NCBI RefSeq assembly: GCF_000026545.1
Contig: NC_011601.1
Length of the DNA stretch: 64,000 bases
Source of the DNA: Escherichia coli O127:H6 str. E2348/69
GTDB taxonomy: Bacteria; Pseudomonadota; Gammaproteobacteria; Enterobacterales; Enterobacteriaceae
Direction: 5' to 3' (one strand)
Shown: positions 1 through 64,000 of the stretch, one piece after another
How the letters are laid out: each line of letters opens with the position of its first letter
How positions within the stretch are numbered: position 1 is the stretch's first letter
Made by a program: the position numbers and the translations under genes
Notes under the pieces: generated by a model
Told to the model about the DNA's origin: nothing
The model's input: the letters and a program-made list of their open reading frames with translations, nothing else
Databases searched by the model: none

Positions 1-1
1 G

Positions 2-556
2 ACCATGGAAATCCACCACACCAAACACCATCAGACTTACGTCAACAACGCCAACGCGGCGCTGGAAAGCCTGCCAGAATTTGCCAACCTGCCGGTTGAA
101 GAGCTGATCACCAAACTGGACCAGCTGCCAGCAGACAAGAAAACCGTACTGCGCAACAACGCTGGCGGTCACGCTAACCACAGCCTGTTCTGGAAAGGTC
201 TGAAAAAAGGCACCACCCTGCAGGGTGACCTGAAAGCGGCTATCGAACGTGACTTCGGCTCCGTTGATAACTTCAAAGCAGAATTTGAGAAAGCGGCAGC
301 TTCCCGCTTTGGTTCCGGCTGGGCATGGCTGGTGCAAAAAGGCGATAAACTGGCGGTGGTTTCTACTGCTAACCAGGACTCTCCGCTGATGGGCGAAGCC
401 ATTTCTGGCGCTTCCGGCTTCCCGATTCTGGGCCTGGATGTGTGGGAACATGCTTACTATCTGAAATTCCAGAACCGCCGTCCGGACTACATTAAAGAGT
501 TCTGGAACGTGGTGAACTGGGACGAAGCAGCGGCACGTTTCGCGGCGAAAAAATAA
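2..556 (+). CDS. sodA: Manganese superoxide dismutase, 5'-truncated by window edge
   Basis: ORF 5..556; translation ([24 protein letters not shown]...FAAKK) matches SodA from residue ~24 as recalled; reading frame is open to the window start. Confidence 0.95.
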
Positions 557-613
557 TCATTTGCCGCCTGCTGCAATGAGGCGTTTACGCCGCATTGCAG
601 CTTAAAAAATGAA

Positions 614-640
614 CCATCGCCAACGGCGGTGGTTTTTTTG
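614..640 (+). terminator. Rho-independent terminator downstream of sodA
   Basis: GC-rich inverted repeat CCATCGCC-AAC-GGCGGTGG followed by TTTTTTT; preceded by a second REP-like hairpin. Confidence 0.7.
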
Positions 641-815
641 TGATCAATTTCAAAATAAAAACAATGATCCGATAAAAATAAAACAGCGTTTCAATTGGTG
701 TGGTTTTGATCACTTTTATTGATCAAATGAATGTCTATCTTCGTTTCCATCAACACTGATGCTCCGTTGAGGAATGACGCATCAGCCCTTAAAAATATGC
801 CGACAGGTGATGGAA

Positions 816-1799
816 ATGCAGATAAAACGCTCGATTGAGAAAATCCCGGGGGGGATGATGCTCGTCCCGCTATTCCTTGGCGCACTGTGCCACACCTTCT
901 CGCCGGGGGCGGGGAAATATTTTGGATCATTCACCAACGGGATGATTACCGGTACGGTGCCCATTCTGGCGGTGTGGTTTTTTTGCATGGGGGCGTCAAT
1001 AAAATTAAGCGCGACGGGAACGGTACTGCGTAAATCCGGTACGCTGGTGGTAACTAAAATTGCCGTCGCGTGGGTGGTTGCGGCAATTGCCTCGCGCATT
1101 ATTCCGGAACATGGTGTTGAAGTTGGATTTTTTGCCGGACTTTCAACGTTGGCGCTGGTGGCGGCGATGGATATGACCAACGGCGGACTTTACGCTTCCA
1201 TCATGCAGCAGTACGGCACAAAAGAAGAAGCTGGGGCATTTGTGTTGATGTCGTTGGAGTCCGGGCCGCTCATGACGATGATTATTCTGGGCACTGCCGG
1301 GATTGCCTCGTTTGAACCGCATGTTTTCGTCGGCGCAGTATTGCCGTTCCTGGTGGGCTTTGCCCTGGGGAACCTTGACCCTGAGTTACGAGAATTTTTT
1401 AGCAAAGCGGTGCAGACGCTGATTCCATTCTTTGCCTTCGCATTGGGCAATACCATTGATTTGACTGTAATTGCCCAGACAGGTTTGCTGGGGATCCTGT
1501 TGGGTGTGGCAGTAATTATCGTGACCGGTATTCCGTTGATTATCGCCGATAAATTGATTGGCGGTGGCGATGGCACTGCCGGAATTGCCGCTTCCAGTTC
1601 CGCAGGGGCCGCGGTAGCGACACCTGTGCTGATTGCAGAAATGGTGCCTGCGTTTAAACCTATGGCTCCGGCAGCAACTTCGCTGGTCGCGACGGCGGTC
1701 ATTGTGACTTCGATTCTGGTGCCAATTCTTACCTCTATCTGGTCACGTAAAGTCAAAGCCAGAGCGGCGAAAATCGAAATTTTAGGTACGGTGAAATAA
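816..1799 (+). CDS. kdgT: 2-keto-3-deoxygluconate permease
   Basis: ORF 774..1799; canonical start [13 protein letters not shown] at internal Met gives 327 aa, matching KdgT as recalled; multi-pass hydrophobic protein. Confidence 0.9.
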
Positions 1800-1947
1800 A
1801 CCAACTTCCTTAATCCCCACAGCCGGATGAACTAACGTTCGTCTGGTTTTCAATTGCGTTTCTGCCTGGATACTTACCGCGAAAACAGCACGCCTGACAT
1901 AAAATAAATATGGTCTAATGGGGAAATTTCTCGTGGAGAGGGAACAG

Positions 1948-2622
1948 ATGCGATATCCGGTTGATGTATACACAGGCAAGATTCAGGCTTATCCCGAAGG
2001 CAAACCCAGCGCAATTGCCAAAATCCAGGTTGATGGTGAGTTGATGCTGACGGACCTGGGGCTGGAAGGTGACGAACAGGCGGAGAAAAAGATCCACGGC
2101 GGGCCAGACAGAGCGCTGTGTCATTATCCTCGTGAGCATTATCTCTACTGGGCGCGGGAATTTCCGGAACAGGCGGAGCTGTTTGTTGCGCCTGCGCTTG
2201 GCGAAAATCTCTCAACCGACGGTCTGACGGAAAGTAATGTTTATATTGGTGATATTTTCCGCTGGGGAGAGGCATTAATTCAGGTCAGCCAGCCACGCTC
2301 ACCTTGCTATAAACTCAATTACCATTTTGATATCAGCGATATAGCGCAGTTGATGCAAAACACGGGTAAAGTGGGGTGGTTGTATAGCGTAATTGCACCA
2401 GGGTTGGTATCTGCTGATGCGCCACTGGAGTTGGTTTCCCGTGTCAGCGATGTGACCGTGCAGGAGGCTGCCGCCATCGCATGGCATATGCCGTTTGATG
2501 ACGATCAGTATCACCGTTTACTCTCCGCCGCAGGGTTATCGAAAAGCTGGACGCGAACGATGCAAAAGCGCCGACTGAGCGGCAAGATCGAAGATTTTTC
2601 CCGCCGGTTGTGGGGAAAATAA
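1948..2622 (+). CDS. yiiM: MOSC-domain protein YiiM
   Basis: ORF 1918..2622; internal start MRYPVDVYTGKIQAYPEG gives 224 aa, matching YiiM as recalled. Confidence 0.9.
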   Translation: MRYPVDVYTGKIQAYPEGKPSAIAKIQVDGELMLTDLGLEGDEQAEKKIHGGPDRALCHYPREHYLYWAREFPEQAELFVAPALGENLSTDGLTESNVYIGDIFRWGEALIQVSQPRSPCYKLNYHFDISDIAQLMQNTGKVGWLYSVIAPGLVSADAPLELVSRVSDVTVQEAAAIAWHMPFDDDQYHRLLSAAGLSKSWTRTMQKRRLSGKIEDFSRRLWGK

Positions 2623-2631
2623 CCCCCGGAG

Positions 2632-2720
2632 TGTAGGCCTGATAAGACGCTATCAGCGTCGCATCAGGCATCCTGCTCAAATGCCGGATGCGGCGTAAAC
2701 GCCTTATCCTGCCTACAAAT
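2632..2720. repeat. REP/BIME palindromic repeat cluster between yiiM and cpxA
   Basis: Tandem REP-type sequences (TAGGCCTGATAAGACGC...GCATCAGGC; GCCGGATGCGGCGTAAACGCCTTATC). Confidence 0.75.
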
Positions 2721-2727
2721 GCGGAGT

Positions 2728-4101
2728 TTAACTCCGCTTATACAGCGGCAACCAAATCACCAGCCGTAAACCGCCCAGCGGGCTGTCTTCTGCCTTCACC
2801 CAGCCACGATGCTGCTGAATGGCGGTTTCTACAATCGCCAGCCCCAAACCTGTACCGCCAGATTCACGATCGCGTGCTTCATCGGTCCGATAGAATGGAC
2901 GGAAAATCTGTTCGCGATCTTCCGGGCTAACGCCAGGACCATCGTCGTCCACCGTAATGGTGATACCGTCTTTATCTACCGCAAAGCCCACTTCAATCTT
3001 CGTATGGGAATAACGCAGAGCATTACGAACAATGTTTTCCAGCGCACTTTCCAGGGCGTTCGGGTTGCCGTACAGCGGCCACGGCCCAGGTGGGAAGTTA
3101 ACCGTCAACGACTTGCCCATTTGCTCGGCTTCGAACGCCGCGTTATCCAGCACTTCACTCCACAACTGGTTGGCTTTGATGGTCTCGCTAACCAGCGCAT
3201 TTTTCTGCTGATTACGTGACATCACCAACAGATCGTTGATCATGCTGTCCAGACGTTGCGCTTCGGTTTCAATACGCTCCAGTTCCTTGCTTTCACCGCT
3301 ACGACGGCGCAGTAACGCCGTACCCAGTTGCAGACGCGTCAGCGGGGTGCGCAGTTCGTGAGAGATATCAGAAAGTAGACGCTGCTGAGAGGTCATCATG
3401 CGCTCCAGCGCGGTGACCATCTGGTTAAAACTGGCACCGGCGGCAAGGAATTCCTGTGGCCCCGCTTCCAGTTCCGGGTGCTGGCGTAAGTTTCCCTGGG
3501 CAACTTCATCGGCAGCGTTTTTCAGCTTACGCGCCGGTTTTGCCAGACTCCAGGCCAACCACAACAGCAGCGGCGTACTGACCAGCATGGTGACAATCAG
3601 CAGTAATAGCGGGCGGTCAAACAGTAAGTTGATGAAATCGGATTGAGAACTGCTGGCCGGACGAATCAGATAAAGTTGGTAATTATCTTCGCCATCACGC
3701 ACGGAGAACGGACCGACCAGTTCCACGCGGCCATACTTTTTCTTCTGCGGATGATCGGCGTTATCGGCCTGACCAATAAAGTTACGAATGATCTGCATTT
3801 CGCTGCGTTCAGCGCCGATCACGCGGCCTTCGGTGGTCACCAGTAACAAACGCTGTCCTGGCGGTGCCCACTTATCAATCGCCCGGAACAGACGCCGCCA
3901 CCACATTAAATCGTTGGGCGGATCGTTCGCCAGCTCCGCTTCGACATGCTGCTCAATCATCAGACCCTGACGCTGTTCGCTATCCAGAAGCTCGGTCATC
4001 TGGCGTGAATCGAGCTTGGGTAACATCAAAACCAACATCAACACCAGCGCCAGCGTCAGCCAGAAGATGGCGAAGATGCGCGCGGTTAAGCTGCCTATCA
4101 T
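2728..4101 (-). CDS. cpxA: Envelope-stress sensor histidine kinase CpxA
   Basis: 457-aa ORF; two TM segments, HAMP, H-box (SHELRTPLTRL) and ATPase motifs; overlaps cpxR stop by 4 bp. Confidence 0.95.
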   Translation of the reverse strand: MIGSLTARIFAIFWLTLALVLMLVLMLPKLDSRQMTELLDSEQRQGLMIEQHVEAELANDPPNDLMWWRRLFRAIDKWAPPGQRLLLVTTEGRVIGAERSEMQIIRNFIGQADNADHPQKKKYGRVELVGPFSVRDGEDNYQLYLIRPASSSQSDFINLLFDRPLLLLIVTMLVSTPLLLWLAWSLAKPARKLKNAADEVAQGNLRQHPELEAGPQEFLAAGASFNQMVTALERMMTSQQRLLSDISHELRTPLTRLQLGTALLRRRSGESKELERIETEAQRLDSMINDLLVMSRNQQKNALVSETIKANQLWSEVLDNAAFEAEQMGKSLTVNFPPGPWPLYGNPNALESALENIVRNALRYSHTKIEVGFAVDKDGITITVDDDGPGVSPEDREQIFRPFYRTDEARDRESGGTGLGLAIVETAIQQHRGWVKAEDSPLGGLRLVIWLPLYKRS

Positions 4102-4796
4102 GAAGCAGAAACCATCAGATAGCCGCGACCACGCAGGGTTTTAAACCACGGGTGACCATCTTTACGATCCGGCAGTTTACGACGCAGGTTGGAAATGTGC
4201 ATATCGATAGCGCGGTCGAAAGGCGTCAGGCGCTTGCCCAGCACTTCCTGGCTTAAATGCTCACGGGAAACCACCTGACCCAGATGCTGTGCCAGCAAAT
4301 AGAGCAGGGTAAACTCAGTACCGGTTAACTCCAGTGTTTGCCCGTCGAAGCTGGCTTCCTGGCGACCAGGATTGAGACTTAAGGCATCAACTTCCAGTGT
4401 CGGTGAACCGTTGTCGTTGTTTTGCTGTTGTTCGCTCCAGTGCGAACGGCGCAGGATCGCGCGAATACGTGCCACCAGCTCACGATCATTAAACGGTTTT
4501 GGGAGATAGTCATCTGCGCCCAGCTCAAGCCCGAGAACGCGATCAAGTTCACTGCCGCGCGCCGTCAACATAATGACAGGCGTCTGGTGTGTCTGGCGAA
4601 GTGCTTTTAATGTGTCGATACCATTTTTCTTCGGCATCATTACATCAAGCAAAAGTAAATCAATGCTGTCGTCCAGAAGATCAAGCGCCTGTTCCCCATC
4701 GTGGGCAACAATCACGTTGAAGCCTTCCATCTCGAGCAGCTCCTTTAATAGGGAAGTCAGCTCTCGGTCATCATCAACTAACAGGATTTTATTCAT
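4098..4796 (-). CDS. cpxR: OmpR-family response regulator CpxR
   Basis: 232-aa ORF beginning MNKILLVDDDRELTSLLKELL; receiver plus winged-helix output domain. Confidence 0.95.
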   Translation of the reverse strand: MNKILLVDDDRELTSLLKELLEMEGFNVIVAHDGEQALDLLDDSIDLLLLDVMMPKKNGIDTLKALRQTHQTPVIMLTARGSELDRVLGLELGADDYLPKPFNDRELVARIRAILRRSHWSEQQQNNDNGSPTLEVDALSLNPGRQEASFDGQTLELTGTEFTLLYLLAQHLGQVVSREHLSQEVLGKRLTPFDRAIDMHISNLRRKLPDRKDGHPWFKTLRGRGYLMVSAS

Positions 4797-4851
4797 TGTT
4801 TAAATACCTCCGAGGCAGAAATTACGTCATCAGACGTCGCTAATCCATGAC

Positions 4852-4866
4852 TTTACGTTGTTTTAC
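4852..4866. promoter_or_regulatory. CpxR-P binding box in the divergent cpxP / cpxRA promoter region
   Basis: Plus strand TTTAC-GTTGT-TTTAC is the reverse complement of the CpxR consensus GTAAA-N5-GTAAA. Confidence 0.75.
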
Positions 4867-4945
4867 ACCCCCTGACGCATGTTTGCAGCCTGAATCGTAA
4901 ACTCTCTATCGTTGAATCGCGACAGAAAGATTTTGGGAGCAAATG

Positions 4946-5446
4946 ATGCGCATAGTTACCGCTGCCGTCATGGCCTCAACGCTGGCAGTCAGTTCATTAA
5001 GCCACGCTGCTGAAGTCGGTTCAGGCGATAACTGGCATCCGGGTGAAGAACTTACGCAGCGCAGTACGCAGAGCCATATGTTCGACGGCATAAGTTTAAC
5101 CGAACATCAGCGTCAGCAGATGCGAGATCTTATGCAACAGGCCCGGCACGAACAGCCTCCTGTTAATGTTAGCGAACTGGAGACAATGCATCGCCTTGTC
5201 ACCGCAGAAAATTTTGATGAAAACGCTGTGCGTGCACAGGCAGAAAAAATGGCGAACGAGCAAATAGCTCGTCAGGTTGAGATGGCAAAAGTCCGCAACC
5301 AAATGTATCGCCTGTTAACGCCGGAGCAGCAAGCGGTTTTAAACGAGAAACATCAACAACGAATGGAGCAGTTGCGCGACGTGACGCAATGGCAAAAAAG
5401 TTCATCGTTGAAGCTATTGAGTAGTAGCAACTCACGTTCCCAGTAG
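4946..5446 (+). CDS. cpxP: Periplasmic Cpx pathway inhibitor/adaptor CpxP
   Basis: ORF 4943..5446; start [21 protein letters not shown] (signal peptide) gives 166 aa; divergent from cpxRA with a CpxR box in the intergenic region. Confidence 0.93.
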
Positions 5447-5486
5447 TAAACCCTGTTTTCCTTGCCATAGACACCATCCCTGTCTT

Positions 5487-5513
5487 CCCCCACATGATGT
5501 GGGGGTTTTTTTA
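5487..5513 (+). terminator. Rho-independent terminator downstream of cpxP
   Basis: CCCCCACAT-G-ATGTGGGGG stem followed by TTTTTTT. Confidence 0.8.
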
Positions 5514-5593
5514 TCCTCAATTTGCCTGCTGCTTAATGCATTGCAGATGATTTGCTTCCGTTATACTACCGTCAGTTGATAGCGGGAGTATTT

Positions 5594-6496
5594 ATGAATC
5601 AATCTTATGGACGGCTGGTCAGTCGGGCGGCGATTGCTGCGACGGCGATGGCTTCGCTGCTATTGCTGATTAAAATTTTTGCATGGTGGTATACCGGGTC
5701 GGTGAGTATTCTCGCCGCGCTGGTGGATTCGCTGGTGGATATCGGCGCGTCGTTGACGAATTTACTGGTGGTGCGATATTCCCTGCAACCTGCCGACGAT
5801 AATCACTCGTTTGGTCACGGTAAAGCTGAGTCTCTCGCGGCGCTGGCGCAAAGTATGTTTATCTCCGGTTCGGCACTATTCCTGTTTTTGACGGGTATTC
5901 AACATCTGGTATCTCCAACACCGATGACAGATCCAGGCGTCGGGGTTATCGTGACAATTGTGGCGCTAATTTGTACGATTATCCTTGTCTCGTTTCAGCG
6001 TTGGGTGGTGCGCCGGACGCAAAGCCAGGCGGTGCGGGCTGATATGCTACATTACCAGTCTGATGTTATGATGAACGGCGCAATTCTGCTGGCGCTGGGG
6101 TTGTCCTGGTACGGCTGGCATCGCGCCGATGCTCTGTTTGCATTGGGGATCGGCATCTATATTTTATATAGCGCGTTACGCATGGGATATGAGGCGGTAC
6201 AGTCATTACTGGATCGCGCATTGCCTGATGAGGAACGGCAAGAAATTATTGATATCGTGGCTTCCTGGCCGGGTGTTAGCGGCGCTCACGATCTTCGCAC
6301 GCGGCAGTCAGGGCCGACCCGCTTTATTCAGATTCATTTGGAAATGGAAGACTCTCTGCCTTTGGTTCAGGCACATATGGTGGCGGATCAGGTAGAGCAG
6401 GCTATTTTACGGCGTTTTCCGGGATCGGATGTGATTATCCATCAGGACCCCTGTTCCGTCGTACCCAGGGAGGGTAAACGGTCTATGCTTTCATAA
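5594..6496 (+). CDS. fieF: Cation-diffusion-facilitator Fe/Zn efflux transporter FieF (YiiP)
   Basis: ORF 5552..6496; internal start [24 protein letters not shown] gives 300 aa, matching FieF as recalled. Confidence 0.93.
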
Positions 6497-6676
6497 TCAG
6501 TATAAAAGAGAGCCAGACCCGCATTTTGTGTATAAAATACCGCCATTTGGCCTGACCTGAATCAATTCAGCAGGAAGTGATTGTTATACTATTTGCACAT
6601 TCGTTGGATCACTTCGATGTGCAAGAAGACTTCCGGCAACAGATTTCATTTTGCATTCCAAAGTTCAGAGGTAGTC

Positions 6677-7639
6677 ATGATTAAGAAAATCGGTGTGTTG
6701 ACAAGCGGCGGTGATGCGCCAGGCATGAACGCCGCAATTCGCGGGGTTGTTCGTTCTGCGCTGACAGAAGGTCTGGAAGTAATGGGCATTTATGACGGCT
6801 ATCTGGGTCTGTATGAAGACCGTATGGTACAGCTAGACCGTTACAGCGTTTCTGACATGATCAACCGTGGTGGTACGTTCCTCGGTTCTGCGCGTTTCCC
6901 GGAATTCCGCGACGAGAACATCCGCGCCGTGGCTATCGAAAACCTGAAAAAACGTGGGATCGACGCGCTGGTGGTTATCGGCGGTGACGGCTCCTACATG
7001 GGGGCAATGCGTCTGACCGAAATGGGCTTCCCGTGCATCGGCCTGCCGGGCACTATTGACAACGACATCAAAGGCACTGACTACACGATCGGTTTCTTCA
7101 CTGCGCTGAGCACCGTTGTAGAAGCGATCGACCGTCTGCGTGACACCTCTTCTTCTCACCAGCGTATTTCCGTGGTGGAAGTGATGGGCCGTTATTGTGG
7201 CGATCTGACGTTGGCTGCGGCCATTGCCGGTGGCTGTGAATTCGTTGTGGTTCCGGAAGTTGAATTCAGCCGTGAAGACCTGGTAAACGAAATCAAAGCG
7301 GGTATCGCGAAAGGTAAAAAACACGCGATCGTGGCGATTACCGAACATATGTGTGATGTTGACGAACTGGCGCATTTCATCGAGAAAGAAACCGGCCGTG
7401 AAACCCGCGCAACTGTGCTGGGCCACATCCAGCGCGGTGGTTCTCCGGTGCCTTACGACCGTATTCTGGCTTCCCGTATGGGCGCTTACGCTATCGAGCT
7501 GCTGCTGGCAGGTTACGGTGGTCGTTGCGTAGGTATCCAGAACGAACAGCTGGTTCACCACGACATCATCGACGCTATCGAAAACATGAAGCGTCCGTTC
7601 AAAGGCGACTGGCTGGACTGCGCGAAAAAACTGTATTAA
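6677..7639 (+). CDS. pfkA: 6-phosphofructokinase I
   Basis: ORF 6581..7639; start [23 protein letters not shown] gives 320 aa; classic PFK GGDG motifs. Confidence 0.96.
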
Positions 7640-7693
7640 TGATTTCGGAAAAAGGCAGATTCCTTTAGCCTGAAACCGATGACAGAAGCAAAA

Positions 7694-7793
7694 AGGCCTG
7701 ATGCGCTTCGCTTATCAGGCCTACATGAATTCTGTAATCTATTGAATTTGCAAACTTTTGTAGGCCGGATAAGGCGTTTGTGCCGCATCCGGC
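7694..7793. repeat. REP/BIME repeat cluster downstream of pfkA
   Basis: AGGCCTGATGCGCTTCGCTTATCAGGCCTAC and TGTAGGCCGGATAAGGCGTTTGTGCCGCATCCGGCA REP units in inverted orientation. Confidence 0.75.
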
Positions 7794-7958
7794 ATGGACA
7801 AAGCGCACTTTGTCAGCAATATGAGGCGGATTTCTTCCGCCTTTTTAATCCCCCAACATATACTCGCAAGTTATAGCCAATCTTTTTTTATTCTTTAATG
7901 TTTGGTCAACCTTCTGGCACGCTTTGCTCATCACAACACAACATAAGAGAGTCGGGCG

Positions 7959-8948
7959 ATGAAAAAGTGGGGCGTAGGGTTAACATTTTTGCTGGCGGCA
8001 ACCAGCGTTATGGCAAAGGATATTCAGCTTCTTAACGTTTCATATGATCCAACGCGCGAATTGTACGAACAGTACAACAAGGCATTCAGCGCCCACTGGA
8101 AACAGCAAACTGGCGATAACGTGGTGATTCGTCAGTCACACGGTGGTTCAGGCAAACAAGCGACGTCGGTAATCAACGGTATTGAAGCTGATGTTGTCAC
8201 GCTGGCTCTGGCCTATGACGTGGACGCGATTGCTGAACGCGGGCGGATTGATAAAGAGTGGATCAAACGTCTGCCGGATAACTCCGCACCGTACACTTCC
8301 ACCATTGTTTTCCTGGTACGTAAGGGTAATCCGAAGCAGATCCATGACTGGAACGATCTGATTAAACCGGGTGTTTCGGTGATCACGCCTAATCCGAAAA
8401 GCTCTGGTGGCGCGCGCTGGAATTACCTGGCAGCCTGGGGCTACGCGCTGCATCACAACAACAACGATCAGGCAAAAGCACAGGATTTTGTTCGTGCACT
8501 GTATAAAAACGTCGAAGTTCTGGATTCTGGCGCGCGCGGATCCACTAACACTTTTGTCGAGCGCGGAATTGGCGATGTACTGATTGCCTGGGAAAATGAA
8601 GCTCTGCTGGCAGCGAATGAACTGGGGAAAGATAAATTCGAAATCGTTACGCCGAGTGAGTCTATCCTCGCAGAGCCAACCGTGTCGGTGGTCGATAAAG
8701 TGGTCGAGAAAAAAGGCACCAAAGAGGTGGCGGAAGCCTACCTGAAATATCTCTACTCGCCAGAAGGTCAGGAAATTGCAGCGAAAAACTACTACCGTCC
8801 GCGCGACGCTGAGGTAGCGAAAAAGTACGAAAATGCGTTTCCAAAATTGAAGTTATTCACCATTGATGAAGAGTTCGGCGGCTGGACGAAAGCGCAAAAA
8901 GAGCATTTTGCTAACGGCGGTACGTTCGATCAGATCAGCAAACGCTGA
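7959..8948 (+). CDS. sbp: Periplasmic sulfate-binding protein
   Basis: 329-aa ORF with signal peptide [19 protein letters not shown]; matches Sbp as recalled. Confidence 0.93.
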
Positions 8949-9054
8949 TTTCCCCAGGATAATTATCAAGCCCGGTGGTTTCTCGCGACTGGGTTTTTTA
9001 TTTGTCACGATTTTGCGTTACCCTTGCATCTCTTTGAGGTACAGGGAAAAAAAG

Positions 9055-9810
9055 ATGAAAAAAGCGGGTCTTCTTTTTTTGGTGATGATAGTTATCGCCG
9101 TTGTGGCTGCCGGTATTGGTTACTGGAAATTAACCGGTGAAGAGTCAGACACGTTACGTAAGATTGTTCTTGAGCAATGTTTGCCCAACCAGCAGGAAAA
9201 CCAAAACCCGTCGCCATGTGCGGAAGTCAAACCCAACGCCGGATACGTGGTTTTAAAAGATCGTCATGGCCCACTGCAATATCTGTTGATGCCAACGTAC
9301 CGTATTAACGGTACTGAAAGCCCATTGTTGACCGATCCGTCAACGCCTAATTTTTTCTGGTTAGCCTGGCAGGCGCGTGATTTTATGAGCCAAAAATACG
9401 GCCAGCCTGTTCCCGATCGCGCGGTATCTCTGGCGATCAACTCCCGGACCGGGCGTACGCAAAACCATTTTCATATTCATATTTCTTGTATTCGTCCTGA
9501 TGTGCGCGAACAACTGGATAACAATCTGGCGAACATCAGTAGCCGCTGGTTGCCACTGCCAGGTGGTTTGCGTGGGCATGAGTACCTGGCGCGTCGGGTA
9601 ACGGAAAGCGAACTGGTACAACGCAGCCCATTTATGATGCTGGCGGAAGAAGTGCCTGAGGCGCGGGAACATATGGGAAGCTACGGGCTGGCGATGGTAC
9701 GGCAGAGTGATAACTCATTTGTATTGCTGGCGACACAACGAAATCTACTGACGCTGAACCGTGCTTCAGCCGAGGAAATCCAGGATCATCAGTGTGAGAT
9801 TTTGCGTTAA
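9055..9810 (+). CDS. cdh: CDP-diacylglycerol pyrophosphatase
   Basis: ORF 8863..9810; start [20 protein letters not shown] gives 251 aa, matching Cdh as recalled. Confidence 0.9.
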
Positions 9811-9864
9811 GGCGAGGAGTTTAGGAAAGTAAGTGCCGGATATGAAATCCGGCACCTGTCAGAC

Positions 9865-10632
9865 TTAAGCCTGTTTAGCCGCTTCTGCAGCTTTAACGAT
9901 CACGGCGAAAGCGTCAGCTTTCAGAGAAGCACCGCCAACCAGCGCGCCGTCGATGTCTGGCTGAGCAAACAGTTCTGCAGCGTTAGACGCGTTTACAGAG
10001 CCGCCGTACTGAATGATCACTTGTTCAGCGATGTTAGCGTCAACTTTAGCAATGTGGTCACGGATGAATTTGTGAACAGCCTGTGCCTTAGCCGGAGTTG
10101 CAGATTTGCCAGTACCGATTGCCCATACAGGTTCGTAAGCGATAACCGCACCTTCGAATGCCGCAGCACCCTGAGTTTTCAGTACCGCGTCGATCTGACG
10201 TGCACAAACTTCTTCAGTTTTGCCCGCTTCGTTTTCCGCTTCGGTTTCACCGATGCACAGAACCGGAGTCAGTCCCTGCTCTTTCAGCACCGCGAATTTT
10301 TTCGCGATCAGTTCGTCAGATTCTTTGTGGTAAGTACGACGTTCAGAGTGGCCGATGATGATGTACTGTGCGCCGATGTCTTTCAGCATAGCAGCAGAGG
10401 TTTCACCGGTGAATGCGCCGGACAGGTTCAGGTCCACGTTTTGCGCACCCAGCATGATGTGGCTGCCTTCAGCTTCACGCTTCGCCATATCGATGTACAT
10501 TTCCGGTGGTGCGATTGCAACCGCACAGCCAGCAACACCTGCCAGCTCTTTACGCAGGTTAGATACCAGCTCGTGAACCATGTGGCGGCTGCCGTTCAGT
10601 TTCCAGTTACCCATCACTAAAGGATGTCGCAT
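9865..10632 (-). CDS. tpiA: Triosephosphate isomerase
   Basis: 255-aa ORF; [14 protein letters not shown]... with TIM active-site motifs ([11 protein letters not shown]). Confidence 0.96.
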
Positions 10633-10739
10633 TTTAATTCTCCACGCTTATAAGCGAATAAAGGAAGATGGCCGCCCCGCAGGGCAGCAGGTCTGTGAAA
10701 CAGTATAGAGATTCATCGGCACAAAGGCTTTGCTTTTTG

Positions 10740-11339
10740 TCATTTATTCAAACCTTCAAGCGATTCAGATAGCGCCAGCTTAATCGGTTCAACAGCGAAG
10801 GTCAGCCCCTTTTCGCCGTTGTCCGCGACAACATAACGCAGTGCACCTTCTGTCTCGGTGTAATAACGTTTGTTTTTCCCCGCCGTTAGTAGCGACTGCA
10901 GTTTTTTCTGGCTTTGAGTTTTGGTCATTAATGGGGTGAGTGTGCGGATCACCGCTGCCATGTATGCCTGAGCTTTCGTTTTCGCGGCTTTTTGCTCTGG
11001 CCCCTGGATGGGTAGCCAGGTTATTTGAATGCTTTTGATTTTTAAGGTACCGCGCTCCAGTGCAGTAGAAGCATACAAGTTCTCGTTAATTTTACTTGCT
11101 GCACGAGTGAGATTGGCTTTGTCGGGACTGCTGTCGATGGCACGAAATTCGTTCAGTGGCAGGCTGGGATTCTGGCTGTTAAAGTCTTCTCGAAACTGGC
11201 TGATGGAGAGATCGAAAGTAGGGGCTCCAGCCAGCAGATAAGGCGCGGTCGTTGCCGTATCTGGTGTTTGTGCATGCGCCGTTGTTGTAACGGTTAATGC
11301 AGAACATAAGAGAAAAAACAGCGTACACCCTGGCTTCAT
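10740..11339 (-). CDS. yiiQ: Conserved secreted protein YiiQ (DUF1454)
   Basis: 199-aa ORF with signal peptide; position and sequence match yiiQ as recalled. Confidence 0.85.
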   Translation of the reverse strand: MKPGCTLFFLLCSALTVTTTAHAQTPDTATTAPYLLAGAPTFDLSISQFREDFNSQNPSLPLNEFRAIDSSPDKANLTRAASKINENLYASTALERGTLKIKSIQITWLPIQGPEQKAAKTKAQAYMAAVIRTLTPLMTKTQSQKKLQSLLTAGKNKRYYTETEGALRYVVADNGEKGLTFAVEPIKLALSESLEGLNK

Positions 11340-11439
11340 TGACAGTACCTTTTGTTATGACTGGCTCCGATTAAAACGATATCTGTCGCCCTTGTCAAAA
11401 GGGTAGAATCCTGGAAAAGACAACCATCAAGGAACTTAC

Positions 11440-11880
11440 ATGACCATACAGCAATGGTTATTCTCATTTAAAGGGCGTATTGGACGCCGTGATTTCTGGA
11501 TTTGGATAGGCCTGTGGTTCGCAGGCATGCTGGTGCTTTTCTCACTGGCGGGTAAAAATTTACTTGATATTCAGACCGCGGCGTTTTGCCTTGTGTGCTT
11601 GCTTTGGCCAACAGCGGCAGTAACCGTTAAGCGCTTGCATGATCGCGGGCGTTCCGGCGCATGGGCATTTCTGATGATTGTGGCGTGGATGCTGCTGGCG
11701 GGTAACTGGGCAATTTTACCGGGTGTCTGGCAATGGGCGGTGGGGCGTTTTATCCCGACATTGATTCTGGTGATGATGCTTATCGATCTTGGTGCGTTTG
11801 TTGGCACACAAGGCGAAAATAAATATGGTAAAGATACCCAGGATGTGAAGTATAAAGCCGACAATAAATCAAGTAATTAA
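11440..11880 (+). CDS. yiiR: Inner-membrane protein YiiR (DUF805)
   Basis: 146-aa hydrophobic ORF; synteny with K-12 yiiR. Confidence 0.85.
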   Translation: MTIQQWLFSFKGRIGRRDFWIWIGLWFAGMLVLFSLAGKNLLDIQTAAFCLVCLLWPTAAVTVKRLHDRGRSGAWAFLMIVAWMLLAGNWAILPGVWQWAVGRFIPTLILVMMLIDLGAFVGTQGENKYGKDTQDVKYKADNKSSN

Positions 11881-12091
11881 CCTTTAATATATCTCTTACT
11901 GCTATTTTTTTCCGGGATTGTTATTTCCACGATGCAAGTGACAATGCCCGGAAAATCCTTCTGAACTCTTCACCTTAAGCAATATCAAAAAAAATGGTAA
12001 TCCATAAGATCATTACTTGTTTGTTCTTCCTTTAACGGCGCATTATTCTTAAGTCGTAATCGACAGAGAGGCGAATATACAGAGGTGCCCT

Positions 12092-12391
12092 ATGAAAGAT
12101 GTCGTAGATAAATGCAGTACTAAAGGATGTGCGATTGATATCGGTACGGTGATTGATAACGACAACTGTACCAGTAAGTTTTCGCGCTTTTTTGCCACCC
12201 GCGAAGAAGCTGAGTCCTTTATGACCAAACTGAAAGAGCTTGCCACCGCTGCATCCTCTGCGGATGAAGGGGCCAGCGTGGCCTATAAGATTAAGGATCT
12301 GGAGGGGCAAGTTGAGCTTGATGCGGCCTTCACCTTCTCATGCCAGGCCGAGATGATTATTTTTGAGTTATCACTGCGTTCGTTAGCTTGA
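12092..12391 (+). CDS. yiiS: Conserved protein YiiS
   Basis: 99-aa ORF immediately upstream of uspD; synteny with K-12. Confidence 0.8.
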
Positions 12392-12417
12392 TGGAGTTGC
12401 TTTAGAAGGAGTTAAAT

Positions 12418-12846
12418 ATGGCTTATAAACACATTGGCGTGGCAATTTCCGGGAATGAAGAAGATGCCTTACTGGTGAATAAAGCCCTGGAGCTCGCCAG
12501 ACATAATGACGCTCACCTGACGTTAATTCATATTGATGATGGCTTAAGCGAGTTGTATCCGGGTATCTACTTCCCTGCAACAGAAGATATTCTTCAATTG
12601 TTGAAGAATAAGTCGGATAACAAGCTGTATAAACTGACGAAAAATATTCAATGGCCGAAGACAAAACTGCGTATTGAACGCGGAGAAATGCCGGAAACAC
12701 TGCTGGAAATTATGCAAAAAGAGCAGTGCGACCTCCTTGTCTGTGGTCATCACCACTCATTTATCAACCGTTTGATGCCGGCATATCGCGGGATGATCAA
12801 TAAGTTGAGTGCGGATCTCTTGATCGTGCCGTTTATCGACAAGTAA
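12418..12846 (+). CDS. uspD: Universal stress protein D
   Basis: 142-aa [30 protein letters not shown]; Usp fold. Confidence 0.88.
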
Positions 12847-12850
12847 CCGC

Positions 12851-13597
12851 TTACCAGTAATGCTCCGCTGTCATATGGCCCGGTCGGCGACGTAAATGTT
12901 TCGTCATCTGCCGGGTCTCCTTCAGCAACTGTTGTGTATCGCGCACCATCTGTGGATTGCCGCACAGCATCACATGGCTGGTTTCTTTATTCATCGGCAG
13001 GCCAACCGCGCTTTCCAGTTCACCACTTTCAATTAACGCCGGTAATCGCCCAGTGAGCGAACCCGCAGCCGTTTCCCGACTGACCACCGTCTGAATGCGC
13101 AGTTTCCCCTCGTAGCGTTTTTCCAGTTCCTGCATCAGAGGTAGATAGCTTAAGTCGGCGGCATATCGTGCGGCGTGAACCAGCACCATGTTTTTGAAGC
13201 GTTCTAAATCTTTGCCCAATTGCAGAATCGATAAATAAGGGCCAATCGCTGTACCGGTTGCCAGCATCCATAGCGTTTCGCAATCTGGTACTTCATCCAG
13301 CACAAAGAAGCCAGCGGCTTCGCTAACCACCTGCACTTCATCGCCCGGTTTCAGTGCCGCCAGTCGCGGGCTTAATTTGCCATCGGGGACGGTGACCAGG
13401 TAAAACTCCAGATCCGGATTATCGGGCGAGTTAACATAGGAGTAGGCGCGCTGAACGCGTTCGCCTTCAATTTCAAGGCCAAGTTTGGTGAATTGCCCGG
13501 CGGTAAACGGAAGCACGGGAGCGTGAACGGTGAGACTAAACAGGGCGTCGGTCCAGTTCTGCACTTTAGTGACTTTGCCTGTTACCCAATCAGCCAT
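12851..13597 (-). CDS. fpr: Ferredoxin/flavodoxin-NADP+ reductase
   Basis: 248-aa ORF MADWVTGKVTKVQNWTDALFSL...; matches Fpr as recalled. Confidence 0.93.
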   Translation of the reverse strand: MADWVTGKVTKVQNWTDALFSLTVHAPVLPFTAGQFTKLGLEIEGERVQRAYSYVNSPDNPDLEFYLVTVPDGKLSPRLAALKPGDEVQVVSEAAGFFVLDEVPDCETLWMLATGTAIGPYLSILQLGKDLERFKNMVLVHAARYAADLSYLPLMQELEKRYEGKLRIQTVVSRETAAGSLTGRLPALIESGELESAVGLPMNKETSHVMLCGNPQMVRDTQQLLKETRQMTKHLRRRPGHMTAEHYW

Positions 13598-13693
13598 GTT
13601 TTTCTCCTGTTTTGATTGACTTGCCTTATCTTCGTTCTCCGAACAAAAAAATTCCAGTCCCGAAGGACTGGAAGGCTCAATCGATCAAATCAC

Positions 13694-14704
13694 TCAGAGA
13701 ATGTGCACCTGCATTTCCGGGTCTTTACGATCCAGATAGTGGATGGACTGAATGCGACGAATGGTGCGTGATTTACCACGGATCAGCAGCGTTTCGGTAG
13801 TCGCGATATTGCCTTTGCGGCTAATGCCTTCCAGCAGATCACCTTTGGTGATGCCGGTGGCAGAAAAGATGACGTTGTCGCTGCGCGCCATATCGCCCAA
13901 ACGCAATACTTTACCGGCTTCGATGCCCATCGCTTTGCAGCGTGCCAGCTCCTGCTCGCCAATGCGACGATTCTCTTCGTTGTCGCCTTTGACGTCATGA
14001 CGTGCCAGCAGACGACCATTCATGTCGCCATCTAATGCGCGGATCACCGCCGCAGAAACCACGCCTTCCGGCGCGCCGCCAATGCCGTACAGTACATCGA
14101 CTTCACTGTCCGGCATACAGGTGAGAATTGAGGCCGCCACATCGCCATCCGGAATAGCAAATACGCGTACGCCGAGTTGTTGCATTTCTGCGATAACGGC
14201 ATCGTGGCGCGGTTTTGCCAGAATCGTTACCGTCAGTTCGCTCAACGGTTTGCCGAGCGCCGCCGCAACATTGCGCAGGTTATCCGCCAGCGGCAGGTTC
14301 AGATCAATGGTGCCTTTGGCTCCCGGTCCGACGATCAGCTTCTCCATATACATATCTGGCGCGTTGAGGAAACAGCCTTTATCGCCTACTGCCAGCACCG
14401 CCAACGCGTTAGCCTGGCCCATCGCCGTCATGCGCGTGCCTTCAATCGGATCAACAGCAATATCTACCGCGTCGCCGCGACCAGTACCGACTTTTTCACC
14501 AATGTAGAGCATCGGTGCTTCGTCGATTTCACCTTCACCAATGACGATGGTGCCGTCAATGTTGACCTGGTTGAGCATAATACGCATGGCGTTTACCGCC
14601 GCGCCGTCCGCGGTGTTTTTATCGCCGCGTCCTAACCATTTGTAGCCAGCCAGCGCCGCTGATTCGGTGACGCGGGAAAATTCGATGGCAAGTTCTCGTC
14701 TCAT
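13694..14704 (-). CDS. glpX: Fructose-1,6-bisphosphatase class II
   Basis: 336-aa ORF MRRELAIEFSRVTESAALAGYKWLGRGDKN; last gene of the glpFKX operon. Confidence 0.95.
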   Translation of the reverse strand: MRRELAIEFSRVTESAALAGYKWLGRGDKNTADGAAVNAMRIMLNQVNIDGTIVIGEGEIDEAPMLYIGEKVGTGRGDAVDIAVDPIEGTRMTAMGQANALAVLAVGDKGCFLNAPDMYMEKLIVGPGAKGTIDLNLPLADNLRNVAAALGKPLSELTVTILAKPRHDAVIAEMQQLGVRVFAIPDGDVAASILTCMPDSEVDVLYGIGGAPEGVVSAAVIRALDGDMNGRLLARHDVKGDNEENRRIGEQELARCKAMGIEAGKVLRLGDMARSDNVIFSATGITKGDLLEGISRKGNIATTETLLIRGKSRTIRRIQSIHYLDRKDPEMQVHIL

Positions 14705-14809
14705 AGCAAACTCTAAGCAGTAAGGAATGGCGCGAAGTGTAGCACAGGGGAAGGGCGGGATTATTGATGTGTGCGGGGTTGCCCCCGCACGGTTTCAGAG
14801 TCTGCGTGA

Positions 14810-14870
14810 TGCCGGATGTGTATCCGACTCGTAGGCCTGATAAGACGCGCAAGCGTCGTATCAGGCAATC
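14810..14870. repeat. REP element between glpK and glpX
   Basis: GATGCCGGATG...GTAGGCCTGATAAGACGCGCAAGCGTCGTATCAGGC. Confidence 0.7.
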
Positions 14871-14874
14871 ATTA

Positions 14875-17251
<2,377 letters not shown>

Positions 17252-17470
17252 AATCGGATCCTGAAGAGTTAATGTTTGTTGTATGCGTGAAAGTCACGGA
17301 CCTCCACGATGCTTGTAGGCATGCTGTAAACTTATCGTTAACGAGCAAAAACGAGAAATATCGAACTTAAAATGTGTGTGCTTCGTCATAAAATGAGCGT
17401 TATCGCGCCATTTGTTCCATCTGATTGTACATGATGCATGTCTGTTAGATCATTCGCGCAACAAATTTAT
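17252..17470 (-). promoter_or_regulatory. glpFKX promoter/operator region (expected GlpR operators and CRP sites)
   Basis: AT-rich ~400-bp non-coding region upstream of glpF; assignment based on the known organisation of the glpFK control region, individual sites not resolved by eye. Confidence 0.4.
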
Positions 17471-17627
17471 TAACATTTTCGATTGGTGTGGATTATGTCA
17501 CCAGGAGAAGGATGAAAAGTGTAGCAAACCGTAATCTGCAAGGCGTGCCGCTGGACAGCGATGGCGCGGCTTCATACAATCGGAGCTAACTAAAGTGCGC
17601 TCGTATTTATTAAGGCGTCACCGGTAA

Positions 17628-17921
<294 letters not shown>

Positions 17922-18005
17922 TTACACTTCATCTTTCGCGTAATTTCTTTACTGTGTAGGCCAACAGGTAACGCAGAAAAAAGGCACCTTGCGGTGCCTT
18001 TTCTA

Positions 18006-18491
18006 TCATTCAATATCCAGCGGATCTTCTGAAAGAATAATCCCGGTATTGTCGGCATAAAGATGGTCGCCGGAGAAGAAGGTGACACCGCCAAAATTGA
18101 CGCGGACATCGCTTTCGCCAATGCCTTCGCCAGCGGCACCAACCGGAATTGCCGCCATCGCCTGGATGCCGATATCCAACTCTTCCAGGTCATCTACCTG
18201 ACGCACCGCGCCGTAAATGACCAGACCTTCCCATTCATTTTGTACTGCCAGACGCGCCAGTTCAGCATCGACCAGTGCGCGACGAACAGAACCTCCGCCA
18301 TCGACGACAAGAACACGACCACGGCCATTCTGTTCGAGCAGATCGTACAGCAACCCGTTGTCCTCGAAACATTTTACCGTGATTATTTGTCCGCCAAACG
18401 ACGCCCGTCCGCCAAAGTTGGAGAACAGCGGTTCCACGACGTTAACATCTTCTTGATAGATGTCACAAAGCTCGGAAGTATCGTATTTCAT
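18006..18491 (-). CDS. rraA: RNase E regulator RraA
   Basis: 161-aa [31 protein letters not shown]; matches RraA as recalled. Confidence 0.92.
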
Positions 18492-18583
18492 AGGCTTAAC
18501 ATTCAGTTGCTGCGAGAATTTTCAGTATATCGCGCTATGTGGGCTGTTGGCAAAATCATCAATTGTTAATTGATATTTGTCAG

Positions 18584-19510
18584 TTATGCTGCCCACTGGC
18601 TTAGGAATATCCCTAAAACAAACAGCAGGTTAGTCAGTAACGCTCCTTTGACAGTGCGTTCCAGCATTGGTCGCATCGCCACCGGGTCCATTTCGCGCAT
18701 CACATAACGAGCTTGCTTCACCAGCAACGGTGCCGCCAGCAGGAACAGCCAGCCCCACAGGCTATGCAGCGAAAAGAGATTAAACAGCGCCAGACACACC
18801 AGAGAGCCCATCAGCAGGCAGGCATGATAACGACGTGCGTTTACTGCGCCTAAGCGCACCACCAGCGTGTTTTTGCCGTTTTCGCGGTCGCTATTGATAT
18901 CACGCAGGTTATTAATGTTCAGTACTGCCGTTGCCAGCAGGCCGCATGCGGTTGCCGGAAGGATCAGTGCCGGAATCAATGTATGAGCCTGTAAATACCA
19001 GCTCCCCATGACGCTCAACCAGCCAAAGAAAACCAGTACGGAAATATCACCCAAACCGATATAACCATAAGGACGATTGCCCACGGTGTAGGTGATAGCG
19101 GCAATGATCGACAACCCACCAAGAATCAGGAAACCGACAAAATCGGCCAGCGTATGGCACGCCACTGCAACCAGTGCCAGCCCGGAAAGACAGATGAGCA
19201 CAACGGTAATAATGAGCGCCCGTTTCATCTCTTGCTGGGTAATGACCCCTTTTTGCATGCCGCGTAGCGGCCCAATGCGGTCAGGTTTATCGCTGCCTTT
19301 TACCGCATCGCCGTAATCATTGGCGAGGTTAGAAAGGATCTGTAATAGCCCGGCGGTAATCAATGCCAGCAGGGCGACCAGTGGATCGAAGTGACCTTGC
19401 CACCATGCCAGCGCCGTCCCGACGATAATTGCAGCAAAGGCGAGGGGGAGGGTTTTAGGTCGTAAACTTTCCAGCCACGCCTGAGTTCGGCTAATTTGTT
19501 GTTCAGTCAT
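18584..19510 (-). CDS. menA: 1,4-dihydroxy-2-naphthoate octaprenyltransferase
   Basis: ORF 18584..19522; start MTEQQISRTQAWLESLRPKT gives 308 aa; polytopic UbiA-family prenyltransferase. Confidence 0.92.
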   Translation of the reverse strand: MTEQQISRTQAWLESLRPKTLPLAFAAIIVGTALAWWQGHFDPLVALLALITAGLLQILSNLANDYGDAVKGSDKPDRIGPLRGMQKGVITQQEMKRALIITVVLICLSGLALVAVACHTLADFVGFLILGGLSIIAAITYTVGNRPYGYIGLGDISVLVFFGWLSVMGSWYLQAHTLIPALILPATACGLLATAVLNINNLRDINSDRENGKNTLVVRLGAVNARRYHACLLMGSLVCLALFNLFSLHSLWGWLFLLAAPLLVKQARYVMREMDPVAMRPMLERTVKGALLTNLLFVLGIFLSQWAA

Positions 19511-19576
19511 AATACGCGCCAATAAAAATGGGGCCTTTCAGCCCCATCAAACAATGATGAAAATGATTGAACGCGA

Positions 19577-20908
19577 TTATAGGATAAAACGGCTCAGATC
19601 TTCATCTGCCACCAACGCATCCAGATGTTTGCTCACATAATCTGCGTCAATAGTGATAGTTTGACCGCTTAAATCGCTGGCGTCGTAGGAAATCTCTTCC
19701 ATTAAACGCTCCAGAACGGTATGTAAACGACGAGCACCGATGTTTTCGGTAGATTCGTTCACCTGCCATGCCGCTTCCGCGATGCGCTTAATACCGGAGT
19801 CGGTAAACTCGATATTTACGCCTTCAGTCGCCATCAGTGCTTTGTACTGCACGGTAATAGAGGCATTCGGCTCGGTCAGAATACGCTCGAAGTCGCTGGT
19901 GGTCAGTGCCTGCAGCTCAACGCGGATTGGCAGACGACCTTGCAGTTCCGGGATCAGGTCAGACGGTTTCGCAATCTGGAACGCGCCAGAAGCGATAAAC
20001 AGAATGTGGTCAGTTTTGACCATCCCGTGTTTGGTGGAAACAGTGCAACCTTCTACCAGCGGCAGCAGGTCACGCTGAACGCCTTCACGAGAAACATCCG
20101 GACCGGAAGACTCGCCGCGCTTACAGATTTTGTCGATTTCGTCGATAAACACGATCCCGTGCTGCTCAACAGCGTCGATAGCATCTTGCTTCAGCTCTTC
20201 CGGGTTCACCAGTTTCGCCGCTTCTTCTTCAATCAGCAGCTTCATGGCGTCTTTGATTTTCAGCTTACGCGCTTTTTGCTTCTGACCGCCCAGGTTCTGG
20301 AACATGGACTGCAGCTGGCTGGTCATCTCTTCCATGCCCGGAGGAGCCATAATTTCAACGCCCATCGGTGCTGCGGCAAGATCGATCTCGATTTCTTTGT
20401 CATCAAGCTGGCCTTCACGCAGTTTTTTGCGGAATGCCTGACGAGCAGCGGACGGTTCCTGCTGCTGTTCGGTCTGTCCCCAGTTGTTTTTAGCAGGTGG
20501 GATCAGCACGTCGAGAATACGTTCTTCTGCCAGTTCTTCAGCGCGATAACGGTTTTTCTCGATAGCCTGGACGCGTACCATTTTCACGGCGGCATCGGTC
20601 AGATCGCGAATAATAGAATCCACTTCCTTACCGACATAGCCCACTTCGGTGAATTTGGTCGCTTCAACTTTGATGAACGGCGCATTCGCCAGCTTAGCCA
20701 GACGACGGGCGATTTCAGTTTTACCGACACCGGTCGGGCCGATCATCAGGATATTTTTCGGGGTCACTTCATGGCGCAGCTCTTCGTTGAGCTGCATGCG
20801 ACGCCAGCGGTTACGCAGAGCAATCGCCACGGAACGCTTGGCGTTGTCCTGGCCGATGATGTGCTTATCCAGTTCGCTGACGATTTCGCGTGGGGTCATT
20901 TCAGACAT
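19577..20908 (-). CDS. hslU: ATP-dependent protease ATPase subunit HslU
   Basis: 443-aa [23 protein letters not shown] with Walker A GPTGVGKT. Confidence 0.96.
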
Positions 20909-20917
20909 GGGAGATCC

Positions 20918-21448
20918 TTACGCTTTGTAGCTTAATTCTTCGATGGTGTGGAAATGGTTGGTATAGATGCAAATGTCGCCTGCAATATCCAACGCCTTTT
21001 CAGCAATTTCACGGGCGCTAAGTTCAGTGTTTTCTAACAGCGCGCGCGCCGCAGCCTGGGCGTAAGGGCCGCCAGAGCCGATAGCAATAAGATCGTTTTC
21101 TGGCTGCACCACGTCACCGTTACCGGTGATGATAAGCGATGCAGTTTCATCCGCGACTGCCAGCAGTGCTTCAAGTTTGCGCAGCATGCGATCGGTACGC
21201 CAGTCTTTCGCCAGCTCAACGGCGGCTTTGACCAGATGGCCCTGATGCATTTCCAGTTTACGTTCAAACAGTTCGAACAGCGTAAAAGCATCCGCAGTAC
21301 CGCCCGCAAAGCCCGCGATGACTTTGTCGTTGTACAGACGGCGGACCTTTTTCACGTTGCCTTTCATTACGGTATTGCCCAACGTGGCCTGACCATCACC
21401 AGCGATGACCACATGGCCGTTACGGCGTACGCTTACTATAGTTGTCAC
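20918..21448 (-). CDS. hslV: ATP-dependent protease peptidase subunit HslV
   Basis: 176-aa [23 protein letters not shown] (N-terminal Thr nucleophile after Met). Confidence 0.96.
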
Positions 21449-21540
21449 GAGCTGACCCCTTGGTTACGAATACAGAGTACAAACCCCGTACAAAAGTACG
21501 GGGCATAATGCAATTATAGATGGGGGGGATTTTGAGGGTT

Positions 21541-22425
21541 TCAACCCCCGGCGGCGAGCCGAATGCAGTTTGTATGACCCGCCATCTTCAAGCGATTGAG
21601 GGTGCTGTCTGCGTTCTCTTTGCCTTTCACCGGGCCAATCACCACACGATTCCAGCCATTGTTGGTGGTAATTTTTGAGTCAAAGCCTTCGAACGCCAGC
21701 TGAGCACGTACCGTCTCTGCCTGTTCCGCGCCTCTGAACGAACCGCACTGCACCATCCAGCGGCGTTCGTCTTTTTTCTCCGCCGTCGGTTTTGGCGCGT
21801 CAGCGGCACGAGCAACCGGCGCAGCTTGCTGCGGCTTCGACTGCGCGGTCGTGTGCGCAGGGGTTTGCAGCAGATCCTGGTACGGCTGCTGAGTAGAAGC
21901 CGGTTTAGACTGGCGCGGTTGCGCCTGTACCGGCGCGGCTTGCGACGTACGCGTCTGCTGCTGCCAGCTTTGTTCAGTCGTACGCGACTGCTGAGCCAGG
22001 CGTTGCTGCTCCGCTAATTGCTGCGCCTGACGCTGGCGCATATCAGCCTGCATTTGCTCAAGAAGCTGGCGTTGTTCTGGTGTCAGTTGCTCCGGCGTTT
22101 TCACTTCACCACCGGCAGAAGGTTCTGTAGGCGCACGCACACCCGGCTGGCGACTTTCCAGCTCTTTGATGTAGCGCCAGCGTTCTTCTGGTTTTGGTGG
22201 TAGTCCGTTTCCGGTCACTTTCTGGCTTTGCAGCGTCTCGGACTCTTCTTTCTTGTGATGCGTAATGAAGTACAGACCACCGATAAAGGTCACAAGAACG
22301 GCGGCAGCAATAGCGACCATAGCGGGAGAAACCGCAGGCAGATTTCGTTGCTTTTTCCGTGAGGTGCTCTTTTTTCGCCGCGAAGGTGCCGGTTGGCTGC
22401 GGCGTACATAATCTCGTTGTGCCAC
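21541..22425 (-). CDS. ftsN: Cell-division protein FtsN (294 aa; apparently 25 aa shorter than the K-12 protein)
   Basis: ORF MAQRDYVRRSQPAPSRRKK...SPOR domain at the C-terminus; Gln-rich linker appears to lack a block present in K-12 FtsN (319 aa) as I recall it. Confidence 0.9.
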   Translation of the reverse strand: MAQRDYVRRSQPAPSRRKKSTSRKKQRNLPAVSPAMVAIAAAVLVTFIGGLYFITHHKKEESETLQSQKVTGNGLPPKPEERWRYIKELESRQPGVRAPTEPSAGGEVKTPEQLTPEQRQLLEQMQADMRQRQAQQLAEQQRLAQQSRTTEQSWQQQTRTSQAAPVQAQPRQSKPASTQQPYQDLLQTPAHTTAQSKPQQAAPVARAADAPKPTAEKKDERRWMVQCGSFRGAEQAETVRAQLAFEGFDSKITTNNGWNRVVIGPVKGKENADSTLNRLKMAGHTNCIRLAAGG

Positions 22426-22516
22426 TATCGTTTCGCTGTATTTATTCGTTCGTCAGCCCGCCATGTTACTTAAGCGGCGGGCCTTTGACCAGTCACGGCA
22501 GTCTTAAAGGTTTACT

Positions 22517-23542
22517 TTAAGGTAACGCGCGTGTTGATCCCCGGATGATAAGTTCGCAGTCCATTAAACGAGAGCCACTGCCAACGTGTTGCCCCTGCAT
22601 TTGATCAAGCAATAACAGCATAGCTTCCCGACCGATTTCGTAACGCGGCTGCGCGATGGTTGTCAGCGGCGGATCACAAAATTGCGTCAGGTCGATGTTA
22701 TCAAAACCGATTATGGAAAGGTCTTCCGGTACTTTCAGCCCCTGGCGTTTTGCCTGCGAAAGTGCGCCGAGCGCCATCACATCGCTATGGCAGAAGACAG
22801 CAGTAGGCGGTTGTGGAAGATCAAGCAGCTGTTGCATTGCTTTGCTTCCGGCTTCGAAGGTGAAGTCGCCACGGGCGATGTATTGCGGATCAACCATAAT
22901 GCCGCAGCGACGCAGCGCCTGAACGTAGCCTTGCAGGCGGTAGTGACACAGCGGCATCTCTTCGGGACCGGCTATACAGCCAATCCGTTTATGCCCTTGC
23001 TCATATAAATAATTTACTGCATCAAATGCGGCGGTCAGATTGTCGATATGAACTGTAGGCAGCTCCAGTTCCGGTGCAAATTCGTTCGCCATCACCATCG
23101 GCGGCAGATTACGCTGTTCCTCAATGCTGGCATCAAACGGCAGCCTTGAACCCAGCAGCAACATGCCATCAATTTGCTTGGTGATGATCAAATCGATAAA
23201 GGTTTTTTCCTGCTGATTTTGATGCGCACAGTCGCCAATCAGCACCAGATATCCGTGATTTGCCGCCGTAACTTCGATACCGCGAATAATTTCGCTAAAG
23301 AAAGGGTCGCAGATATCCGGGACAATCACCAGAATAGTGCGGGATTCATTACGCTTGACGTTGCGCCCCATAGGCTGTGGTAAATAACCCACTTCCCGGG
23401 CCGCTTTTTCAACCCGATTACGAGTGGTCTGGGAGACTTTATCGGGATTCATTAATGCTCGGGAGACGGTCGCTGTAGAGACTTTTGCCTTGAGGGCAAC
23501 GTCTTTCATGGTCGCGGCAGTTTCCTGCTTCTTCGCTTTCAC
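22517..23542 (-). CDS. cytR: LacI-family nucleoside regulon repressor CytR
   Basis: ORF 22517..23548; the canonical 341-aa protein MKAKKQETAATMKDVALKAKVSTATVSRAL would start at the third ORF codon, recalled as a GTG start in K-12. Confidence 0.93.
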   Translation of the reverse strand: MKAKKQETAATMKDVALKAKVSTATVSRALMNPDKVSQTTRNRVEKAAREVGYLPQPMGRNVKRNESRTILVIVPDICDPFFSEIIRGIEVTAANHGYLVLIGDCAHQNQQEKTFIDLIITKQIDGMLLLGSRLPFDASIEEQRNLPPMVMANEFAPELELPTVHIDNLTAAFDAVNYLYEQGHKRIGCIAGPEEMPLCHYRLQGYVQALRRCGIMVDPQYIARGDFTFEAGSKAMQQLLDLPQPPTAVFCHSDVMALGALSQAKRQGLKVPEDLSIIGFDNIDLTQFCDPPLTTIAQPRYEIGREAMLLLLDQMQGQHVGSGSRLMDCELIIRGSTRALP

Positions 23543-23697
23543 ACTCACTCCTCGCCTGGCACGTCAGGCGTACTACATCCATGTTTACTTCACATCGGCA
23601 ACATTTTTAGCAGATAGCGCGTGAAAACGGTTACAGAATTTTCATGAAAAGTGTGATGAATATTGAATTTTTCGATCCGCCTCGCATCGTGAGCGGT

Positions 23698-26055
<2,358 letters not shown>

Positions 26056-26059
26056 TTAG

Positions 26060-26311
<252 letters not shown>

Positions 26312-26326
26312 GACCGGATTTCCGAA

Positions 26327-26352
26327 AAAAGCGCCGCACGGCGCTTTTTTTG
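26327..26352 (+). terminator. Rho-independent terminator downstream of rpmE
   Basis: AAAAGCGCCG-CAC-GGCGCTTTTTTT. Confidence 0.85.
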
Positions 26353-26371
26353 TGCCTGAATTTTGGTCGTA

Positions 26372-26980
26372 TTACCAGGAAAACAGCGGCCATTCTTTGG
26401 CGACCGTGGTGAGTTGTGGCGCGTCGAAAACGGCTTGTGGTGAAACTACCGTTTCCTCAAGCGGAATATTTTTGCCGTAGCGTTCTTTGAGCTTTGCCTG
26501 AACCAGCGGGTTACTAAGATCGAACTCTTTCAGCTTCTGCTGCTCGCCCACACGCATTCCCAGCGCATTCTGGTAGACCTTCCACACCACTTCCGAACAG
26601 TACTGGCGATCGTCGCTCCATGAGAAGCTGAAGTCATACGATTTACCGAGATAACGTTTTGCCGTTTGCGCCAGTTTTTGCTGTTGTTCAACACTCAGTC
26701 CGCCTTCAACGCGGCGAACAACGTATTTGCCCTTTTCACCATGGGCGATCCACTGCTTGAGTGGGGTGTATTTCACCGGGCCGACCGCTTCAAAAACGTA
26801 GGGCTTTTTGTTACGCATCACCAGCATACCGGTGTGGCTGTAATCGGAATGGGTCGCCAGTTGGATCGCTTTACTTTGCGATGAGCGAGAGATTTGAAAG
26901 ATGATGTCGCCAGTTTGCGGCTGCCAGGCAAAGGCAGGCACAGAAACCAGCAGGCTGAGGATCAGTAGCCTGATTTTCAT
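26372..26980 (-). CDS. yiiX: Secreted conserved protein YiiX
   Basis: 202-aa ORF with signal peptide MKIRLLILSLLVSVPAFA; synteny with K-12. Confidence 0.85.
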   Translation of the reverse strand: MKIRLLILSLLVSVPAFAWQPQTGDIIFQISRSSQSKAIQLATHSDYSHTGMLVMRNKKPYVFEAVGPVKYTPLKQWIAHGEKGKYVVRRVEGGLSVEQQQKLAQTAKRYLGKSYDFSFSWSDDRQYCSEVVWKVYQNALGMRVGEQQKLKEFDLSNPLVQAKLKERYGKNIPLEETVVSPQAVFDAPQLTTVAKEWPLFSW

Positions 26981-27039
26981 CGTTAAACGTCCATGTATGA
27001 AAAAAGCGGCTGGTTAACTCCGCGCCGCTCTTTTCCGCT

Positions 27040-27357
27040 TTAGTATTCCCACGTCTCCGGGTTAATCCCCATCTCACGCATGATCTCTTTTGCCGCTTCC
27101 GGGATTTCGTCGCTGCGCTCTTTACGCAGGTCGGCATCATCCGGCAAAGGTTGCCCGGTAAAGGCATGCAGAAACGCTTCGCACAGCAGCTCGCTGTTGG
27201 TCGCGTGACGCAGGTTGTTCACCTGACGACGCGTGCGTTCATCGGTGAGGATTTTTAACACCTTAAGAGGAATGGAAACCGTAATTTTTTTGACTTGTTC
27301 ACTCTTCTTGCCGTGCTCAGCGTATGGGCTGATATATTCGCCGCTCCATTCAGCCAT
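27040..27357 (-). CDS. metJ: Methionine repressor MetJ
   Basis: ORF 27040..27495; canonical start [45 protein letters not shown] gives 105 aa. Confidence 0.95.
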
Positions 27358-27544
27358 GAGATACTTAATCCTCTTCGTCAATAAATTGAGGCCAGACCAC
27401 ACAATTAATATGGGTACTGACCGTAAACCCGCATAGTTTACCGTACAGGCGTTACCGTGACATCGTGTAATGCACCTGTCGGCGTGATAATGCATATAAT
27501 TTTAACGGCTATTTGAGATTTGCTCAATCTATACGCAAAGAAGT

Positions 27545-27572
27545 TTAGATGTCCAGATGTATTGACGTCCAT
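27545..27572. promoter_or_regulatory. MetJ operator (tandem met boxes) in the metJ / metBL divergent promoter region
   Basis: Tandem 8-bp repeats AGATGTCC-AGATGTAT-TGACGTCC resembling the AGACGTCT met-box consensus, ~70 bp upstream of the metB start. Confidence 0.7.
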
Positions 27573-27633
27573 TAACACAATGTTTACTCTGGTGCCTGAC
27601 ATTTCACCGACCAAGCCCAGGGAACTTCATCAC

Positions 27634-28794
27634 ATGACGCGTAAACAGGCCACCATCGCAGTGCGTAGCGGGTTAAATGACGACGAACAGTATGGTTGCG
27701 TTGTCCCTCCCATCCATCTTTCCAGTACCTATAACTTTACCGGATTTAATGAACCGCGCGCGCATGATTACTCGCGGCGCGGCAACCCAACGCGCGATGT
27801 GGTTCAGCGAGCGCTGGCAGAACTGGAAGGCGGTGCTGGTGCAGTACTTACTAATACCGGCATGTCCGCGATTCACCTGGTAACGACCGTCTTTTTGAAA
27901 CCTGGCGATCTGCTGGTTGCGCCGCACGACTGCTACGGCGGTAGCTATCGCCTGTTCGACAGCCTGGCGAAACGCGGTTGCTATCGCGTGTTGTTTGTTG
28001 ATCAAAGCGATGAACAGGCATTACGGGCAGCGCTGGCAGAAAACCCCAAACTGGTACTGGTAGAAAGCCCAAGTAATCCATTGTTACGCGTCGTGGATAT
28101 TGCGAAAATCTGCCATCTGGCAAGGGAAGTCGGGGCGGTGAGCGTGGTGGATAACACCTTCTTAAGCCCGGCATTACAAAATCCACTGGCATTAGGTGCC
28201 GATCTGGTGTTGCATTCATGCACGAAATATCTGAACGGTCACTCTGACGTGGTGGCAGGCGTAGTGATTGCTAAAGACCCGGACGTTGTCACTGAACTTG
28301 CCTGGTGGGCAAACAATATTGGCGTGACGGGCGGCGCGTTTGACAGCTATCTGCTGCTGCGCGGGTTGCGAACGCTGGTGCCGCGAATGGAGCTGGCACA
28401 GCGCAACGCGCAGGCGATTGTGAAATATCTGCAAACCCAGCCGTTGGTGAAAAAACTGTATCACCCGTCGCTGCCGGAAAATCAGGGGCATGAAATTGCC
28501 GCGCGCCAGCAAAAAGGCTTTGGCGCAATGTTGAGTTTTGAACTGGATGGCGATGAGCAGACGCTGCGTCGTTTCCTGGGCGGGCTGTCGTTGTTTACGC
28601 TGGCGGAATCATTAGGGGGAGTGGAAAGTTTAATCTCTCACGCCGCAACCATGACACATGCAGGCATGGCGCCAGAAGCGCGTGCTGCCGCCGGGATCTC
28701 CGAGACGCTGCTGCGTATCTCCACCGGTATTGAAGATGGCGAAGATTTAATTGCCGACCTGGAAAATGGCTTCCGGGCTGCAAACAAGGGGTAA
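27634..28794 (+). CDS. metB: Cystathionine gamma-synthase
   Basis: ORF 27520..28794; canonical start MTRKQATIAVRSGLNDDEQ gives 386 aa; PLP-dependent enzyme. Confidence 0.95.
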   Translation: MTRKQATIAVRSGLNDDEQYGCVVPPIHLSSTYNFTGFNEPRAHDYSRRGNPTRDVVQRALAELEGGAGAVLTNTGMSAIHLVTTVFLKPGDLLVAPHDCYGGSYRLFDSLAKRGCYRVLFVDQSDEQALRAALAENPKLVLVESPSNPLLRVVDIAKICHLAREVGAVSVVDNTFLSPALQNPLALGADLVLHSCTKYLNGHSDVVAGVVIAKDPDVVTELAWWANNIGVTGGAFDSYLLLRGLRTLVPRMELAQRNAQAIVKYLQTQPLVKKLYHPSLPENQGHEIAARQQKGFGAMLSFELDGDEQTLRRFLGGLSLFTLAESLGGVESLISHAATMTHAGMAPEARAAAGISETLLRISTGIEDGEDLIADLENGFRAANKG

Positions 28795-28796
28795 AA

Positions 28797-31229
28797 ATGA
28801 GTGTGATTGCGCAGGCAGGGGCGAAAGGTCGTCAACTGCATAAATTTGGTGGCAGTAGTCTGGCTGATGTGAAGTGTTATTTGCGTGTCGCGGGCATTAT
28901 GGCGGAGTACTCTCAGCCTGACGATATGATGGTGGTTTCCGCCGCCGGTAGCACCACTAACCAGTTGATTAACTGGTTGAAACTAAGCCAGACCGATCGT
29001 CTCTCTGCGCATCAGGTTCAACAAACATTACGTCGTTATCAGTGCGATCTGATTAGCGGCCTGCTACCCGCCGAAGAAGCCGATAACCTCATTAGCGCTT
29101 TTGTCAGCGATCTTGAGCGCCTGGCGGCGTTGCTCGACAGCGGTATTAACGATGCGGTGTATGCGGAAGTGGTGGGCCACGGTGAAGTGTGGTCGGCGCG
29201 CCTGATGTCTGCGGTGCTTAATCAACAAGGGCTGCCATCGGCCTGGCTTGATGCCCGCGAGTTTTTACGCGCTGAACGCGCTGCGCAACCGCAGGTTGAT
29301 GAAGGGCTTTCGTACCCGTTGCTGCAACAGCTACTGGTACAACATCCGGGCAAACGTCTGGTGGTGACCGGGTTTATCAGCCGTAACAACGCCGGTGAAA
29401 CGGTGCTGCTTGGGCGTAACGGTTCCGACTATTCCGCGACACAAATCGGTGCGCTGGCGGGTGTTTCTCGCGTAACCATCTGGAGTGACGTCGCCGGGGT
29501 ATATAGCGCCGACCCGCGTAAAGTGAAAGATGCCTGCCTGCTGCCGTTGCTGCGTCTGGATGAAGCCAGCGAACTGGCGCGTCTGGCGGCTCCCGTTCTT
29601 CATGCCCGTACTTTACAGCCCGTTTCTGGCAGCGAAATCGACCTGCAACTGCGCTGTAGCTACACGCCGGATCAAGGTTCCACGCGCATTGAACGCGTGC
29701 TGGCCTCCGGTACTGGTGCGCGTATTGTCACCAGCCATGATGATGTCTGCTTGATTGAGTTTCAGGTGCCCGCCAGCCAGGATTTCAAACTGGCGCATAA
29801 AGAGATCGACCAGATCCTGAAACGTGCTCAGGTGCGCCCACTGGCGGTTGGCGTGCATAACGATCGCCAGTTGCTGCAATTTTGCTACACCTCAGAAGTG
29901 GCCGACAGTGCGCTGAAAATCCTCGACGAAGCGGGATTACCTGGCGAACTGCGCCTGCGTCAGGGGCTGGCGCTGGTGGCGATGGTTGGGGCGGGCGTCA
30001 CCCGTAACCCGCTGCATTGCCACCGCTTCTGGCAGCAACTGAAAGGCCAGCCGGTCGAGTTTACCTGGCAGTCTGATGATGGCATCAGCCTGGTGGCAGT
30101 ACTGCGCACCGGCCCGACCGAAAGCCTGATTCAGGGGCTGCATCAGTCCGTCTTCCGCGCGGAAAAACGCATCGGCCTGGTATTGTTCGGTAAGGGCAAT
30201 ATCGGTTCCCGCTGGCTGGAACTGTTCGCCCGTGAGCAGAGTACGCTTTCGGCACGTACCGGCTTTGAATTTGTGCTGGCAGGCGTGGTGGACAGCCGCC
30301 GCAGCCTGTTGAGCTATGACGGGCTGGACGCCAGCCGCGCGTTAGCCTTCTTCAACGATGAAGCGGTCGAGCAGGATGAAGAGTCGCTGTTCCTGTGGAT
30401 GCGCGCCCACCCGTATGATGATTTAGTGGTGCTGGACGTTACCGCCAGCCAGCAGCTCGCTGACCAGTATCTTGATTTCGCCAGCCACGGTTTCCACGTC
30501 ATCAGTGCCAACAAACTGGCAGGAGCGAGCGACAGCAATAAATATCGCCAGATCCACGACGCCTTCGAAAAAACCGGGCGTCACTGGCTGTACAATGCCA
30601 CTGTCGGTGCGGGTTTGCCGATCAACCATACCGTGCGCGATCTGATCGACAGCGGCGATACCATTTTGTCGATCAGTGGGATCTTCTCTGGCACGCTCTC
30701 CTGGCTGTTCCTGCAATTCGACGGTAGCGTGCCGTTTACCGAACTGGTGGATCAGGCGTGGCAGCAGGGCTTAACCGAGCCTGACCCGCGTGATGACCTT
30801 TCCGGCAAAGACGTGATGCGCAAGCTGGTGATTCTGGCGCGTGAAGCGGGTTACAACATTGAACCGGACCAGGTACGTGTTGAATCACTGGTACCTGCCC
30901 ATTGCGAAGGCGGCAGCATCGACCATTTCTTTGAAAATGGCGATGAACTTAACGAGCAGATGGTGCAACGACTGGAAGCGGCCCGCGAAATGGGGCTGGT
31001 GCTGCGCTACGTGGCGCGTTTCGATGCCAATGGCAAAGCGCGTGTGGGCGTGGAAGCGGTGCGTGAAGACCATCCGCTGGCATCACTACTGCCATGCGAT
31101 AACGTCTTTGCCATCGAAAGCCGCTGGTATCGCGACAACCCGCTGGTGATCCGCGGGCCAGGTGCAGGGCGCGACGTCACCGCCGGGGCGATTCAGTCGG
31201 ATATCAACCGGCTGGCGCAGTTGTTGTAG
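28797..31229 (+). CDS. metL: Bifunctional aspartokinase II / homoserine dehydrogenase II
   Basis: 810-aa ORF starting 3 bp after the metB stop; MSVIAQAGAKGRQLHKFGGSSLADVKCYLRVAG. Confidence 0.95.
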   Translation: MSVIAQAGAKGRQLHKFGGSSLADVKCYLRVAGIMAEYSQPDDMMVVSAAGSTTNQLINWLKLSQTDRLSAHQVQQTLRRYQCDLISGLLPAEEADNLISAFVSDLERLAALLDSGINDAVYAEVVGHGEVWSARLMSAVLNQQGLPSAWLDAREFLRAERAAQPQVDEGLSYPLLQQLLVQHPGKRLVVTGFISRNNAGETVLLGRNGSDYSATQIGALAGVSRVTIWSDVAGVYSADPRKVKDACLLPLLRLDEASELARLAAPVLHARTLQPVSGSEIDLQLRCSYTPDQGSTRIERVLASGTGARIVTSHDDVCLIEFQVPASQDFKLAHKEIDQILKRAQVRPLAVGVHNDRQLLQFCYTSEVADSALKILDEAGLPGELRLRQGLALVAMVGAGVTRNPLHCHRFWQQLKGQPVEFTWQSDDGISLVAVLRTGPTESLIQGLHQSVFRAEKRIGLVLFGKGNIGSRWLELFAREQSTLSARTGFEFVLAGVVDSRRSLLSYDGLDASRALAFFNDEAVEQDEESLFLWMRAHPYDDLVVLDVTASQQLADQYLDFASHGFHVISANKLAGASDSNKYRQIHDAFEKTGRHWLYNATVGAGLPINHTVRDLIDSGDTILSISGIFSGTLSWLFLQFDGSVPFTELVDQAWQQGLTEPDPRDDLSGKDVMRKLVILAREAGYNIEPDQVRVESLVPAHCEGGSIDHFFENGDELNEQMVQRLEAAREMGLVLRYVARFDANGKARVGVEAVREDHPLASLLPCDNVFAIESRWYRDNPLVIRGPGAGRDVTAGAIQSDINRLAQLL

Positions 31230-31241
31230 TGATTATTGAAC

Positions 31242-31269
31242 AAAAGCTGGCAGTTGCCAGCTTTTGTTG
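31242..31269 (+). terminator. Rho-independent terminator downstream of metL
   Basis: AAAAGCTGGCA-GT-TGCCAGCTTTTGTTG. Confidence 0.8.
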
Positions 31270-31329
31270 TCACCCCTAAACCTCTTCCTGGGGAAGTGGT
31301 GATTGATTGTCATTTTGCCTTTGGTCAGT

Positions 31330-31353
31330 GCCCCCGGTAATAAGGGGGCTTTT
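31330..31353 (+). terminator. Second hairpin plus T-run at the left edge of the metL-metF accessory region
   Basis: GCCCCC-GGTAATAA-GGGGGC followed by TTTTG. Confidence 0.4.
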
Positions 31354-31446
31354 GTGTTGAGCGATGAAGTAACAGAGTGAATGGTGAAGTTATTAATGAC
31401 AATTACAAAATGACATTAAGTAACAATATCTAAAATGTCACCTAAT

Positions 31447-32307
31447 TTAAAATTGATAACCAATAGTAGTATAGGTTCCCCATCCTGTATTTTTTAATTC
31501 AAATGGACCATCTCCGAAGTTAACCTTCTCTCCCGCATTCCATTGTCCACCGTTGTGAAAATAACGTAGTGTAAATGCAAATTTCCAGTGTTCATATAGA
31601 AGGGAAAGGATATGGCTTGAAGCAATAGCATTACTGGTTCGTTTATTATTGTGTGACTTGTCCGCAAGATCGGAGCCAAAATCAAAGTTAGTAAAACTAT
31701 TGTATACCAATCGTCCTCCGAATAAATTTGTAAGAGGGATGCTATATTTTATTTTGAATCGATATCCGTCCCATTCATTTTCATTAGCGGCACCATAGTT
31801 TTGCCACTGATACTTGGCGTATATATTGGCAGAAAGCTTAATTGGTAGACCCGTGTCGATATCTGTACCAAGCCCCATATACCATGTACTTTGCCGGGAT
31901 GACTGGTTGTCACCCATATCATAGACATAGTTGTTTGCAATGAACCATTCTTTAAATGGGCCGAACGCAAGATTTAATCCGGTCAATTTGTCAATGGAAA
32001 ACCGAGGTTCTATTTCCGTAAATAGTGGTGAGCCCTCATCCCAGATCCCAACATCATAGTGACTGCCGACGCCAAAGAATTTCGGTAGATCAACATAACC
32101 ATAAAAATCAAACCAGTCTTTTCTTCCTGCTACAGTATATTCAGGGTAGAGGTCGTTAGTCAGTCTTGGGCCAAAGCGAGAGTCTGTGCGACCAATGACA
32201 TTCAAGCTTTGATGTAACCAGCTTTCATCAATTTTAATTTCCTGAGCGTTTCCAATGCAAGGTATTAATAGAATGGATAAAGCTATCCAGTGCTTTTTTA
32301 TATACAT
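31447..32307 (-). CDS. Tsx/OmpK-family outer-membrane nucleoside-specific channel (accessory paralog)
   Basis: 286-aa ORF; N-terminal signal peptide ([21 protein letters not shown]|QE), aromatic-rich beta-barrel-like sequence, C-terminal ...GYQF ending in Phe as in Tsx; last gene of a minus-strand three-gene cluster. Confidence 0.6.
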
Positions 32308-32383
32308 AAATATATCTCTTATATATTGTTGATTTAGAGAGAAATAATGTCATCCAGTGAATGAATGGTATTATAAGTTTTTG

Positions 32384-34009
32384 TTATTTGCTTACTTCTA
32401 CCCGCATTTCATTTACCTGTGCAGGAGTAATCTTGTGGCCTTTCTTAAAATAATCGATTACGACATTGGACATGTTATTTCCGGCGCGGACCTGGACATT
32501 TTTCCCTTCTTTGAATGCCAGAAAACCATCGCCCCCAAGTGCAAGGAAAGTCGTAGTCGCAACATGGTAAATATTCGTATCAACGATCTCTTCACCATTA
32601 ATTTTAAAAGATACAATGCGCTGACCTACTGGTTTCTGCAGGGTATAGCGCATTTCTGCGCCTTTTGACATTTGCAGGATGCCATTGGTAAGCGATGCCC
32701 CGTGCTCCAGTAGGTTACGCAGATCCTTACCGCTGAGATCCATTTCAGTAAGTTCATTCTTGAAGGGGAATGTACTGGTAATGTCACCAAAGGTAATCGT
32801 GCCTGCATTTATATCAGCACGTAAACTGCCGGAGTTTATCAACGCAATTTGTGCAGTCGGTGCAGCGACAAGCATTGCATCGGTAAACAGGTTGCCAAGT
32901 TGCGATGACTCACCGTAGGCACGAGTTAATGCAATCGATGATTCACCGACTGGTTGGCGTACAATATCCGCCAGTTTTTTATTCCAGCCATTGATAACTT
33001 TTTGTGTGGTTGGATCGGGTATCCATTCATCGGCATAAACCGTTTTCAGCTCAAAGCTCTTCACTTTATGAGTACGAGCTGTAGGGTTGACATCAAGGAT
33101 TAATTTACCAATATCGATACCGCCACTGTCAGTCGAAAGGATTAAGGTGTTGCCGACTTTGATTGGTTCTGGCGTTCCGACGTGGGCATGCCCGGTAATC
33201 AGAATATCCAATCCTTTCACCTTGCTTGCGGTTTGAATATCTTTATCCAGCGCACGTCTAACATCTGTATTGCCAATGCTGGACTGACGCGCCGGTACGC
33301 CTTCATGAACCAGCGCCACGGTGAGGTCAACCTTATCACGTAACTCGTCGATATAATGCTGCAAATACTTCACTTCATCACGTGCTTCAATCCCCTGATT
33401 CTTGAGGGTCGCGGAAGATTTATCAAATCGGTTATTATTGTCATTATCGAGTCCCTGGAGAGAGAGCTCCGAGACCGTGTCATTAAATGCAAATACGCCG
33501 TGTAGCCCAACAATACCAATCTTGATGCCATCTTTTTCCAGGATGGTGTAGGGCTTGTTCCAGAAGGGTTTCTCACTCTCTTTATGATAAACATTGCCTA
33601 ATAAAACAGGGAAATTCGCTTTGCTTAATTGTCGGAGGGCATTATCCCAGCCATGGTCAAACTCATGATTACCGATTGATACTGCGTCAAAAGGCATGGT
33701 ATTCATAATATCAATTATTGCTTCGCCCTTTGTCAGGCTACTGATATATGGCCCGGTGAAATAGTCTCCAGCATCAAAATAAAAGGTGGCTTTATTTTTG
33801 GCTTTCTCTTGTTTTACTAACGTGGATATATTGGCAAAGCCACCAATGTCGCGTTTTCCGTCTGCGACATACGGTACTTTATAGGAATCCACATGAGCGT
33901 GAAGATCATTGGTATAAATAATCGTGACATCCTGCGCCATGACTGAGGTCGAAAAAATAGTCAGCAATGTTGCGGCAAGTAAAGTACGCTGCGCTGTTTT
34001 CATTCGCAT
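32384..34009 (-). CDS. Secreted UshA-like bifunctional metallophosphatase/5'-nucleotidase, paralog 1
   Basis: 541-aa ORF; signal peptide ...SVMA|QDV; calcineurin-like motifs [26 protein letters not shown]; C-terminal 5'-nucleotidase domain (GNLFTDAM, FPFKNEL). Confidence 0.8.
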   Translation of the reverse strand: MRMKTAQRTLLAATLLTIFSTSVMAQDVTIIYTNDLHAHVDSYKVPYVADGKRDIGGFANISTLVKQEKAKNKATFYFDAGDYFTGPYISSLTKGEAIIDIMNTMPFDAVSIGNHEFDHGWDNALRQLSKANFPVLLGNVYHKESEKPFWNKPYTILEKDGIKIGIVGLHGVFAFNDTVSELSLQGLDNDNNNRFDKSSATLKNQGIEARDEVKYLQHYIDELRDKVDLTVALVHEGVPARQSSIGNTDVRRALDKDIQTASKVKGLDILITGHAHVGTPEPIKVGNTLILSTDSGGIDIGKLILDVNPTARTHKVKSFELKTVYADEWIPDPTTQKVINGWNKKLADIVRQPVGESSIALTRAYGESSQLGNLFTDAMLVAAPTAQIALINSGSLRADINAGTITFGDITSTFPFKNELTEMDLSGKDLRNLLEHGASLTNGILQMSKGAEMRYTLQKPVGQRIVSFKINGEEIVDTNIYHVATTTFLALGGDGFLAFKEGKNVQVRAGNNMSNVVIDYFKKGHKITPAQVNEMRVEVSK

Positions 34010-34043
34010 TCCTTGTTAAATAAATTGACTGATAAATGAGATT

Positions 34044-35597
34044 TTATTTGGCGACGTCCATGACTCGTTTAGTTAAGTCTGGGGTGACAGGTTTATGATT
34101 TTTGAAATAATCGATGATAGATTCCGCCGAGGTTGTTCCCGGTATCGTCTTCACATTTTTTCCATTCAAAAATGCTTCAAAACCGTCACCACCACTGGCA
34201 CAAAAGGAGTGCGTGGCAATACGATATGTTTGATTATCTTCCACGGGTTTGCCGTTAATGGTGAAAGAGATTAACCGTTGGTTGAGTGGTTTTTTGCTGT
34301 CATAGACAACCGCAACGCTTTTTGAAACCTGTAACACACCGTTAGTTAGATTGGTTGCATGCGTCATCAATGATTTGAGATCGCGGCCCGTCAAATCCAT
34401 CTCGATGAGGTCATTATTAAAGGGGAATGTGCTAATAACATCTCCCAGTGTGATATCGCCTTTAGGAAAATCAGCTCGCATCCCACCGCTATTTTGAAAT
34501 CCGGCAACGGCATCAGGTGTTTTTTCCATCATTGCATCAAGAATAAGGTTGCCGGTAGAAGAGGAACTACCATACTCACGTGTTAAAACTATGGGAGAAT
34601 GGCCGACAACTTCCTGTGTTATTTTGTTAAGCTGTGCACTCCATTTATCAATAGTATTTTGAACGATGGTGTCAGGTTTAAATTGATCTGCAAAGATGGT
34701 GATTAACTCACCATTATAACTATCAATTTTCTTCGTTTTCGGATTGTAATCAAGCACAAGTTTTCCGATGTTGGTGCCGTATGCATCGGTAGATACAATT
34801 AATGTGTTATTAACTTTTATTGGTTGCGGTGTTCCGACATGTGCGTGACCGGTAATTAAGACATCAACACCATTCACTTTTTTAGCTGTCTCAATATCTG
34901 CCTGTAGTAGCCGCTCCACATCTTTACTACCAAAGCTTGATTGACGCGCCGGGACACCTTCGTGAATTAGCAAAACGGTAATGTCGACTTTACCTTTTAA
35001 TTCTGCAAGTGCTTTATTTAAAAATTTAATTTCGTCTCTGGCTTCTACGCCTTCACGTGCTTTTGCCGCGACAGTATCATAGAAAGCGAATGCGCCATGC
35101 AATCCAATCACACCAATCTTTAAACCATCTTTTTCGATAATGGTCCACGGATGATCCCAAACTGGTTTATTCGTATCGGTGTAGTAGATATTTCCCAGCA
35201 GAATGGGGAATTTTGCTTTTGATAACTGAGACACCATATTGGGCACACCGTGATCGAACTCGTGATTACCAACAGACACCGCATCAAAGGGCATAGTGTT
35301 CATGATATCAATAATAGCTTCACCTTTGGTCAGTGTGCTGATATACGGCCCGGTAAAATAGTCGCCTGCATCAAAGAAAAACACATCTTTGCTTTTTTTC
35401 TTCGCTTCATTAACGATGCCTGCAATATTAGCCATACCACCTATAAGTCTGTTCTTATCAACAGCGATGATTTTTGCCGGATTGACATGTGCGTGAATGT
35501 CATTCGTATAATAAATAGTAACGTCCTGAGCTAGAACACTGTGAGAAAATATCACGCCGAATATGACTGATAATGTTGTAAATACAGTTTTCATCAT
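34044..35597 (-). CDS. Secreted UshA-like bifunctional metallophosphatase/5'-nucleotidase, paralog 2
   Basis: 517-aa ORF; signal peptide ...SVLA|QDV; motifs [33 protein letters not shown]; more divergent from paralogs 1 and 3. Confidence 0.8.
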   Translation of the reverse strand: MMKTVFTTLSVIFGVIFSHSVLAQDVTIYYTNDIHAHVNPAKIIAVDKNRLIGGMANIAGIVNEAKKKSKDVFFFDAGDYFTGPYISTLTKGEAIIDIMNTMPFDAVSVGNHEFDHGVPNMVSQLSKAKFPILLGNIYYTDTNKPVWDHPWTIIEKDGLKIGVIGLHGAFAFYDTVAAKAREGVEARDEIKFLNKALAELKGKVDITVLLIHEGVPARQSSFGSKDVERLLQADIETAKKVNGVDVLITGHAHVGTPQPIKVNNTLIVSTDAYGTNIGKLVLDYNPKTKKIDSYNGELITIFADQFKPDTIVQNTIDKWSAQLNKITQEVVGHSPIVLTREYGSSSSTGNLILDAMMEKTPDAVAGFQNSGGMRADFPKGDITLGDVISTFPFNNDLIEMDLTGRDLKSLMTHATNLTNGVLQVSKSVAVVYDSKKPLNQRLISFTINGKPVEDNQTYRIATHSFCASGGDGFEAFLNGKNVKTIPGTTSAESIIDYFKNHKPVTPDLTKRVMDVAK

Positions 35598-35642
35598 CCC
35601 TCCTAGATAGGGGGTGTTACATTTGTTGAATTATTTAAATAA

Positions 35643-35659
35643 AAGACACATCGTGTCTT
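35643..35659. promoter_or_regulatory. Perfect 7-3-7 palindrome AAGACAC-ATC-GTGTCTT between the Cys-rich gene and nucleotidase paralog 2 (candidate operator or weak terminator)
   Basis: Exact inverted repeat read directly from the sequence, ~50 bp upstream of the paralog-2 start codon and ~170 bp downstream of the Cys-rich gene stop. Confidence 0.45.
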
Positions 35660-35691
35660 ATTTTATGTAAGCATAGTTCAGAAAAGTATTG

Positions 35692-35707
35692 TGTGATCTT
35701 AGTAACA
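35692..35707. promoter_or_regulatory. CRP-like site upstream of the nucleotidase-2 / nucleotidase-1 / tsx-like cluster
   Basis: TGTGA-TCTTAG-TAACA: one perfect half-site and one half-site with a single mismatch to TGTGA-N6-TCACA. Confidence 0.45.
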
Positions 35708-35826
35708 AATAATGTTATTAATTAAACATTGACCATGATTATATTTCACGGTCATACATTTATATATTTAATTAAATGAAAGGTAGTGATCTCTCTTAAT
35801 TTATGGTCGTTTGTCGAGTGTATTGA

Positions 35827-36951
35827 CTAACAAGATGGAGTGAGCGATTCATTGTATTTTAACGCCAGTGAGGTCAGCATTTGCGTTACGCGACCTGCGG
35901 ATAATAACGCGCTTTGGGTAAAGTCGTGTTGGTCTGTCAGCCATGTGATAAAACAACGACTGGTTGCCAGAGAAACATTTGCGCCCCTTTCTAAGCAGGC
36001 TCCCGTGAGTAGGCAGACCATCTTGCAGTTATTCCCCTGCTCCCAGCGCTGCCACTGATTTTGCCACCAACCATGGTATGTCGTTCCCTTAAAATGCCAG
36101 GGCGTATCAGCGTTACTGTCACTGATTTCTTCTTCTACGAACCAAAGTTCACCTTGTTGTTGGCGGAACTGATCTGCCCAGGCTGTAATAATTGCGCCTC
36201 TTAGAAAACATTCGTGTGAAATAATATGCGTTTTGACATCTGGATAGCGGATTTTCAGTATTCTGAAATGCCCGTGTGCCTTGATAACCGGGCGTAGTAT
36301 GGCTCCCTTACCGTTGCGCTTGAGTACAGCACTGCCATACTGAATTTCATCGAACTGGCTCCGGCGCAAGAATTGCGCTTCACGCATATCTACCTTCTGC
36401 ACGATATCGCGATGGTGCATAGTTGGTTCTGTGTTGCCCTTGTAACTGTACCGCAGACTGTCTCCTGTCTGATGTTGCGTATAATTCGTGGAGAGATGAA
36501 GAATGTTGCCACGAGTGGCGTCAAGACTGACTAAAACATACAGTTTTTGTACTGCGCTGGCCCCTTGAAAGGGTATGAACAGTTGAACGGTTTCAATGGC
36601 CTGGGGATGCGTAATTTCTTTCTGATATTTTTTAGGCGTCCAGACTTTTTTGCAGTTACGGCATTGAATGCGTTGCGAACCCTGTGGATTGTGACCATAA
36701 CAAATCATGTCTGTGCCATAACATACCGGGCAGAAATGGCCTTTCTCAATTGCATAAGTAGACAAGTGAACTGACAACCAGTCACGAAATTGTTGCTCGT
36801 CAAACAACGGCGGGTAACTGCCACATGCCCGACAGTGCAGTGCCGGATAACCCAGTTTATAGTCTGGCCAACTGTAATCTTCCGATGAGGCCAATCCCAA
36901 ATTTCGGCAACCGAACGTTTTACAGGCATTAATCGTAAACAGAGTCGACAT
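35827..36951 (-). CDS. Hypothetical cysteine-rich protein with two putative N-terminal zinc ribbons and a Trp-rich C-terminal domain
   Basis: 374-aa ORF; Cys clusters C-x4-C...C-x2-C and C-x2-C-x17-C-x2-C (HFCPVCYG...IQCRNCKK); no signal peptide; not recognised as any K-12 protein; AT-rich flanking intergenic regions. Confidence 0.6.
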   Translation of the reverse strand: MSTLFTINACKTFGCRNLGLASSEDYSWPDYKLGYPALHCRACGSYPPLFDEQQFRDWLSVHLSTYAIEKGHFCPVCYGTDMICYGHNPQGSQRIQCRNCKKVWTPKKYQKEITHPQAIETVQLFIPFQGASAVQKLYVLVSLDATRGNILHLSTNYTQHQTGDSLRYSYKGNTEPTMHHRDIVQKVDMREAQFLRRSQFDEIQYGSAVLKRNGKGAILRPVIKAHGHFRILKIRYPDVKTHIISHECFLRGAIITAWADQFRQQQGELWFVEEEISDSNADTPWHFKGTTYHGWWQNQWQRWEQGNNCKMVCLLTGACLERGANVSLATSRCFITWLTDQHDFTQSALLSAGRVTQMLTSLALKYNESLTPSC

Positions 36952-37008
36952 ATATCACCAACGATTTCACAAGGTCGTTGATTTTGTCCGGCAACTATCC
37001 CCTGCGGA

Positions 37009-37024
37009 TGTGATTACTCTCACA
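37009..37024. promoter_or_regulatory. Consensus CRP binding site in the divergent promoter between the Cys-rich gene and nucleotidase paralog 3
   Basis: TGTGA-TTACTC-TCACA, a perfect match to both CRP half-sites with 6-bp spacer, ~55-70 bp from both divergent start codons. Confidence 0.6.
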
Positions 37025-37077
37025 TAAATAAGTCTTTCAGAACGTAATGTAGCAATCCTTTATCTCACTGAAAGGGA

Positions 37078-38637
37078 TTGTTTATGAAAATTAAAATACT
37101 TGCTGCGGGTATCGCATTAACACTGCCGTTCTGGGCTTGCGCTAAAGATGTCACTATTATTTATACCAACGACCTCCATGCGCATGTAGAACCTTATAAA
37201 GTGCCGTGGATCGCTGACGGTAAACGGGATATTGGCGGCTGGGCAAATATCACTACGCTGGTTAAGCAAGAAAAAGCAAAAAATAAAGCGACATGGTTTT
37301 TTGATGCGGGCGACTATTTTACCGGGCCATATATCAGCAGCCTGACCAAAGGTAAGGCTATTATCGATATTATGAATACTATGCCGTTTGATGCCGTCAC
37401 AATAGGCAACCATGAATTTGACCACGGCTGGGACAACACATTATTACAGTTGAGCCAGGCAAAATTCCCTATTGTGCAGGGCAATATTTTTTATCAGAAC
37501 AGCAGTAAATCATTCTGGGATAAGCCCTATACCATCATCGAAAAAGACGGCGTGAAAATTGGCGTTATAGGTTTGCACGGAGTATTTGCCTTCAATGATA
37601 CGGTATCTGCTGCCACGCGCGTGGGTATTGAAGCGCGCGATGAAATTAAATGGCTACAACGTTATATCGATGAACTCAAAGGCAAGGTTGATTTGACCGT
37701 CGCCCTGATCCACGAAGGTGTTCCAGCCCGCCAGTCCAGTATGGGAGGCACAGATGTGCGTCGCGCGTTGGATAAAGATATTCAGACGGCAAGTCAGGTG
37801 AAAGGGCTGGATATTTTGATCACCGGACATGCACATGTGGGTACGCCGGAACCGATTAAAGTCGGCAATACGCTCATCCTCTCCACTGACAGCGGCGGGA
37901 TTGATGTGGGCAAACTGGTTCTCGACTACAAAGAGAAGCCGCATAATTTTACGGTGAAAAACTTCGAGCTTAAAACCATTTACGCTGACGAGTGGAAGCC
38001 CGATCTGCAAACGAAACAGGTGATCGACGGCTGGAATAAAAAGCTTGATGAAGTGGTGCAACAAACGGTGGCGCAATCGCCGGTTGAATTAAAACGTGCC
38101 TATGGTGAATCGGCTTCCCTCGGGAACCTGGCGGCTGACGCCTTACTGGCAGCAGCGGGTAAAAATACCCAACTGGCTTTAACAAACTCTGGTGGTATCC
38201 GCAATGAGATCCCCGCAGGGGCGATCACGATGGGCGGCGTCATCAGTACCTTCCCGTTCCCCAACGAACTGGTGACGATGGAACTCACGGGTAAACAATT
38301 ACGCAGTCTGATGGAACACGGCGCAAGTTTAAGCAATGGCGTTTTACAGGTATCGAAAGGCCTGGAAATGAAGTACGACAGCAGCAAGCCGGTTGGTCAG
38401 CGGGTAATCACACTGACTCTGAATGGCAAACCCATTGAAGATGCGACGGTTTATCACATTGCTACTCAGAGTTTCCTTGCTGATGGTGGAGATGGTTTTA
38501 CCGCCTTTACCGAAGGGAAAGCGCGTAACACAACGGGCGGTTATTACGTTTATCACGCGGTGGTTGATTACTTCAAAGCGGGCAACACCATTACGGATGA
38601 ACAGCTCAACGGTATGCGCGTGAAGGATATCAAATAA
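37078..38637 (+). CDS. Secreted UshA-like bifunctional metallophosphatase/5'-nucleotidase, paralog 3
   Basis: 519-aa ORF; signal peptide ...FWACA|KDV; motifs [33 protein letters not shown]; closest to paralog 1. Confidence 0.8.
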
Positions 38638-38947
38638 AAGTGCGCACTGAATTGACTCAACCGTTTGTTACCCGTTGATTGCGCAGATCCTGTATTCGGC
38701 CTACGCGAGGGCGCAGGCCGAATCAGATGCCTTAGCATCACCATCCGGTGGCAGGACGTTGTTTTTAGAATTAGCCCAGGTGTCGCTGTGTTGTCAGAAT
38801 ATGAGTCAAAACGTGCGAGGTGGATTGCGCTATAGAGAAATCTTTTATCGCCTCTAATTAAGATGAGTTTTTTTCATCTTCCCTGATTTTTCCTCACCAT
38901 CATTGGTTATTTTTCGGTTGACGCCCTTCGGCTTTTCCTTCATCTTT

Positions 38948-38978
38948 ACATCTGGACGTCTAAACGGATAGATGTGCA
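38948..38978. promoter_or_regulatory. MetJ operator (met boxes) upstream of metF
   Basis: ACATCTGGACGTCTAAACGGATAGATGTGCAC contains tandem met-box-like octamers including GACGTCT. Confidence 0.7.
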
Positions 38979-39015
38979 CAACACAACATATAACGATAAG
39001 CGATTGATGAGGTAA

Positions 39016-39909
<894 letters not shown>

Positions 39910-40183
39910 ATAGTGTGCCTTTTGTGAAAATCACACAGTGTTCACAAATTTTAAACAGAGCACAAAATGCTGCCTCGAAATGAGGGCGGGAAAATAAGGT
40001 TATCAGCCTTGTTTTCGCCTTCATTACTTGAAGGGTACCAGGCTAAAACCTTTTCTTATAAAGCATTCTGCCGAAATCAGACATACTCATAAAGGCTTAA
40101 TTACGATCAATTTGATCTACATCTCTTTAACCAACAATATGTAAGATCTCAACTATCGCATCCGTGGATTAATTCAATTATAA

Positions 40184-42418
<2,235 letters not shown>

Positions 42419-42511
42419 TCTGACCTTCTTCAGCGACTGCCTTGCATGCAGTCGCTGAAGTTTCTTTACCGGCGTATAGTGTCCACAGGAAAACTACACA
42501 CTGGATCTCTC

Positions 42512-43417
42512 ATGTCTGCCGCAGGAAAGAGCAACCCACTGGCAATCAGTGGCCTGGTTGTGCTCACACTTATCTGGAGTTATAGCTGGATTTTCATGAA
42601 GCAAGTCACCAGCTACATCGGTGCCTTCGACTTCACCGCCTTACGCTGCATTTTCGGTGCTCTCGTTTTATTCATCGTCCTTTTATTACGTGGTCGCGGA
42701 ATGCGCCCGACGCCGTTTAAATACACCTTAGCCATTGCCCTGTTACAAACCTGCGGGATGGTTGGCCTGGCACAGTGGGCGCTGGTCAGCGGCGGAGCGG
42801 GGAAGGTGGCAATCCTGAGCTATACCATGCCGTTCTGGGTGGTAATTTTCGCCGCGTTGTTTCTCGGTGAACGCCTGCGACGTGGGCAATATTTCGCGAT
42901 ACTGATTGCCGCTTTCGGCTTATTTTTGGTGTTGCAGCCGTGGCAACTCGATTTCTCTTCGATGAAAAGTGCCATGCTGGCAATCCTCTCCGGTGTGAGT
43001 TGGGGGGCGAGCGCGATTGTTGCTAAACGTCTGTATGCCCGCCATCCGCGCGTGGATTTATTGTCGCTAACATCCTGGCAGATGCTGTATGCGGCGCTGG
43101 TGATGAGCGTGGTCGCTTTACTGGTGCCGCAACGTGAAATTGACTGGCAACCCACCGTGTTCTGGGCGCTGGCCTACAGTGCGATTCTGGCGACAGCGCT
43201 GGCCTGGAGCTTATGGTTGTTTGTATTGAAAAACTTGCCTGCCAGTATTGCCAGCTTAAGCACACTGGCCGTTCCCGTTTGCGGCGTACTCTTTTCCTGG
43301 TGGCTGCTCGGTGAGAATCCGGGGGCAGTTGAAGGTAGCGGTATTGTGCTGATTGTACTGGCACTGGCGCTGGTGAGCCGTAAGAAAAAAGAAGCCGTCA
43401 GTGTAAAAAGGATCTGA
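42512..43417 (+). CDS. yijE: EamA-family (DMT) inner-membrane transporter YijE
   Basis: ORF 42446..43417; internal start [26 protein letters not shown] gives 301 aa; ten predicted TM helices. Confidence 0.88.
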
Positions 43418-43443
43418 ATTTTTTCTTCATGTGGGGCGATCGC

Positions 43444-44061
43444 TTATTTAGCAAAATACCGATAGTGCCCCACCATCCGCCAGCTAAACAGTACATCTTC
43501 TTCCTGCGCGCCTGCGCCAATGTTATGTATCACCAGCGGCGTACCGTCGCGGGCGAAGCCATCTGACACCACCCCAATATGTGCCAGCCCGTTATCTAAT
43601 CGCCAGGAGACAATATCGCCCGCTTGATAGTCACCGGGGGTCTTGCTGGTGGGGCGTGTTTTATCGTGGCGGGTAAACCAGGTTTCCAGATTAGGCACCC
43701 GACGGTGATCGATGTTGCTGTCCGGGCGCTTTAACTGCCATTTTTGCGGGTACTCAGCAAAATTCTTCGCCATATCTTCGTGAACCAGTTTCTGCAAATC
43801 GACCTTCTGGCTGCGCAATGCTCGGATCACCACATCAGAACAAACACCGCGTTCTTGCGGGACATCACCGCCAGGATAGGTAAGCCGCACATACGCCGGA
43901 TCGTAAAATAGCGTGCTGCCGATTTGCTGTCTGGCACCGTCCGCGATGGCAAGGTTGGTGTTGGCCTGGATTTGTACCACGGTTGGTTGAATGGCGGGAG
44001 ATTTTAAGGAGTAACTGGTAAATACCGTCAGAAGACTGAACAACGCCAGTGAAGCTTTCAT
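43444..44061 (-). CDS. yijF: Secreted DUF1287-family protein YijF
   Basis: ORF 43444..44160; internal start MKASLALFSLLTVFTSYSLKSPA (signal peptide) gives 205 aa. Confidence 0.85.
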   Translation of the reverse strand: MKASLALFSLLTVFTSYSLKSPAIQPTVVQIQANTNLAIADGARQQIGSTLFYDPAYVRLTYPGGDVPQERGVCSDVVIRALRSQKVDLQKLVHEDMAKNFAEYPQKWQLKRPDSNIDHRRVPNLETWFTRHDKTRPTSKTPGDYQAGDIVSWRLDNGLAHIGVVSDGFARDGTPLVIHNIGAGAQEEDVLFSWRMVGHYRYFAK

Positions 44062-44248
44062 CTGTTTCGTCCGTGAAAAAATATTCACAGATTCGACCTT
44101 CAGGGCTAACGATTGTTCTGTGGAGAAAATGTCCAGAAGCGGATAAAAAAAACCGAACAAGGTGGAAGTTTCAGATTACTGGCACAGCGTGCCGGATACG
44201 GCGTGATGAACTGCACCCCAAATGTTGGACATAATCTGACATCTGAAG

Positions 44249-44779
44249 GTGCAGTTTATGAAACATTCATTTGAAGTAAAACTTGCCGCTGTAAATCATT
44301 ACCTGGCTGGTCATGCAGGCATCATTTCTACGGCAAAACTCTTTCAACTTTCTCACACCAGCCTCTCACACTGGATTAATCTTTTTCTTCTTCACGGTCC
44401 TCGGGCACTGGATTGCAGACACAAGCGTAGCTATTCTCCTGAAGATAAACTTTGCGTGGTTCTTTATGCTCTCGGGCATTCTGAGTCTCTACCCCGGGTA
44501 GCTGCCCGGTTTAACATTCCCAGCCACAACACGGTTAAAAACTGGATAAAAGGCTACCGCAAATCTGGTAATGAGGCCTTTATCAGGTGCAGGAAGGAGA
44601 AAAGCATGACCCGTTCTGATGATACCCATGAAAACGAGGCAAACATGACGCCGGAAGAGATGAAGAATGAGCTGCGTTATCTTCGCGCAGAAAATGCATA
44701 TCTGAAAGCCATGCAGGAGCATCTTCTGGAAAAAAAGCGCCAGGAGCTGGAGAAAAAACGAAAGTCATCCAGAGCCTGA
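44249..44779 (+). CDS. IS3-family transposase OrfA (HTH DNA-binding subunit)
   Basis: 176-aa ORF with N-terminal HTH and C-terminal leucine-zipper-like region (NELRYLRAENAYLKAMQEHL); architecture resembles IS150 InsJ. Confidence 0.8.
   Translation: MQFMKHSFEVKLAAVNHYLAGHAGIISTAKLFQLSHTSLSHWINLFLLHGPRALDCRHKRSYSPEDKLCVVLYALGHSESLPRVAARFNIPSHNTVKNWIKGYRKSGNEAFIRCRKEKSMTRSDDTHENEANMTPEEMKNELRYLRAENAYLKAMQEHLLEKKRQELEKKRKSSRA
44729..44735 (+). promoter_or_regulatory. Programmed -1 ribosomal frameshift heptamer A AAA AAG of the IS3-family element
   Basis: Heptamer lies in the orfA frame ~45 nt before the orfA stop; the -1 frame is open from here into the OrfB-like sequence. Confidence 0.65.
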
Positions 44780-45321
44780 GGTACGGACACTGCCAGTCTG
44801 ACCTGTTAAAGGCCGCAGGGCTGGCCAGAAGCACGCTGTACTACCAGCTGTCACTGCAGAAGGCTAAGGACAAGTATGCTGATGTGAAACAGCTCATAGC
44901 CTCCATCTTCCATGAACACCGGGGATGTTATGGGTACCGGCGGATCCATTGTGAGCTTCAGAAAAGAGGTCTTAAGTTCAGTGGCAAAACGGTGCGAAAA
45001 CTGATGCAACAGCTCGGCCTGAAGTCTCCTGTGCGCCTGAAGAAATACCGGTCTTACCGGGGAAATATGGGACTCGCTGCAGAAAATATCCTTCAGCGAC
45101 AGTTCAAAGCGGAAGCTCCCTGTGAGAAATGGGTGACAGATATCACCGAATTCAGGGCTGGCGGACAAAAACTGTACCTGTCCCCGATACTTGATTTGTT
45201 TAACGGGGAAATCGTGGCGTGGGAAACGGCCTGCAGGCCTACAGAGGAGCTGGTGAAGCGGATGTTAAATAAGGGGCTGGAAAGCCTTGCTGAAGGGGAG
45301 AAACCGCTGCTCCACAGTGAT
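44729..45321 (+). pseudogene. IS3-family transposase OrfB (DDE integrase core), N-terminal segment interrupted by an IS110-family insertion
   Basis: -1 frame is open from the A AAA AAG slippery site; translation ...YGYRRIHCELQKRG...KWVTDITEF...PLLHSD resembles IS150 InsK and then abruptly diverges at residue D. Confidence 0.75.
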
Positions 45322-46696
45322 AGTAATAATGCCGGTATCAGTTTTTATCATCACTCTGTTTGCTGTTTAACCAGACTGGTGTGATTACTGATGCAGTGAA
45401 GACCTTCCCGCATCCTGACTCACACAGCGATCGACCCTTTGTGTCCTGCCCTGGACCTGTCGGTTGCCGGAAGCGCCTTCATGCGAGGCGTCTCCTCACC
45501 GATGCGCGTGACTCAAGAAGGGCCTGACGGTTTGTCTCGTTACTGTCCTGTCCGGGTTATCTGTCTGGAGATTCAACTCTGTTTCCTCACAGGAGCTCTG
45601 TTATGGCAGGTAAAGTTACGGAAACCGCTGTTGTGGGTGGCGTGGATACACATAAAAATCTGCACGTTGCCGCTGTCGTAGATCAGAACAATAAAGTTCT
45701 GGGGACCCAGTTTTTCTCCACAACACGGCAAGGTTACCGGCAGATGCTGGCATGGATGACTTCGTTTGGGGCATTAAAGCGAATTGGTGTTGAGTGTACA
45801 GGCACCTATGGATCAGGTCTGCTTCGCTATTTACAGAATGCCGGGTTAGACGTTCTTGAGGTGACTGCGCCAGATCGGATGGAGCGACGCAAACGGGGTA
45901 AAAGTGACACGATTGATGCTGAATGTGCCGCTCACGCCGCATTCTCCGGAATAAGAACCGTCACACCCAAAACGCGCAATGGCATGATTGAGTCTCTGCG
46001 GGTATTAAAAACTTGCCGAAAAACAGCAATATCAGCCCGCAGAGTCGCTCTCCAGATTATCCATTCCAATATTATCTCTGCCCCGGATGAATTACGTGAA
46101 CAGCTCAGAAATATGACGCGTATGCAGCTCATCAGGACTCTGGGATCCTGGCGGCCTGATGCCAGTGAATACCGCAATGTTACCAACGTTTATCGTATTT
46201 CATTAAAGTCCCTTGCCCGACGCTATCTCGAGTTACATGACGAAATCGCTGATTTGGATGTCATGATTGCGGCAATTGTCGATGAGCTGGCGCCTGAACT
46301 GATTAAACGTAATGCTATTGGATACGAAAGCGCTTCGCAGTTGCTGATCACGGCAGGAGACAATCCCCAACGATTAAGATCAGAATCAGGTTTTGCGGCA
46401 CTGTGTGGTGTCAGCCCTGTTCCCGTATCTTCAGGAAAAACGAATCGTTATCGACTTAACCGGGGTGGAGATCGTGCTGCAAATAGTGCACTTCACATCA
46501 TTGCCATCGGACGTTTGCGAACTGACGATAAAACGAAGGAATATGTCGCCAGACGAGTAGCGGAAGGGCATACAAAAATGGAAGCAATACGCTGCCTGAA
46601 GCGCTATATCTCACGCGAAGTTTATACATTACTGCGTAATCAAAACAGGCAGATCAACAGCATCCCGATAACGGCTTGACTCTTAGAAGGGCGTCC
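45322..46696 (+). mobile_element. IS110-family insertion sequence (about 1.37 kb) nested inside the IS3-family orfB
   Basis: Boundaries inferred from the exact interruption of the IS3 OrfB reading frame (PLLHSD | QGWHYR); contains a ~280-bp non-coding left end and a single transposase gene; no terminal inverted repeats evident, as is typical for IS110 family. Confidence 0.7.
45603..46679 (+). CDS. IS110-family transposase (DEDD/RuvC-like N-terminal domain plus C-terminal transposase domain)
   Basis: 358-aa ORF MAGKVTETAVVGGVDTHKNLHVAAVVDQNNKVLG...GVECTGTYGSGL...; the VGIDxxK / ECTG motif pattern typical of IS110/IS621-type transposases. Confidence 0.85.
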   Translation: MAGKVTETAVVGGVDTHKNLHVAAVVDQNNKVLGTQFFSTTRQGYRQMLAWMTSFGALKRIGVECTGTYGSGLLRYLQNAGLDVLEVTAPDRMERRKRGKSDTIDAECAAHAAFSGIRTVTPKTRNGMIESLRVLKTCRKTAISARRVALQIIHSNIISAPDELREQLRNMTRMQLIRTLGSWRPDASEYRNVTNVYRISLKSLARRYLELHDEIADLDVMIAAIVDELAPELIKRNAIGYESASQLLITAGDNPQRLRSESGFAALCGVSPVPVSSGKTNRYRLNRGGDRAANSALHIIAIGRLRTDDKTKEYVARRVAEGHTKMEAIRCLKRYISREVYTLLRNQNRQINSIPITA

Positions 46697-47012
<316 letters not shown>

Positions 47013-47100
47013 GTGAACGCCTTATCCGGCCTACAAAAGTACGTAAATTTACTATATTGCAGAGATTGCGTAGGCCTGATAAGCGTAGCGCATCAGGCAA
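47013..47100. repeat. REP/BIME repeat cluster immediately right of the IS insertion (yijF-gldA intergenic)
   Basis: GTGAACGCCTTATCCGGCCTAC...TGCGTAGGCCTGATAAGCGTAGCGCATCAGGCA. Confidence 0.75.
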
Positions 47101-47143
47101 TTTTGCGTTCAAACTCCCGGACAAGCCGGGAGTTTGGAGTAGG

Positions 47144-48247
47144 TTATTCCCACTCTTGCAGGAAACGCTGACCATACTGGTCGGCTACCAGCAGTGCGGC
47201 GTAAACCTGATCTGGTGTCGCGCCGCCAGGCATGTTGTGGATGGTTTCACCTTCTGCACATGCCGCTTCTGCCACAATTCGCATTTTCGCCGGGACATCT
47301 TCTTTAATATCCAGTTGAGCGAGAGTTATTGGCAAACCTACCGCATGGCTAAGCGCAGCTACGGTTTCGATTTCCTCCACCGGCGCGTTTTCCAGAACCA
47401 GCTGCGTCAGCGTACCGAATGCCACTTTTTCACCATGATAATAGTGATGCGCGTCCGGGATAGCGGTCAGGCCGTTATGCACTGCGTGCGCCGCCGCCAG
47501 CCCGCCGCTTTCAAAACCAACACCGCTCAAATAGGTGTTCGCTTCAATCACGCGTTCCAGCGCCGGAGTCACTACATGCTGTTCGGCGGCAAGCATCGCT
47601 TTTTCGCCTTCTTCCAGCAGCGTGTTGTAGCACAGTTCTGCCAGTGCCAGCGCCGCCTGGGTGCACTTGCCGCCCGCCATGGTGGTCGCGCCGCTACGAG
47701 AGCAAGCACGCGCTTCAAACCAGGTTGCCAGCGCATCGCCGATACCCGCCGCTAACAGACGTGCAGGTGCGCCAGCGACGATTTTGGTGTCGACAATGAC
47801 CATATTCGGGTTATTTGGCAACAGCAGATAGCGGTCAAACTCACCATCATCGGTGTAGATAACAGACAATGCGCTGCATGGTGCATCGGTAGAGGCGATA
47901 GTCGGTGCGATCGCTACCGGAACACCCATGAAATGTGCCAGTGCTTTGGCAGTATCGAGGGTTTTTCCGCCACCGATACCGAGAATTGCGCCACACTGCG
48001 CAGTCTCCGCGATGCCACGCAGACGGTCGATCTCATTTTGCGAACATTCACCGCCAAACGGCGCAATTTCTACTACCAGTCCAGCATCTTTAAAACTTTT
48101 CTCGACAGTGGATTGAGCAAAACCTAAAACAAATTTGTCACCCACCACTAACCAGCGTTCTGCCAGCGGCTTCAGGTATTCGCCCAGACGATTAATCACA
48201 TCAGCGCCCTGGATGTATTTACCCGGTGATTGAATAATGCGGTCCAT
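47144..48247 (-). CDS. gldA: Glycerol dehydrogenase
   Basis: ORF 47144..48286; canonical start [24 protein letters not shown] gives 367 aa ending ...RFLQEWE. Confidence 0.93.
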
Positions 48248-48257
48248 AATTGCTCCT

Positions 48258-48920
48258 TTAGAGATGAGTAGTGCCAAATGCGGCATTCCAGTCGTGTTCG
48301 AACTTCTCTATAGCTGACTCTACCGCAGGGGTGTTGAGCATTTGTTGCGCTACATCTAAGGGCAGGGTGATGGATTCACATCCTGCCAGTAAACAGTCCA
48401 GCGCCTGACGCGGCGTTTTAAAGCTGGCCGCCAGCACCATGCTTTCTGGTGCGTGCATTTCTAACAGCGCTTGCAGCTCCTGAACCGTACGAATGCCGTC
48501 ACCGCCCTGGGCGTCGACGCGGTTAACATACGGAGCAACGTATTTTGCCCCTGCCAGTGCGGCTAATAACCCTTGTGCGGCGCTATATACAGCGGTGCCA
48601 AGTGTAGTAATACCCTCTTTTTTCAGCATTTTAATGGCGGCAAGACCTTCGGAAGTTACCGGGATTTTCACCACAATGCCCGGAATGGCGTCGCGCAGGC
48701 GCTTCGCTTCTTCCACCATACCCTGCGCGTCACGACTCATGGTCTGAGCAAACAAAATACCCTCATCACCAATCGCTTTTTGCAAACGCGGCAGCACTTC
48801 CCAGATGGACTCCTTGCTGGCCGCGATAATGCTCGGGTTAGTTGTCACCCCGGCAATCGGGAATATGCGTGCCAGACGTTCGACTTCTGCGACGTTAGCG
48901 GTGTCCAGATACAGTTCCAT
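48258..48920 (-). CDS. fsaB: Fructose-6-phosphate aldolase 2
   Basis: 220-aa [34 protein letters not shown]; transaldolase-like fold. Confidence 0.93.
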
Positions 48921-48931
48921 GATGTTTCCTT

Positions 48932-51433
48932 TTACAGTTCCAGTTCATGTTGCAGCAGGCTGGCGATAGCGTCGGCAGAGGCGGCGTTAACCAGCGCGTT
49001 ACGGAATTCTTCGTGCATGATGCGACGAGCGAGGCGCGAGAAAATGCGCATGTGCTGATCGCCCGCAGCATGTTTGTTCAGGGTTAACATAATGATGAAT
49101 TGCGCTTCATCATCGCCCCAGCGCACTGGCGCTTGCAGACGCGCTACGCTGATGGTGGATTGCTCAATGTGTTCCGATTTACTGTGGGGAATGGCGAAAC
49201 TAAAGCCCAGTCCGGTAGAGAAAACGGCCTCGCGCGCCCACAAGTCGGCTTCCAGTTTACGCGGATAGCGGCAGCGGCCCGCCAGCAGCAGGTTATCGGT
49301 CATGCCTTTGAGCACTTCTTCTTTGCTGCGCCAGTCGCTTTCCAGTGTGATGCACTCGGCGGTGACCAGCGGTGCGTCCTGTTGGGTCATGCGGAATTGC
49401 GCCAGCAGGTGTTCCACTTCCAGCGAAGTACGGCAGGCCATTGCCTGGTTGAGCAACTGGCGGCACTCACGGCTATCAAGTTGCGCCATCCGCGCTTTCG
49501 CCGCCGGAATTGATGGTGCGCTCATGCTGAGTTCATCCAGCCCTAAACCGACCAGCAACGGCAGCACGGAACCTTTCGCTCCCAGTTCACCGCACAGACC
49601 AATCCATTTGCCCTGGCGATGCACCGCCTGCACGGCGTAATCGAGCGCCCGCAAGAATGCTGGATTCAGGCTGTTATAGTGACGAGTAACCTTAGCGTTA
49701 TCGCGATCCACTGCCAGCAGATATTGCGTCAGGTCATTACTACCGATACTAAAGAAATCAATCTCTTCGCAGCATTGATCGATGATGAACATCACCGACG
49801 GCACTTCCAGCATAATGCCGAGCTGGATCTTCTCATCAAACGGAATGTGTTCGTTACGTAGTTGCTGTTTGGCTTCTGCCAGTTTTTCTTTTACCCATAA
49901 GATCTCTTCCATTGAGGAGATCATCGGGATCATGATTTTCAGGCTGCCGTGAGCGGAGGCACGGAGAATCGACCGTAGTTGTGTGGTAAATAACGACGCG
50001 TACTCTTCATAAATACGCACGGCGCGATAACCGAGGAACGGGTTAGCTTCTGCGGGAATGTTCAGATAATCAACGGGTTTGTCACCGCCAATATCCATAG
50101 TGCGCACAATAATGCTGCGTCCGTTGGCGGACTCCAGCGCCTGACAAAAAATGTTGTACAGCTCGCTTTCGCCCGGTGCACTGGTGCGATCCATATAGAG
50201 CATTTCAGTGCGGAATAAACCAACGCCTTCCGCACCATTGCCGAATGCGGCCTGCGCTTCCACGGAGTGAGCGATGTTAGCAGCAATTTCAATGCGGATA
50301 CCGTCAGCAGTACGGGCTTGTTGGGTCAGCCAGACACGCTGTTGCTCACGCAGGGCGTCCTGTACGCGGGCTTCCTGCTGATAATAACGAGCTACGGCTT
50401 CCCCTGGCTCAACCACAATCGCCCCAGCGTTGCCGTCGATATAAATCGTTTGATGCTGCCACGGAGTGAGGGCATCAATATCCACACCAACCAGCGTCGG
50501 AATGTTGAACGAACGGGCAAGGATCACCGTATGTGAGGTGGTGCCGCCGCTTTTGAGCAACAATCCTTTGAGGTGATTTTTATCCAGTTCGAGGAACTGG
50601 CTGGGGGTCAGTTCATCAGCCATACAAATGGCGGGCTGCGTCAGTTTGCCCGGTGCCGGGAAGCGTTGCTCACCGTAGATTTGCTGGAGTAACTGGAAGC
50701 AGACGTCGCGTACGTCCAGCGCACGTTCTTGCAGGTAGCTGCTGCTGGAACGGGCGAACTCTTCGCAAAAGTGATTCGCACTGGCGACAATTGCTTCGGC
50801 GCAGCTTAATCCGGCGCTGACGCCTGCCAGTAAATGTTCGCGCAGGGAAGTATCGCCAGCCAGGGATCGGTGCGCTTCCAGAATCGCGCTGGTAGCACCG
50901 TCGCTATCCAGCAGACGAAACTCAATGTTTTTCAGTACCAGCGTCAGGCCGTTTTCCAGCGCGGATTGCTCGGCGTCAACGCCTTTGGCAGCGGGAAGAT
51001 TACCCAGCGCATTGAGATCTAAAGAAGAGATCGGCGTCAGAATGCCGCCTGCGCTACCGCTGCACACGGTGCGGGCACGGATAATTTGCGGATTCAGATT
51101 GGTCAGTGAAACCGGCAGTGGTTCCAGTTCGTCAGATTTTACTTCCGCCAGCGGTGCGTCGCAGTGGGGGAATTCATCGCGCAGCCATTGGCTTAAACGC
51201 TGGTGCGCTTCCTGTTCGTCGGCCCCGGAAATCAGTAACTGGCAGTTATCGCCCACCAGCGTATCGGTGCCAATCAGCGCAAGGGCGCTTTTGGCGTTGC
51301 CCTTGCGGTCAGTGCGCAGGTTATGCCACTCAATTTGTGATGAAAAAGTATTACACAGCGTTTCAACGTGGCTTGCCGGACGCGCATGGACGCCGTTAGG
51401 TAGCTCACAAATAAATTCCACAATCAGGGCCAT
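48932..51433 (-). CDS. ptsA: Multiphosphoryl transfer protein PtsA (fused EI / HPr / EIIA of the Frw PTS)
   Basis: 833-aa ORF; N-terminal HPr-like region, central Enzyme I domain, C-terminal EIIA-like region. Confidence 0.92.
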
Positions 51434-51741
51434 TGCCTTTCTCCCGGTACGGTTTTCTGTTTACAGGATAAGAGCGCACGGCAACGGCCTACCATGTGAC
51501 AAATCTGCCAAAAGCTGGACAAATGTAATGTAACCGTCAATTTGCGACGCGTCTCACAAGACGCCGTTTTGCGGTGTACTTCCGGATTATCGCAAGTTAT
51601 GAGGCGGATCGCATTTTTGTACTGATATTACAAAAGTCCAGTAAATGGCCTTTTTATCCACTGTTTGCTCCGCCTGCGATTGCCTATTGTTTCTTCCATC
51701 AAAAATATGGACATGGGCTTTCGCAAGCCCGGGAGCAGCTT

Positions 51742-52821
51742 ATGAATGAGTTGGTGCAGATCCTGAAAAATACCCGTCAGCATTTAATGACGGGCGTTTC
51801 ACACATGATTCCCTTCGTGGTATCGGGCGGTATTTTGCTGGCGGTTTCCGTCATGTTGTATGGCAAAGGCGCAGTGCCGGATGCCGTTGCCGATCCGAAT
51901 CTGAAAAAACTGTTTGATATCGGCGTTGCAGGTTTGACGCTGATGGTGCCTTTCCTCGCCGCTTACATCGGTTATTCCATTGCAGAACGTTCTGCGCTGG
52001 CTCCATGCGCTATCGGTGCCTGGGTTGGTAACAGCTTTGGTGCGGGCTTCTTTGGTGCACTGATCGCCGGGATTATCGGGGGCATCGTGGTGCATTACCT
52101 GAAGAAAATTCCGGTGCATAAAGTTCTGCGCTCGGTGATGCCTATCTTCATCATTCCTATCGTCGGCACACTGATTACCGCAGGCATCATGATGTGGGGC
52201 TTGGGCGAGCCTGTAGGGGCGTTGACCAACAGCCTGACTCAGTGGCTTCAGGGGATGCAGCAGGGCAGCATTGTTATGCTGGCGGTGATCATGGGTCTGA
52301 TGCTGGCGTTCGATATGGGCGGTCCGGTTAACAAAGTGGCCTATGCCTTCATGCTGATTTGCGTTGCTCAGGGTGTTTATACCGTGGTGGCCATTGCTGC
52401 CGTGGGGATTTGTGTTCCGCCGCTGGGGATGGGGCTGGCGACGCTGATTGGTCGTAAAAATTTCTCCGCAGAAGAGCGCGAAACCGGTAAAGCGGCGCTG
52501 GTGATGGGGTGCGTTGGCGTTACTGAAGGGGCGATTCCTTTCGCCGCTGCCGATCCGCTGCGTGTTATTCCTTCCATCATGATCGGTTCAGTTTGTGGTG
52601 CAGTAACTGCGGCGCTGGTCGGTGCGCAGTGCTATGCAGGCTGGGGTGGTCTGATTGTGCTGCCGGTGGTTGAAGGCAAGCTGGGTTATATCGCAGCAGT
52701 GGCTGTCGGAGCAGTGGTGACGGCTGTTTGTGTGAACGTGCTGAAAAGTCTGGCGCGTAAAAATGGGTCTTCGACTGATGAAAAAGAAGACGACCTGGAT
52801 TTGGATTTTGAAATTAATTAA
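51742..52821 (+). CDS. frwC: Fructose-like PTS permease EIIC component
   Basis: ORF 51574..52821; internal start MNELVQILKNTRQHLMTGVSHMIPFVV gives 359 aa. Confidence 0.9.
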   Translation: MNELVQILKNTRQHLMTGVSHMIPFVVSGGILLAVSVMLYGKGAVPDAVADPNLKKLFDIGVAGLTLMVPFLAAYIGYSIAERSALAPCAIGAWVGNSFGAGFFGALIAGIIGGIVVHYLKKIPVHKVLRSVMPIFIIPIVGTLITAGIMMWGLGEPVGALTNSLTQWLQGMQQGSIVMLAVIMGLMLAFDMGGPVNKVAYAFMLICVAQGVYTVVAIAAVGICVPPLGMGLATLIGRKNFSAEERETGKAALVMGCVGVTEGAIPFAAADPLRVIPSIMIGSVCGAVTAALVGAQCYAGWGGLIVLPVVEGKLGYIAAVAVGAVVTAVCVNVLKSLARKNGSSTDEKEDDLDLDFEIN

Positions 52822-52835
52822 TTGAGGAACGAGCC

Positions 52836-53156
52836 ATGACGAAAATTATTGCAGTAACCGCGTGTCCATCTGGTGTTGCCCATACCTATATGGCGGCAGA
52901 GGCGCTGGAAAGTGCCGCGAAAGCGAAAGGCTGGGAAGTGAAAGTAGAAACCCAGGGCTCGATTGGTCTGGAAAATGAACTGACTGCGGAAGACGTGGCG
53001 AGCGCCGATATGGTGATTCTGACCAAAGATATCGGCATCAAGTTTGAAGAGCGTTTTGCTGGCAAGACCATCGTGCGCGTCAACATCAGCGACGCGGTAA
53101 AACGCGCTGATGCCATTATGAGCAAAATTGAAGCTCACCTGGCACAAACTGCTTAA
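52836..53156 (+). CDS. frwB: Fructose-like PTS EIIB component
   Basis: 106-aa ORF MTKIIAVTACPSGVAHTYMAAEALE (phosphorylatable Cys). Confidence 0.9.
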   Translation: MTKIIAVTACPSGVAHTYMAAEALESAAKAKGWEVKVETQGSIGLENELTAEDVASADMVILTKDIGIKFEERFAGKTIVRVNISDAVKRADAIMSKIEAHLAQTA

Positions 53157-53164
53157 GTTCTTAT

Positions 53165-53190
53165 CCCGCCCGTAAGGGCGGGTTCGCTTT
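53165..53190 (+). terminator. Hairpin downstream of frwB (candidate intra-operon attenuator/terminator)
   Basis: CCCGCCC-GTAA-GGGCGGG followed by a T-poor tail (TTCGCTTTCCC); weak terminator at best. Confidence 0.35.
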
Positions 53191-53206
53191 CCCACAGGAG
53201 TTCCTC

Positions 53207-55504
53207 ATGACGAATCGTATCTCTCGCCTCAAAACTGCACTGTTTGCCAATACCCGTGAAATCTCGCTGGAGCGGGCGTTGCTTTATACCGCCAGCCATC
53301 GGCAAACCGAAGGGGAGCCGGTGATAATGCGTCGGGCGAAAGCAACAGCGTATATCCTTGAACACGTTGAAATTTCGATTCGTGATGAAGAACTGATTGC
53401 CGGTAACCGCACCGTAAAACCACGCGCCGGGATTATGTCGCCGGAAATGGACCCTTACTGGCTGCTGAAAGAGCTGGATCAATTCCCGACGCGTCCGCAG
53501 GACCGCTTTGCTATCAGCGAAGAAGATAAACGTATCTACCGCGAAGAGTTGTTCCCGTACTGGGAAAAACGTTCGATGAAAGATTTCATCAACGGGCAGA
53601 TGACGGATGAAGTAAAAGCCGCGACCAGCACGCAGATTTTCAGCATCAACCAGACGGATAAAGGCCAGGGGCACATTATTATTGATTACCCGCGCCTGCT
53701 GAATCACGGGCTGGGGGAGCTGGTGGCACAGATGCAGCAACATTGTCAGCAACAGCCGGAGAATCACTTTTATCAGGCAGCGCTGTTACTGCTGGAAGCC
53801 TCGCAGAAACATATTTTGCGTTACGCCGAACTGGCGGAAACGATGGCGGCAAGCTGCACTGATGGCCCGCGTCGCGAAGAACTGCTGACCATTGCGGAGA
53901 TCTCCCGCCATAACGCCGAACATAAGCCGCAGACGTTCTGGCAGGCGTGCCAGTTATTCTGGTACATGAACATCATTCTGCAATACGAATCCAACGCCAG
54001 TTCGCTATCGTTGGGGCGCTTCGACCAGTATATGTTGCCGTTCTATCAGGCATCATTAACCCAGGGCGAAGATCCGGCATTCCTGAAAGAACTGCTCGAA
54101 TCTTTATGGGTGAAATGCAACGACATCGTGCTGTTGCGCTCCACCAGTAGCGCGCGTTATTTCGCAGGTTTCCCTACCGGCTATACCGCACTGCTCGGCG
54201 GGTTAACCGAGAACGGACGTAGCGCGGTGAACGTGCTTTCGTTCCTTTGCCTTGACGCTTATCAAAGCGTGCAATTACCGCAACCGAACCTCGGCGTGCG
54301 CACTAACGCCTTGATCGACACGCCGTTCCTGATGAAAACCGCAGAAACCATTCGCCTCGGCACCGGTATTCCGCAAATCTTTAACGATGAAGTGGTGGTG
54401 CCAGCGTTCCTCAACCGTGGCGTTTCGCTGGAAGATGCGCGCGACTATTCCGTAGTGGGCTGTGTGGAATTATCTATTCCCGGCAGAACCTACGGCTTGC
54501 ATGACATCGCGATGTTTAATCTGCTGAAAGTGATGGAAATCTGCCTGCATGAAAATGAAGGCAATGCTGCGCTGACTTATGAAGGTTTACTGGAGCAGAT
54601 CCGCGCCAAGATCAGCCACTACATCACCCTGATGGTTGAGGGCAGCAATATTTGCGATATCGGTCACCGTGACTGGGCACCTGTACCGCTGCTCTCATCG
54701 TTTATCAGCGATTGTCTGGAAAAAGGCCGCGATATTACCGATGGCGGTGCGCGTTATAACTTCTCCGGCGTACAGGGGATCGGTATCGCCAACCTGAGCG
54801 ATTCTCTCCATGCGTTGAAAGGTATGGTTTTTGAGCAACAGCGTTTAAGTTTTGACGAATTGCTGTCGGTATTAAAAGCCAACTTCGCAACGCCAGAAGG
54901 CGAAAAAGTCCGTGCTCGCTTAATTAACCGCTTCGAGAAATACGGTAACGATATCGACGAGGTGGATAACATCAGCGCCGAACTGTTACGCCACTACTGC
55001 AAAGAAGTGGAAAAATACCAGAACCCGCGCGGCGGCTACTTCACGCCGGGATCGTATACCGTTTCTGCTCACGTCCCGTTGGGATCGGTGGTTGGCGCGA
55101 CGCCAGACGGTCGTTTTGCCGGAGAACAGCTGGCAGACGGCGGCTTGTCACCCATGCTGGGCCAGGACGCACAAGGGCCAACAGCGGTACTGAAGTCAGT
55201 CAGTAAGCTCGATAATACGCTGCTGTCTAACGGTACGTTGCTGAACGTGAAATTCACTCCGGCGACCCTGGAAGGTGAAGCGGGATTACGCAAACTGGCC
55301 GACTTCTTACGGGCGTTTACCCAGCTTAAGTTGCAGCATATTCAGTTTAACGTGGTGAACGCCGACACGTTGCGGGAAGCGCAACAGCGCCCACAAGATT
55401 ATGCCGGGCTGGTGGTGCGCGTTGCCGGATACAGCGCCTTCTTTGTCGAATTGTCGAAGGAGATCCAGGATGACATCATCCGCCGGACAGCGCATCAGCT
55501 GTAA
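53207..55504 (+). CDS. pflD: Glycyl-radical enzyme, pyruvate formate-lyase-like (formate acetyltransferase 2)
   Basis: 765-aa ORF ending with the glycyl-radical motif region (RVAGYSAFFVELSKEIQDDIIRR). Confidence 0.93.
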   Translation: MTNRISRLKTALFANTREISLERALLYTASHRQTEGEPVIMRRAKATAYILEHVEISIRDEELIAGNRTVKPRAGIMSPEMDPYWLLKELDQFPTRPQDRFAISEEDKRIYREELFPYWEKRSMKDFINGQMTDEVKAATSTQIFSINQTDKGQGHIIIDYPRLLNHGLGELVAQMQQHCQQQPENHFYQAALLLLEASQKHILRYAELAETMAASCTDGPRREELLTIAEISRHNAEHKPQTFWQACQLFWYMNIILQYESNASSLSLGRFDQYMLPFYQASLTQGEDPAFLKELLESLWVKCNDIVLLRSTSSARYFAGFPTGYTALLGGLTENGRSAVNVLSFLCLDAYQSVQLPQPNLGVRTNALIDTPFLMKTAETIRLGTGIPQIFNDEVVVPAFLNRGVSLEDARDYSVVGCVELSIPGRTYGLHDIAMFNLLKVMEICLHENEGNAALTYEGLLEQIRAKISHYITLMVEGSNICDIGHRDWAPVPLLSSFISDCLEKGRDITDGGARYNFSGVQGIGIANLSDSLHALKGMVFEQQRLSFDELLSVLKANFATPEGEKVRARLINRFEKYGNDIDEVDNISAELLRHYCKEVEKYQNPRGGYFTPGSYTVSAHVPLGSVVGATPDGRFAGEQLADGGLSPMLGQDAQGPTAVLKSVSKLDNTLLSNGTLLNVKFTPATLEGEAGLRKLADFLRAFTQLKLQHIQFNVVNADTLREAQQRPQDYAGLVVRVAGYSAFFVELSKEIQDDIIRRTAHQL

Positions 55505-56348
55505 CGTTGTGGAAACGCGCCGCAATGATGTGGCGCGCATTTTCAACATTCAGCGTTATTCACTGAATGACGGCGAGGGCATTCGTACGGTGGTCTTTTT
55601 TAAAGGCTGTCCACATCTTTGCCCGTGGTGTGCTAATCCGGAGTCGATCTCCGGCAAAATCCAGACTGTACGCAGAGAGGCGAAATGTCTGCACTGTGCG
55701 AAATGTTTGCGTGATGCGGATGAATGCCCCTCCGGTGCGTTTGAACGGATTGGTCGCGATATCAGCCTTGACGCTCTGGAACGGGAAGTGATGAAAGATG
55801 ACATTTTCTTTCGCACGTCCGGCGGCGGCGTCACGCTTTCTGGCGGCGAAGTGTTAATGCAGGCGGAGTTTGCTACTCTTTTTTTACAGCGGCTGCGGTT
55901 GTGGGGTGTGTCATGCGCCATCGAAACTGCCGGAGACGCGCCAGCCAGCAAGCTGTTACCGCTGGCGAAATTGTGCGATGAAGTGTTGTTCGATTTAAAA
56001 ATTATGGACGCGACTCAGGCGCGGGATGTGGTGAAGATGAACCTGCCACGCGTGCTGGAGAATCTGCGTTTGCTGGTGAGTGAGGGTGTCAACGTGATCC
56101 CGCGTTTACCGCTGATCCCCGGTTTCACGCTCAGTCGGGAGAATATGCAGCAGGCTCTGGACGTGCTGCTCCCGCTGAATATCAGGCAGATCCATCTGTT
56201 ACCGTTTCATCAGTACGGCGAACCGAAATACCGCCTGCTGGGGAAAACATGGTCGATGAAAGAGGTGCCTGCGCCGTCGTCAGCTGATGTGGCAACGATG
56301 CGCGAAATGGCAGAACGGGCCGGATTTCAGGTTACCGTGGGAGGTTAA
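55470..56348 (+). CDS. pflC: Glycyl-radical-enzyme activating enzyme (radical SAM)
   Basis: ORF 55401..56348; internal start MTSSAGQRISCNVVETRR gives 292 aa; CPHLCPWC radical-SAM cluster motif; overlaps the pflD 3' end. Confidence 0.9.
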   Translation: MTSSAGQRISCNVVETRRNDVARIFNIQRYSLNDGEGIRTVVFFKGCPHLCPWCANPESISGKIQTVRREAKCLHCAKCLRDADECPSGAFERIGRDISLDALEREVMKDDIFFRTSGGGVTLSGGEVLMQAEFATLFLQRLRLWGVSCAIETAGDAPASKLLPLAKLCDEVLFDLKIMDATQARDVVKMNLPRVLENLRLLVSEGVNVIPRLPLIPGFTLSRENMQQALDVLLPLNIRQIHLLPFHQYGEPKYRLLGKTWSMKEVPAPSSADVATMREMAERAGFQVTVGG

Positions 56349-56349
56349 A

Positions 56350-56691
56350 ATGGCATACCTGGTGGCAGTAACCGCCTGCGTCAGTGGCGTGGCGCATACT
56401 TATATGGCGGCGGAACGGCTGGAAAAGTTGTGCCTGTTAGAGAAGTGGGGCGTCAGCATTGAAACTCAGGGCGCGCTGGGAACGGAGAATCGTTTAGCGG
56501 ACGAGGATATCCGTCGGGCGGATGTTGCTCTGTTGATTACGGATATCGAGCTTGCCGGTGCCGAGCGATTTGAACATTGCCGCTACGTGCAATGCAGCAT
56601 CTACGCTTTCCTGCGTGAGCCGCAGCGGGTGATGAGCGCGGTACGCAAAGTGCTTTCTGCGCCGCAGCAAACCCATCTCATTCTGGAGTAG
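56350..56691 (+). CDS. frwD: Fructose-like PTS EIIB component 2
   Basis: ORF 56287..56691; internal start MAYLVAVTACVSGVAHTYMAAERLE gives 113 aa. Confidence 0.9.
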   Translation: MAYLVAVTACVSGVAHTYMAAERLEKLCLLEKWGVSIETQGALGTENRLADEDIRRADVALLITDIELAGAERFEHCRYVQCSIYAFLREPQRVMSAVRKVLSAPQQTHLILE

Positions 56692-57529
56692 TCGGTTTTT
56701 CTGTCAGTTGGCTGTGGTACTGCCGACGATATTCCGACGGCGAGCGTTCGGTATTTTTACGAAACAGACGGCAGAAGTAGTTGCTGTCGACAAAGCCGCA
56801 GGCGTGCGCCACTTCTTTTACCTTCAGGTCATAGCCTTTCAATAATGTCTTAGCGTGCTCCAGTCGCGTGTGATTCAGGTATTCGTTAAAACCAATGGCC
56901 CCCGTTTTTTGAAACAGGTGCGAGAGGTAATTTGGCGAAATATAGAACGCCTGTGCGACAGATTCGCGGGTAAGTGCGGAGGCATAGCGTTCGTCGATAT
57001 AATCACGAATAGCTTCGAATAGAGCCTGGCTGCGTGAGGCGGTCTGTATTTGGCTGCCGAGCAAATCGCGGCAGTGGCTAAGCAGGCTGGTGACGATAAG
57101 TCTGGCCGTTTGCTGCTCCTGCGACTGCATTTGCATTTCATTGAGCGTTTGTAGCAGAAAAGAACCAATGCGCGGGCCGCGTCGGGCGACGTGTTGCTTC
57201 GCCAGATTTTGATATTGTTTGCCATCCCATTGCACAACGCTGAAGCCGAGTTGCTGTTTGCCAAACAGCACGCTAAAGGTGGTGGCGGGGGCTTGCCATT
57301 GTGGAAAATTCCAGCCACCAGCAGGGACGTACAGCACATCGCCGGGAACTAACGCTGCTCCAGCGCCGGTATCAATAAACTCACCTTCCAGCACAATTTC
57401 CAGCCGTGGAAAATCGACCTGATACGCAAGATCGGGCACCGGGCCGTTGCTGCTGGCAAAGTAAATCTGGCGCAGGGACAGCGGGCCGTTGATCAGGCGG
57501 GAGAGCAGATAGCTGACGTCGTGATACAT
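56678..57529 (-). CDS. yijO: AraC-family transcriptional regulator YijO
   Basis: 283-aa ORF with C-terminal AraC-type HTH region. Confidence 0.88.
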   Translation of the reverse strand: MYHDVSYLLSRLINGPLSLRQIYFASSNGPVPDLAYQVDFPRLEIVLEGEFIDTGAGAALVPGDVLYVPAGGWNFPQWQAPATTFSVLFGKQQLGFSVVQWDGKQYQNLAKQHVARRGPRIGSFLLQTLNEMQMQSQEQQTARLIVTSLLSHCRDLLGSQIQTASRSQALFEAIRDYIDERYASALTRESVAQAFYISPNYLSHLFQKTGAIGFNEYLNHTRLEHAKTLLKGYDLKVKEVAHACGFVDSNYFCRLFRKNTERSPSEYRRQYHSQLTEKPTTPE

Positions 57530-57639
57530 GTTATTCCCTTAGGTATGTAGACGGGAAAACAGTAACTGGCATTATGAAAAAAGGCCACCTGAAAAGTGTG
57601 GCCTGATGGGAGTGAGATGTAAACATTGCGGCAGTTTCA

Positions 57640-57740
<101 letters not shown>

Positions 57741-57754
57741 CATCTGGCTGATAA

Positions 57755-59488
57755 TTACTGATTACCCACCTGATCGCCATACGGCAGAGTGTCGTAATCG
57801 ATCAGTGCGTTTTTCTTATACGGGTTACCAATCCAGCGGGTAGTTTCTTTGAACTGCGGATTCACCACTGAACGGGTTGGATCGTAACCGTCGTAAGATA
57901 AGCCCGCCAAATCTGACCAGGTGTGGATCAGTTCCGCCAGGCTGTATTTACGATCAACATCCTGTGAGAAATCACGCGGATGAGTCGCTTGCCATTTTTC
58001 TGACGTCCACAGCAGGAACGGAATGGTGTACATATGACGCGTCGGGTTGTCTTCATTACGCCCCTGAGTTTTGTGCGGCGGCGTGTCGTAAACCTCTTCA
58101 CCGTGGTCAGAGAAATAAACCAGGAAACCGTTCGGATCGGTCGCTTTAAAGTCTTTAATCAGGCTGGCAACCACGTGATCGTTGTACAGGTTAGCATTGT
58201 CATAATCATTATATGACTCCAGCTCTTCTGCGTTTAATCCCGGTGGAACATGCTCTGTATTACCGTCAAATTTGCCCTGATCTTCCGGATAACGGTACTT
58301 GTACTTGATATGCGTACCCAGCAGATGAACGATGATCAGTTTCTTCGGCGCAGGGTCCTTCAGCACTTCCTGGAACGGCTTCAGCACGTTGGTGTCATAT
58401 TCACGCGCACTCTGCGTACGTTGCTGGTTCATGTAGTACTGCTTGTCGGTCTGGCGCGAAAATACCGTCAGCATGGTATTGCGGGCGGTCATCGTCTGCT
58501 GGTTGGTGATCCAGAAGGTTTTATAACCCGCCTGTTTCATCATGTTCATCAGCGACGGATGCGTCAGATACAGATCCGGGTTCTTTTCATTGGCAAAGGT
58601 CAGCGCCTGTTGCAGGATTTCAATGGTGTACGGACGAGACGTAACCACGTTATTAAACACGGTCAGATTCGGATCGGTTTTATGCAGCGCATCCAGCTCC
58701 GGCGTGGTTTCACGCGGATAACCGTACAGACTCATGCGTCCACGCTGGGTCGATTCGCCAATTACCAGCACTAAGGTGCGCGGTTCGTTACCCGATTCAT
58801 CTTTGAAATTAGCCAGCGGCGGCAAGGCATTATTTTCATTCAGTAGCTTTGTTAGCGAGTTTAGTTGCTGACGATACTGATAATAGCCGGTCAGGAATTG
58901 CCACGGTGCGGCAGGCTCCATACGCGATGCCAGGTTACCCAACGTTTTCTCAAACGGCTTGTTCTTGATAAACGTATTCATGGCGATCGGATGCAGAATC
59001 AAGCCATAAAGCAGGGCAAAAGAGACAACATAACGCCACGGCTTTGGAATATAGACCGGGCGCAGGCGTGTCCACAGCAGAACTGCCACCGCCGTATAGG
59101 CCAGCGCGATAAGCACAATTTTCAGGCTGAAATACTGGCTTAAATACTCGCTGGCTTCGTTGGTGTTGGTTTCGAACATCACAAACAGAACGCTCTGCGA
59201 GAACTCCTGACCGTAGATGACGTAATAGCACAGCGCCGCCAGAGAGGCCGCCCATAGCACCACGCCGATCACTGCGGCAATAATTTTAATCCGCTTCGGA
59301 AAGAGGAATACCGGGATCAACCACAGCGAACTGAATAACAGCGAGTCGCGAATGCCGTTAGTGCCACTATAACCACTGATGTAAATAATGGCCTGTAGCA
59401 GAGTAGAGAAAAACCAAAAGTAGAGCAGTGCCCAACCCAGGGCTTTCCAGCTAAAAAGGGGTTTAGCCTGGACTTCTGTGGAATGCAT
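57755..59488 (-). CDS. eptC: Phosphoethanolamine transferase EptC (LPS core modification)
   Basis: ORF 57755..59533; internal start MHSTEVQAKPLFSWKALGWALLYFWFF gives 577 aa; N-terminal TM region plus sulfatase-like domain. Confidence 0.92.
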   Translation of the reverse strand: MHSTEVQAKPLFSWKALGWALLYFWFFSTLLQAIIYISGYSGTNGIRDSLLFSSLWLIPVFLFPKRIKIIAAVIGVVLWAASLAALCYYVIYGQEFSQSVLFVMFETNTNEASEYLSQYFSLKIVLIALAYTAVAVLLWTRLRPVYIPKPWRYVVSFALLYGLILHPIAMNTFIKNKPFEKTLGNLASRMEPAAPWQFLTGYYQYRQQLNSLTKLLNENNALPPLANFKDESGNEPRTLVLVIGESTQRGRMSLYGYPRETTPELDALHKTDPNLTVFNNVVTSRPYTIEILQQALTFANEKNPDLYLTHPSLMNMMKQAGYKTFWITNQQTMTARNTMLTVFSRQTDKQYYMNQQRTQSAREYDTNVLKPFQEVLKDPAPKKLIIVHLLGTHIKYKYRYPEDQGKFDGNTEHVPPGLNAEELESYNDYDNANLYNDHVVASLIKDFKATDPNGFLVYFSDHGEEVYDTPPHKTQGRNEDNPTRHMYTIPFLLWTSEKWQATHPRDFSQDVDRKYSLAELIHTWSDLAGLSYDGYDPTRSVVNPQFKETTRWIGNPYKKNALIDYDTLPYGDQVGNQ

Positions 59489-59670
59489 AGTAAGAACCTG
59501 TCTTGAAAAAAATATCGCCGAGTGTAACGACAATTCCTTAAGGATATCTGAAGGGATATCCAGATTTTGAATAAAATGCAGACAGAAATATATTGAAAAC
59601 GAGGGTGTTAGAACAGAAGTATTTCAGAAAACCCTCGCGCAAAAGCACGAGGGTTTGCAGGAGAGGAAGA

Positions 59671-62322
59671 TTAGCCGGTATTACGCATACCTGCCGCAAT
59701 CCCGGCAATAGTGACCATTAACGCCTGCTCGACGCGAGGATCCGGTTCCTGGCCTTCTTTTTCTGCCTGGCGGGAGCGGTGCAGCAACTCGGCCTGCAAT
59801 ACGTTCAGCGGGTCGGTGTAAATATTCCGTAGCTGAATAGACTCTGCAATCCACGGCAGATCGGCCATCAGGTGAGAATCGTTGGCAATCGCCAGCACCA
59901 CTTTGATGTCTTCTTCTTGCAGATTGCGTAACTCTTTACCTAACGGCCACAGTGCTTTGTCGACCAGGCGTTGGTCATAGTATTCTGCCAGCCACAGGTC
60001 TGCTTTGGCGAAGACCATCTCCAGCATGCCGAGACGCGTCGAGAAGAATGGCCAATCGCGGCACATGGCTTCCAGCTCGCTCTGTTTACCATCTTCGACC
60101 ACTTTTTGCAGCGCCGTACCTGCACCCAGCCAGGCGGGGAGCATCAGGCGGTTTTGCGTCCAGGCGAAAATCCACGGAATAGCGCGCAGTGACTCGACGC
60201 CGCCGGTTGGGCGACGTTTCGCCGGACGTGAACCCAACGGCAGTTTACCCAATTCTTGTTCCGGCGTAGCGGAGCGGAAGTAAGGCACAAAATCTTTGTT
60301 TTCACGTACGTAGCCGCGGTAGACATCGCAAGAGATAACAGACAGTTCATCCATAATACGACGCCAGCTCTCTTTCGGCTCAGGCGGTGGCAGCAGGTTG
60401 GCTTCCAGAATCGCCCCGGTGTACAGCGACAGGCTGCTGACGGTGATTTCTGGCAGACCATATTTAAAGCGGATCATCTCGCCCTGTTCGGTCACGCGCA
60501 GGCCACCTTTCAGGCTTCCTGGCGGTTGTGACAGCAGCGCCGCATGGGCAGGTGCGCCGCCGCGACCAATGGAACCGCCGCGACCGTGGAACAACGTCAG
60601 CTCAATACCCGCTTTTTCGCAGGTTTTGATTAATGCATCCTGTGCCTGATATTGCGCCCAGGAAGCTGCCATCACGCCCGCATCTTTTGCTGAGTCGGAA
60701 TAGCCAATCATCACCATCTGTTTGCCCTGAATCAGGCCGCGATACCAGTCGATATTCAGCAGCTGGGTCATGACATCGTTGGCGTTGTTCAGGTCATCGA
60801 GGGTTTCAAACAGCGGAGCAACCGGCATCGCAAACCCGATACCCGCTTCTTTCAGCAGCAGGTGGACAGCCAGCACGTCGGACGGCGTTTTCGCCATCGA
60901 GATCACGTAGGCGGCAATGGAGCCTTGCGGCGCTTCGGCAATCACCTGGCAGGTATCGAGCACTTCGCGCGTTTCGGCGCTTGGTTGCCAGTTGCGTGGT
61001 AGCAGCGGACGTTTGGAGTTCAGTTCGCGGATCAGGAATGCCTGTTTGTCGGCCTCTGACCAGCTTTCATAATCGCCGATGCCGAGATAGCGGGTCAGCT
61101 CGCCCAATGCTTCGGTATGGCGGGTGCTCTCCTGACGGATATCAATACGCACCAGCGGTACGCCGAAACATTTCACGCGGCGCAGGGTGTCGAGCAGATC
61201 GCCATTGGCGATAATACCCATGCCACACGCCTGAAGTGACTGGTAGCAAGCGTAGAGCGGTTCCCACAGTTCTTCGTTTTGTGTCAGCAGACCTTCTGGT
61301 TTTGGCAATTCTTCGCCTTTCAGGCGCGCTTCCAGCCATGCCTGTGTCGCCATCAGGCGAGAACGCAGGTTTTTCATCAGATAGCGATACGGTTCTGCGG
61401 CACCCTCTTCGCCAACCAGCGCCAGCAGTTCAGGGGTGGCTTCAACCATCGACAGTTCAGAAACCAGAACCTGAATATCTTTCAGGAACAAATCGGTGGC
61501 TTTCCAGCGGCTGAGTAGCAGGACGTGGCGGGTGATATCGGCAGTGACGTTCGGGTTGCCGTCGCGGTCACCGCCCATCCACGAGGTAAAACGGACCGGA
61601 ACAAATTCGACGGGCAGTTTGTAGCCGAGGTTCTCTTCCAGTTGTTCGTTCAGTTCGCGCAGGTAATTCGGTACGCCTTGCCACAGGCTGTTTTCTACTA
61701 CGGCAAAGCCCCATTTGGCTTCATCTACCGGGCTTGGGCGCAGTTTACGGATTTCATCGGTATGCCATGACTGGGCGATCAACTGGCGCAGGCGGCGCAT
61801 CAGCTGGTTGTGTTCGTAGTCGGCGATATCTTTGTTATCGAGCTGTTTTAAACAGGCGTTCACTTCCACCATTTTGTGGATCAGTGTACGACGGGTAATT
61901 TCGGTTGGGTGAGCCGTGAGGACCAGTTCCAGCGACAGCGATTCCACTGCTTTTTTGATGGTGTCTTCGCTCAGTTCCGGCTGGTTTTTCAGTTTACGCA
62001 GGGTGCGGGCGATCACTTCCGGGTTGCTGGCAGCTTCGCCTTTTGGCGAAATGCTGTGGTATTGCTCGGCGGTGTTGGCCAGGTTCAGAAACTGACTAAA
62101 CGCACGCGCAACGGGCAGCAGCTCGTCGTTCGACAAATTTTGTAAGGTGGTGAGCAACTCCTGGCGGTTAGCATCATTGCCAGCGCGTGAAGATTTGGAC
62201 AACTTACGGATAGTTTCTACGCGTTCAAGAATGTGTTCTCCTAACGCATCCTTGATGGTTTCTCCCAGCACTTTGCCGAGCATACTGACATTACTACGCA
62301 ATGCGGAATATTGTTCGTTCAT
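59671..62322 (-). CDS. ppc: Phosphoenolpyruvate carboxylase
   Basis: 883-aa [46 protein letters not shown]...ending ...MRNTG. Confidence 0.96.
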
Positions 62323-62567
62323 ATTACCCCAGACACCCCATCTTATCGTTTGATAGCCCTGTATCCTTCACGTCGCATTGGCGCGAATATGCTCGGGCTT
62401 TGCTTTTCGTCGTCTTTTATAAAGCCACGTAAAAGCGGTGACGTCAAATGCTGCGAAATCGCTTCAGCAAACGAATAAATAGCAGGAATTTACGCTATTA
62501 AATTCACGACGCTTTAAATAAGCGTAACTTATGGGAATGTTAAAAAATCGCCTCGAGTAACACCAAA

Positions 62568-62621
62568 GGTGTAGGTCGGATAAGATGCGTAAGCATCGCA
62601 TCCGACATTGTTTGGCCTACG
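62568..62621. repeat. REP element between ppc and argE
   Basis: GTAGGTCGGATAAGATGCGTAAGCATCGCATCCGACA...GGCCTAC. Confidence 0.7.
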
Positions 62622-62623
62622 TT

Positions 62624-63775
62624 TTAATGCCAGCAAAAATGGTGAATCACCTGGGTGATCAGTTCGCGGGTGGGCTTGATGAACCTCGTCTCCAGATATT
62701 CATCAGGCTGATGAGCCTGATTAATTGAGCCAGGCCCCAGAACCAGCGTCGGGCATAACGTTTGAATAAACGGCGCTTCGGTACAGTAATTCACCACTTC
62801 GGTCTTTGCTCCGAGCAATTTCTCAACCACTTCAACCAGTTTATGATTCGGTGGGCATTCATAGCCAGGGATCGGCGGATGCAGCTCGTCGACCGTCAGA
62901 CGACCCGGCCAGCGTTCGCTCACTGGAGCCAATGCATCGTTGAGCAAACCGTTAAGTTCATTGAGTGTCATGCCTGGCAGCGGACGAATATCCATATGCA
63001 ACTCACAGCAAGCACAAATACGGTTAGAAGCGTCGCCGCCGTGAATATGCCCGAGGTTGAGCGTAGGGTATGGCACGGTAAACGCGTCGTAGTGATAACG
63101 TTCTTTCAGGTTATCGCGCAATTGCAAAATATGCCCGATGGCGTCGTGCATCAGTTCGATAGCGTTAACTCCGCGTGCTGGATCGCTGGAGTGGCCCGAC
63201 TGGCCCTGAATACGGATGGCGTTAGAGATATGACCTTTATGCGCGCGTACCGGTTGCAGCGACGTTGGCTCGCCAATGATGGCGCAATCCGGGCGCAGGG
63301 CGGTAGTTTCGGCAAAATAACGCGCTCCGGCCATACTGGTTTCTTCATCGGCAGTCGCCAGAATGTAGAGCGGTTTTGCAAGCTTCGTGACGTCGACATC
63401 GCGTAGCGCATCAAGGATAAACGCAAAAAAGCCTTTCATGTCGGCGGTGCCTAAGCCGTAAAGCTTGCCGTCATGCTCCGTCAACGTAAATGGATCGCGC
63501 GTCCAGCGTCCGTCATCAAATGGCACCGTATCGGTATGCCCCGCCAGCAACAAACCGCCAGCCCCCTGTCCGCAACTGGCCAGCATATTAAATTTGTTGC
63601 GAGTTCCTGGCACAGGCTGTACTTCCACATTGAAGCCTAAATCCTTAAACCAGTCCGCCAGCAGAGTGATTAAATCTGCATTGCTTTGATCGAGTGCCTC
63701 TTCCGTGGCGCTTATTGAAGGTGTGGCAATCAGAGCACGGTAAATCTCGATAAATGGCGGTAATTTGTTTTTCAT
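62624..63775 (-). CDS. argE: Acetylornithine deacetylase
   Basis: ORF 62624..63814; internal start [23 protein letters not shown] gives 383 aa. Confidence 0.94.
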
Positions 63776-63928
63776 TGTTGACACACCTCTGGTCATGATA
63801 GTATCAATATTCATGCAGTATTTATGAATAAAAATACACTAACGTTGAGCGTAATAAAACCCACCAGCCGTAAGGTGAATGTTTTACGTTTAACCTGGCA
63901 ACCAGACATAAGAAGGTGAATAGCCCCG

Positions 63929-64000
63929 ATGTTGAATACGCTGATTGTGGGTGCCAGCGGCTACGCTGGCGCAGAGCTAGTGACCTATGTAAATCGCCAT
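63929..64000 (+). CDS. argC: N-acetyl-gamma-glutamyl-phosphate reductase, 3'-truncated by window edge
   Basis: ATG followed by MLNTLIVGASGYAGAELVTYVNRH, divergent from argE; continues past the window end. Confidence 0.85.
   Translation, partial: MLNTLIVGASGYAGAELVTYVNRH

Follow-up and report, generated by a model that had tools for sequence, protein, structure and literature searches.

Positions 44729-44779 of the window (the whole 64,000-nucleotide stretch of Escherichia coli DNA that was analysed) very probably represent IS1397's own cassette for programmed -1 ribosomal frameshifting, and the orfB gene of this IS1397 copy has been split by ISEc21 at the known target of the latter element. 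According to the proposed mechanism, most of the ribosomes translating orfA would stop at the TGA codon at 44777-44779 and release OrfA (173 aa), and a minority would slip back by one base on A_AAA_AAG (44731-37), where both lysine tRNAs could re-pair, and would then follow the orfB frame; this event is probably stimulated by an AGGAG sequence at 44715-19 and by a 38-nt hairpin at 44741-78. In an intact IS1397, the frameshift would yield the 449-aa OrfAB transposase. ISEc21, an element guided by a seekRNA (bridge RNA), has inserted at the codons around the second catalytic Asp (CACAGTGAT/CAAGGATGG), and because it now lies in orfB, translation after the shift would give a protein of 375 aa, ending 20 codons inside ISEc21. 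The cassette would have stayed intact because the insertion is located 585 nt downstream and is recent, not because of selection. It is thus frameshift biology that is already known and annotated, passively retained in a recently inactivated copy, and its significance is small beyond correct annotation: the annotation should read IS1397 with an ISEc21 insertion, an intact orfA, and a split orfB pseudogene, and no novel recoding site is involved.

Identity and genomic location of the IS1397 copy

Judged by its sequence, the element at 44207-47012 is IS1397, a member of the IS150 group of the IS3 family. Megablast against 5,426 complete E. coli genomes with RefSeq annotation, from which the names of both IS1397 and ISEc21 were taken, revealed 99.3-99.8% nucleotide identity between the window element and RefSeq-annotated IS1397 copies ('IS3-like element IS1397 family transposase'). 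Without the ISEc21 insert, the element is 1432 bp in length. Its ends and the immediately surrounding features are as follows.

44191-44204, no strand assigned: left arm of the REP palindromic unit, GCCGGATACGGCGT, 93% complementary to 47017-47030
44203-44206, no strand assigned: left copy of the target-site duplication GTGA, directly adjoining the end of IS1397
44207-44231, + strand: left inverted repeat of IS1397, TGAACTGCACCCCAAATGTTGGACA, 25 nt
46988-47012, + strand: right inverted repeat of IS1397, 25 nt
47013-47016, no strand assigned: right copy of the target-site duplication GTGA, directly adjoining the end of IS1397
47017-47030, no strand assigned: right arm of the REP palindromic unit, ACGCCTTATCCGGC

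The arms of the inverted repeats are 84% complementary to each other and have the form TGAACTG...CAGTTCA, starting with 5'-TG and finishing with CA-3'. The flanks, GCCGGATACGGCGTGA / (GTGA)ACGCCTTATCCGGC, form a split palindrome around the element, which indicates that IS1397 inserted inside a REP palindromic unit; such units are the known insertion target of IS1397 (PMC1525189). The neighbouring genes in the window are katG, yijE, yijF, gldA, and fsa, and IS1397 is located between yijF and gldA. This site is occupied by IS1397 in 11 of the 5426 complete E. coli genomes, and the three yijF-gldA copies that were examined, i.e. those of E2348/69, RM14723, and LT903847, are uninterrupted. No composite IS1397::ISEc21 was seen at yijF-gldA in the 5426 genomes.

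Organization of orfA and orfB

The element shows the IS3-family layout, with two consecutive overlapping ORFs, the second of which lies in the -1 frame. Pfam domains are split across the two frames, OrfA containing the HTH domains and OrfB the DDE (rve) integrase core, the latter being divided by the insert. Three coding segments were delimited.

44258-44779, + strand: orfA, 173 aa, containing HTH domains and, C-terminally, a coiled-coil-like segment; stop codon TGA at 44777-44779
44737-45321, + strand: 5' part of orfB, 195 codons read in the -1 frame, the last of which specifies the second catalytic Asp (..PLLHSD)
46696-46980, + strand: 3' remnant of orfB, 94 codons plus TAA, with the catalytic Glu region GNCLDNAVME and Pfam matches to rve_2 and rve_3

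OrfA matched HTH_28 (8.8e-17) and HTH_Tnp_1 in Pfam and shares 99% identity with a cluster comprising 2287 E. coli sequences. Read in the orfA frame, 44720-44779 has the sequence CAT CTT CTG GAA AAA AAG CGC CAG GAG CTG GAG AAA AAA CGA AAG TCA TCC AGA GCC TGA. The -1 frame is preceded by a TGA codon at 44668-70 and is open from 44671 through the heptamer to a stop codon at 45382-45384 inside ISEc21; the overlap between the 0 and -1 frames is therefore 106 nt (44671-44776), and orfB has no adequate start of its own within it. The product of the -1 frame gave Pfam matches to HTH_21 (9e-18) and, over positions 2-64 of the 102-position profile, to rve (3.3e-11). Alignment with intact copies showed that the 5' part of orfB is joined there directly to the sequence from 46696 onward, and the 3' remnant is 100% identical to the corresponding part of an intact copy (L001, 2670-2986). 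A promoter scan found no consensus sigma-70 promoter upstream of orfA. Native IS3-family promoters are weak, and the empty scan is therefore uninformative.

These data bear out most of the original prediction, which had described an IS3-family element with a heptamer about 45 nt before the orfA stop, a -1 frame open through the heptamer into OrfB-like sequence, and an orfB interrupted by an IS110 element. The element proved to be IS1397 by identity to the RefSeq copies, and 39 nt lie between the heptamer and the orfA stop (46 nt from start to start). The -1 frame, which had been thought free of a stop codon immediately after the heptamer, is indeed open up to 45382-45384, and its OrfB-like nature is reflected in the HTH_21 and rve matches. 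The IS110 element is a 1374-bp ISEc21, after which orfB resumes at 46696.

The slippery heptamer and its conservation

The shift site itself occupies seven nucleotides.

44731-44737, + strand: slippery heptamer A_AAA_AAG, phased GA[A AAA AAG] in the orfA frame

It is the sole in-phase heptamer of the X_XXY_YYZ type in the 106-nt overlap. The string AAAAAAG was found 32 times in the window on both strands, versus approximately 15 occurrences expected; the bare heptamer is thus common, and its significance therefore rests on phase, overlap position, and conservation. In a 1076-column alignment of IS1397 and five relatives with about 55% OrfA identity, 40% of the columns were invariant overall, and the longest invariant run was GGAAAAAAAGCGCC (44728-44741), which spans 14 nt as compared with 8 nt for the next-best run. 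The block G GAA AAA AAG CGC C was present in the same phase in all six relatives identified in metagenome and genome contigs (53-59% OrfA identity). Two relatives contain a -1-frame stop codon two codons upstream of the heptamer, and the shift site is therefore confined. A_AA.A_AA.G ranks as one of the three -1 motifs with the highest efficiency in E. coli, and A_AA.A_AA.G and A_AA.A_AA.A together account for 72% of the heptamers of the IS1 and IS3 families (PMC4066793).

For intact copies at yijF-gldA, the RefSeq annotation is a joined CDS bearing the remark 'programmed frameshift', and a slip at the heptamer in intact IS1397 gives a 449-aa OrfAB, in accordance with the length of this joined CDS. 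Between the window copy and the intact RM14723 copy, which resides at the same locus, only three differences were found in 1432 bp, none of them in 44589-45275. The frameshift cassette is therefore the same as that in a copy taken to be functional, in agreement with the earlier proposal that the frameshift window is intact and that the fusion could still be initiated.

The string might also be read as a chance succession of A-rich Glu-Lys-Lys codons in a lysine-rich tail, with no programmed frameshift. The 32 occurrences of AAAAAAG in the window, the lysine-rich coiled coil encoded by the region, and a second A-run 16 nt downstream are consistent with this reading, to which we nevertheless give almost no credence: the heptamer is in the exact phase and unique in the overlap, it lies in a 14-nt invariant block though only 40% of the alignment columns are invariant, the overlap offers orfB no adequate start, and both the IS3-family architecture and the programmed-frameshift call in RefSeq point to recoding. 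Phase, invariance, and uniqueness in the overlap effectively refute a chance origin, leaving the programmed frameshift cassette as the preferred reading.

Relative to the E2348/69 copy, the window copy shows a cluster of differences (44725, 44771, 44783, GCC at 44812-14, and 44817). We considered whether these could be compensatory structural changes and rejected the idea; among them, only 44771 touches a predicted pair (U-A versus U-G), and the cluster is better explained by the existence of two IS1397 haplotypes and a mosaic copy.

Candidate stimulators of frameshifting

Potential stimulators were evaluated by a set of empirical rules based on 271 members of the IS3 family (Sharma et al., PMC4066793). 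Two candidates flank the heptamer.

44715-44719, + strand: SD-like AGGAG, candidate stimulator upstream of the heptamer
44741-44778, + strand: candidate stimulatory hairpin, 38 nt, composed of CAGG/CCUG, a 2x2 internal loop, and CUGGA(G)/(C)UCCAG

The distance from the putative SD-like sequence to the heptamer is within the range of 6-17 nt for which experimental support exists (PMC4066793). AGGAG is kept in five of the six relatives, and this conservation is ambiguous because AGGAG also encodes Q-E of OrfA. The hairpin begins at the fourth nucleotide past the heptamer and extends with its 3' arm into the orfA stop codon. Under the same rules, a stimulatory hairpin is 17-140 nt long, starts 4-10 nt after the motif, has a G-C closing pair and at least three further pairs, and reaches a stability (dG) of at least 7.6 kcal/mol (PMC4066793). 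The hairpin at 44741-44778, with a predicted dG of -13.1 kcal/mol (0.345 kcal/mol/nt), is the sole structure that conforms to them; its ddG/nt is 0.16, as against the floor of 0.09 for known IS stimulators, and among the 38-nt windows of the left part of IS1397, its folding places it in the best 0.7%. Its start at +4 is the lower limit of the accepted spacing, and its stability is moderate.

When the hairpin pairing was projected on the relatives, 80% of the cells were paired, versus 25-48% in slid controls. The lower stem is 100% pairable in the eight sequences compared, with one-sided variation only (A-U to G-U), and most relatives have a disrupted upper stem; covariation in these eight sequences was not above that in shuffled controls. 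RNAalifold applied to IS1397 and six relatives returned a consensus that was weak (-10 kcal/mol) and incurred a covariation penalty, and we therefore claim no conserved structure. Folding of the whole region against shuffled sequences was unremarkable (z = -1.0 and -1.26). Since the region is double-coding, the conservation of the flanks is confounded. A distant blastn search of a plasmid collection retrieved only near-identical E. coli copies, of no use for covariation.

A pseudoknot between the hairpin loop and downstream sequence was sought by eye and rejected: only 4-5 bp matches exist (GUCA/UGAC in IS1397 and CAGGU/ACCUG in two relatives), and they are not conserved. An Rfam scan at a permissive E-value detected no frameshift-element or bridge-RNA family; a sub-threshold match to ES036, located in the BIME, was its only result. 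The stem-loop or pseudoknot whose presence had been suggested as a check of the original prediction is accordingly represented by a rule-conforming hairpin, for which neither covariation above that in shuffled controls nor a conserved pseudoknot was seen. We regard the hairpin as a reasonable candidate and not as an established stimulator.

The same features bear on the possibility that RNA polymerase, slipping during transcription of the A7 run at 44730-44736, is the main source of the fusion. Such a run of seven A residues is a homopolymer, AAAAAAA is under-represented in genes, possibly owing to transcriptional slippage (PMC4066793), and some IS3-family members do use this mechanism, e.g. 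IS1447 on A9T (PMC6211511). We nonetheless consider it most improbable here, as the conserved unit is not the run but the phased A_AAA_AAG, whose 3' G and fixed phase are the signature of tRNA re-pairing, and as the SD-like element and the hairpin are placed at ribosomal spacing. In addition, IS elements with known transcriptional slippage have longer runs. Ribosomal slippage at A_AAA_AAG thus remains the reading that we favour.

Insertion of ISEc21 into orfB

The insert and its components were delimited as follows.

45322-46695, + strand: ISEc21 (IS110 family), 1374 bp, with bounds taken from the alignment to intact IS1397 (E2348/69, yijF-gldA)
45322-45602, + strand: non-coding region of ISEc21, 281 nt, upstream of the transposase gene
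45603-46679, + strand: ISEc21 transposase gene, encoding an intact DEDD transposase of 358 aa

The insert shares 99.7-99.85% identity with RefSeq-named ISEc21 ('IS110-like element ISEc21 family transposase'), and its transposase matched the Pfam families DEDD_Tnp_IS110 and, C-terminally, Transposase_20 (6.5e-20 and 2.2e-12). Insertion occurred without target duplication. At the junction, CACAGTGAT/ISEc21/CAAGGATGG, orfB is split between GAT (Asp) and CAA (Gln) within H-S-D/Q-G, so that ISEc21 sits directly after the codon for the second catalytic Asp. It has been shown experimentally that a seekRNA from the non-coding region guides ISEc21 (Siddiquee et al. 2024, Nat Commun, PMC11187229), and the published target comprises the codons surrounding the DDE motif's second D in IS3-family transposases (PMC11187229). 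In the window copy, CAGTGA (45394) and CATCCT (45411) in the non-coding region match the left and right flanks, respectively, each match being only 6 nt long. The position of the break is fully explained because ISEc21 inserted at its published RNA-specified target. The insertion into IS1397 is another instance of this targeting and not a new behaviour; it is a clear-cut natural case of insertion by an RNA-guided IS110-family element at the conserved HSD/QG codons of an IS3-family transposase.

Predicted truncated fusion and composite elements in other genomes

Beyond the junction, the -1 frame runs on for a short distance.

45322-45384, + strand: -1-frame read-through into ISEc21, 20 codons (SNNAGISFYHHSVCCLTRLV) plus stop

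The predicted product of shifted ribosomes would thus consist of 160 residues of OrfA, 195 of OrfB (...PLLHSD), and 20 specified by the left end of ISEc21, i.e. 375 aa in total. The peptide across the shift would be EHLLEKKAPGAGEK, and that across the IS1397/ISEc21 junction PLLHSDSNNAGISFYHH / PLLHSDSNNAGISFYHHSVCCLTR. This fusion, expected to be catalytically dead, would keep the HTH regions, the coiled-coil segment, HTH_21, and positions 2-64 of the 102 positions of the rve profile, as well as two of the three catalytic residues, and would lack the catalytic Glu and the C-terminal 94 residues, in line with the earlier expectation of a product truncated after the N-terminal part of the integrase core. 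From its domain content, it would qualify as a truncated transposase in which the end-binding and multimerisation domains are present and the catalytic domain is incomplete. With the break inside the RNase H-like fold and 20 unrelated residues after it, the protein would probably misfold and be degraded. The N-terminal 160 aa are common to the fusion and OrfA.

The IS1397/ISEc21 junction was found in 13 of the 5426 genomes, as compared with 1715 that contain the uninterrupted target. At least four other composite loci exist: yaeF-nlpE, downstream of a 5S rRNA gene, yjbB-pepE, and nhoA-yddE. The IS1397 sequences differ among the composite loci, and one locus contains a 92% variant of ISEc21, which points to repeated targeted insertions. 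The ISEc21-derived tail SNNAGISFYHHSVCCLTRLV also occurs at two other composite loci. Two of the five independent composite loci have a 5-bp deletion as a result of which the fusion stops 41 codons past the slip; at one of the two, orfA is also broken by an indel. The genome LT903847 contains both an intact IS1397 left junction at yijF and a composite at yjbB-pepE.

The original prediction had further suggested that the truncated product might inhibit transposition. In this scenario, the 375-aa OrfAB would act in trans as a dominant-negative inhibitor that binds the inverted repeats or enters mixed multimers and lowers the transposition of IS1397. The parts that would be needed, namely both HTH regions, the coiled-coil segment, and HTH_21, are retained without the catalytic Glu, and the coexistence of intact and interrupted IS1397 copies in LT903847 would provide the setting. 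A precedent comes from IS911, where OrfAB[1-149], which has no DDE domain, showed better inverted-repeat binding and formation of synaptic complexes than full-length OrfAB (PMC2909936), and where transposition is reported to be downregulated by truncated forms of the transposase (Gueguen et al. 2006, as cited in PMC6211511). Several points weigh against such a role, however. The loss of the frame in two of five composites, one of which has lost orfA too, argues against selection for the 375-aa product. The disrupted RNase H-like fold with its 20 foreign residues would probably misfold, OrfA would be more abundant as the main product of every copy, and the composite is rare (13 of 5426 genomes versus 1715 with the uninterrupted target). 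An inhibitory function is thus plausible only by analogy with IS911, and we consider it unlikely; the comparison among composites does not speak for selection of the truncated product. The original prediction is accordingly confirmed as an observation and partly supported as an interpretation, and the passive retention of the cassette in a recently inactivated IS1397 remains our preferred account. The 375-aa OrfAB* nonetheless represents a defined construct for testing whether interrupted copies damp IS1397 activity.

A broader conjecture, which we hold to be highly unlikely, is that the guide-specified break point of ISEc21, directly behind the second catalytic Asp, systematically makes its IS3-family hosts produce an OrfAB that depends on frameshifting, is catalytically dead, binds the ends, and dominantly represses the intact copies that remain. 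If it were true, ISEc21 would be hyperparasitic, silencing its host IS family genome-wide besides inactivating one copy.

Comparison with known systems

The window copy resembles other IS1397 copies in its length, 25-nt inverted repeats, 4-bp target duplication, position within a palindromic-unit loop, and orfA and orfB joined by A_AAA_AAG, and differs from the uninterrupted copies in the presence of ISEc21 inside orfB. The ISEc21 copy is likewise similar to that described by Siddiquee et al. (PMC11187229) in having the non-coding region with target-matching sequences upstream of the transposase gene; the example hosts in that study were ISCfr6, ISEc92, and ISEc93, whereas the host in the window is IS1397.

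With the frameshift signals of IS911, IS150, and dnaX, IS1397 shares the same heptamer, an upstream SD-like sequence, and a downstream hairpin beginning 4 nt after the motif, but its hairpin is unrelated to theirs in sequence and is without covariation support. This hairpin is also weaker (0.345 kcal/mol/nt) than the IS3-family average (0.452 kcal/mol/nt). Like the predicted 375-aa fusion, OrfAB[1-149] and OrfAB* of IS911 comprise the N-terminal DNA-binding and multimerisation part and lack part or all of the catalytic domain. The IS911 forms end before the catalytic domain, whereas the IS1397 fusion would end in the middle of the RNase H-like fold and carry 20 foreign residues.

Apparent mosaic structure of the IS1397 copy

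The IS1397 copy in the window, in which orfB is split by ISEc21, looks mosaic at the sequence level. On the left, both the flank and the junction match E2348/69 with 100% identity. A tract of ~230 bp around the frameshift site (44588-44817, compared with the intact copies of E2348/69 and RM14723) represents the other IS1397 haplotype, marked by T44588, T44725, A44771, A44783, and an additional GCC at 44812-44814; at position 45276, the sequence returns to the E2348/69 match. This haplotype is also present in RM14723 and in two composites (IS1397::ISEc21). The placement of a tract of the other haplotype between an E2348/69-like left flank and position 45276 suggests gene conversion between IS1397 copies as the source of the mosaic. 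The window copy shares the GCC codon, which lies in the N-terminal region of OrfB, with all relatives of ~55% OrfA identity; it is absent from the intact IS1397 copies of E2348/69 (position 2163 of the yijF-gldA copy, L001), and this shorter allele specifies an OrfAB of 448 aa.

Just to the right of IS1397, in REP/BIME sequence, a sub-threshold Rfam match to the ES036 (CssrF) sRNA was detected at 47035-47077 (22.9 bits vs a gathering score of 37.6; E = 0.31); the similarity probably arose by chance or reflects the REP sequence.

Composites and ISEc21 at other loci

Two composites that occupy separate sites in the chromosome, one at yaeF-nlpE and the other downstream of a 5S rRNA gene, carry an identical 5-bp deletion in orfB (L002, 2629 region, and L003, 2627 region), corresponding to window positions 44821-44825. 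Mobilization in trans, of a defective IS1397 or of the complete 2.8-kb composite, may account for this, or the allele may have been spread by recombination. A further composite, L013 (Escherichia coli 10035776-3, nhoA-yddE), contains an ISEc21 variant (2633-4006) that is 92.4% identical, with 104 mismatches and no gaps, and occupies exactly the same IS1397 position. Junction matches of 87.5%, similar to this variant, were found in four genomes.

The left end of ISEc21 with only ~14 nt of IS1397 flank (query positions 27-80; window 45308-45361) matched far more records than did the complete IS1397 junction, among them plasmids and features whose annotation names other IS3-family transposases. 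These short-flank matches are consistent with the targeting by ISEc21 of the conserved HSD|QG codons, i.e. the insertion point after the second catalytic Asp, in several IS3-family hosts.

The frameshift region

Five E. coli protein entries (P0039, P0042, P0047, P0048, and P0050) share 92-100% identity with the last ~25-29% of OrfA and also include an HTH_21 domain. They resemble ORFs predicted through the frameshift site and may derive from gene calls in the -1 frame or from a changed length of the A-run in particular copies or assemblies.

In the segment 44713-44761, CAGGAGC..CTGGAAAAAAAGCGC and then CAGGAGCTGGAGAAAAAACGA resemble the two units of an imperfect tandem repeat, an arrangement that places a second AGGAG at 44742-44746, directly after the heptamer (A_AAA_AAG, 44731-44737) and within the 5' arm of the candidate hairpin. 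The loop of this hairpin (44753-44764) contains more in-phase slippery tetramers, A_AAA (44755-44758) and CGA_AAG (44759-44764). Because neither motif was conserved in the relatives compared, both are probably incidental. A slip at either motif would likewise lead into the open orfB frame, and CGA_AAG is of the hexanucleotide type used by IS1222.

What the first reader, a model, noticed from the sequence alone, without database searches (positions are those of the whole stretch)
45322..45602. Non-coding left end of the IS110-family element as a candidate bridge-RNA (guide ncRNA) locus
IS110-family recombinases of the IS621 type have been reported to use a structured non-coding RNA from the element's non-coding end to specify both target and donor DNA. 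This element has a ~280-bp non-coding stretch between its left boundary and the transposase start, the expected location in the IS110 subgroup. It contains no convincing ORF (only a short frame carried over from the interrupted IS3 orfB and small overlapping ORFs). If a bridge RNA is encoded here, its target-binding loop should be complementary to the IS3 orfB site it inserted into, which this locus lets one test directly.
Basis: inference. Interest (0 to 1): 0.55.

Follow-up and report, generated by a model that had tools for sequence, protein, structure and literature searches.

The report
ISEc21 bridge (seek) RNA gene

Summary
A 1374-bp IS110-family element (45322-46695, + strand) interrupts IS1397 orfB. 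It has a 281-bp non-coding left end (45322-45602) before the transposase ATG and only 16 bp after the stop codon.

The element is ISEc21. It differs at 2 of 1374 nt from the copy used by Siddiquee et al. 2024 (PMC11187229), and the non-coding region is 100% identical. That paper showed that a transposase-bound, reprogrammable "seekRNA" from this region is needed for transposition into IS3-family DDE codons. Durrant et al. 2024 also list a predicted left-end bridge RNA for ISEc21.

Comparing 66 relatives and five more distant lineages adds detail:
- **Target-binding loop (45396-45482):** its guides match this insertion site in 8 of 9 and 4 of 5 positions.
- **Donor-binding loop (45508-45552):** it matches the element's right and left ends. 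It lies outside the published 8-179 "long seekRNA".
- **Cross-complementary triplets:** GAC and GUC are placed like IS621 handshake guides.
- **No shared core dinucleotide,** unlike IS621.

Many relatives, but not ISEc21, carry two alternative left-target guides. This copy's transposase has a D19N change.

The parts
44207..45321 (+). Left part of the host element IS1397 (IS3 family): left inverted repeat, orfA and the 5' part of orfB, ending in codons CAC AGT GAT (His-Ser-Asp, the second D of DDE)
   Evidence: RefSeq annotation of identical loci. NCBIfam transpos_IS3. Inverted repeats read. 44207-47012 minus the insert is 1432 bp.
45313..45321 (+). Left target half-site (LT, positions -9 to -1): CACAGTGAT
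   Evidence: Matches the left-target guide in 8 of 9 positions; 9 of 10 when the +1 base is included, P about 0.005 in shuffles.
45322..46695 (+). ISEc21, an IS110-family insertion sequence, 1374 bp, with no target-site duplication
   Evidence: Empty-site comparison. 1372 of 1374 nt identical to NZ_LT903847.1:1802057-1803430, the copy used in PMC11187229.
45322..45602 (+). Non-coding left end, which is the bridge/seek RNA gene (the finding)
   Evidence: 100% identical to the experimentally studied non-coding region. Alignment A1 and covariation.
45322..45326 (+). Right donor half-site (RD, AGTAA), the first bases of the left end, paired by the right-donor guide
   Evidence: Covaries with the right-donor guide: AGTAA with UUACU in 43 loci, AGTCA with UGACU in 20, AGCAA with UUGCU in 1. 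5 of 5 pairs in the distant relatives parsed (L084, L089, L086, L085, L094); L091 only by eye.
45325..45330 (+). -10 half (AATAAT) of the promoter formed only when the right and left ends are joined in the excised circle
   Evidence: Joined sequence TTGACT-17 nt-AATAAT. The paper reports a junction promoter for ISEc21.
45335..45394 (+). 5' stem-loop
   Evidence: Single-sequence fold z = -4.42. Base helix 45337-41 with 45388-92 is paired in 99% of cells, with compensatory changes.
45396..45482 (+). Target-binding loop (TBL) domain: outer and main stems, GAC/GUC clamps, two 13-nt loop sides and a short distal hairpin. It contains the published 58-nt minimal seekRNA (IS positions 90-147).
   Evidence: The centroid fold reproduces this architecture, z = -2.62. 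The main stem has 11 pairs with compensatory changes. Construct coordinates.
45423..45431 (+). Left-target guide (LTG) CACAGCGAU, same sense as the target top strand, so it pairs with the bottom strand
   Evidence: It is 'B' in Fig. 7 of PMC11187229.
45449..45453 (+). Right-target guide (RTG) CCCUG, which pairs with top-strand CAGGG/CAAGG (+1 to +5)
   Evidence: Guide position 7 covaries with target +2 (A:U 36, G:C 12, exceptions 5; Fisher 1e-7, not corrected for phylogeny).
45454..45456 (+). Handshake-like triplet GAC in the TBL, complementary to the donor's last three bases GTC (46693-46695)
   Evidence: Triplet position 3 covaries with donor -3 (G:C 45, A:U 7; Fisher 1e-6). 3 of 3 pairs in L084, L089 and L086 with different sequences.
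45485..45497 (+). Small conserved hairpin GAGG-loop-CCUC between the two loops
   Evidence: 99% paired, 2 pairs with compensatory change.
45508..45552 (+). Donor-binding loop (DBL) domain: GUGAC, a 13-nt side, the distal hairpin GACG-GUU-UGUC, a 13-nt side, then GUC. It lies outside the published long seekRNA (IS 8-179).
   Evidence: The most conserved block of the non-coding region (invariant columns). Distal hairpin covaries. Guide matches.
45516..45523 (+). Left-donor guide (LDG) AGAAGGGC, same sense as right-end bases -11 to -4
   Evidence: Exact 8-nt match, P about 0.011. Distant relatives have different LDGs matching their own right ends: ATAGGAGC, ATAGGGGC, AAGAGGCGC.
45540..45544 (+). 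Right-donor guide (RDG) UUACU, complementary to left-end bases 1-5 (AGTAA). G45545 pairs with the last base of the right end.
45545..45547 (+). Handshake-like triplet GUC in the DBL, complementary to the target's Asp codon GAY (-3 to -1)
   Evidence: GUC with GAT/GAC, GUU with AAC, GUC with GGC across lineages.
45591..45595 (+). Ribosome-binding site AGGAG for the transposase gene
   Evidence: Read; it lies 7 nt before the ATG.
45603..46679 (+). ISEc21 transposase (DEDD/RuvC-like domain plus Transposase_20 domain), 358 aa. This copy carries D19N.
   Evidence: NCBIfam NF033542 'IS110 family RNA-guided transposase', 198 bits against a cut-off of 140. Pfam PF01548 and PF02371. D19N.
46676..46681 (+). 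-35 half (TTGACT) of the junction promoter, overlapping the stop codon
   Evidence: TTGACN at this position in 56 of 56 relatives.
46685..46695 (+). Left donor half-site (LD): AGAAGGGC (paired by the LDG) plus the terminal GTC
46696..46700 (+). Right target half-site (RT, +1 to +5): CAAGG (Gln-Gly codons of IS1397 orfB)
46696..47012 (+). Right part of IS1397 (3' part of orfB and the right inverted repeat)

Best explanation
Window 45322-45602 is the guide-RNA gene of ISEc21, an IS110-subgroup insertion sequence. The + strand RNA folds into a 5' stem-loop followed by two internal-loop modules of the same design: clamp, 13 nt, short hairpin, 13 nt, clamp.

The first module is the target-binding loop, which is the published seekRNA. 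[quoted passage not shown] The second module is the donor-binding loop. [quoted passage not shown]

Next to each 3' guide sits a triplet complementary to the other DNA's last three bases: TBL GAC with donor GTC, and DBL GUC with target GAY. This is the arrangement of IS621 handshake guides, which stabilise the exchanged top strands.

The DEDD/Ser transposase bound to these loops recombines the circle junction with the target exactly between GAY and CAR, without duplication, which is the state seen in the window. Transcription most likely comes from a promoter assembled only in the excised circle (TTGACT in the right end, AATAAT in the left end). In the integrated state it may come from read-through of the host IS1397 mRNA, because the orientation is always the same.

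Shown by others for this exact sequence: RNA from the non-coding region binds the transposase, is required for circle formation and transposition, and its target-matching part can be reprogrammed. Shown here: anatomy, covariation and the guide matches at this locus. Inferred: function of the donor loop and the triplets, and the source of transcription in the integrated copy.
For: - **Identity:** 1372 of 1374 nt, and 281 of 281 nt of the non-coding region, are identical to the construct source of PMC11187229. The experiments are summarised. Durrant et al. list ISEc21 with a predicted bridge RNA in the left end.
- **Structure:** 37 pairs are 96.0% paired, against 34-43% in slid controls. 21 pairs have compensatory changes, and 0 of 500 shuffles do as well. 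The single-sequence centroid fold of 45396-45482 gives the same loop architecture.
- **Target guides:** 8 of 9 and 4 of 5 positions match at this site. Insertion sites of relatives fit their own guides far better than permuted sites (0 of 5000 permutations). The right-target guide covaries with target +2.
- **Donor guides:** an exact 8-nt left-donor guide match (P about 0.011). Right-donor guide and left end covary in 3 sequence states.
- **Distant relatives:** five lineages at 46-51% transposase identity, with unrelated targets and ends, keep the scaffold and have all four guides re-matched. In two lineages (loci L084 and L086) the boundaries are confirmed independently by restoring TNGK and CCDGL motifs of the host transposase genes.
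- **Triplets:** covariation.
- **Junction promoter:** the -35 element is present in 56 of 56 relatives.
- **Protein:** NF033542, PF01548 and PF02371.
Against: - The published transposase-associated 'long seekRNA' ends at IS position 179, and a 58-nt RNA holding only the target loop supported mini-IS movement. The donor loop has therefore not been shown to be part of a functional RNA in ISEc21.
- Within the close clade the left-donor guide and the right end are invariant. Support for that guide comes only from the exact match and from the distant lineages.
- The left-donor guide duplex sits 1-3 nt further from the crossover than the left-target guide duplex. This is unexplained.
- The clamp helices GAC/GUC never vary, so covariation says nothing about them.
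- Pairing of the right-donor guide with left-end bases 1-5 could in principle be an intramolecular RNA helix in read-through transcripts.
- Folding the whole region alone gives only z = -1.8. The donor loop alone folds differently (z = -0.65).
- No sigma-70-like promoter was found inside the integrated non-coding region.
- No Rfam family matches.
Confidence: 0.88

Rival explanations
1. Only the target-binding module (the 58-74-nt seekRNA) is a functional guide. The very conserved block 45508-45552 would be something else, such as a transposase-binding DNA site in the left end, a 5'-UTR element controlling transposase translation, or an RNA-processing signal. Its matches to the element's ends would be incidental or would serve intramolecular folding.
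For: In PMC11187229 the RNA supplied in trans covered only IS 8-179, and a 58-nt RNA (IS 90-147) supported mCherry mini-IS movement when the donor was flanked by target sequence. The paper does not mention a donor loop. The donor loop folds poorly on its own.
Against: All four guide positions and both triplets are re-matched in five distant lineages with entirely different ends and targets. The module is a structural duplicate of the target loop. In the complementation assay the deletion (IS 20-150) left the donor-loop region in place. A later preprint shows that RNA holding only the target loop gives only partial or very inefficient transposition in two other IS110 elements.
Confidence: 0.09
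2. The guide-RNA gene is intact, but this particular copy is immobile: a fossil that can supply RNA but not active recombinase. Its transposase carries Asn instead of a conserved acidic residue (D19N) four residues after the first catalytic Asp.
For: G to A at window 45657 gives D19N. Almost every relative with a readable N-terminus has D or E at this position (GGVDTHK[D/E]). The copy at the same locus in strain UPEC132 encodes the reference protein WP_000907654.1.
Against: The change is conservative and its effect is untested. D19 is not one of the DEDD or Ser catalytic residues named for IS621. The rest of the element is identical to an active copy apart from one further nucleotide difference at IS position 800 (effect on the protein not checked). 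Trans-complementation by other copies is possible.
Confidence: 0.25
3. The 281 bp are merely a promoter and 5' UTR of the transposase gene with no guide function, and the similarity to the flanks is chance.
For: No Rfam match. The whole-region fold has a modest z-score.
Against: Published deletion, complementation, co-purification and reprogramming experiments on this exact sequence. Covariation between guides and flanks across more than 60 loci.
Confidence: 0.01

Closest known systems
ISEc21 seekRNA (Siddiquee, Pong, Hall & Ataide 2024, Nat Commun 15:5235; PMC11187229)
   Same: It is the same element: 1372 of 1374 nt are identical and the non-coding region is identical. The target is the same (codons around the second D of DDE in IS3-family transposase genes). 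The matches they call B and T are the left- and right-target guides mapped here. The minimal 58-nt RNA (IS 90-147) is the core of the target-binding loop at 45411-45468.
   Different: The paper describes only target-matching segments and an RNA ending at IS 179. Here a second module (IS 187-231) is mapped that matches the element's own ends, together with cross-complementary triplets. The window copy sits in IS1397 and carries D19N.
IS621 bridge RNA (Durrant et al. 2024, PMC11208160; Hiraizumi et al. 2024, PMC11208158)
   Same: The RNA is encoded in the left end of an IS110-subgroup element. The order is 5' stem-loop, then target-binding loop, then donor-binding loop. [quoted passage not shown] Handshake-type bases next to the 3' guides are complementary to the other DNA. 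The promoter is split between the right end (-35) and the left end (-10). The recombinase has a DEDD domain and a Transposase_20 domain.
   Different: No detectable sequence similarity: phmmer of the transposase against PDB chains finds nothing at E of 0.01 or better. There is no shared core dinucleotide: the target has A-Y and the donor T-C before the crossover, against CT in both for IS621, so no bases are duplicated. The handshake segment is 3 nt, against 2 nt in IS621. The left-donor guide duplex is offset 1-3 nt from the crossover. The target is a protein-coding catalytic motif of other transposases rather than a REP element.
IS1111-subgroup guide RNAs (ISEc11, ISKpn4, ISPa11)
   Same: Same transposase superfamily, and an RNA-guided choice of target.
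   Different: Those RNAs are encoded downstream of the transposase gene, in a long right end with subterminal inverted repeats, and the order of top- and bottom-strand matches is reversed. Here the right end is 16 bp and the RNA is upstream.
CazIS110-1 target-loop-only, donor-loop-only and full-length RNAs (Sun et al. 2025 preprint, 10.1101/2025.10.25.684509)
   Same: An abundant short RNA holding only the target loop, alongside a rarer full-length bridge RNA, would reconcile the published 74-nt ISEc21 seekRNA with the donor loop mapped here.
   Different: Different element. No RNA data for the ISEc21 donor loop were available to me.

Membership tests
ISEc21 (ISfinder name; IS110 family) | Nucleotide identity to the reference element over its full length | tested here: met
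   1372 of 1374 nt identical to NZ_LT903847.1:1802057-1803430. RefSeq names the identical gene 'IS110-like element ISEc21 family transposase'.
IS110-family RNA-guided recombinase | DEDD (RuvC-like) N-terminal domain plus Transposase_20 C-terminal domain | tested here: met
   PF01548 (residues 13-150, E = 1e-18) and PF02371 (residues 238-315, E = 5e-12). NF033542 scores 198 bits against a cut-off of 140.
IS110-subgroup bridge RNA | Guide RNA encoded in a long non-coding left end upstream of the recombinase gene, with a short right end | tested here: met
   Left end 281 bp, right end 16 bp.
IS110-subgroup bridge RNA | Target-binding internal loop: 5' side same sense as the left target flank, 3' side complementary to the right target flank | tested here: met
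   8 of 9 and 4 of 5 positions at this site. Covariation and permutation tests. Loop architecture.
IS110-subgroup bridge RNA | Donor-binding internal loop: 5' side same sense as the right-end terminus, 3' side complementary to the start of the left end | tested here: met
   AGAAGGGC is an exact 8-nt match. UUACUG is complementary to C|AGTAA, with covariation. Re-matched in distant lineages. Function not shown experimentally.
IS110-subgroup bridge RNA | Handshake guides complementary to the non-cognate DNA next to the crossover | tested here: met
   TBL GAC with donor GTC, and DBL GUC with target GAY. Covariation with Fisher 1e-6, and 3 of 3 pairs in L084, L089 and L086. This is by sequence only.
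IS621-type bridge system | Identical core dinucleotide (CT) in donor and target, duplicated at both ends of the inserted element | tested here: not met
   The target is ..GA[T/C]|CA.. and the donor ..GTC|AG.. There is no common dinucleotide at the crossover and no duplication. Only position -1 is a pyrimidine in both.
IS110-subgroup bridge RNA | Sigma-70 promoter reconstituted at the right-end/left-end junction of the circle | tested here: met
   TTGACT-17 nt-AATAAT in the joined ends. The -35 element is present in 56 of 56 relatives. Reported experimentally for ISEc21.
IS110-subgroup bridge RNA | The RNA is made, binds the recombinase and is required for recombination | not testable with these tools
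   Published for this sequence for the target-loop part. Not published for the donor-loop part.
Any Rfam RNA family | Covariance-model score at or above the gathering threshold | tested here: not met
   No match in 45100-46900 beyond chance-level miRNA and snoRNA hits at E above 5. I could not tell whether Rfam 15 holds a bridge-RNA model.
IS1111 subgroup | Long right end carrying the RNA, and subterminal inverted repeats | tested here: not met
   The right end is 16 bp and the RNA modules are upstream of the transposase gene.

The most novel reading that the evidence does not exclude
The ISEc21 clade may use a distinct variant of the bridge-RNA design that has not been described in the papers I could search.

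(a) ISEc21 itself would encode a full two-loop bridge RNA whose donor-binding loop (IS 187-231) lies outside the published seekRNA. It would have 3-nt cross-complementary handshake triplets and no shared core dinucleotide.

(b) In most clade members, though not in the window's copy, the 5' stem-loop carries a second copy of the 5' half of the target loop. Two mutually exclusive folds would then present two different left-target guides to one shared right-target guide. One element could home into two codon classes of DDE-transposase genes (His-Ser-Asp with AGY versus TCN serine codons, or Asn-Thr-Asp).

Evidence for (b): natural insertions match guide 1 better in 21 loci and guide 2 better in 18. 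Both 5' strands covary with the single 3' strand, at 92% and 95% paired.
Probability: 0.5. Interest if true: 0.65.

Novelty: already known. Interest (0 to 1): 0.3.

Why it matters
For the finding as posed, the result is a positive control. A reader working from raw sequence correctly located a guide-RNA gene, and the locus lets one read guide-target pairing directly from a natural nested insertion (ISEc21 in IS1397 in a REP cluster).

The added anatomy bears on an open disagreement in the field: the seekRNA with only a target loop against the two-loop bridge RNA, and the question 'how is donor DNA recognised without a donor loop?' raised in 10.1101/2025.10.25.684509. ISEc21 does appear to have a donor loop. 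It simply lies downstream of the RNA that was tested.

The lack of a shared core and the 3-nt handshake would matter for anyone engineering this orthologue. Dual left-target guides in relatives, if real, would be a natural example of one bridge RNA addressing two targets.

Tried and rejected
- **Rfam:** scans at gathering threshold and at E up to 10 found nothing relevant.
- **Solved structures:** phmmer of the transposase against PDB chains found no hit at E of 0.01 or better, so IS621 structures could not be aligned by sequence.
- **Whole-region MFE fold:** it pairs GCGCCUU with GAGGCGU and closes with a long-range helix. Both conflict with the conserved GAGG/CCUC hairpin and the covarying stems, so I rejected it in favour of the alignment-based structure.
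- **Alternative left-donor guide:** GGCGTC in the hairpin loop (45489-45494) equals the right-end terminus in ISEc21 but changes to GGCATC or GGCTTC in close relatives while the right end stays the same. Rejected as chance.
- **Alternative right-donor guide:** TTACTG at 45385-45390 in the 5' stem-loop is not conserved and does not covary (ATCACTG in L007, L012 and L015). Rejected.
- **Shared core dinucleotide or target-site duplication:** every register around both junctions was checked and none exists.
- **Left-target guide position 13 (C) pairing with target +1:** no covariation, so it is not claimed.
- **Promoter scan of the integrated region:** no + strand sigma-70-like site.
- **Automatic parsing:** the donor-loop 3' side failed and was redone. 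L091 still mis-parsed and was read by eye.
- **Not done:** I did not build a covariance model, because the MAFFT alignment already gave clear pair counts.
Full report
**What is in the window**

The window is E. coli chromosome. An IS3-family element, IS1397, spans 44207-47012 (+) between a REP-rich intergenic region and gldA. Its orfB is interrupted by a second element.

I joined 150 nt from each side of the proposed insert. The resulting 300-nt sequence matches intact IS1397 at 100% in a single piece in more than 1700 complete E. coli genomes. The insert is therefore exactly 45322-46695, 1374 bp, with no duplicated bases. [quoted passage not shown]

The only long ORF in the insert is 45603-46679 (358 aa). 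That leaves 281 bp of non-coding sequence on the left and 16 bp on the right. The right flank starts at 46696, not 46697.

**Identity and prior knowledge**

The protein matches NCBIfam NF033542, 'IS110 family RNA-guided transposase' (198 bits, cut-off 140). It also matches Pfam PF01548 and PF02371. RefSeq annotates identical loci as ISEc21.

ISEc21 is the IS110-type element studied by Siddiquee et al. 2024 (PMC11187229). They reported the following:
- The upstream non-coding region is needed for circle formation and transposition.
- It can be supplied in trans (IS 8-179).
- A 74-nt 'seekRNA' and a longer form co-purify with the transposase.
- A 58-nt RNA (IS 90-147) suffices in a mini-IS assay, and its target-matching part can be reprogrammed.
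- The target is the codon region around the second D of DDE in IS3-family transposase genes.

I fetched the exact genomic interval they synthesised. The window copy differs from it at 2 of 1374 positions, neither of them in the non-coding region. Durrant et al. 2024 also list ISEc21 as having a predicted bridge RNA in the left end (supplementary table).

**Structure from comparison**

A scan of one genome per species returned 80 loci encoding relatives at 67-99% identity, from alpha-, beta- and gammaproteobacteria. I aligned 66 non-coding regions from the first base of the left end to the ATG (alignment A1).

RNAalifold and my own reading give these features:
- a 5' stem-loop;
- a long covarying stem that encloses an internal loop;
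- a small GAGG/CCUC hairpin;
- a second internal-loop module.

On the MAFFT alignment, which was not fitted to any structure, the 37 proposed pairs form standard pairs in 96.0% of cells, against 34-43% when the partners are slid by 1-3 columns. 21 pairs show changes on both sides, and 0 of 500 shuffles reach the observed values. The 3-bp GAC/GUC clamps never vary, so covariation is silent on them.

Folding 45396-45482 alone gives a centroid with exactly this loop architecture (z = -2.6). The 5' stem-loop has z = -4.4. The second module alone folds differently (z = -0.65). The fold of the whole region is only mildly better than shuffles (z = -1.8 on the + strand, -0.9 on the - strand), and its MFE structure contradicts conserved helices. 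The comparative structure is the one to trust.

**The two modules share one design**
- Target module: CUGAC, UCACACAGCGAUC, GAC-loop-GUC, CUGCCCUGGACCU, GUCGG.
- Donor module: GUGAC, UCAAGAAGGGCCU, GACG-loop-UGUC, UCGUUACUGUCCU, GUCC.

**Target loop**

At this locus CACAGCGAU (45423-45431) equals the left flank CACAGTGAT in 8 of 9 positions. A match of 9 of 10, counting the +1 base, occurs in 0.5% of shuffles. CCCUG (45449-45453) pairs with 4 of 5 bases of the right flank CAAGG. Against the consensus target CACAGCGAT|CAGGG used in the paper, both are perfect.

Across relatives the guides follow the insertion sites. The mean best mismatch is 1.6 of 10, against 2.62 ± 0.15 when flanks are permuted (0 of 5000). 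Guide position 7 covaries with target +2 (A:U 36, G:C 12, 5 exceptions).

**Donor loop**

AGAAGGGC (45516-45523) is identical to right-end bases -11 to -4 (P about 0.011). UUACUG (45540-45545) is complementary to the last right-end base plus left-end bases 1-5. The left-end/guide pair exists in three covarying states (AGTAA/UUACU 43, AGTCA/UGACU 20, AGCAA/UUGCU 1).

The left-donor guide and the right end are invariant in this clade, so I looked further out. A search of cluster representatives and contig look-ups gave five lineages at 46-51% transposase identity with unrelated ends and targets. Each keeps the scaffold, and in each all four guides are re-matched to its own flanks and ends:
- left-target guide, 7-9 of 9;
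- right-target guide, 4-5 of 5, except L086, where contiguous pairing is only 2 of 5 (plus one wobble) and needs a 1-nt bulge (read by eye);
- left-donor guide, exact 8-10-nt matches (ATAGGAGC, ATAGGGGC, AAGAGGCGC);
- right-donor guide, 5 of 5 (L091 was read by eye).

In two lineages (loci L084 and L086) the boundaries are independently fixed, because joining the flanks restores conserved motifs of the host genes. These are T-N|G-K in an IS481-type integrase gene (L084) and C-C-D|G-L in an IS256-type gene (L086).

The ISEc21 donor loop (IS 187-231) lies outside the RNA tested in the paper (IS 8-179). However, their non-coding-region deletion (IS 20-150) left it in the donor plasmid. The paper does not mention a donor loop. 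A later preprint treats the seekRNA as an RNA with only the target loop, and asks how the donor is recognised without a donor loop.

**Crossover chemistry by sequence**

IS621 has a CT core in both donor and target, and its top strands are cut just 3' of it. Here the two bases before the crossover are A-Y in the target and T-C in the donor. No register gives a shared dinucleotide, and nothing is duplicated.

Next to each 3' guide is a triplet complementary to the other partner's last three bases. GAC in the target loop pairs with donor GTC. GUC in the donor loop pairs with target GAY. Three results support this:
- Triplet position 3 covaries with donor -3 in several unrelated lineages (G:C 45, A:U 7; Fisher 1e-6, not corrected for phylogeny).
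- The distant lineages show GAA with TTC, GAU with ATC, and GUU with AAC.
- This is the logic of the IS621 handshake guides, extended to 3 nt.

The left-donor guide duplex ends 1-3 nt before the crossover, whereas the left-target guide duplex reaches -1. I have no explanation for that offset.

**Expression**

Joining the ends gives TTGACT-17 nt-AATAAT. The -35 element overlaps the stop codon and is present in 56 of 56 relatives. A junction promoter was reported experimentally.

No comparable + strand promoter is found in the integrated region. The element always lies in the sense orientation of the host transposase gene, so read-through transcription is possible. That is inference.

**Verdict**

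The finding is real and correctly interpreted, but already known for this exact sequence, so the score is low. What I add is descriptive and unproven by experiment: the map of both loops in window coordinates, the donor loop beyond the published RNA, the handshake-like triplets, and the absence of a shared core.

**Side observation with the most novelty**

In 44 of 66 relatives, but not in ISEc21 and its enterobacterial kin, the 5' stem-loop contains a second copy of the 5' half of the target loop with a different left-target guide.

Natural insertions match guide 1 better in 21 loci and guide 2 better in 18. Near-identical elements (L026-L028) are found in both target classes.

The 5' strand of this extra copy pairs with the single 3' strand of the target-loop stem in 92% of cells, with compensatory changes. 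The canonical strand pairs in 95%. This suggests two alternative folds that share one right-target guide. Gene conversion between the duplicated strands is an untested alternative.

I found no description of this in the searchable literature, which covers only part of what is published.

Noticed in passing
Relatives L016, L018, L021, L023-L028, L031, L033, L040-L042, L044-L047, L050-L052, L056-L080 (alignment A1 columns 25-60); absent from window 45335-45394: Most relatives carry a second left-target-guide motif in the 5' stem-loop: stem strand, TGAC, guide, GAC. One guide is typically CACAGCGAUC or AACACCGAUC and the other CACUCYGAUC. Insertion sites match guide 1 better in 21 loci and guide 2 better in 18. 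Both 5' strands covary with the single 3' strand (92% and 95% paired). This may be a two-conformer bridge RNA that addresses two codon classes of transposase genes.
   Followed up: partly
window 45657 (codon 19 of the transposase, 45657-45659): This ISEc21 copy has G to A, giving D19N in the motif GGVDTHK-D-LH. Nearly all relatives with a readable N-terminus have D or E there. The copy at the same locus in strain UPEC132 encodes the reference protein. The effect on activity is unknown.
   Followed up: partly
window 44207-47012, and 47005-47120: Three-level nesting: ISEc21 sits inside IS1397 (1432 bp without the insert, inverted repeats TGAACTGCACCCCAAATGTTGGACA / TGTCCAGGTTTTGGGGTTCAGTTCA), which itself sits next to REP/BIME-like palindromes (gccttatccggcctac... 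gcgtaggcctgataagcg). From memory, IS1397 is known to insert into such units. Not checked here.
   Followed up: no
L084/L089 (IS481-type rve gene), L086/L087 (IS256-type Transposase_mut gene), L088 (rve gene): More distant members of the same transposase clade (46-55% identity) also sit inside other transposase genes at conserved motifs (T-N|G-K, C-C-D|G-L, and D|R-G-type CGCGG). Homing into other mobile elements' transposase genes therefore looks like a clade-wide habit, with the guides retargeted.
   Followed up: partly
L035 (906 and 2254 onward), L013, L058, L029: In some relatives the sequence just left of the left end is a right-end terminus (for example GTAGAAGGGGTC|AGTAAT), or the right end is followed directly by another left end (GGGCGTC|AGTAAAAG, GGGCGTC|AGTCAGAT). 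These could be head-to-tail tandem copies or assembled circle junctions.
   Followed up: no
window 45516-45525 versus 46685-46695: The left-donor guide match ends 3 nt before the right-end terminus (1-3 nt in distant relatives), whereas the left-target guide match runs to the last base before the crossover. The two loops are otherwise built alike. The offset is unexplained.
   Followed up: partly
window 2636-2713 (-), 7717-7758 (-), 21446-21503 (-), 26040-26092 (+): Rfam gathering-level matches elsewhere in the window: naRNA4 (REP-derived), ES036, the ClpQY promoter element and the L31 ribosomal-protein leader. These are ordinary E. coli chromosomal features. A segment of the IS1397-flanking REP region also resembles 7696-7778 (84% identity over 83 nt).
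   Followed up: no

What the first reader, a model, noticed from the sequence alone, without database searches (positions are those of the whole stretch)
47013..47100. IS insertion abuts a REP/BIME cluster
The right end of the IS3-family element is followed directly by a REP palindrome (GTGAACGCCTTATCCGGCCTAC...). REP clusters are known preferred targets for some insertion sequences. The GTGA flanking both ends of the element is compatible with a short target duplication. This locates the ancestral insertion site within the yijF-gldA intergenic repeat array.
Basis: partly seen in the sequence, partly recalled or inferred. Interest (0 to 1): 0.25.

Follow-up and report, generated by a model that had tools for sequence, protein, structure and literature searches.

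The report
IS1397 inserted inside a REP hairpin
A known insertion sequence, IS1397, has landed in the tip of a repetitive extragenic palindrome between yijF and gldA and duplicated four bases (GTGA), which is the documented behaviour of this element, so the finding is correct but ordinary.

Summary
The IS3-family element at 44207-47012 is IS1397, the known REP/BIME-specific insertion sequence of E. coli. It does not merely abut a REP. It splits one Y-type REP at its apex. The left arm (GCCGGATACGGCGTGA) ends at 44206 and the right arm (GTGAACGCCTTATCCGGCCTAC) starts at 47013.

Empty sites in other E. coli strains (A25, K-12, O157, isolate 127) read GCCGGATGCGGCGTGAACGCCTTATCCGGCCTAC, with a single GTGA. 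The target duplication is therefore exactly 4 bp, and the boundaries are unambiguous.

The rest of 47013-47100 is a 35-nt linker plus an inverted Z1-type REP, an arrangement that reads as BIME-1-like. It lies downstream of gldA and upstream of yijF.

I checked IS1397 at 12 further chromosomal loci. Every copy sits in a REP apex; ten have a clear 2-4 bp duplication and two have flanks too diverged to score. The same yijF-gldA REP carries IS1397 in 11 of 5,426 complete genomes, with at least two different junction registers.

This IS1397 copy is itself interrupted by ISEc21 (IS110 family) at the HSD|QG codons of its transposase gene. That is the published seekRNA-guided target of ISEc21.

Nothing here is new. 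Interest is low.

The parts
43444..44061 (-). yijF (DUF1287 protein). Its start codon lies 145 bp left of the IS.
   Evidence: RefSeq annotation of the identical E2348/69 locus and of K-12; ORF list.
44189..44206 (+). Left (5') arm of the split Y-type REP/PU, GTGCCGGATACGGCGTGA. Its last 4 bases are TSD copy 1 (GTGA, 44203-44206).
   Evidence: Sequence; REP half-site match at 44191-44203; contiguous with the right arm in empty sites.
44207..45321 (+). IS1397 left part (IS positions 1-1115 of 1432). It contains IRL TGAACTGCACCCCAAATGTTGGACA, orfA (44258-44779) and the 5' part of orfB, ending ...LLHSD.
   Evidence: 98-100% identity to RefSeq copies annotated as IS1397. Pfam HTH_28, HTH_21 and rve. 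Translation.
45322..46695 (+). Nested ISEc21 (IS110 family, 1374 bp). It has a 281-nt upstream non-coding region (45322-45602) and a DEDD transposase gene (45603-46679, 358 aa). There is no target duplication.
   Evidence: Boundaries from alignment to the intact IS1397 of E2348/69. Annotated as ISEc21 in RefSeq hits. Pfam DEDD_Tnp_IS110 and Transposase_20. Published target.
46696..47012 (+). IS1397 right part. orfB resumes at QGWHYR... (stop at 46978-46980). IRR ends ...TGTCCAGGTTTTGGGGTTCAGTTCA.
   Evidence: 100% identical to the E2348/69 IS1397 over 317 nt. Pfam rve_2 and rve_3. Translation. IRs match at 21 of 25 positions.
47013..47034 (+). Right (3') arm and tail of the split Y-type REP, GTGAACGCCTTATCCGGCCTAC. 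Its first 4 bases are TSD copy 2 (GTGA, 47013-47016).
   Evidence: half-site at 47018-47030.
47035..47069 (.). BIME linker (L-like motif), AAAAGTACGTAAATTTACTATATTGCAGAGATTGC.
   Evidence: Sequence. Conserved across empty sites, with two to four substitutions relative to K-12. A weak sub-threshold Rfam ES036 hit is probably due to the repeat.
47070..47098 (-). Second REP, Z1-type, in inverted orientation: GTAGGCCTGATAAGCGTAGCGCATCAGGC.
   Evidence: Sequence. Hairpin at -12.9 kcal/mol, z -3.0. Conserved in all BIME-bearing empty sites.
47108..47139 (-). GC-rich 13-bp hairpin immediately downstream of the gldA stop. It is terminator-like but has no clear U tract.
   Evidence: Fold at -21.6 kcal/mol, z -5.75. 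Invariant in all strains, including those without the BIME.
47144..48247 (-). gldA (glycerol / L-1,2-propanediol dehydrogenase). Its 3' end faces the BIME.
   Evidence: RefSeq annotation of the identical E2348/69 locus; ORF list.

Best explanation
The yijF-gldA spacer originally held a REP pair that reads as a BIME-1-type element: a Y-type REP, a 35-nt linker and an inverted Z1-type REP. It lies downstream of gldA and about 130 bp upstream of yijF.

IS1397 is a 1,432-bp IS3-family element with an OrfA/OrfB DDE transposase made by programmed frameshift. Its transposase is known to select REPs. It transposed into the apex of the Y-type REP. Staggered cuts four bases apart, around G-T-G-A (the last stem base plus three loop bases), were filled in and produced the GTGA duplication. 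The two REP arms are now 2.8 kb apart. Shown here: the boundaries, the duplication, the intact ancestral REP, and apex targeting at 13 loci. Inferred from the literature: the transposase itself reads the REP.

Later, ISEc21, an IS110-family element guided by its own seekRNA/bridge RNA, inserted into IS1397 orfB exactly between the codons HSD and QG. [quoted passage not shown] The insertion left no duplication and inactivated this IS1397 copy.

The insertion is probably neutral for the host. It lies beyond the gldA hairpin and the Z1 REP, and it leaves the 128 bp proximal to yijF intact. This last point is inference.
For: Identity:
- RefSeq copies 98-100% identical are annotated 'IS3-like element IS1397'.
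- Length without ISEc21 is 1115+317 = 1432 bp.
- The inverted repeats match at 21 of 25 positions and end TG...CA.
- Pfam finds HTH and rve domains.

Target and duplication:
- The empty-site alignment shows one intact REP with a single GTGA.
- The rejoined REP folds at -21.4 kcal/mol, z -5.9, and the duplicated bases sit at its apex.

Specificity:
- At 12 other loci IS1397 also splits a REP apex: yaeF-nlpE, downstream of rrf, yjbB-pepE, nhoA-yddE, cdd-sanA, mntH-ypeC, torD-cbpM, flhA-rayT, ruvB-znuB, fepA-entD, sbp-pfkA and ysaA-avtA.
- The targets include both Y and Z2 types. Ten copies have scorable 2-4 bp duplications and two have diverged flanks.
- The same yijF-gldA REP is occupied in 11 of 5,426 genomes. 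Junction registers are GTGA, GAAC and TGA, which implies repeated independent hits.

Literature:
- IS1397 inserts specifically within REPs, and the transposase determines the specificity (PMC1525189; PMC3184786).

ISEc21:
- The insertion lies between ...LLHSD and QGWHYR..., with no duplication.
- The same junction occurs in IS1397 and other IS3 members in 417 genomes.
Against: Nothing contradicts the main account. Four caveats apply.
- The primary IS1397 papers (Clement 1999; Wilde 2001, 2003) were not readable here. 'Inserts into the PU loop with a 3-4 bp duplication' therefore rests on secondary citations, my own recollection and my own 13-locus survey.
- The survey loci were chosen by similarity to the window's IS plus flank. 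That biases them towards the same REP type and orientation, though not towards being inside a REP.
- The window is 100% identical to E2348/69 (CP059840.2) over 43 kb outside the IS. Yet three RefSeq E2348/69 assemblies lack ISEc21 at this locus, and one has a slightly different IS1397 interior. The nested part could be stock variation or an assembly issue.
- Any effect on yijF or gldA expression is untested.
Confidence: 0.95

Rival explanations
1. The IS inserted without target preference and lies next to a REP by chance. The GTGA match is a coincidental 4-mer.
For: A 4-bp match has a 1/256 chance. REPs are common in E. coli intergenic DNA, with 7 other full REPs in this 64-kb window.
Against: REPs occupy only about 0.5% of the window. 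The two flanks rejoin into a perfect consensus REP with a single GTGA in empty sites. IS1397 is in a REP apex at 13 of 13 independent loci.
Confidence: 0.01
2. The REP-like half-sites belong to the mobile element itself, as in an IS with REP-like termini or a RAYT/REPtron-type unit, and are not a pre-existing target.
For: REP halves flank every copy. One copy lies next to a rayT gene.
Against: Strains lacking the IS have the whole REP at the same place. Different copies are flanked by different REP types (Y or Z2) and different loop bases. The element's conserved termini are the TGAACTG...CAGTTCA inverted repeats.
Confidence: 0.01
3. The transposition happened in another lineage. The occupied allele, or the ISEc21-bearing interior of the IS, reached this genome by homologous recombination or gene conversion between IS1397 copies or between strains, not by a local transposition event.
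For: RM14723 has the identical GTGA junction but 13 flank differences. The window's IS1397 interior at positions 519-611 matches copies from DLL7555 and UPEC132, not the E2348/69 copy at this same locus. All of the window's differences from E2348/69 over 43 kb fall inside the IS.
Against: This does not change what the structure is, because the duplication still records an original transposition into this REP. The ISEc21 here has two private SNPs (45657, 46121), and no identical donor copy was found in 5,426 genomes.
Confidence: 0.3
4. The nested ISEc21 at this particular locus is an assembly artefact: repeated IS1397 copies were resolved wrongly. The true locus would carry a plain IS1397, as in the other E2348/69 assemblies.
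For: Three RefSeq E2348/69 assemblies have IS1397 without ISEc21 here. Two of them have the composite 96 kb away, at yjbB-pepE.
Against: The window's composite is not a copy of the yjbB-pepE composite. It differs at more than 20 positions in the IS1397 arms. The junctions are clean and lie at the canonical ISEc21 target.
Confidence: 0.15

Closest known systems
IS1397 (IS3 family) insertions in palindromic units of BIMEs in E. coli (Bachellier 1997; Clement 1999; Wilde 2001, 2003; cited in PMC1525189 and PMC3184786)
   Same: Same element at 98-100% identity. Same 1,432-bp length, inverted repeats and OrfA/OrfB organisation. Same target, the apex of a REP/PU. Same short duplication.
   Different: Nothing essential differs. 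This copy is dead because ISEc21 splits orfB. The yijF-gldA site is simply one more occupied REP, present in 11 of 5,426 complete genomes.
ISEc21 (IS110 family) targeting of IS3-family transposase genes via seekRNA (Siddiquee et al. 2024, PMC11187229)
   Same: 358-aa DEDD transposase and an upstream non-coding region. [quoted passage not shown] No target duplication.
   Different: The host IS here is IS1397. The paper names ISCfr6, ISEc92 and ISEc93 as examples. It synthesised its ISEc21 from an E2348/69 record (LT903847.1), so this host range is implicit.
IS621 (IS110 family) and ISKpn1 (IS3 family), other REP-targeting ISs
   Same: Both use REPs as safe-haven targets in intergenic DNA.
   Different: IS621 uses a bridge RNA and inserts at the 3' side of the REP, outside the inverted repeat. 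ISKpn1 prefers Klebsiella-type PUs. IS1397 targets the apex, and its specificity is attributed to the protein.

Membership tests
IS1397 (IS3 family) | Nucleotide identity to IS1397, and a length of about 1.43 kb | tested here: met
   98-100% identical to RefSeq copies annotated 'IS3-like element IS1397'. Length is 1115+317 = 1432 bp once ISEc21 is removed.
IS1397 (IS3 family) | Imperfect terminal inverted repeats ending 5'-TG...CA-3' | tested here: met
   IRL and IRR match at 21 of 25 positions: TGAACTG[C/A]ACCCCAAA...GGACA.
IS1397 (IS3 family) | orfA (HTH) and orfB (DDE/rve) joined by programmed -1 frameshift | tested here: met
   Pfam finds HTH_28 and HTH_Tnp_1 in orfA, and HTH_21, rve, rve_2 and rve_3 in the orfB fragments. 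Intact relatives are annotated 'programmed frameshift'. Here orfB is interrupted, so the copy is non-autonomous.
IS1397 (IS3 family) | Insertion into the apex of a REP/PU with a short (3-4 bp) target duplication | tested here: met
   The empty site shows a 4-bp GTGA duplication at the REP apex. The same pattern occurs at 12 other loci.
REP/PU and BIME (E. coli) | An imperfect palindrome of about 35 bp matching the GCC(G/T)GATGCG(G/A)CG...CG(T/C)CTTATC(C/A)GGCCTAC consensus, and extragenic | tested here: met
   The rejoined site GCCGGATACGGCGTGAACGCCTTATCCGGCCTAC matches the consensus. It folds at z -5.9 and lies between the yijF and gldA coding sequences.
REP/PU and BIME (E. coli) | Two PUs in opposite orientation separated by a conserved linker (BIME-1 = Y + L + Z1) | tested here: met
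   Y PU at 44189-44206/47013-47034, 35-nt linker, and inverted Z1-like PU at 47070-98. The Y/Z1/L typing follows consensus sequences recalled from the literature, not a database match.
REP/PU and BIME (E. coli) | IHF binding in the L linker (BIME-1/RIP) | not testable with these tools
   The K-12 linker has AAATTCAATATATTG. The window and B2-type strains have AAATTTACTATATTG, a poorer match to the IHF consensus as I recall it. Binding was not measured.
ISEc21 (IS110 family) | DEDD transposase (PF01548 + PF02371), no terminal inverted repeats, no target duplication | tested here: met
   Pfam hits. Exact 1,374-bp insertion with no duplicated or ambiguous base. No inverted repeat is apparent between the printed end sequences; no formal repeat scan was run.
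ISEc21 (IS110 family) | [quoted passage not shown] | tested here: met
   Junction ...LLHSD | QGWHYR.... Published target. The same junction occurs in several IS3 members.
ISEc21 (IS110 family) | An upstream NCR encoding a seekRNA complementary to both target strands | tested here: inconclusive
   6-nt matches to the target flanks lie in the NCR at 45394-45399 (CAGTGA) and 45411-45416 (CATCCT). Their order is the one described for ISEc21. The k-mers are short, and no RNA model was built.

The most novel reading that the evidence does not exclude
The yijF-gldA Y-type REP may be a recurrent IS1397 hot spot. It appears to have been hit independently at least twice, in the same orientation but in different registers (GTGA, GAAC, possibly TGA). 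Within the single E2348/69 clone this IS copy is polymorphic: ISEc21 is present or absent, and the IS1397 interior is mosaic. If so, seekRNA-guided inactivation of one IS by another, and IS-IS gene conversion, would be occurring on the timescale of laboratory stocks. That would give three nested layers of site-specific mobile DNA: REP, then IS1397, then ISEc21.
Probability: 0.3. Interest if true: 0.25.

Novelty: already known. Interest (0 to 1): 0.1.

Why it matters
The finding matters little beyond correct annotation. It is a clean example of a known rule: IS1397 uses REP hairpin tips as safe intergenic landing sites. It also shows a second known rule: ISEc21 uses a conserved stretch of IS3-family transposase genes as its RNA-guided target.

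Two practical points follow. The occupied site and the nested ISEc21 could serve as lineage or stock markers for E2348/69-like strains. The locus is also a compact natural case of three nested site-specific repeats.

Tried and rejected
- **Rfam scan of 43400-48300.** It returned only a sub-threshold ES036/CssrF hit in the BIME linker (22.9 bits against a gathering score of 37.6, E 0.39). I treat it as repeat-derived noise.
- **Promoter/terminator scan of the yijF upstream region.** It found nothing, so it gives no handle on expression effects.
- **Primary IS1397 papers (PMC94167, PMC169884, PMC95333).** None is held. I relied on secondary citations and my own survey.
- **K-12 reference record.** It lists no REP feature here, so there is no curated REP name.
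- **MAFFT alignment of the composites.** It mis-aligned the ISEc21-free E2348/69 copy around the junction. I took boundaries from the pairwise alignments instead.
- **BH100 MG2014 'GA' junction.** I discounted it as a probable 2-nt assembly error, because the MG2017 assembly of the same strain is 100% identical to the window's right junction.
- **Orientation bias.** IS1397 has IRL next to the GATGCG arm at 11 of 13 loci. I did not pursue this, because the loci were chosen by similarity to the window's flank, which biases orientation.
- **Metagenome and GTDB scans.** I did not run them, because the answer did not need them.

Full report
**What is in the sequence**

- Its left end is TGAACTGCACCCCAAATGTTGGACA.
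- Its right end is TGTCCAGGTTTTGGGGTTCAGTTCA.
- These form 25-bp imperfect inverted repeats that match at 21 of 25 positions.
- Immediately left of it lies ...GTGCCGGATACGGCGTGA, and immediately right lies GTGAACGCCTTATCCGGCCTAC...

GTGA occurs on both sides, at 44203-44206 and 47013-47016. The neighbouring bases differ, so the direct repeat is exactly four bases.

**Identity of the IS**

Megablast against 5,426 complete E. coli genomes shows the element is IS1397. Copies 98-100% identical are annotated 'IS3-like element IS1397 family transposase' with a programmed frameshift.

Pfam finds HTH domains in orfA (44258-44779). It finds HTH_21/rve and rve_2/rve_3 in two separated orfB fragments.

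Alignment to the intact copy in E2348/69 shows the window's element is IS1397 (1115 + 317 = 1432 bp) interrupted by a 1,374-bp insert at 45322-46695.

**The empty-site test**

I built the predicted empty site, using both flanks with one GTGA, and searched with it.
- 5,231 of 5,426 genomes have yijF and gldA adjacent with no IS.
- The best match is strain A25, at 99.8% over 800 nt.

Alignment of A25, K-12, O157:H7 and isolate 127 shows one uninterrupted sequence at the junction: GTGCCGGATGCGGCGTGAACGCCTTATCCGGCCTAC, with a single GTGA. This confirms the duplication and the boundaries.

It also shows that the IS does not sit beside a REP. It splits a Y-type REP into two arms.
- The rejoined REP folds into a 12-bp interrupted hairpin (-21.4 kcal/mol, z -5.9).
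- The right half alone does not fold (z -0.5).
- The duplicated GTGA is the last stem base plus three loop bases.

**The rest of 47013-47100**

After the right REP arm (47013-47034) comes a 35-nt linker (47035-47069). Then comes an inverted Z1-type REP, GTAGGCCTGATAAGCGTAGCGCATCAGGC (47070-47098; z -3.0). This is the Y-L-Z1 layout that I know from the literature as BIME-1.

A GC-rich hairpin (47108-47139, z -5.75) and the gldA stop codon (47144) follow. Both genes are on the minus strand. The BIME therefore lies downstream of gldA and upstream of yijF, whose start codon is at 44061.

**Is REP targeting more than chance?**

The window holds seven other full REPs, so REPs cover about 0.5% of the sequence.

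I retrieved IS1397 copies at 12 other chromosomal loci in other strains: yaeF-nlpE, downstream of rrf, yjbB-pepE, nhoA-yddE, cdd-sanA, mntH-ypeC, torD-cbpM, flhA-rayT, ruvB-znuB, fepA-entD, sbp-pfkA and ysaA-avtA.
- Every copy splits a REP of Y or Z2 type at its apex.
- Ten have scorable duplications: AAC (three loci), TGC, TAA, TGT, GCTA, GTGA, TTAA and one 2-bp AA.
- Two have diverged flanks that could not be scored.

This agrees with the literature. IS1397 inserts specifically within REPs of E. coli, and the transposase is held responsible for the specificity (PMC1525189; PMC3184786). I could not open the primary papers. The statement that insertion is into the PU loop with a 3-4 bp duplication therefore rests on my recollection plus this survey.

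**Distribution of this particular insertion**

Both junctions are present in 11 of 5,426 genomes, always in the same orientation. The junction register is not always the same.

| Strain | Duplication |
|---|---|
| Window, E2348/69, RM14723 | GTGA |
| 377323_2f | GAAC (shifted by 2 bp) |
| Z1323HEC0016 | TGA |

The same REP has therefore probably been hit more than once. A 2-bp 'GA' junction in one BH100 assembly is probably an assembly error, because the other BH100 assembly matches the window exactly.

**The nested element**

The 1,374-bp insert is ISEc21, an IS110-family element.
- It encodes a 358-aa transposase (45603-46679) with DEDD_Tnp_IS110 and Transposase_20 domains.
- It has a 281-nt upstream non-coding region.
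- It lies exactly between the IS1397 orfB codons ...LLHSD and QGWHYR..., with no duplicated base.

This is the published behaviour. Siddiquee et al. [quoted passage not shown] They showed that a seekRNA from the upstream non-coding region guides insertion without a duplication.

In the genome collection, ISEc21 occurs at at least 80% query coverage in 417 genomes. It sits in IS1397 and in other IS3 members (IS911, ISEc31, ISEc52). The match extends only about 11-14 nt into the flanks.

Six IS1397::ISEc21 composites at six different loci share the same junction. Short matches to the target flanks lie in the non-coding region at 45394-45399 and 45411-45416. These are suggestive only.

**An oddity left open**

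Outside the IS, the window is 100% identical to E2348/69 (CP059840.2) over 43 kb. All differences lie inside the IS: five SNPs and a 3-bp indel at IS1397 positions 382-611, plus the ISEc21 insert.
- Three RefSeq E2348/69 assemblies have a plain IS1397 at this locus.
- Two of them carry a composite at yjbB-pepE instead.
- The window's composite is not a copy of that one.

The cause could be real stock-to-stock variation with gene conversion between IS copies. It could also be a problem in how the repeated IS copies were assembled. I cannot tell which.

**Verdict**

The refinements are as follows.
- The IS is IS1397.
- It splits rather than abuts the REP.
- The duplication is exactly GTGA at the hairpin apex.
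- The IS is itself interrupted by ISEc21 at that element's canonical target.

All of this is established biology, so novelty is 'already known' and interest is low.

Noticed in passing
window 45322-46695: [quoted passage not shown] This matches the published seekRNA-guided target. Six composites at six different loci in other strains share the junction.
   Followed up: yes
window 44588-44817 and 45322-46695, compared with L017 (E2348/69 CP059840.2): The window is 100% identical to E2348/69 over 43 kb. The exceptions are 5 SNPs and a 3-bp indel inside IS1397, plus the ISEc21 insert. Three RefSeq E2348/69 assemblies lack ISEc21 at this locus. This could be stock polymorphism with gene conversion, or an assembly issue.
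   Followed up: partly
L015 (377323_2f) and L016 (Z1323HEC0016), yijF-gldA junctions: The same REP carries IS1397 with different duplications (GAAC, TGA) in other strains, always in the same orientation. This suggests independent hits on one hot-spot REP.
   Followed up: partly
L006 (strain E67), yijF-gldA spacer: In a subset of genomes the BIME is replaced by a different repeat about 57 bp longer (CCCTCTCCCCTTTGGGGAGAGGGTTAGGGTGAGGGG...). It looks like a boxC-type element.
   Followed up: no
window 47035-47077: A weak, sub-threshold Rfam hit to the ES036 (CssrF) sRNA (22.9 bits against a gathering score of 37.6, E 0.39) lies on the BIME linker. It probably reflects repeat similarity.
   Followed up: no
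window 47045-47059, compared with K-12 (L003): The BIME linker reads AAATTTACTATATTG here and in A25 and isolate 127. K-12 and O157 read AAATTCAATATATTG. The K-12 form is closer to the IHF consensus as I recall it, so IHF binding may differ between lineages.
   Followed up: no
window 44197: The left REP arm has A (GGATACGG) where the empty-site strains and other occupied strains have G (GGATGCGG). The substitution is shared only with E2348/69 and turns a G-U pair into A-U in the hairpin.
   Followed up: no
L019 (strain R6), flhA-rayT spacer: An IS1397 copy sits in a REP directly next to rayT, the REP-associated tyrosine transposase gene.
   Followed up: no
L008 (UPEC132) 4530-5496: A second, frameshifted IS110-family transposase gene lies about 200 bp downstream of the IS1397::ISEc21 composite, after the 5S rRNA gene. 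This forms a small cluster of site-specific ISs.
   Followed up: no
13 IS1397 loci: At 11 of 13 loci IRL faces the GATGCG arm of the REP. Only two Z2-type REPs are occupied in the opposite sense. The sample is biased by how the loci were chosen.
   Followed up: no
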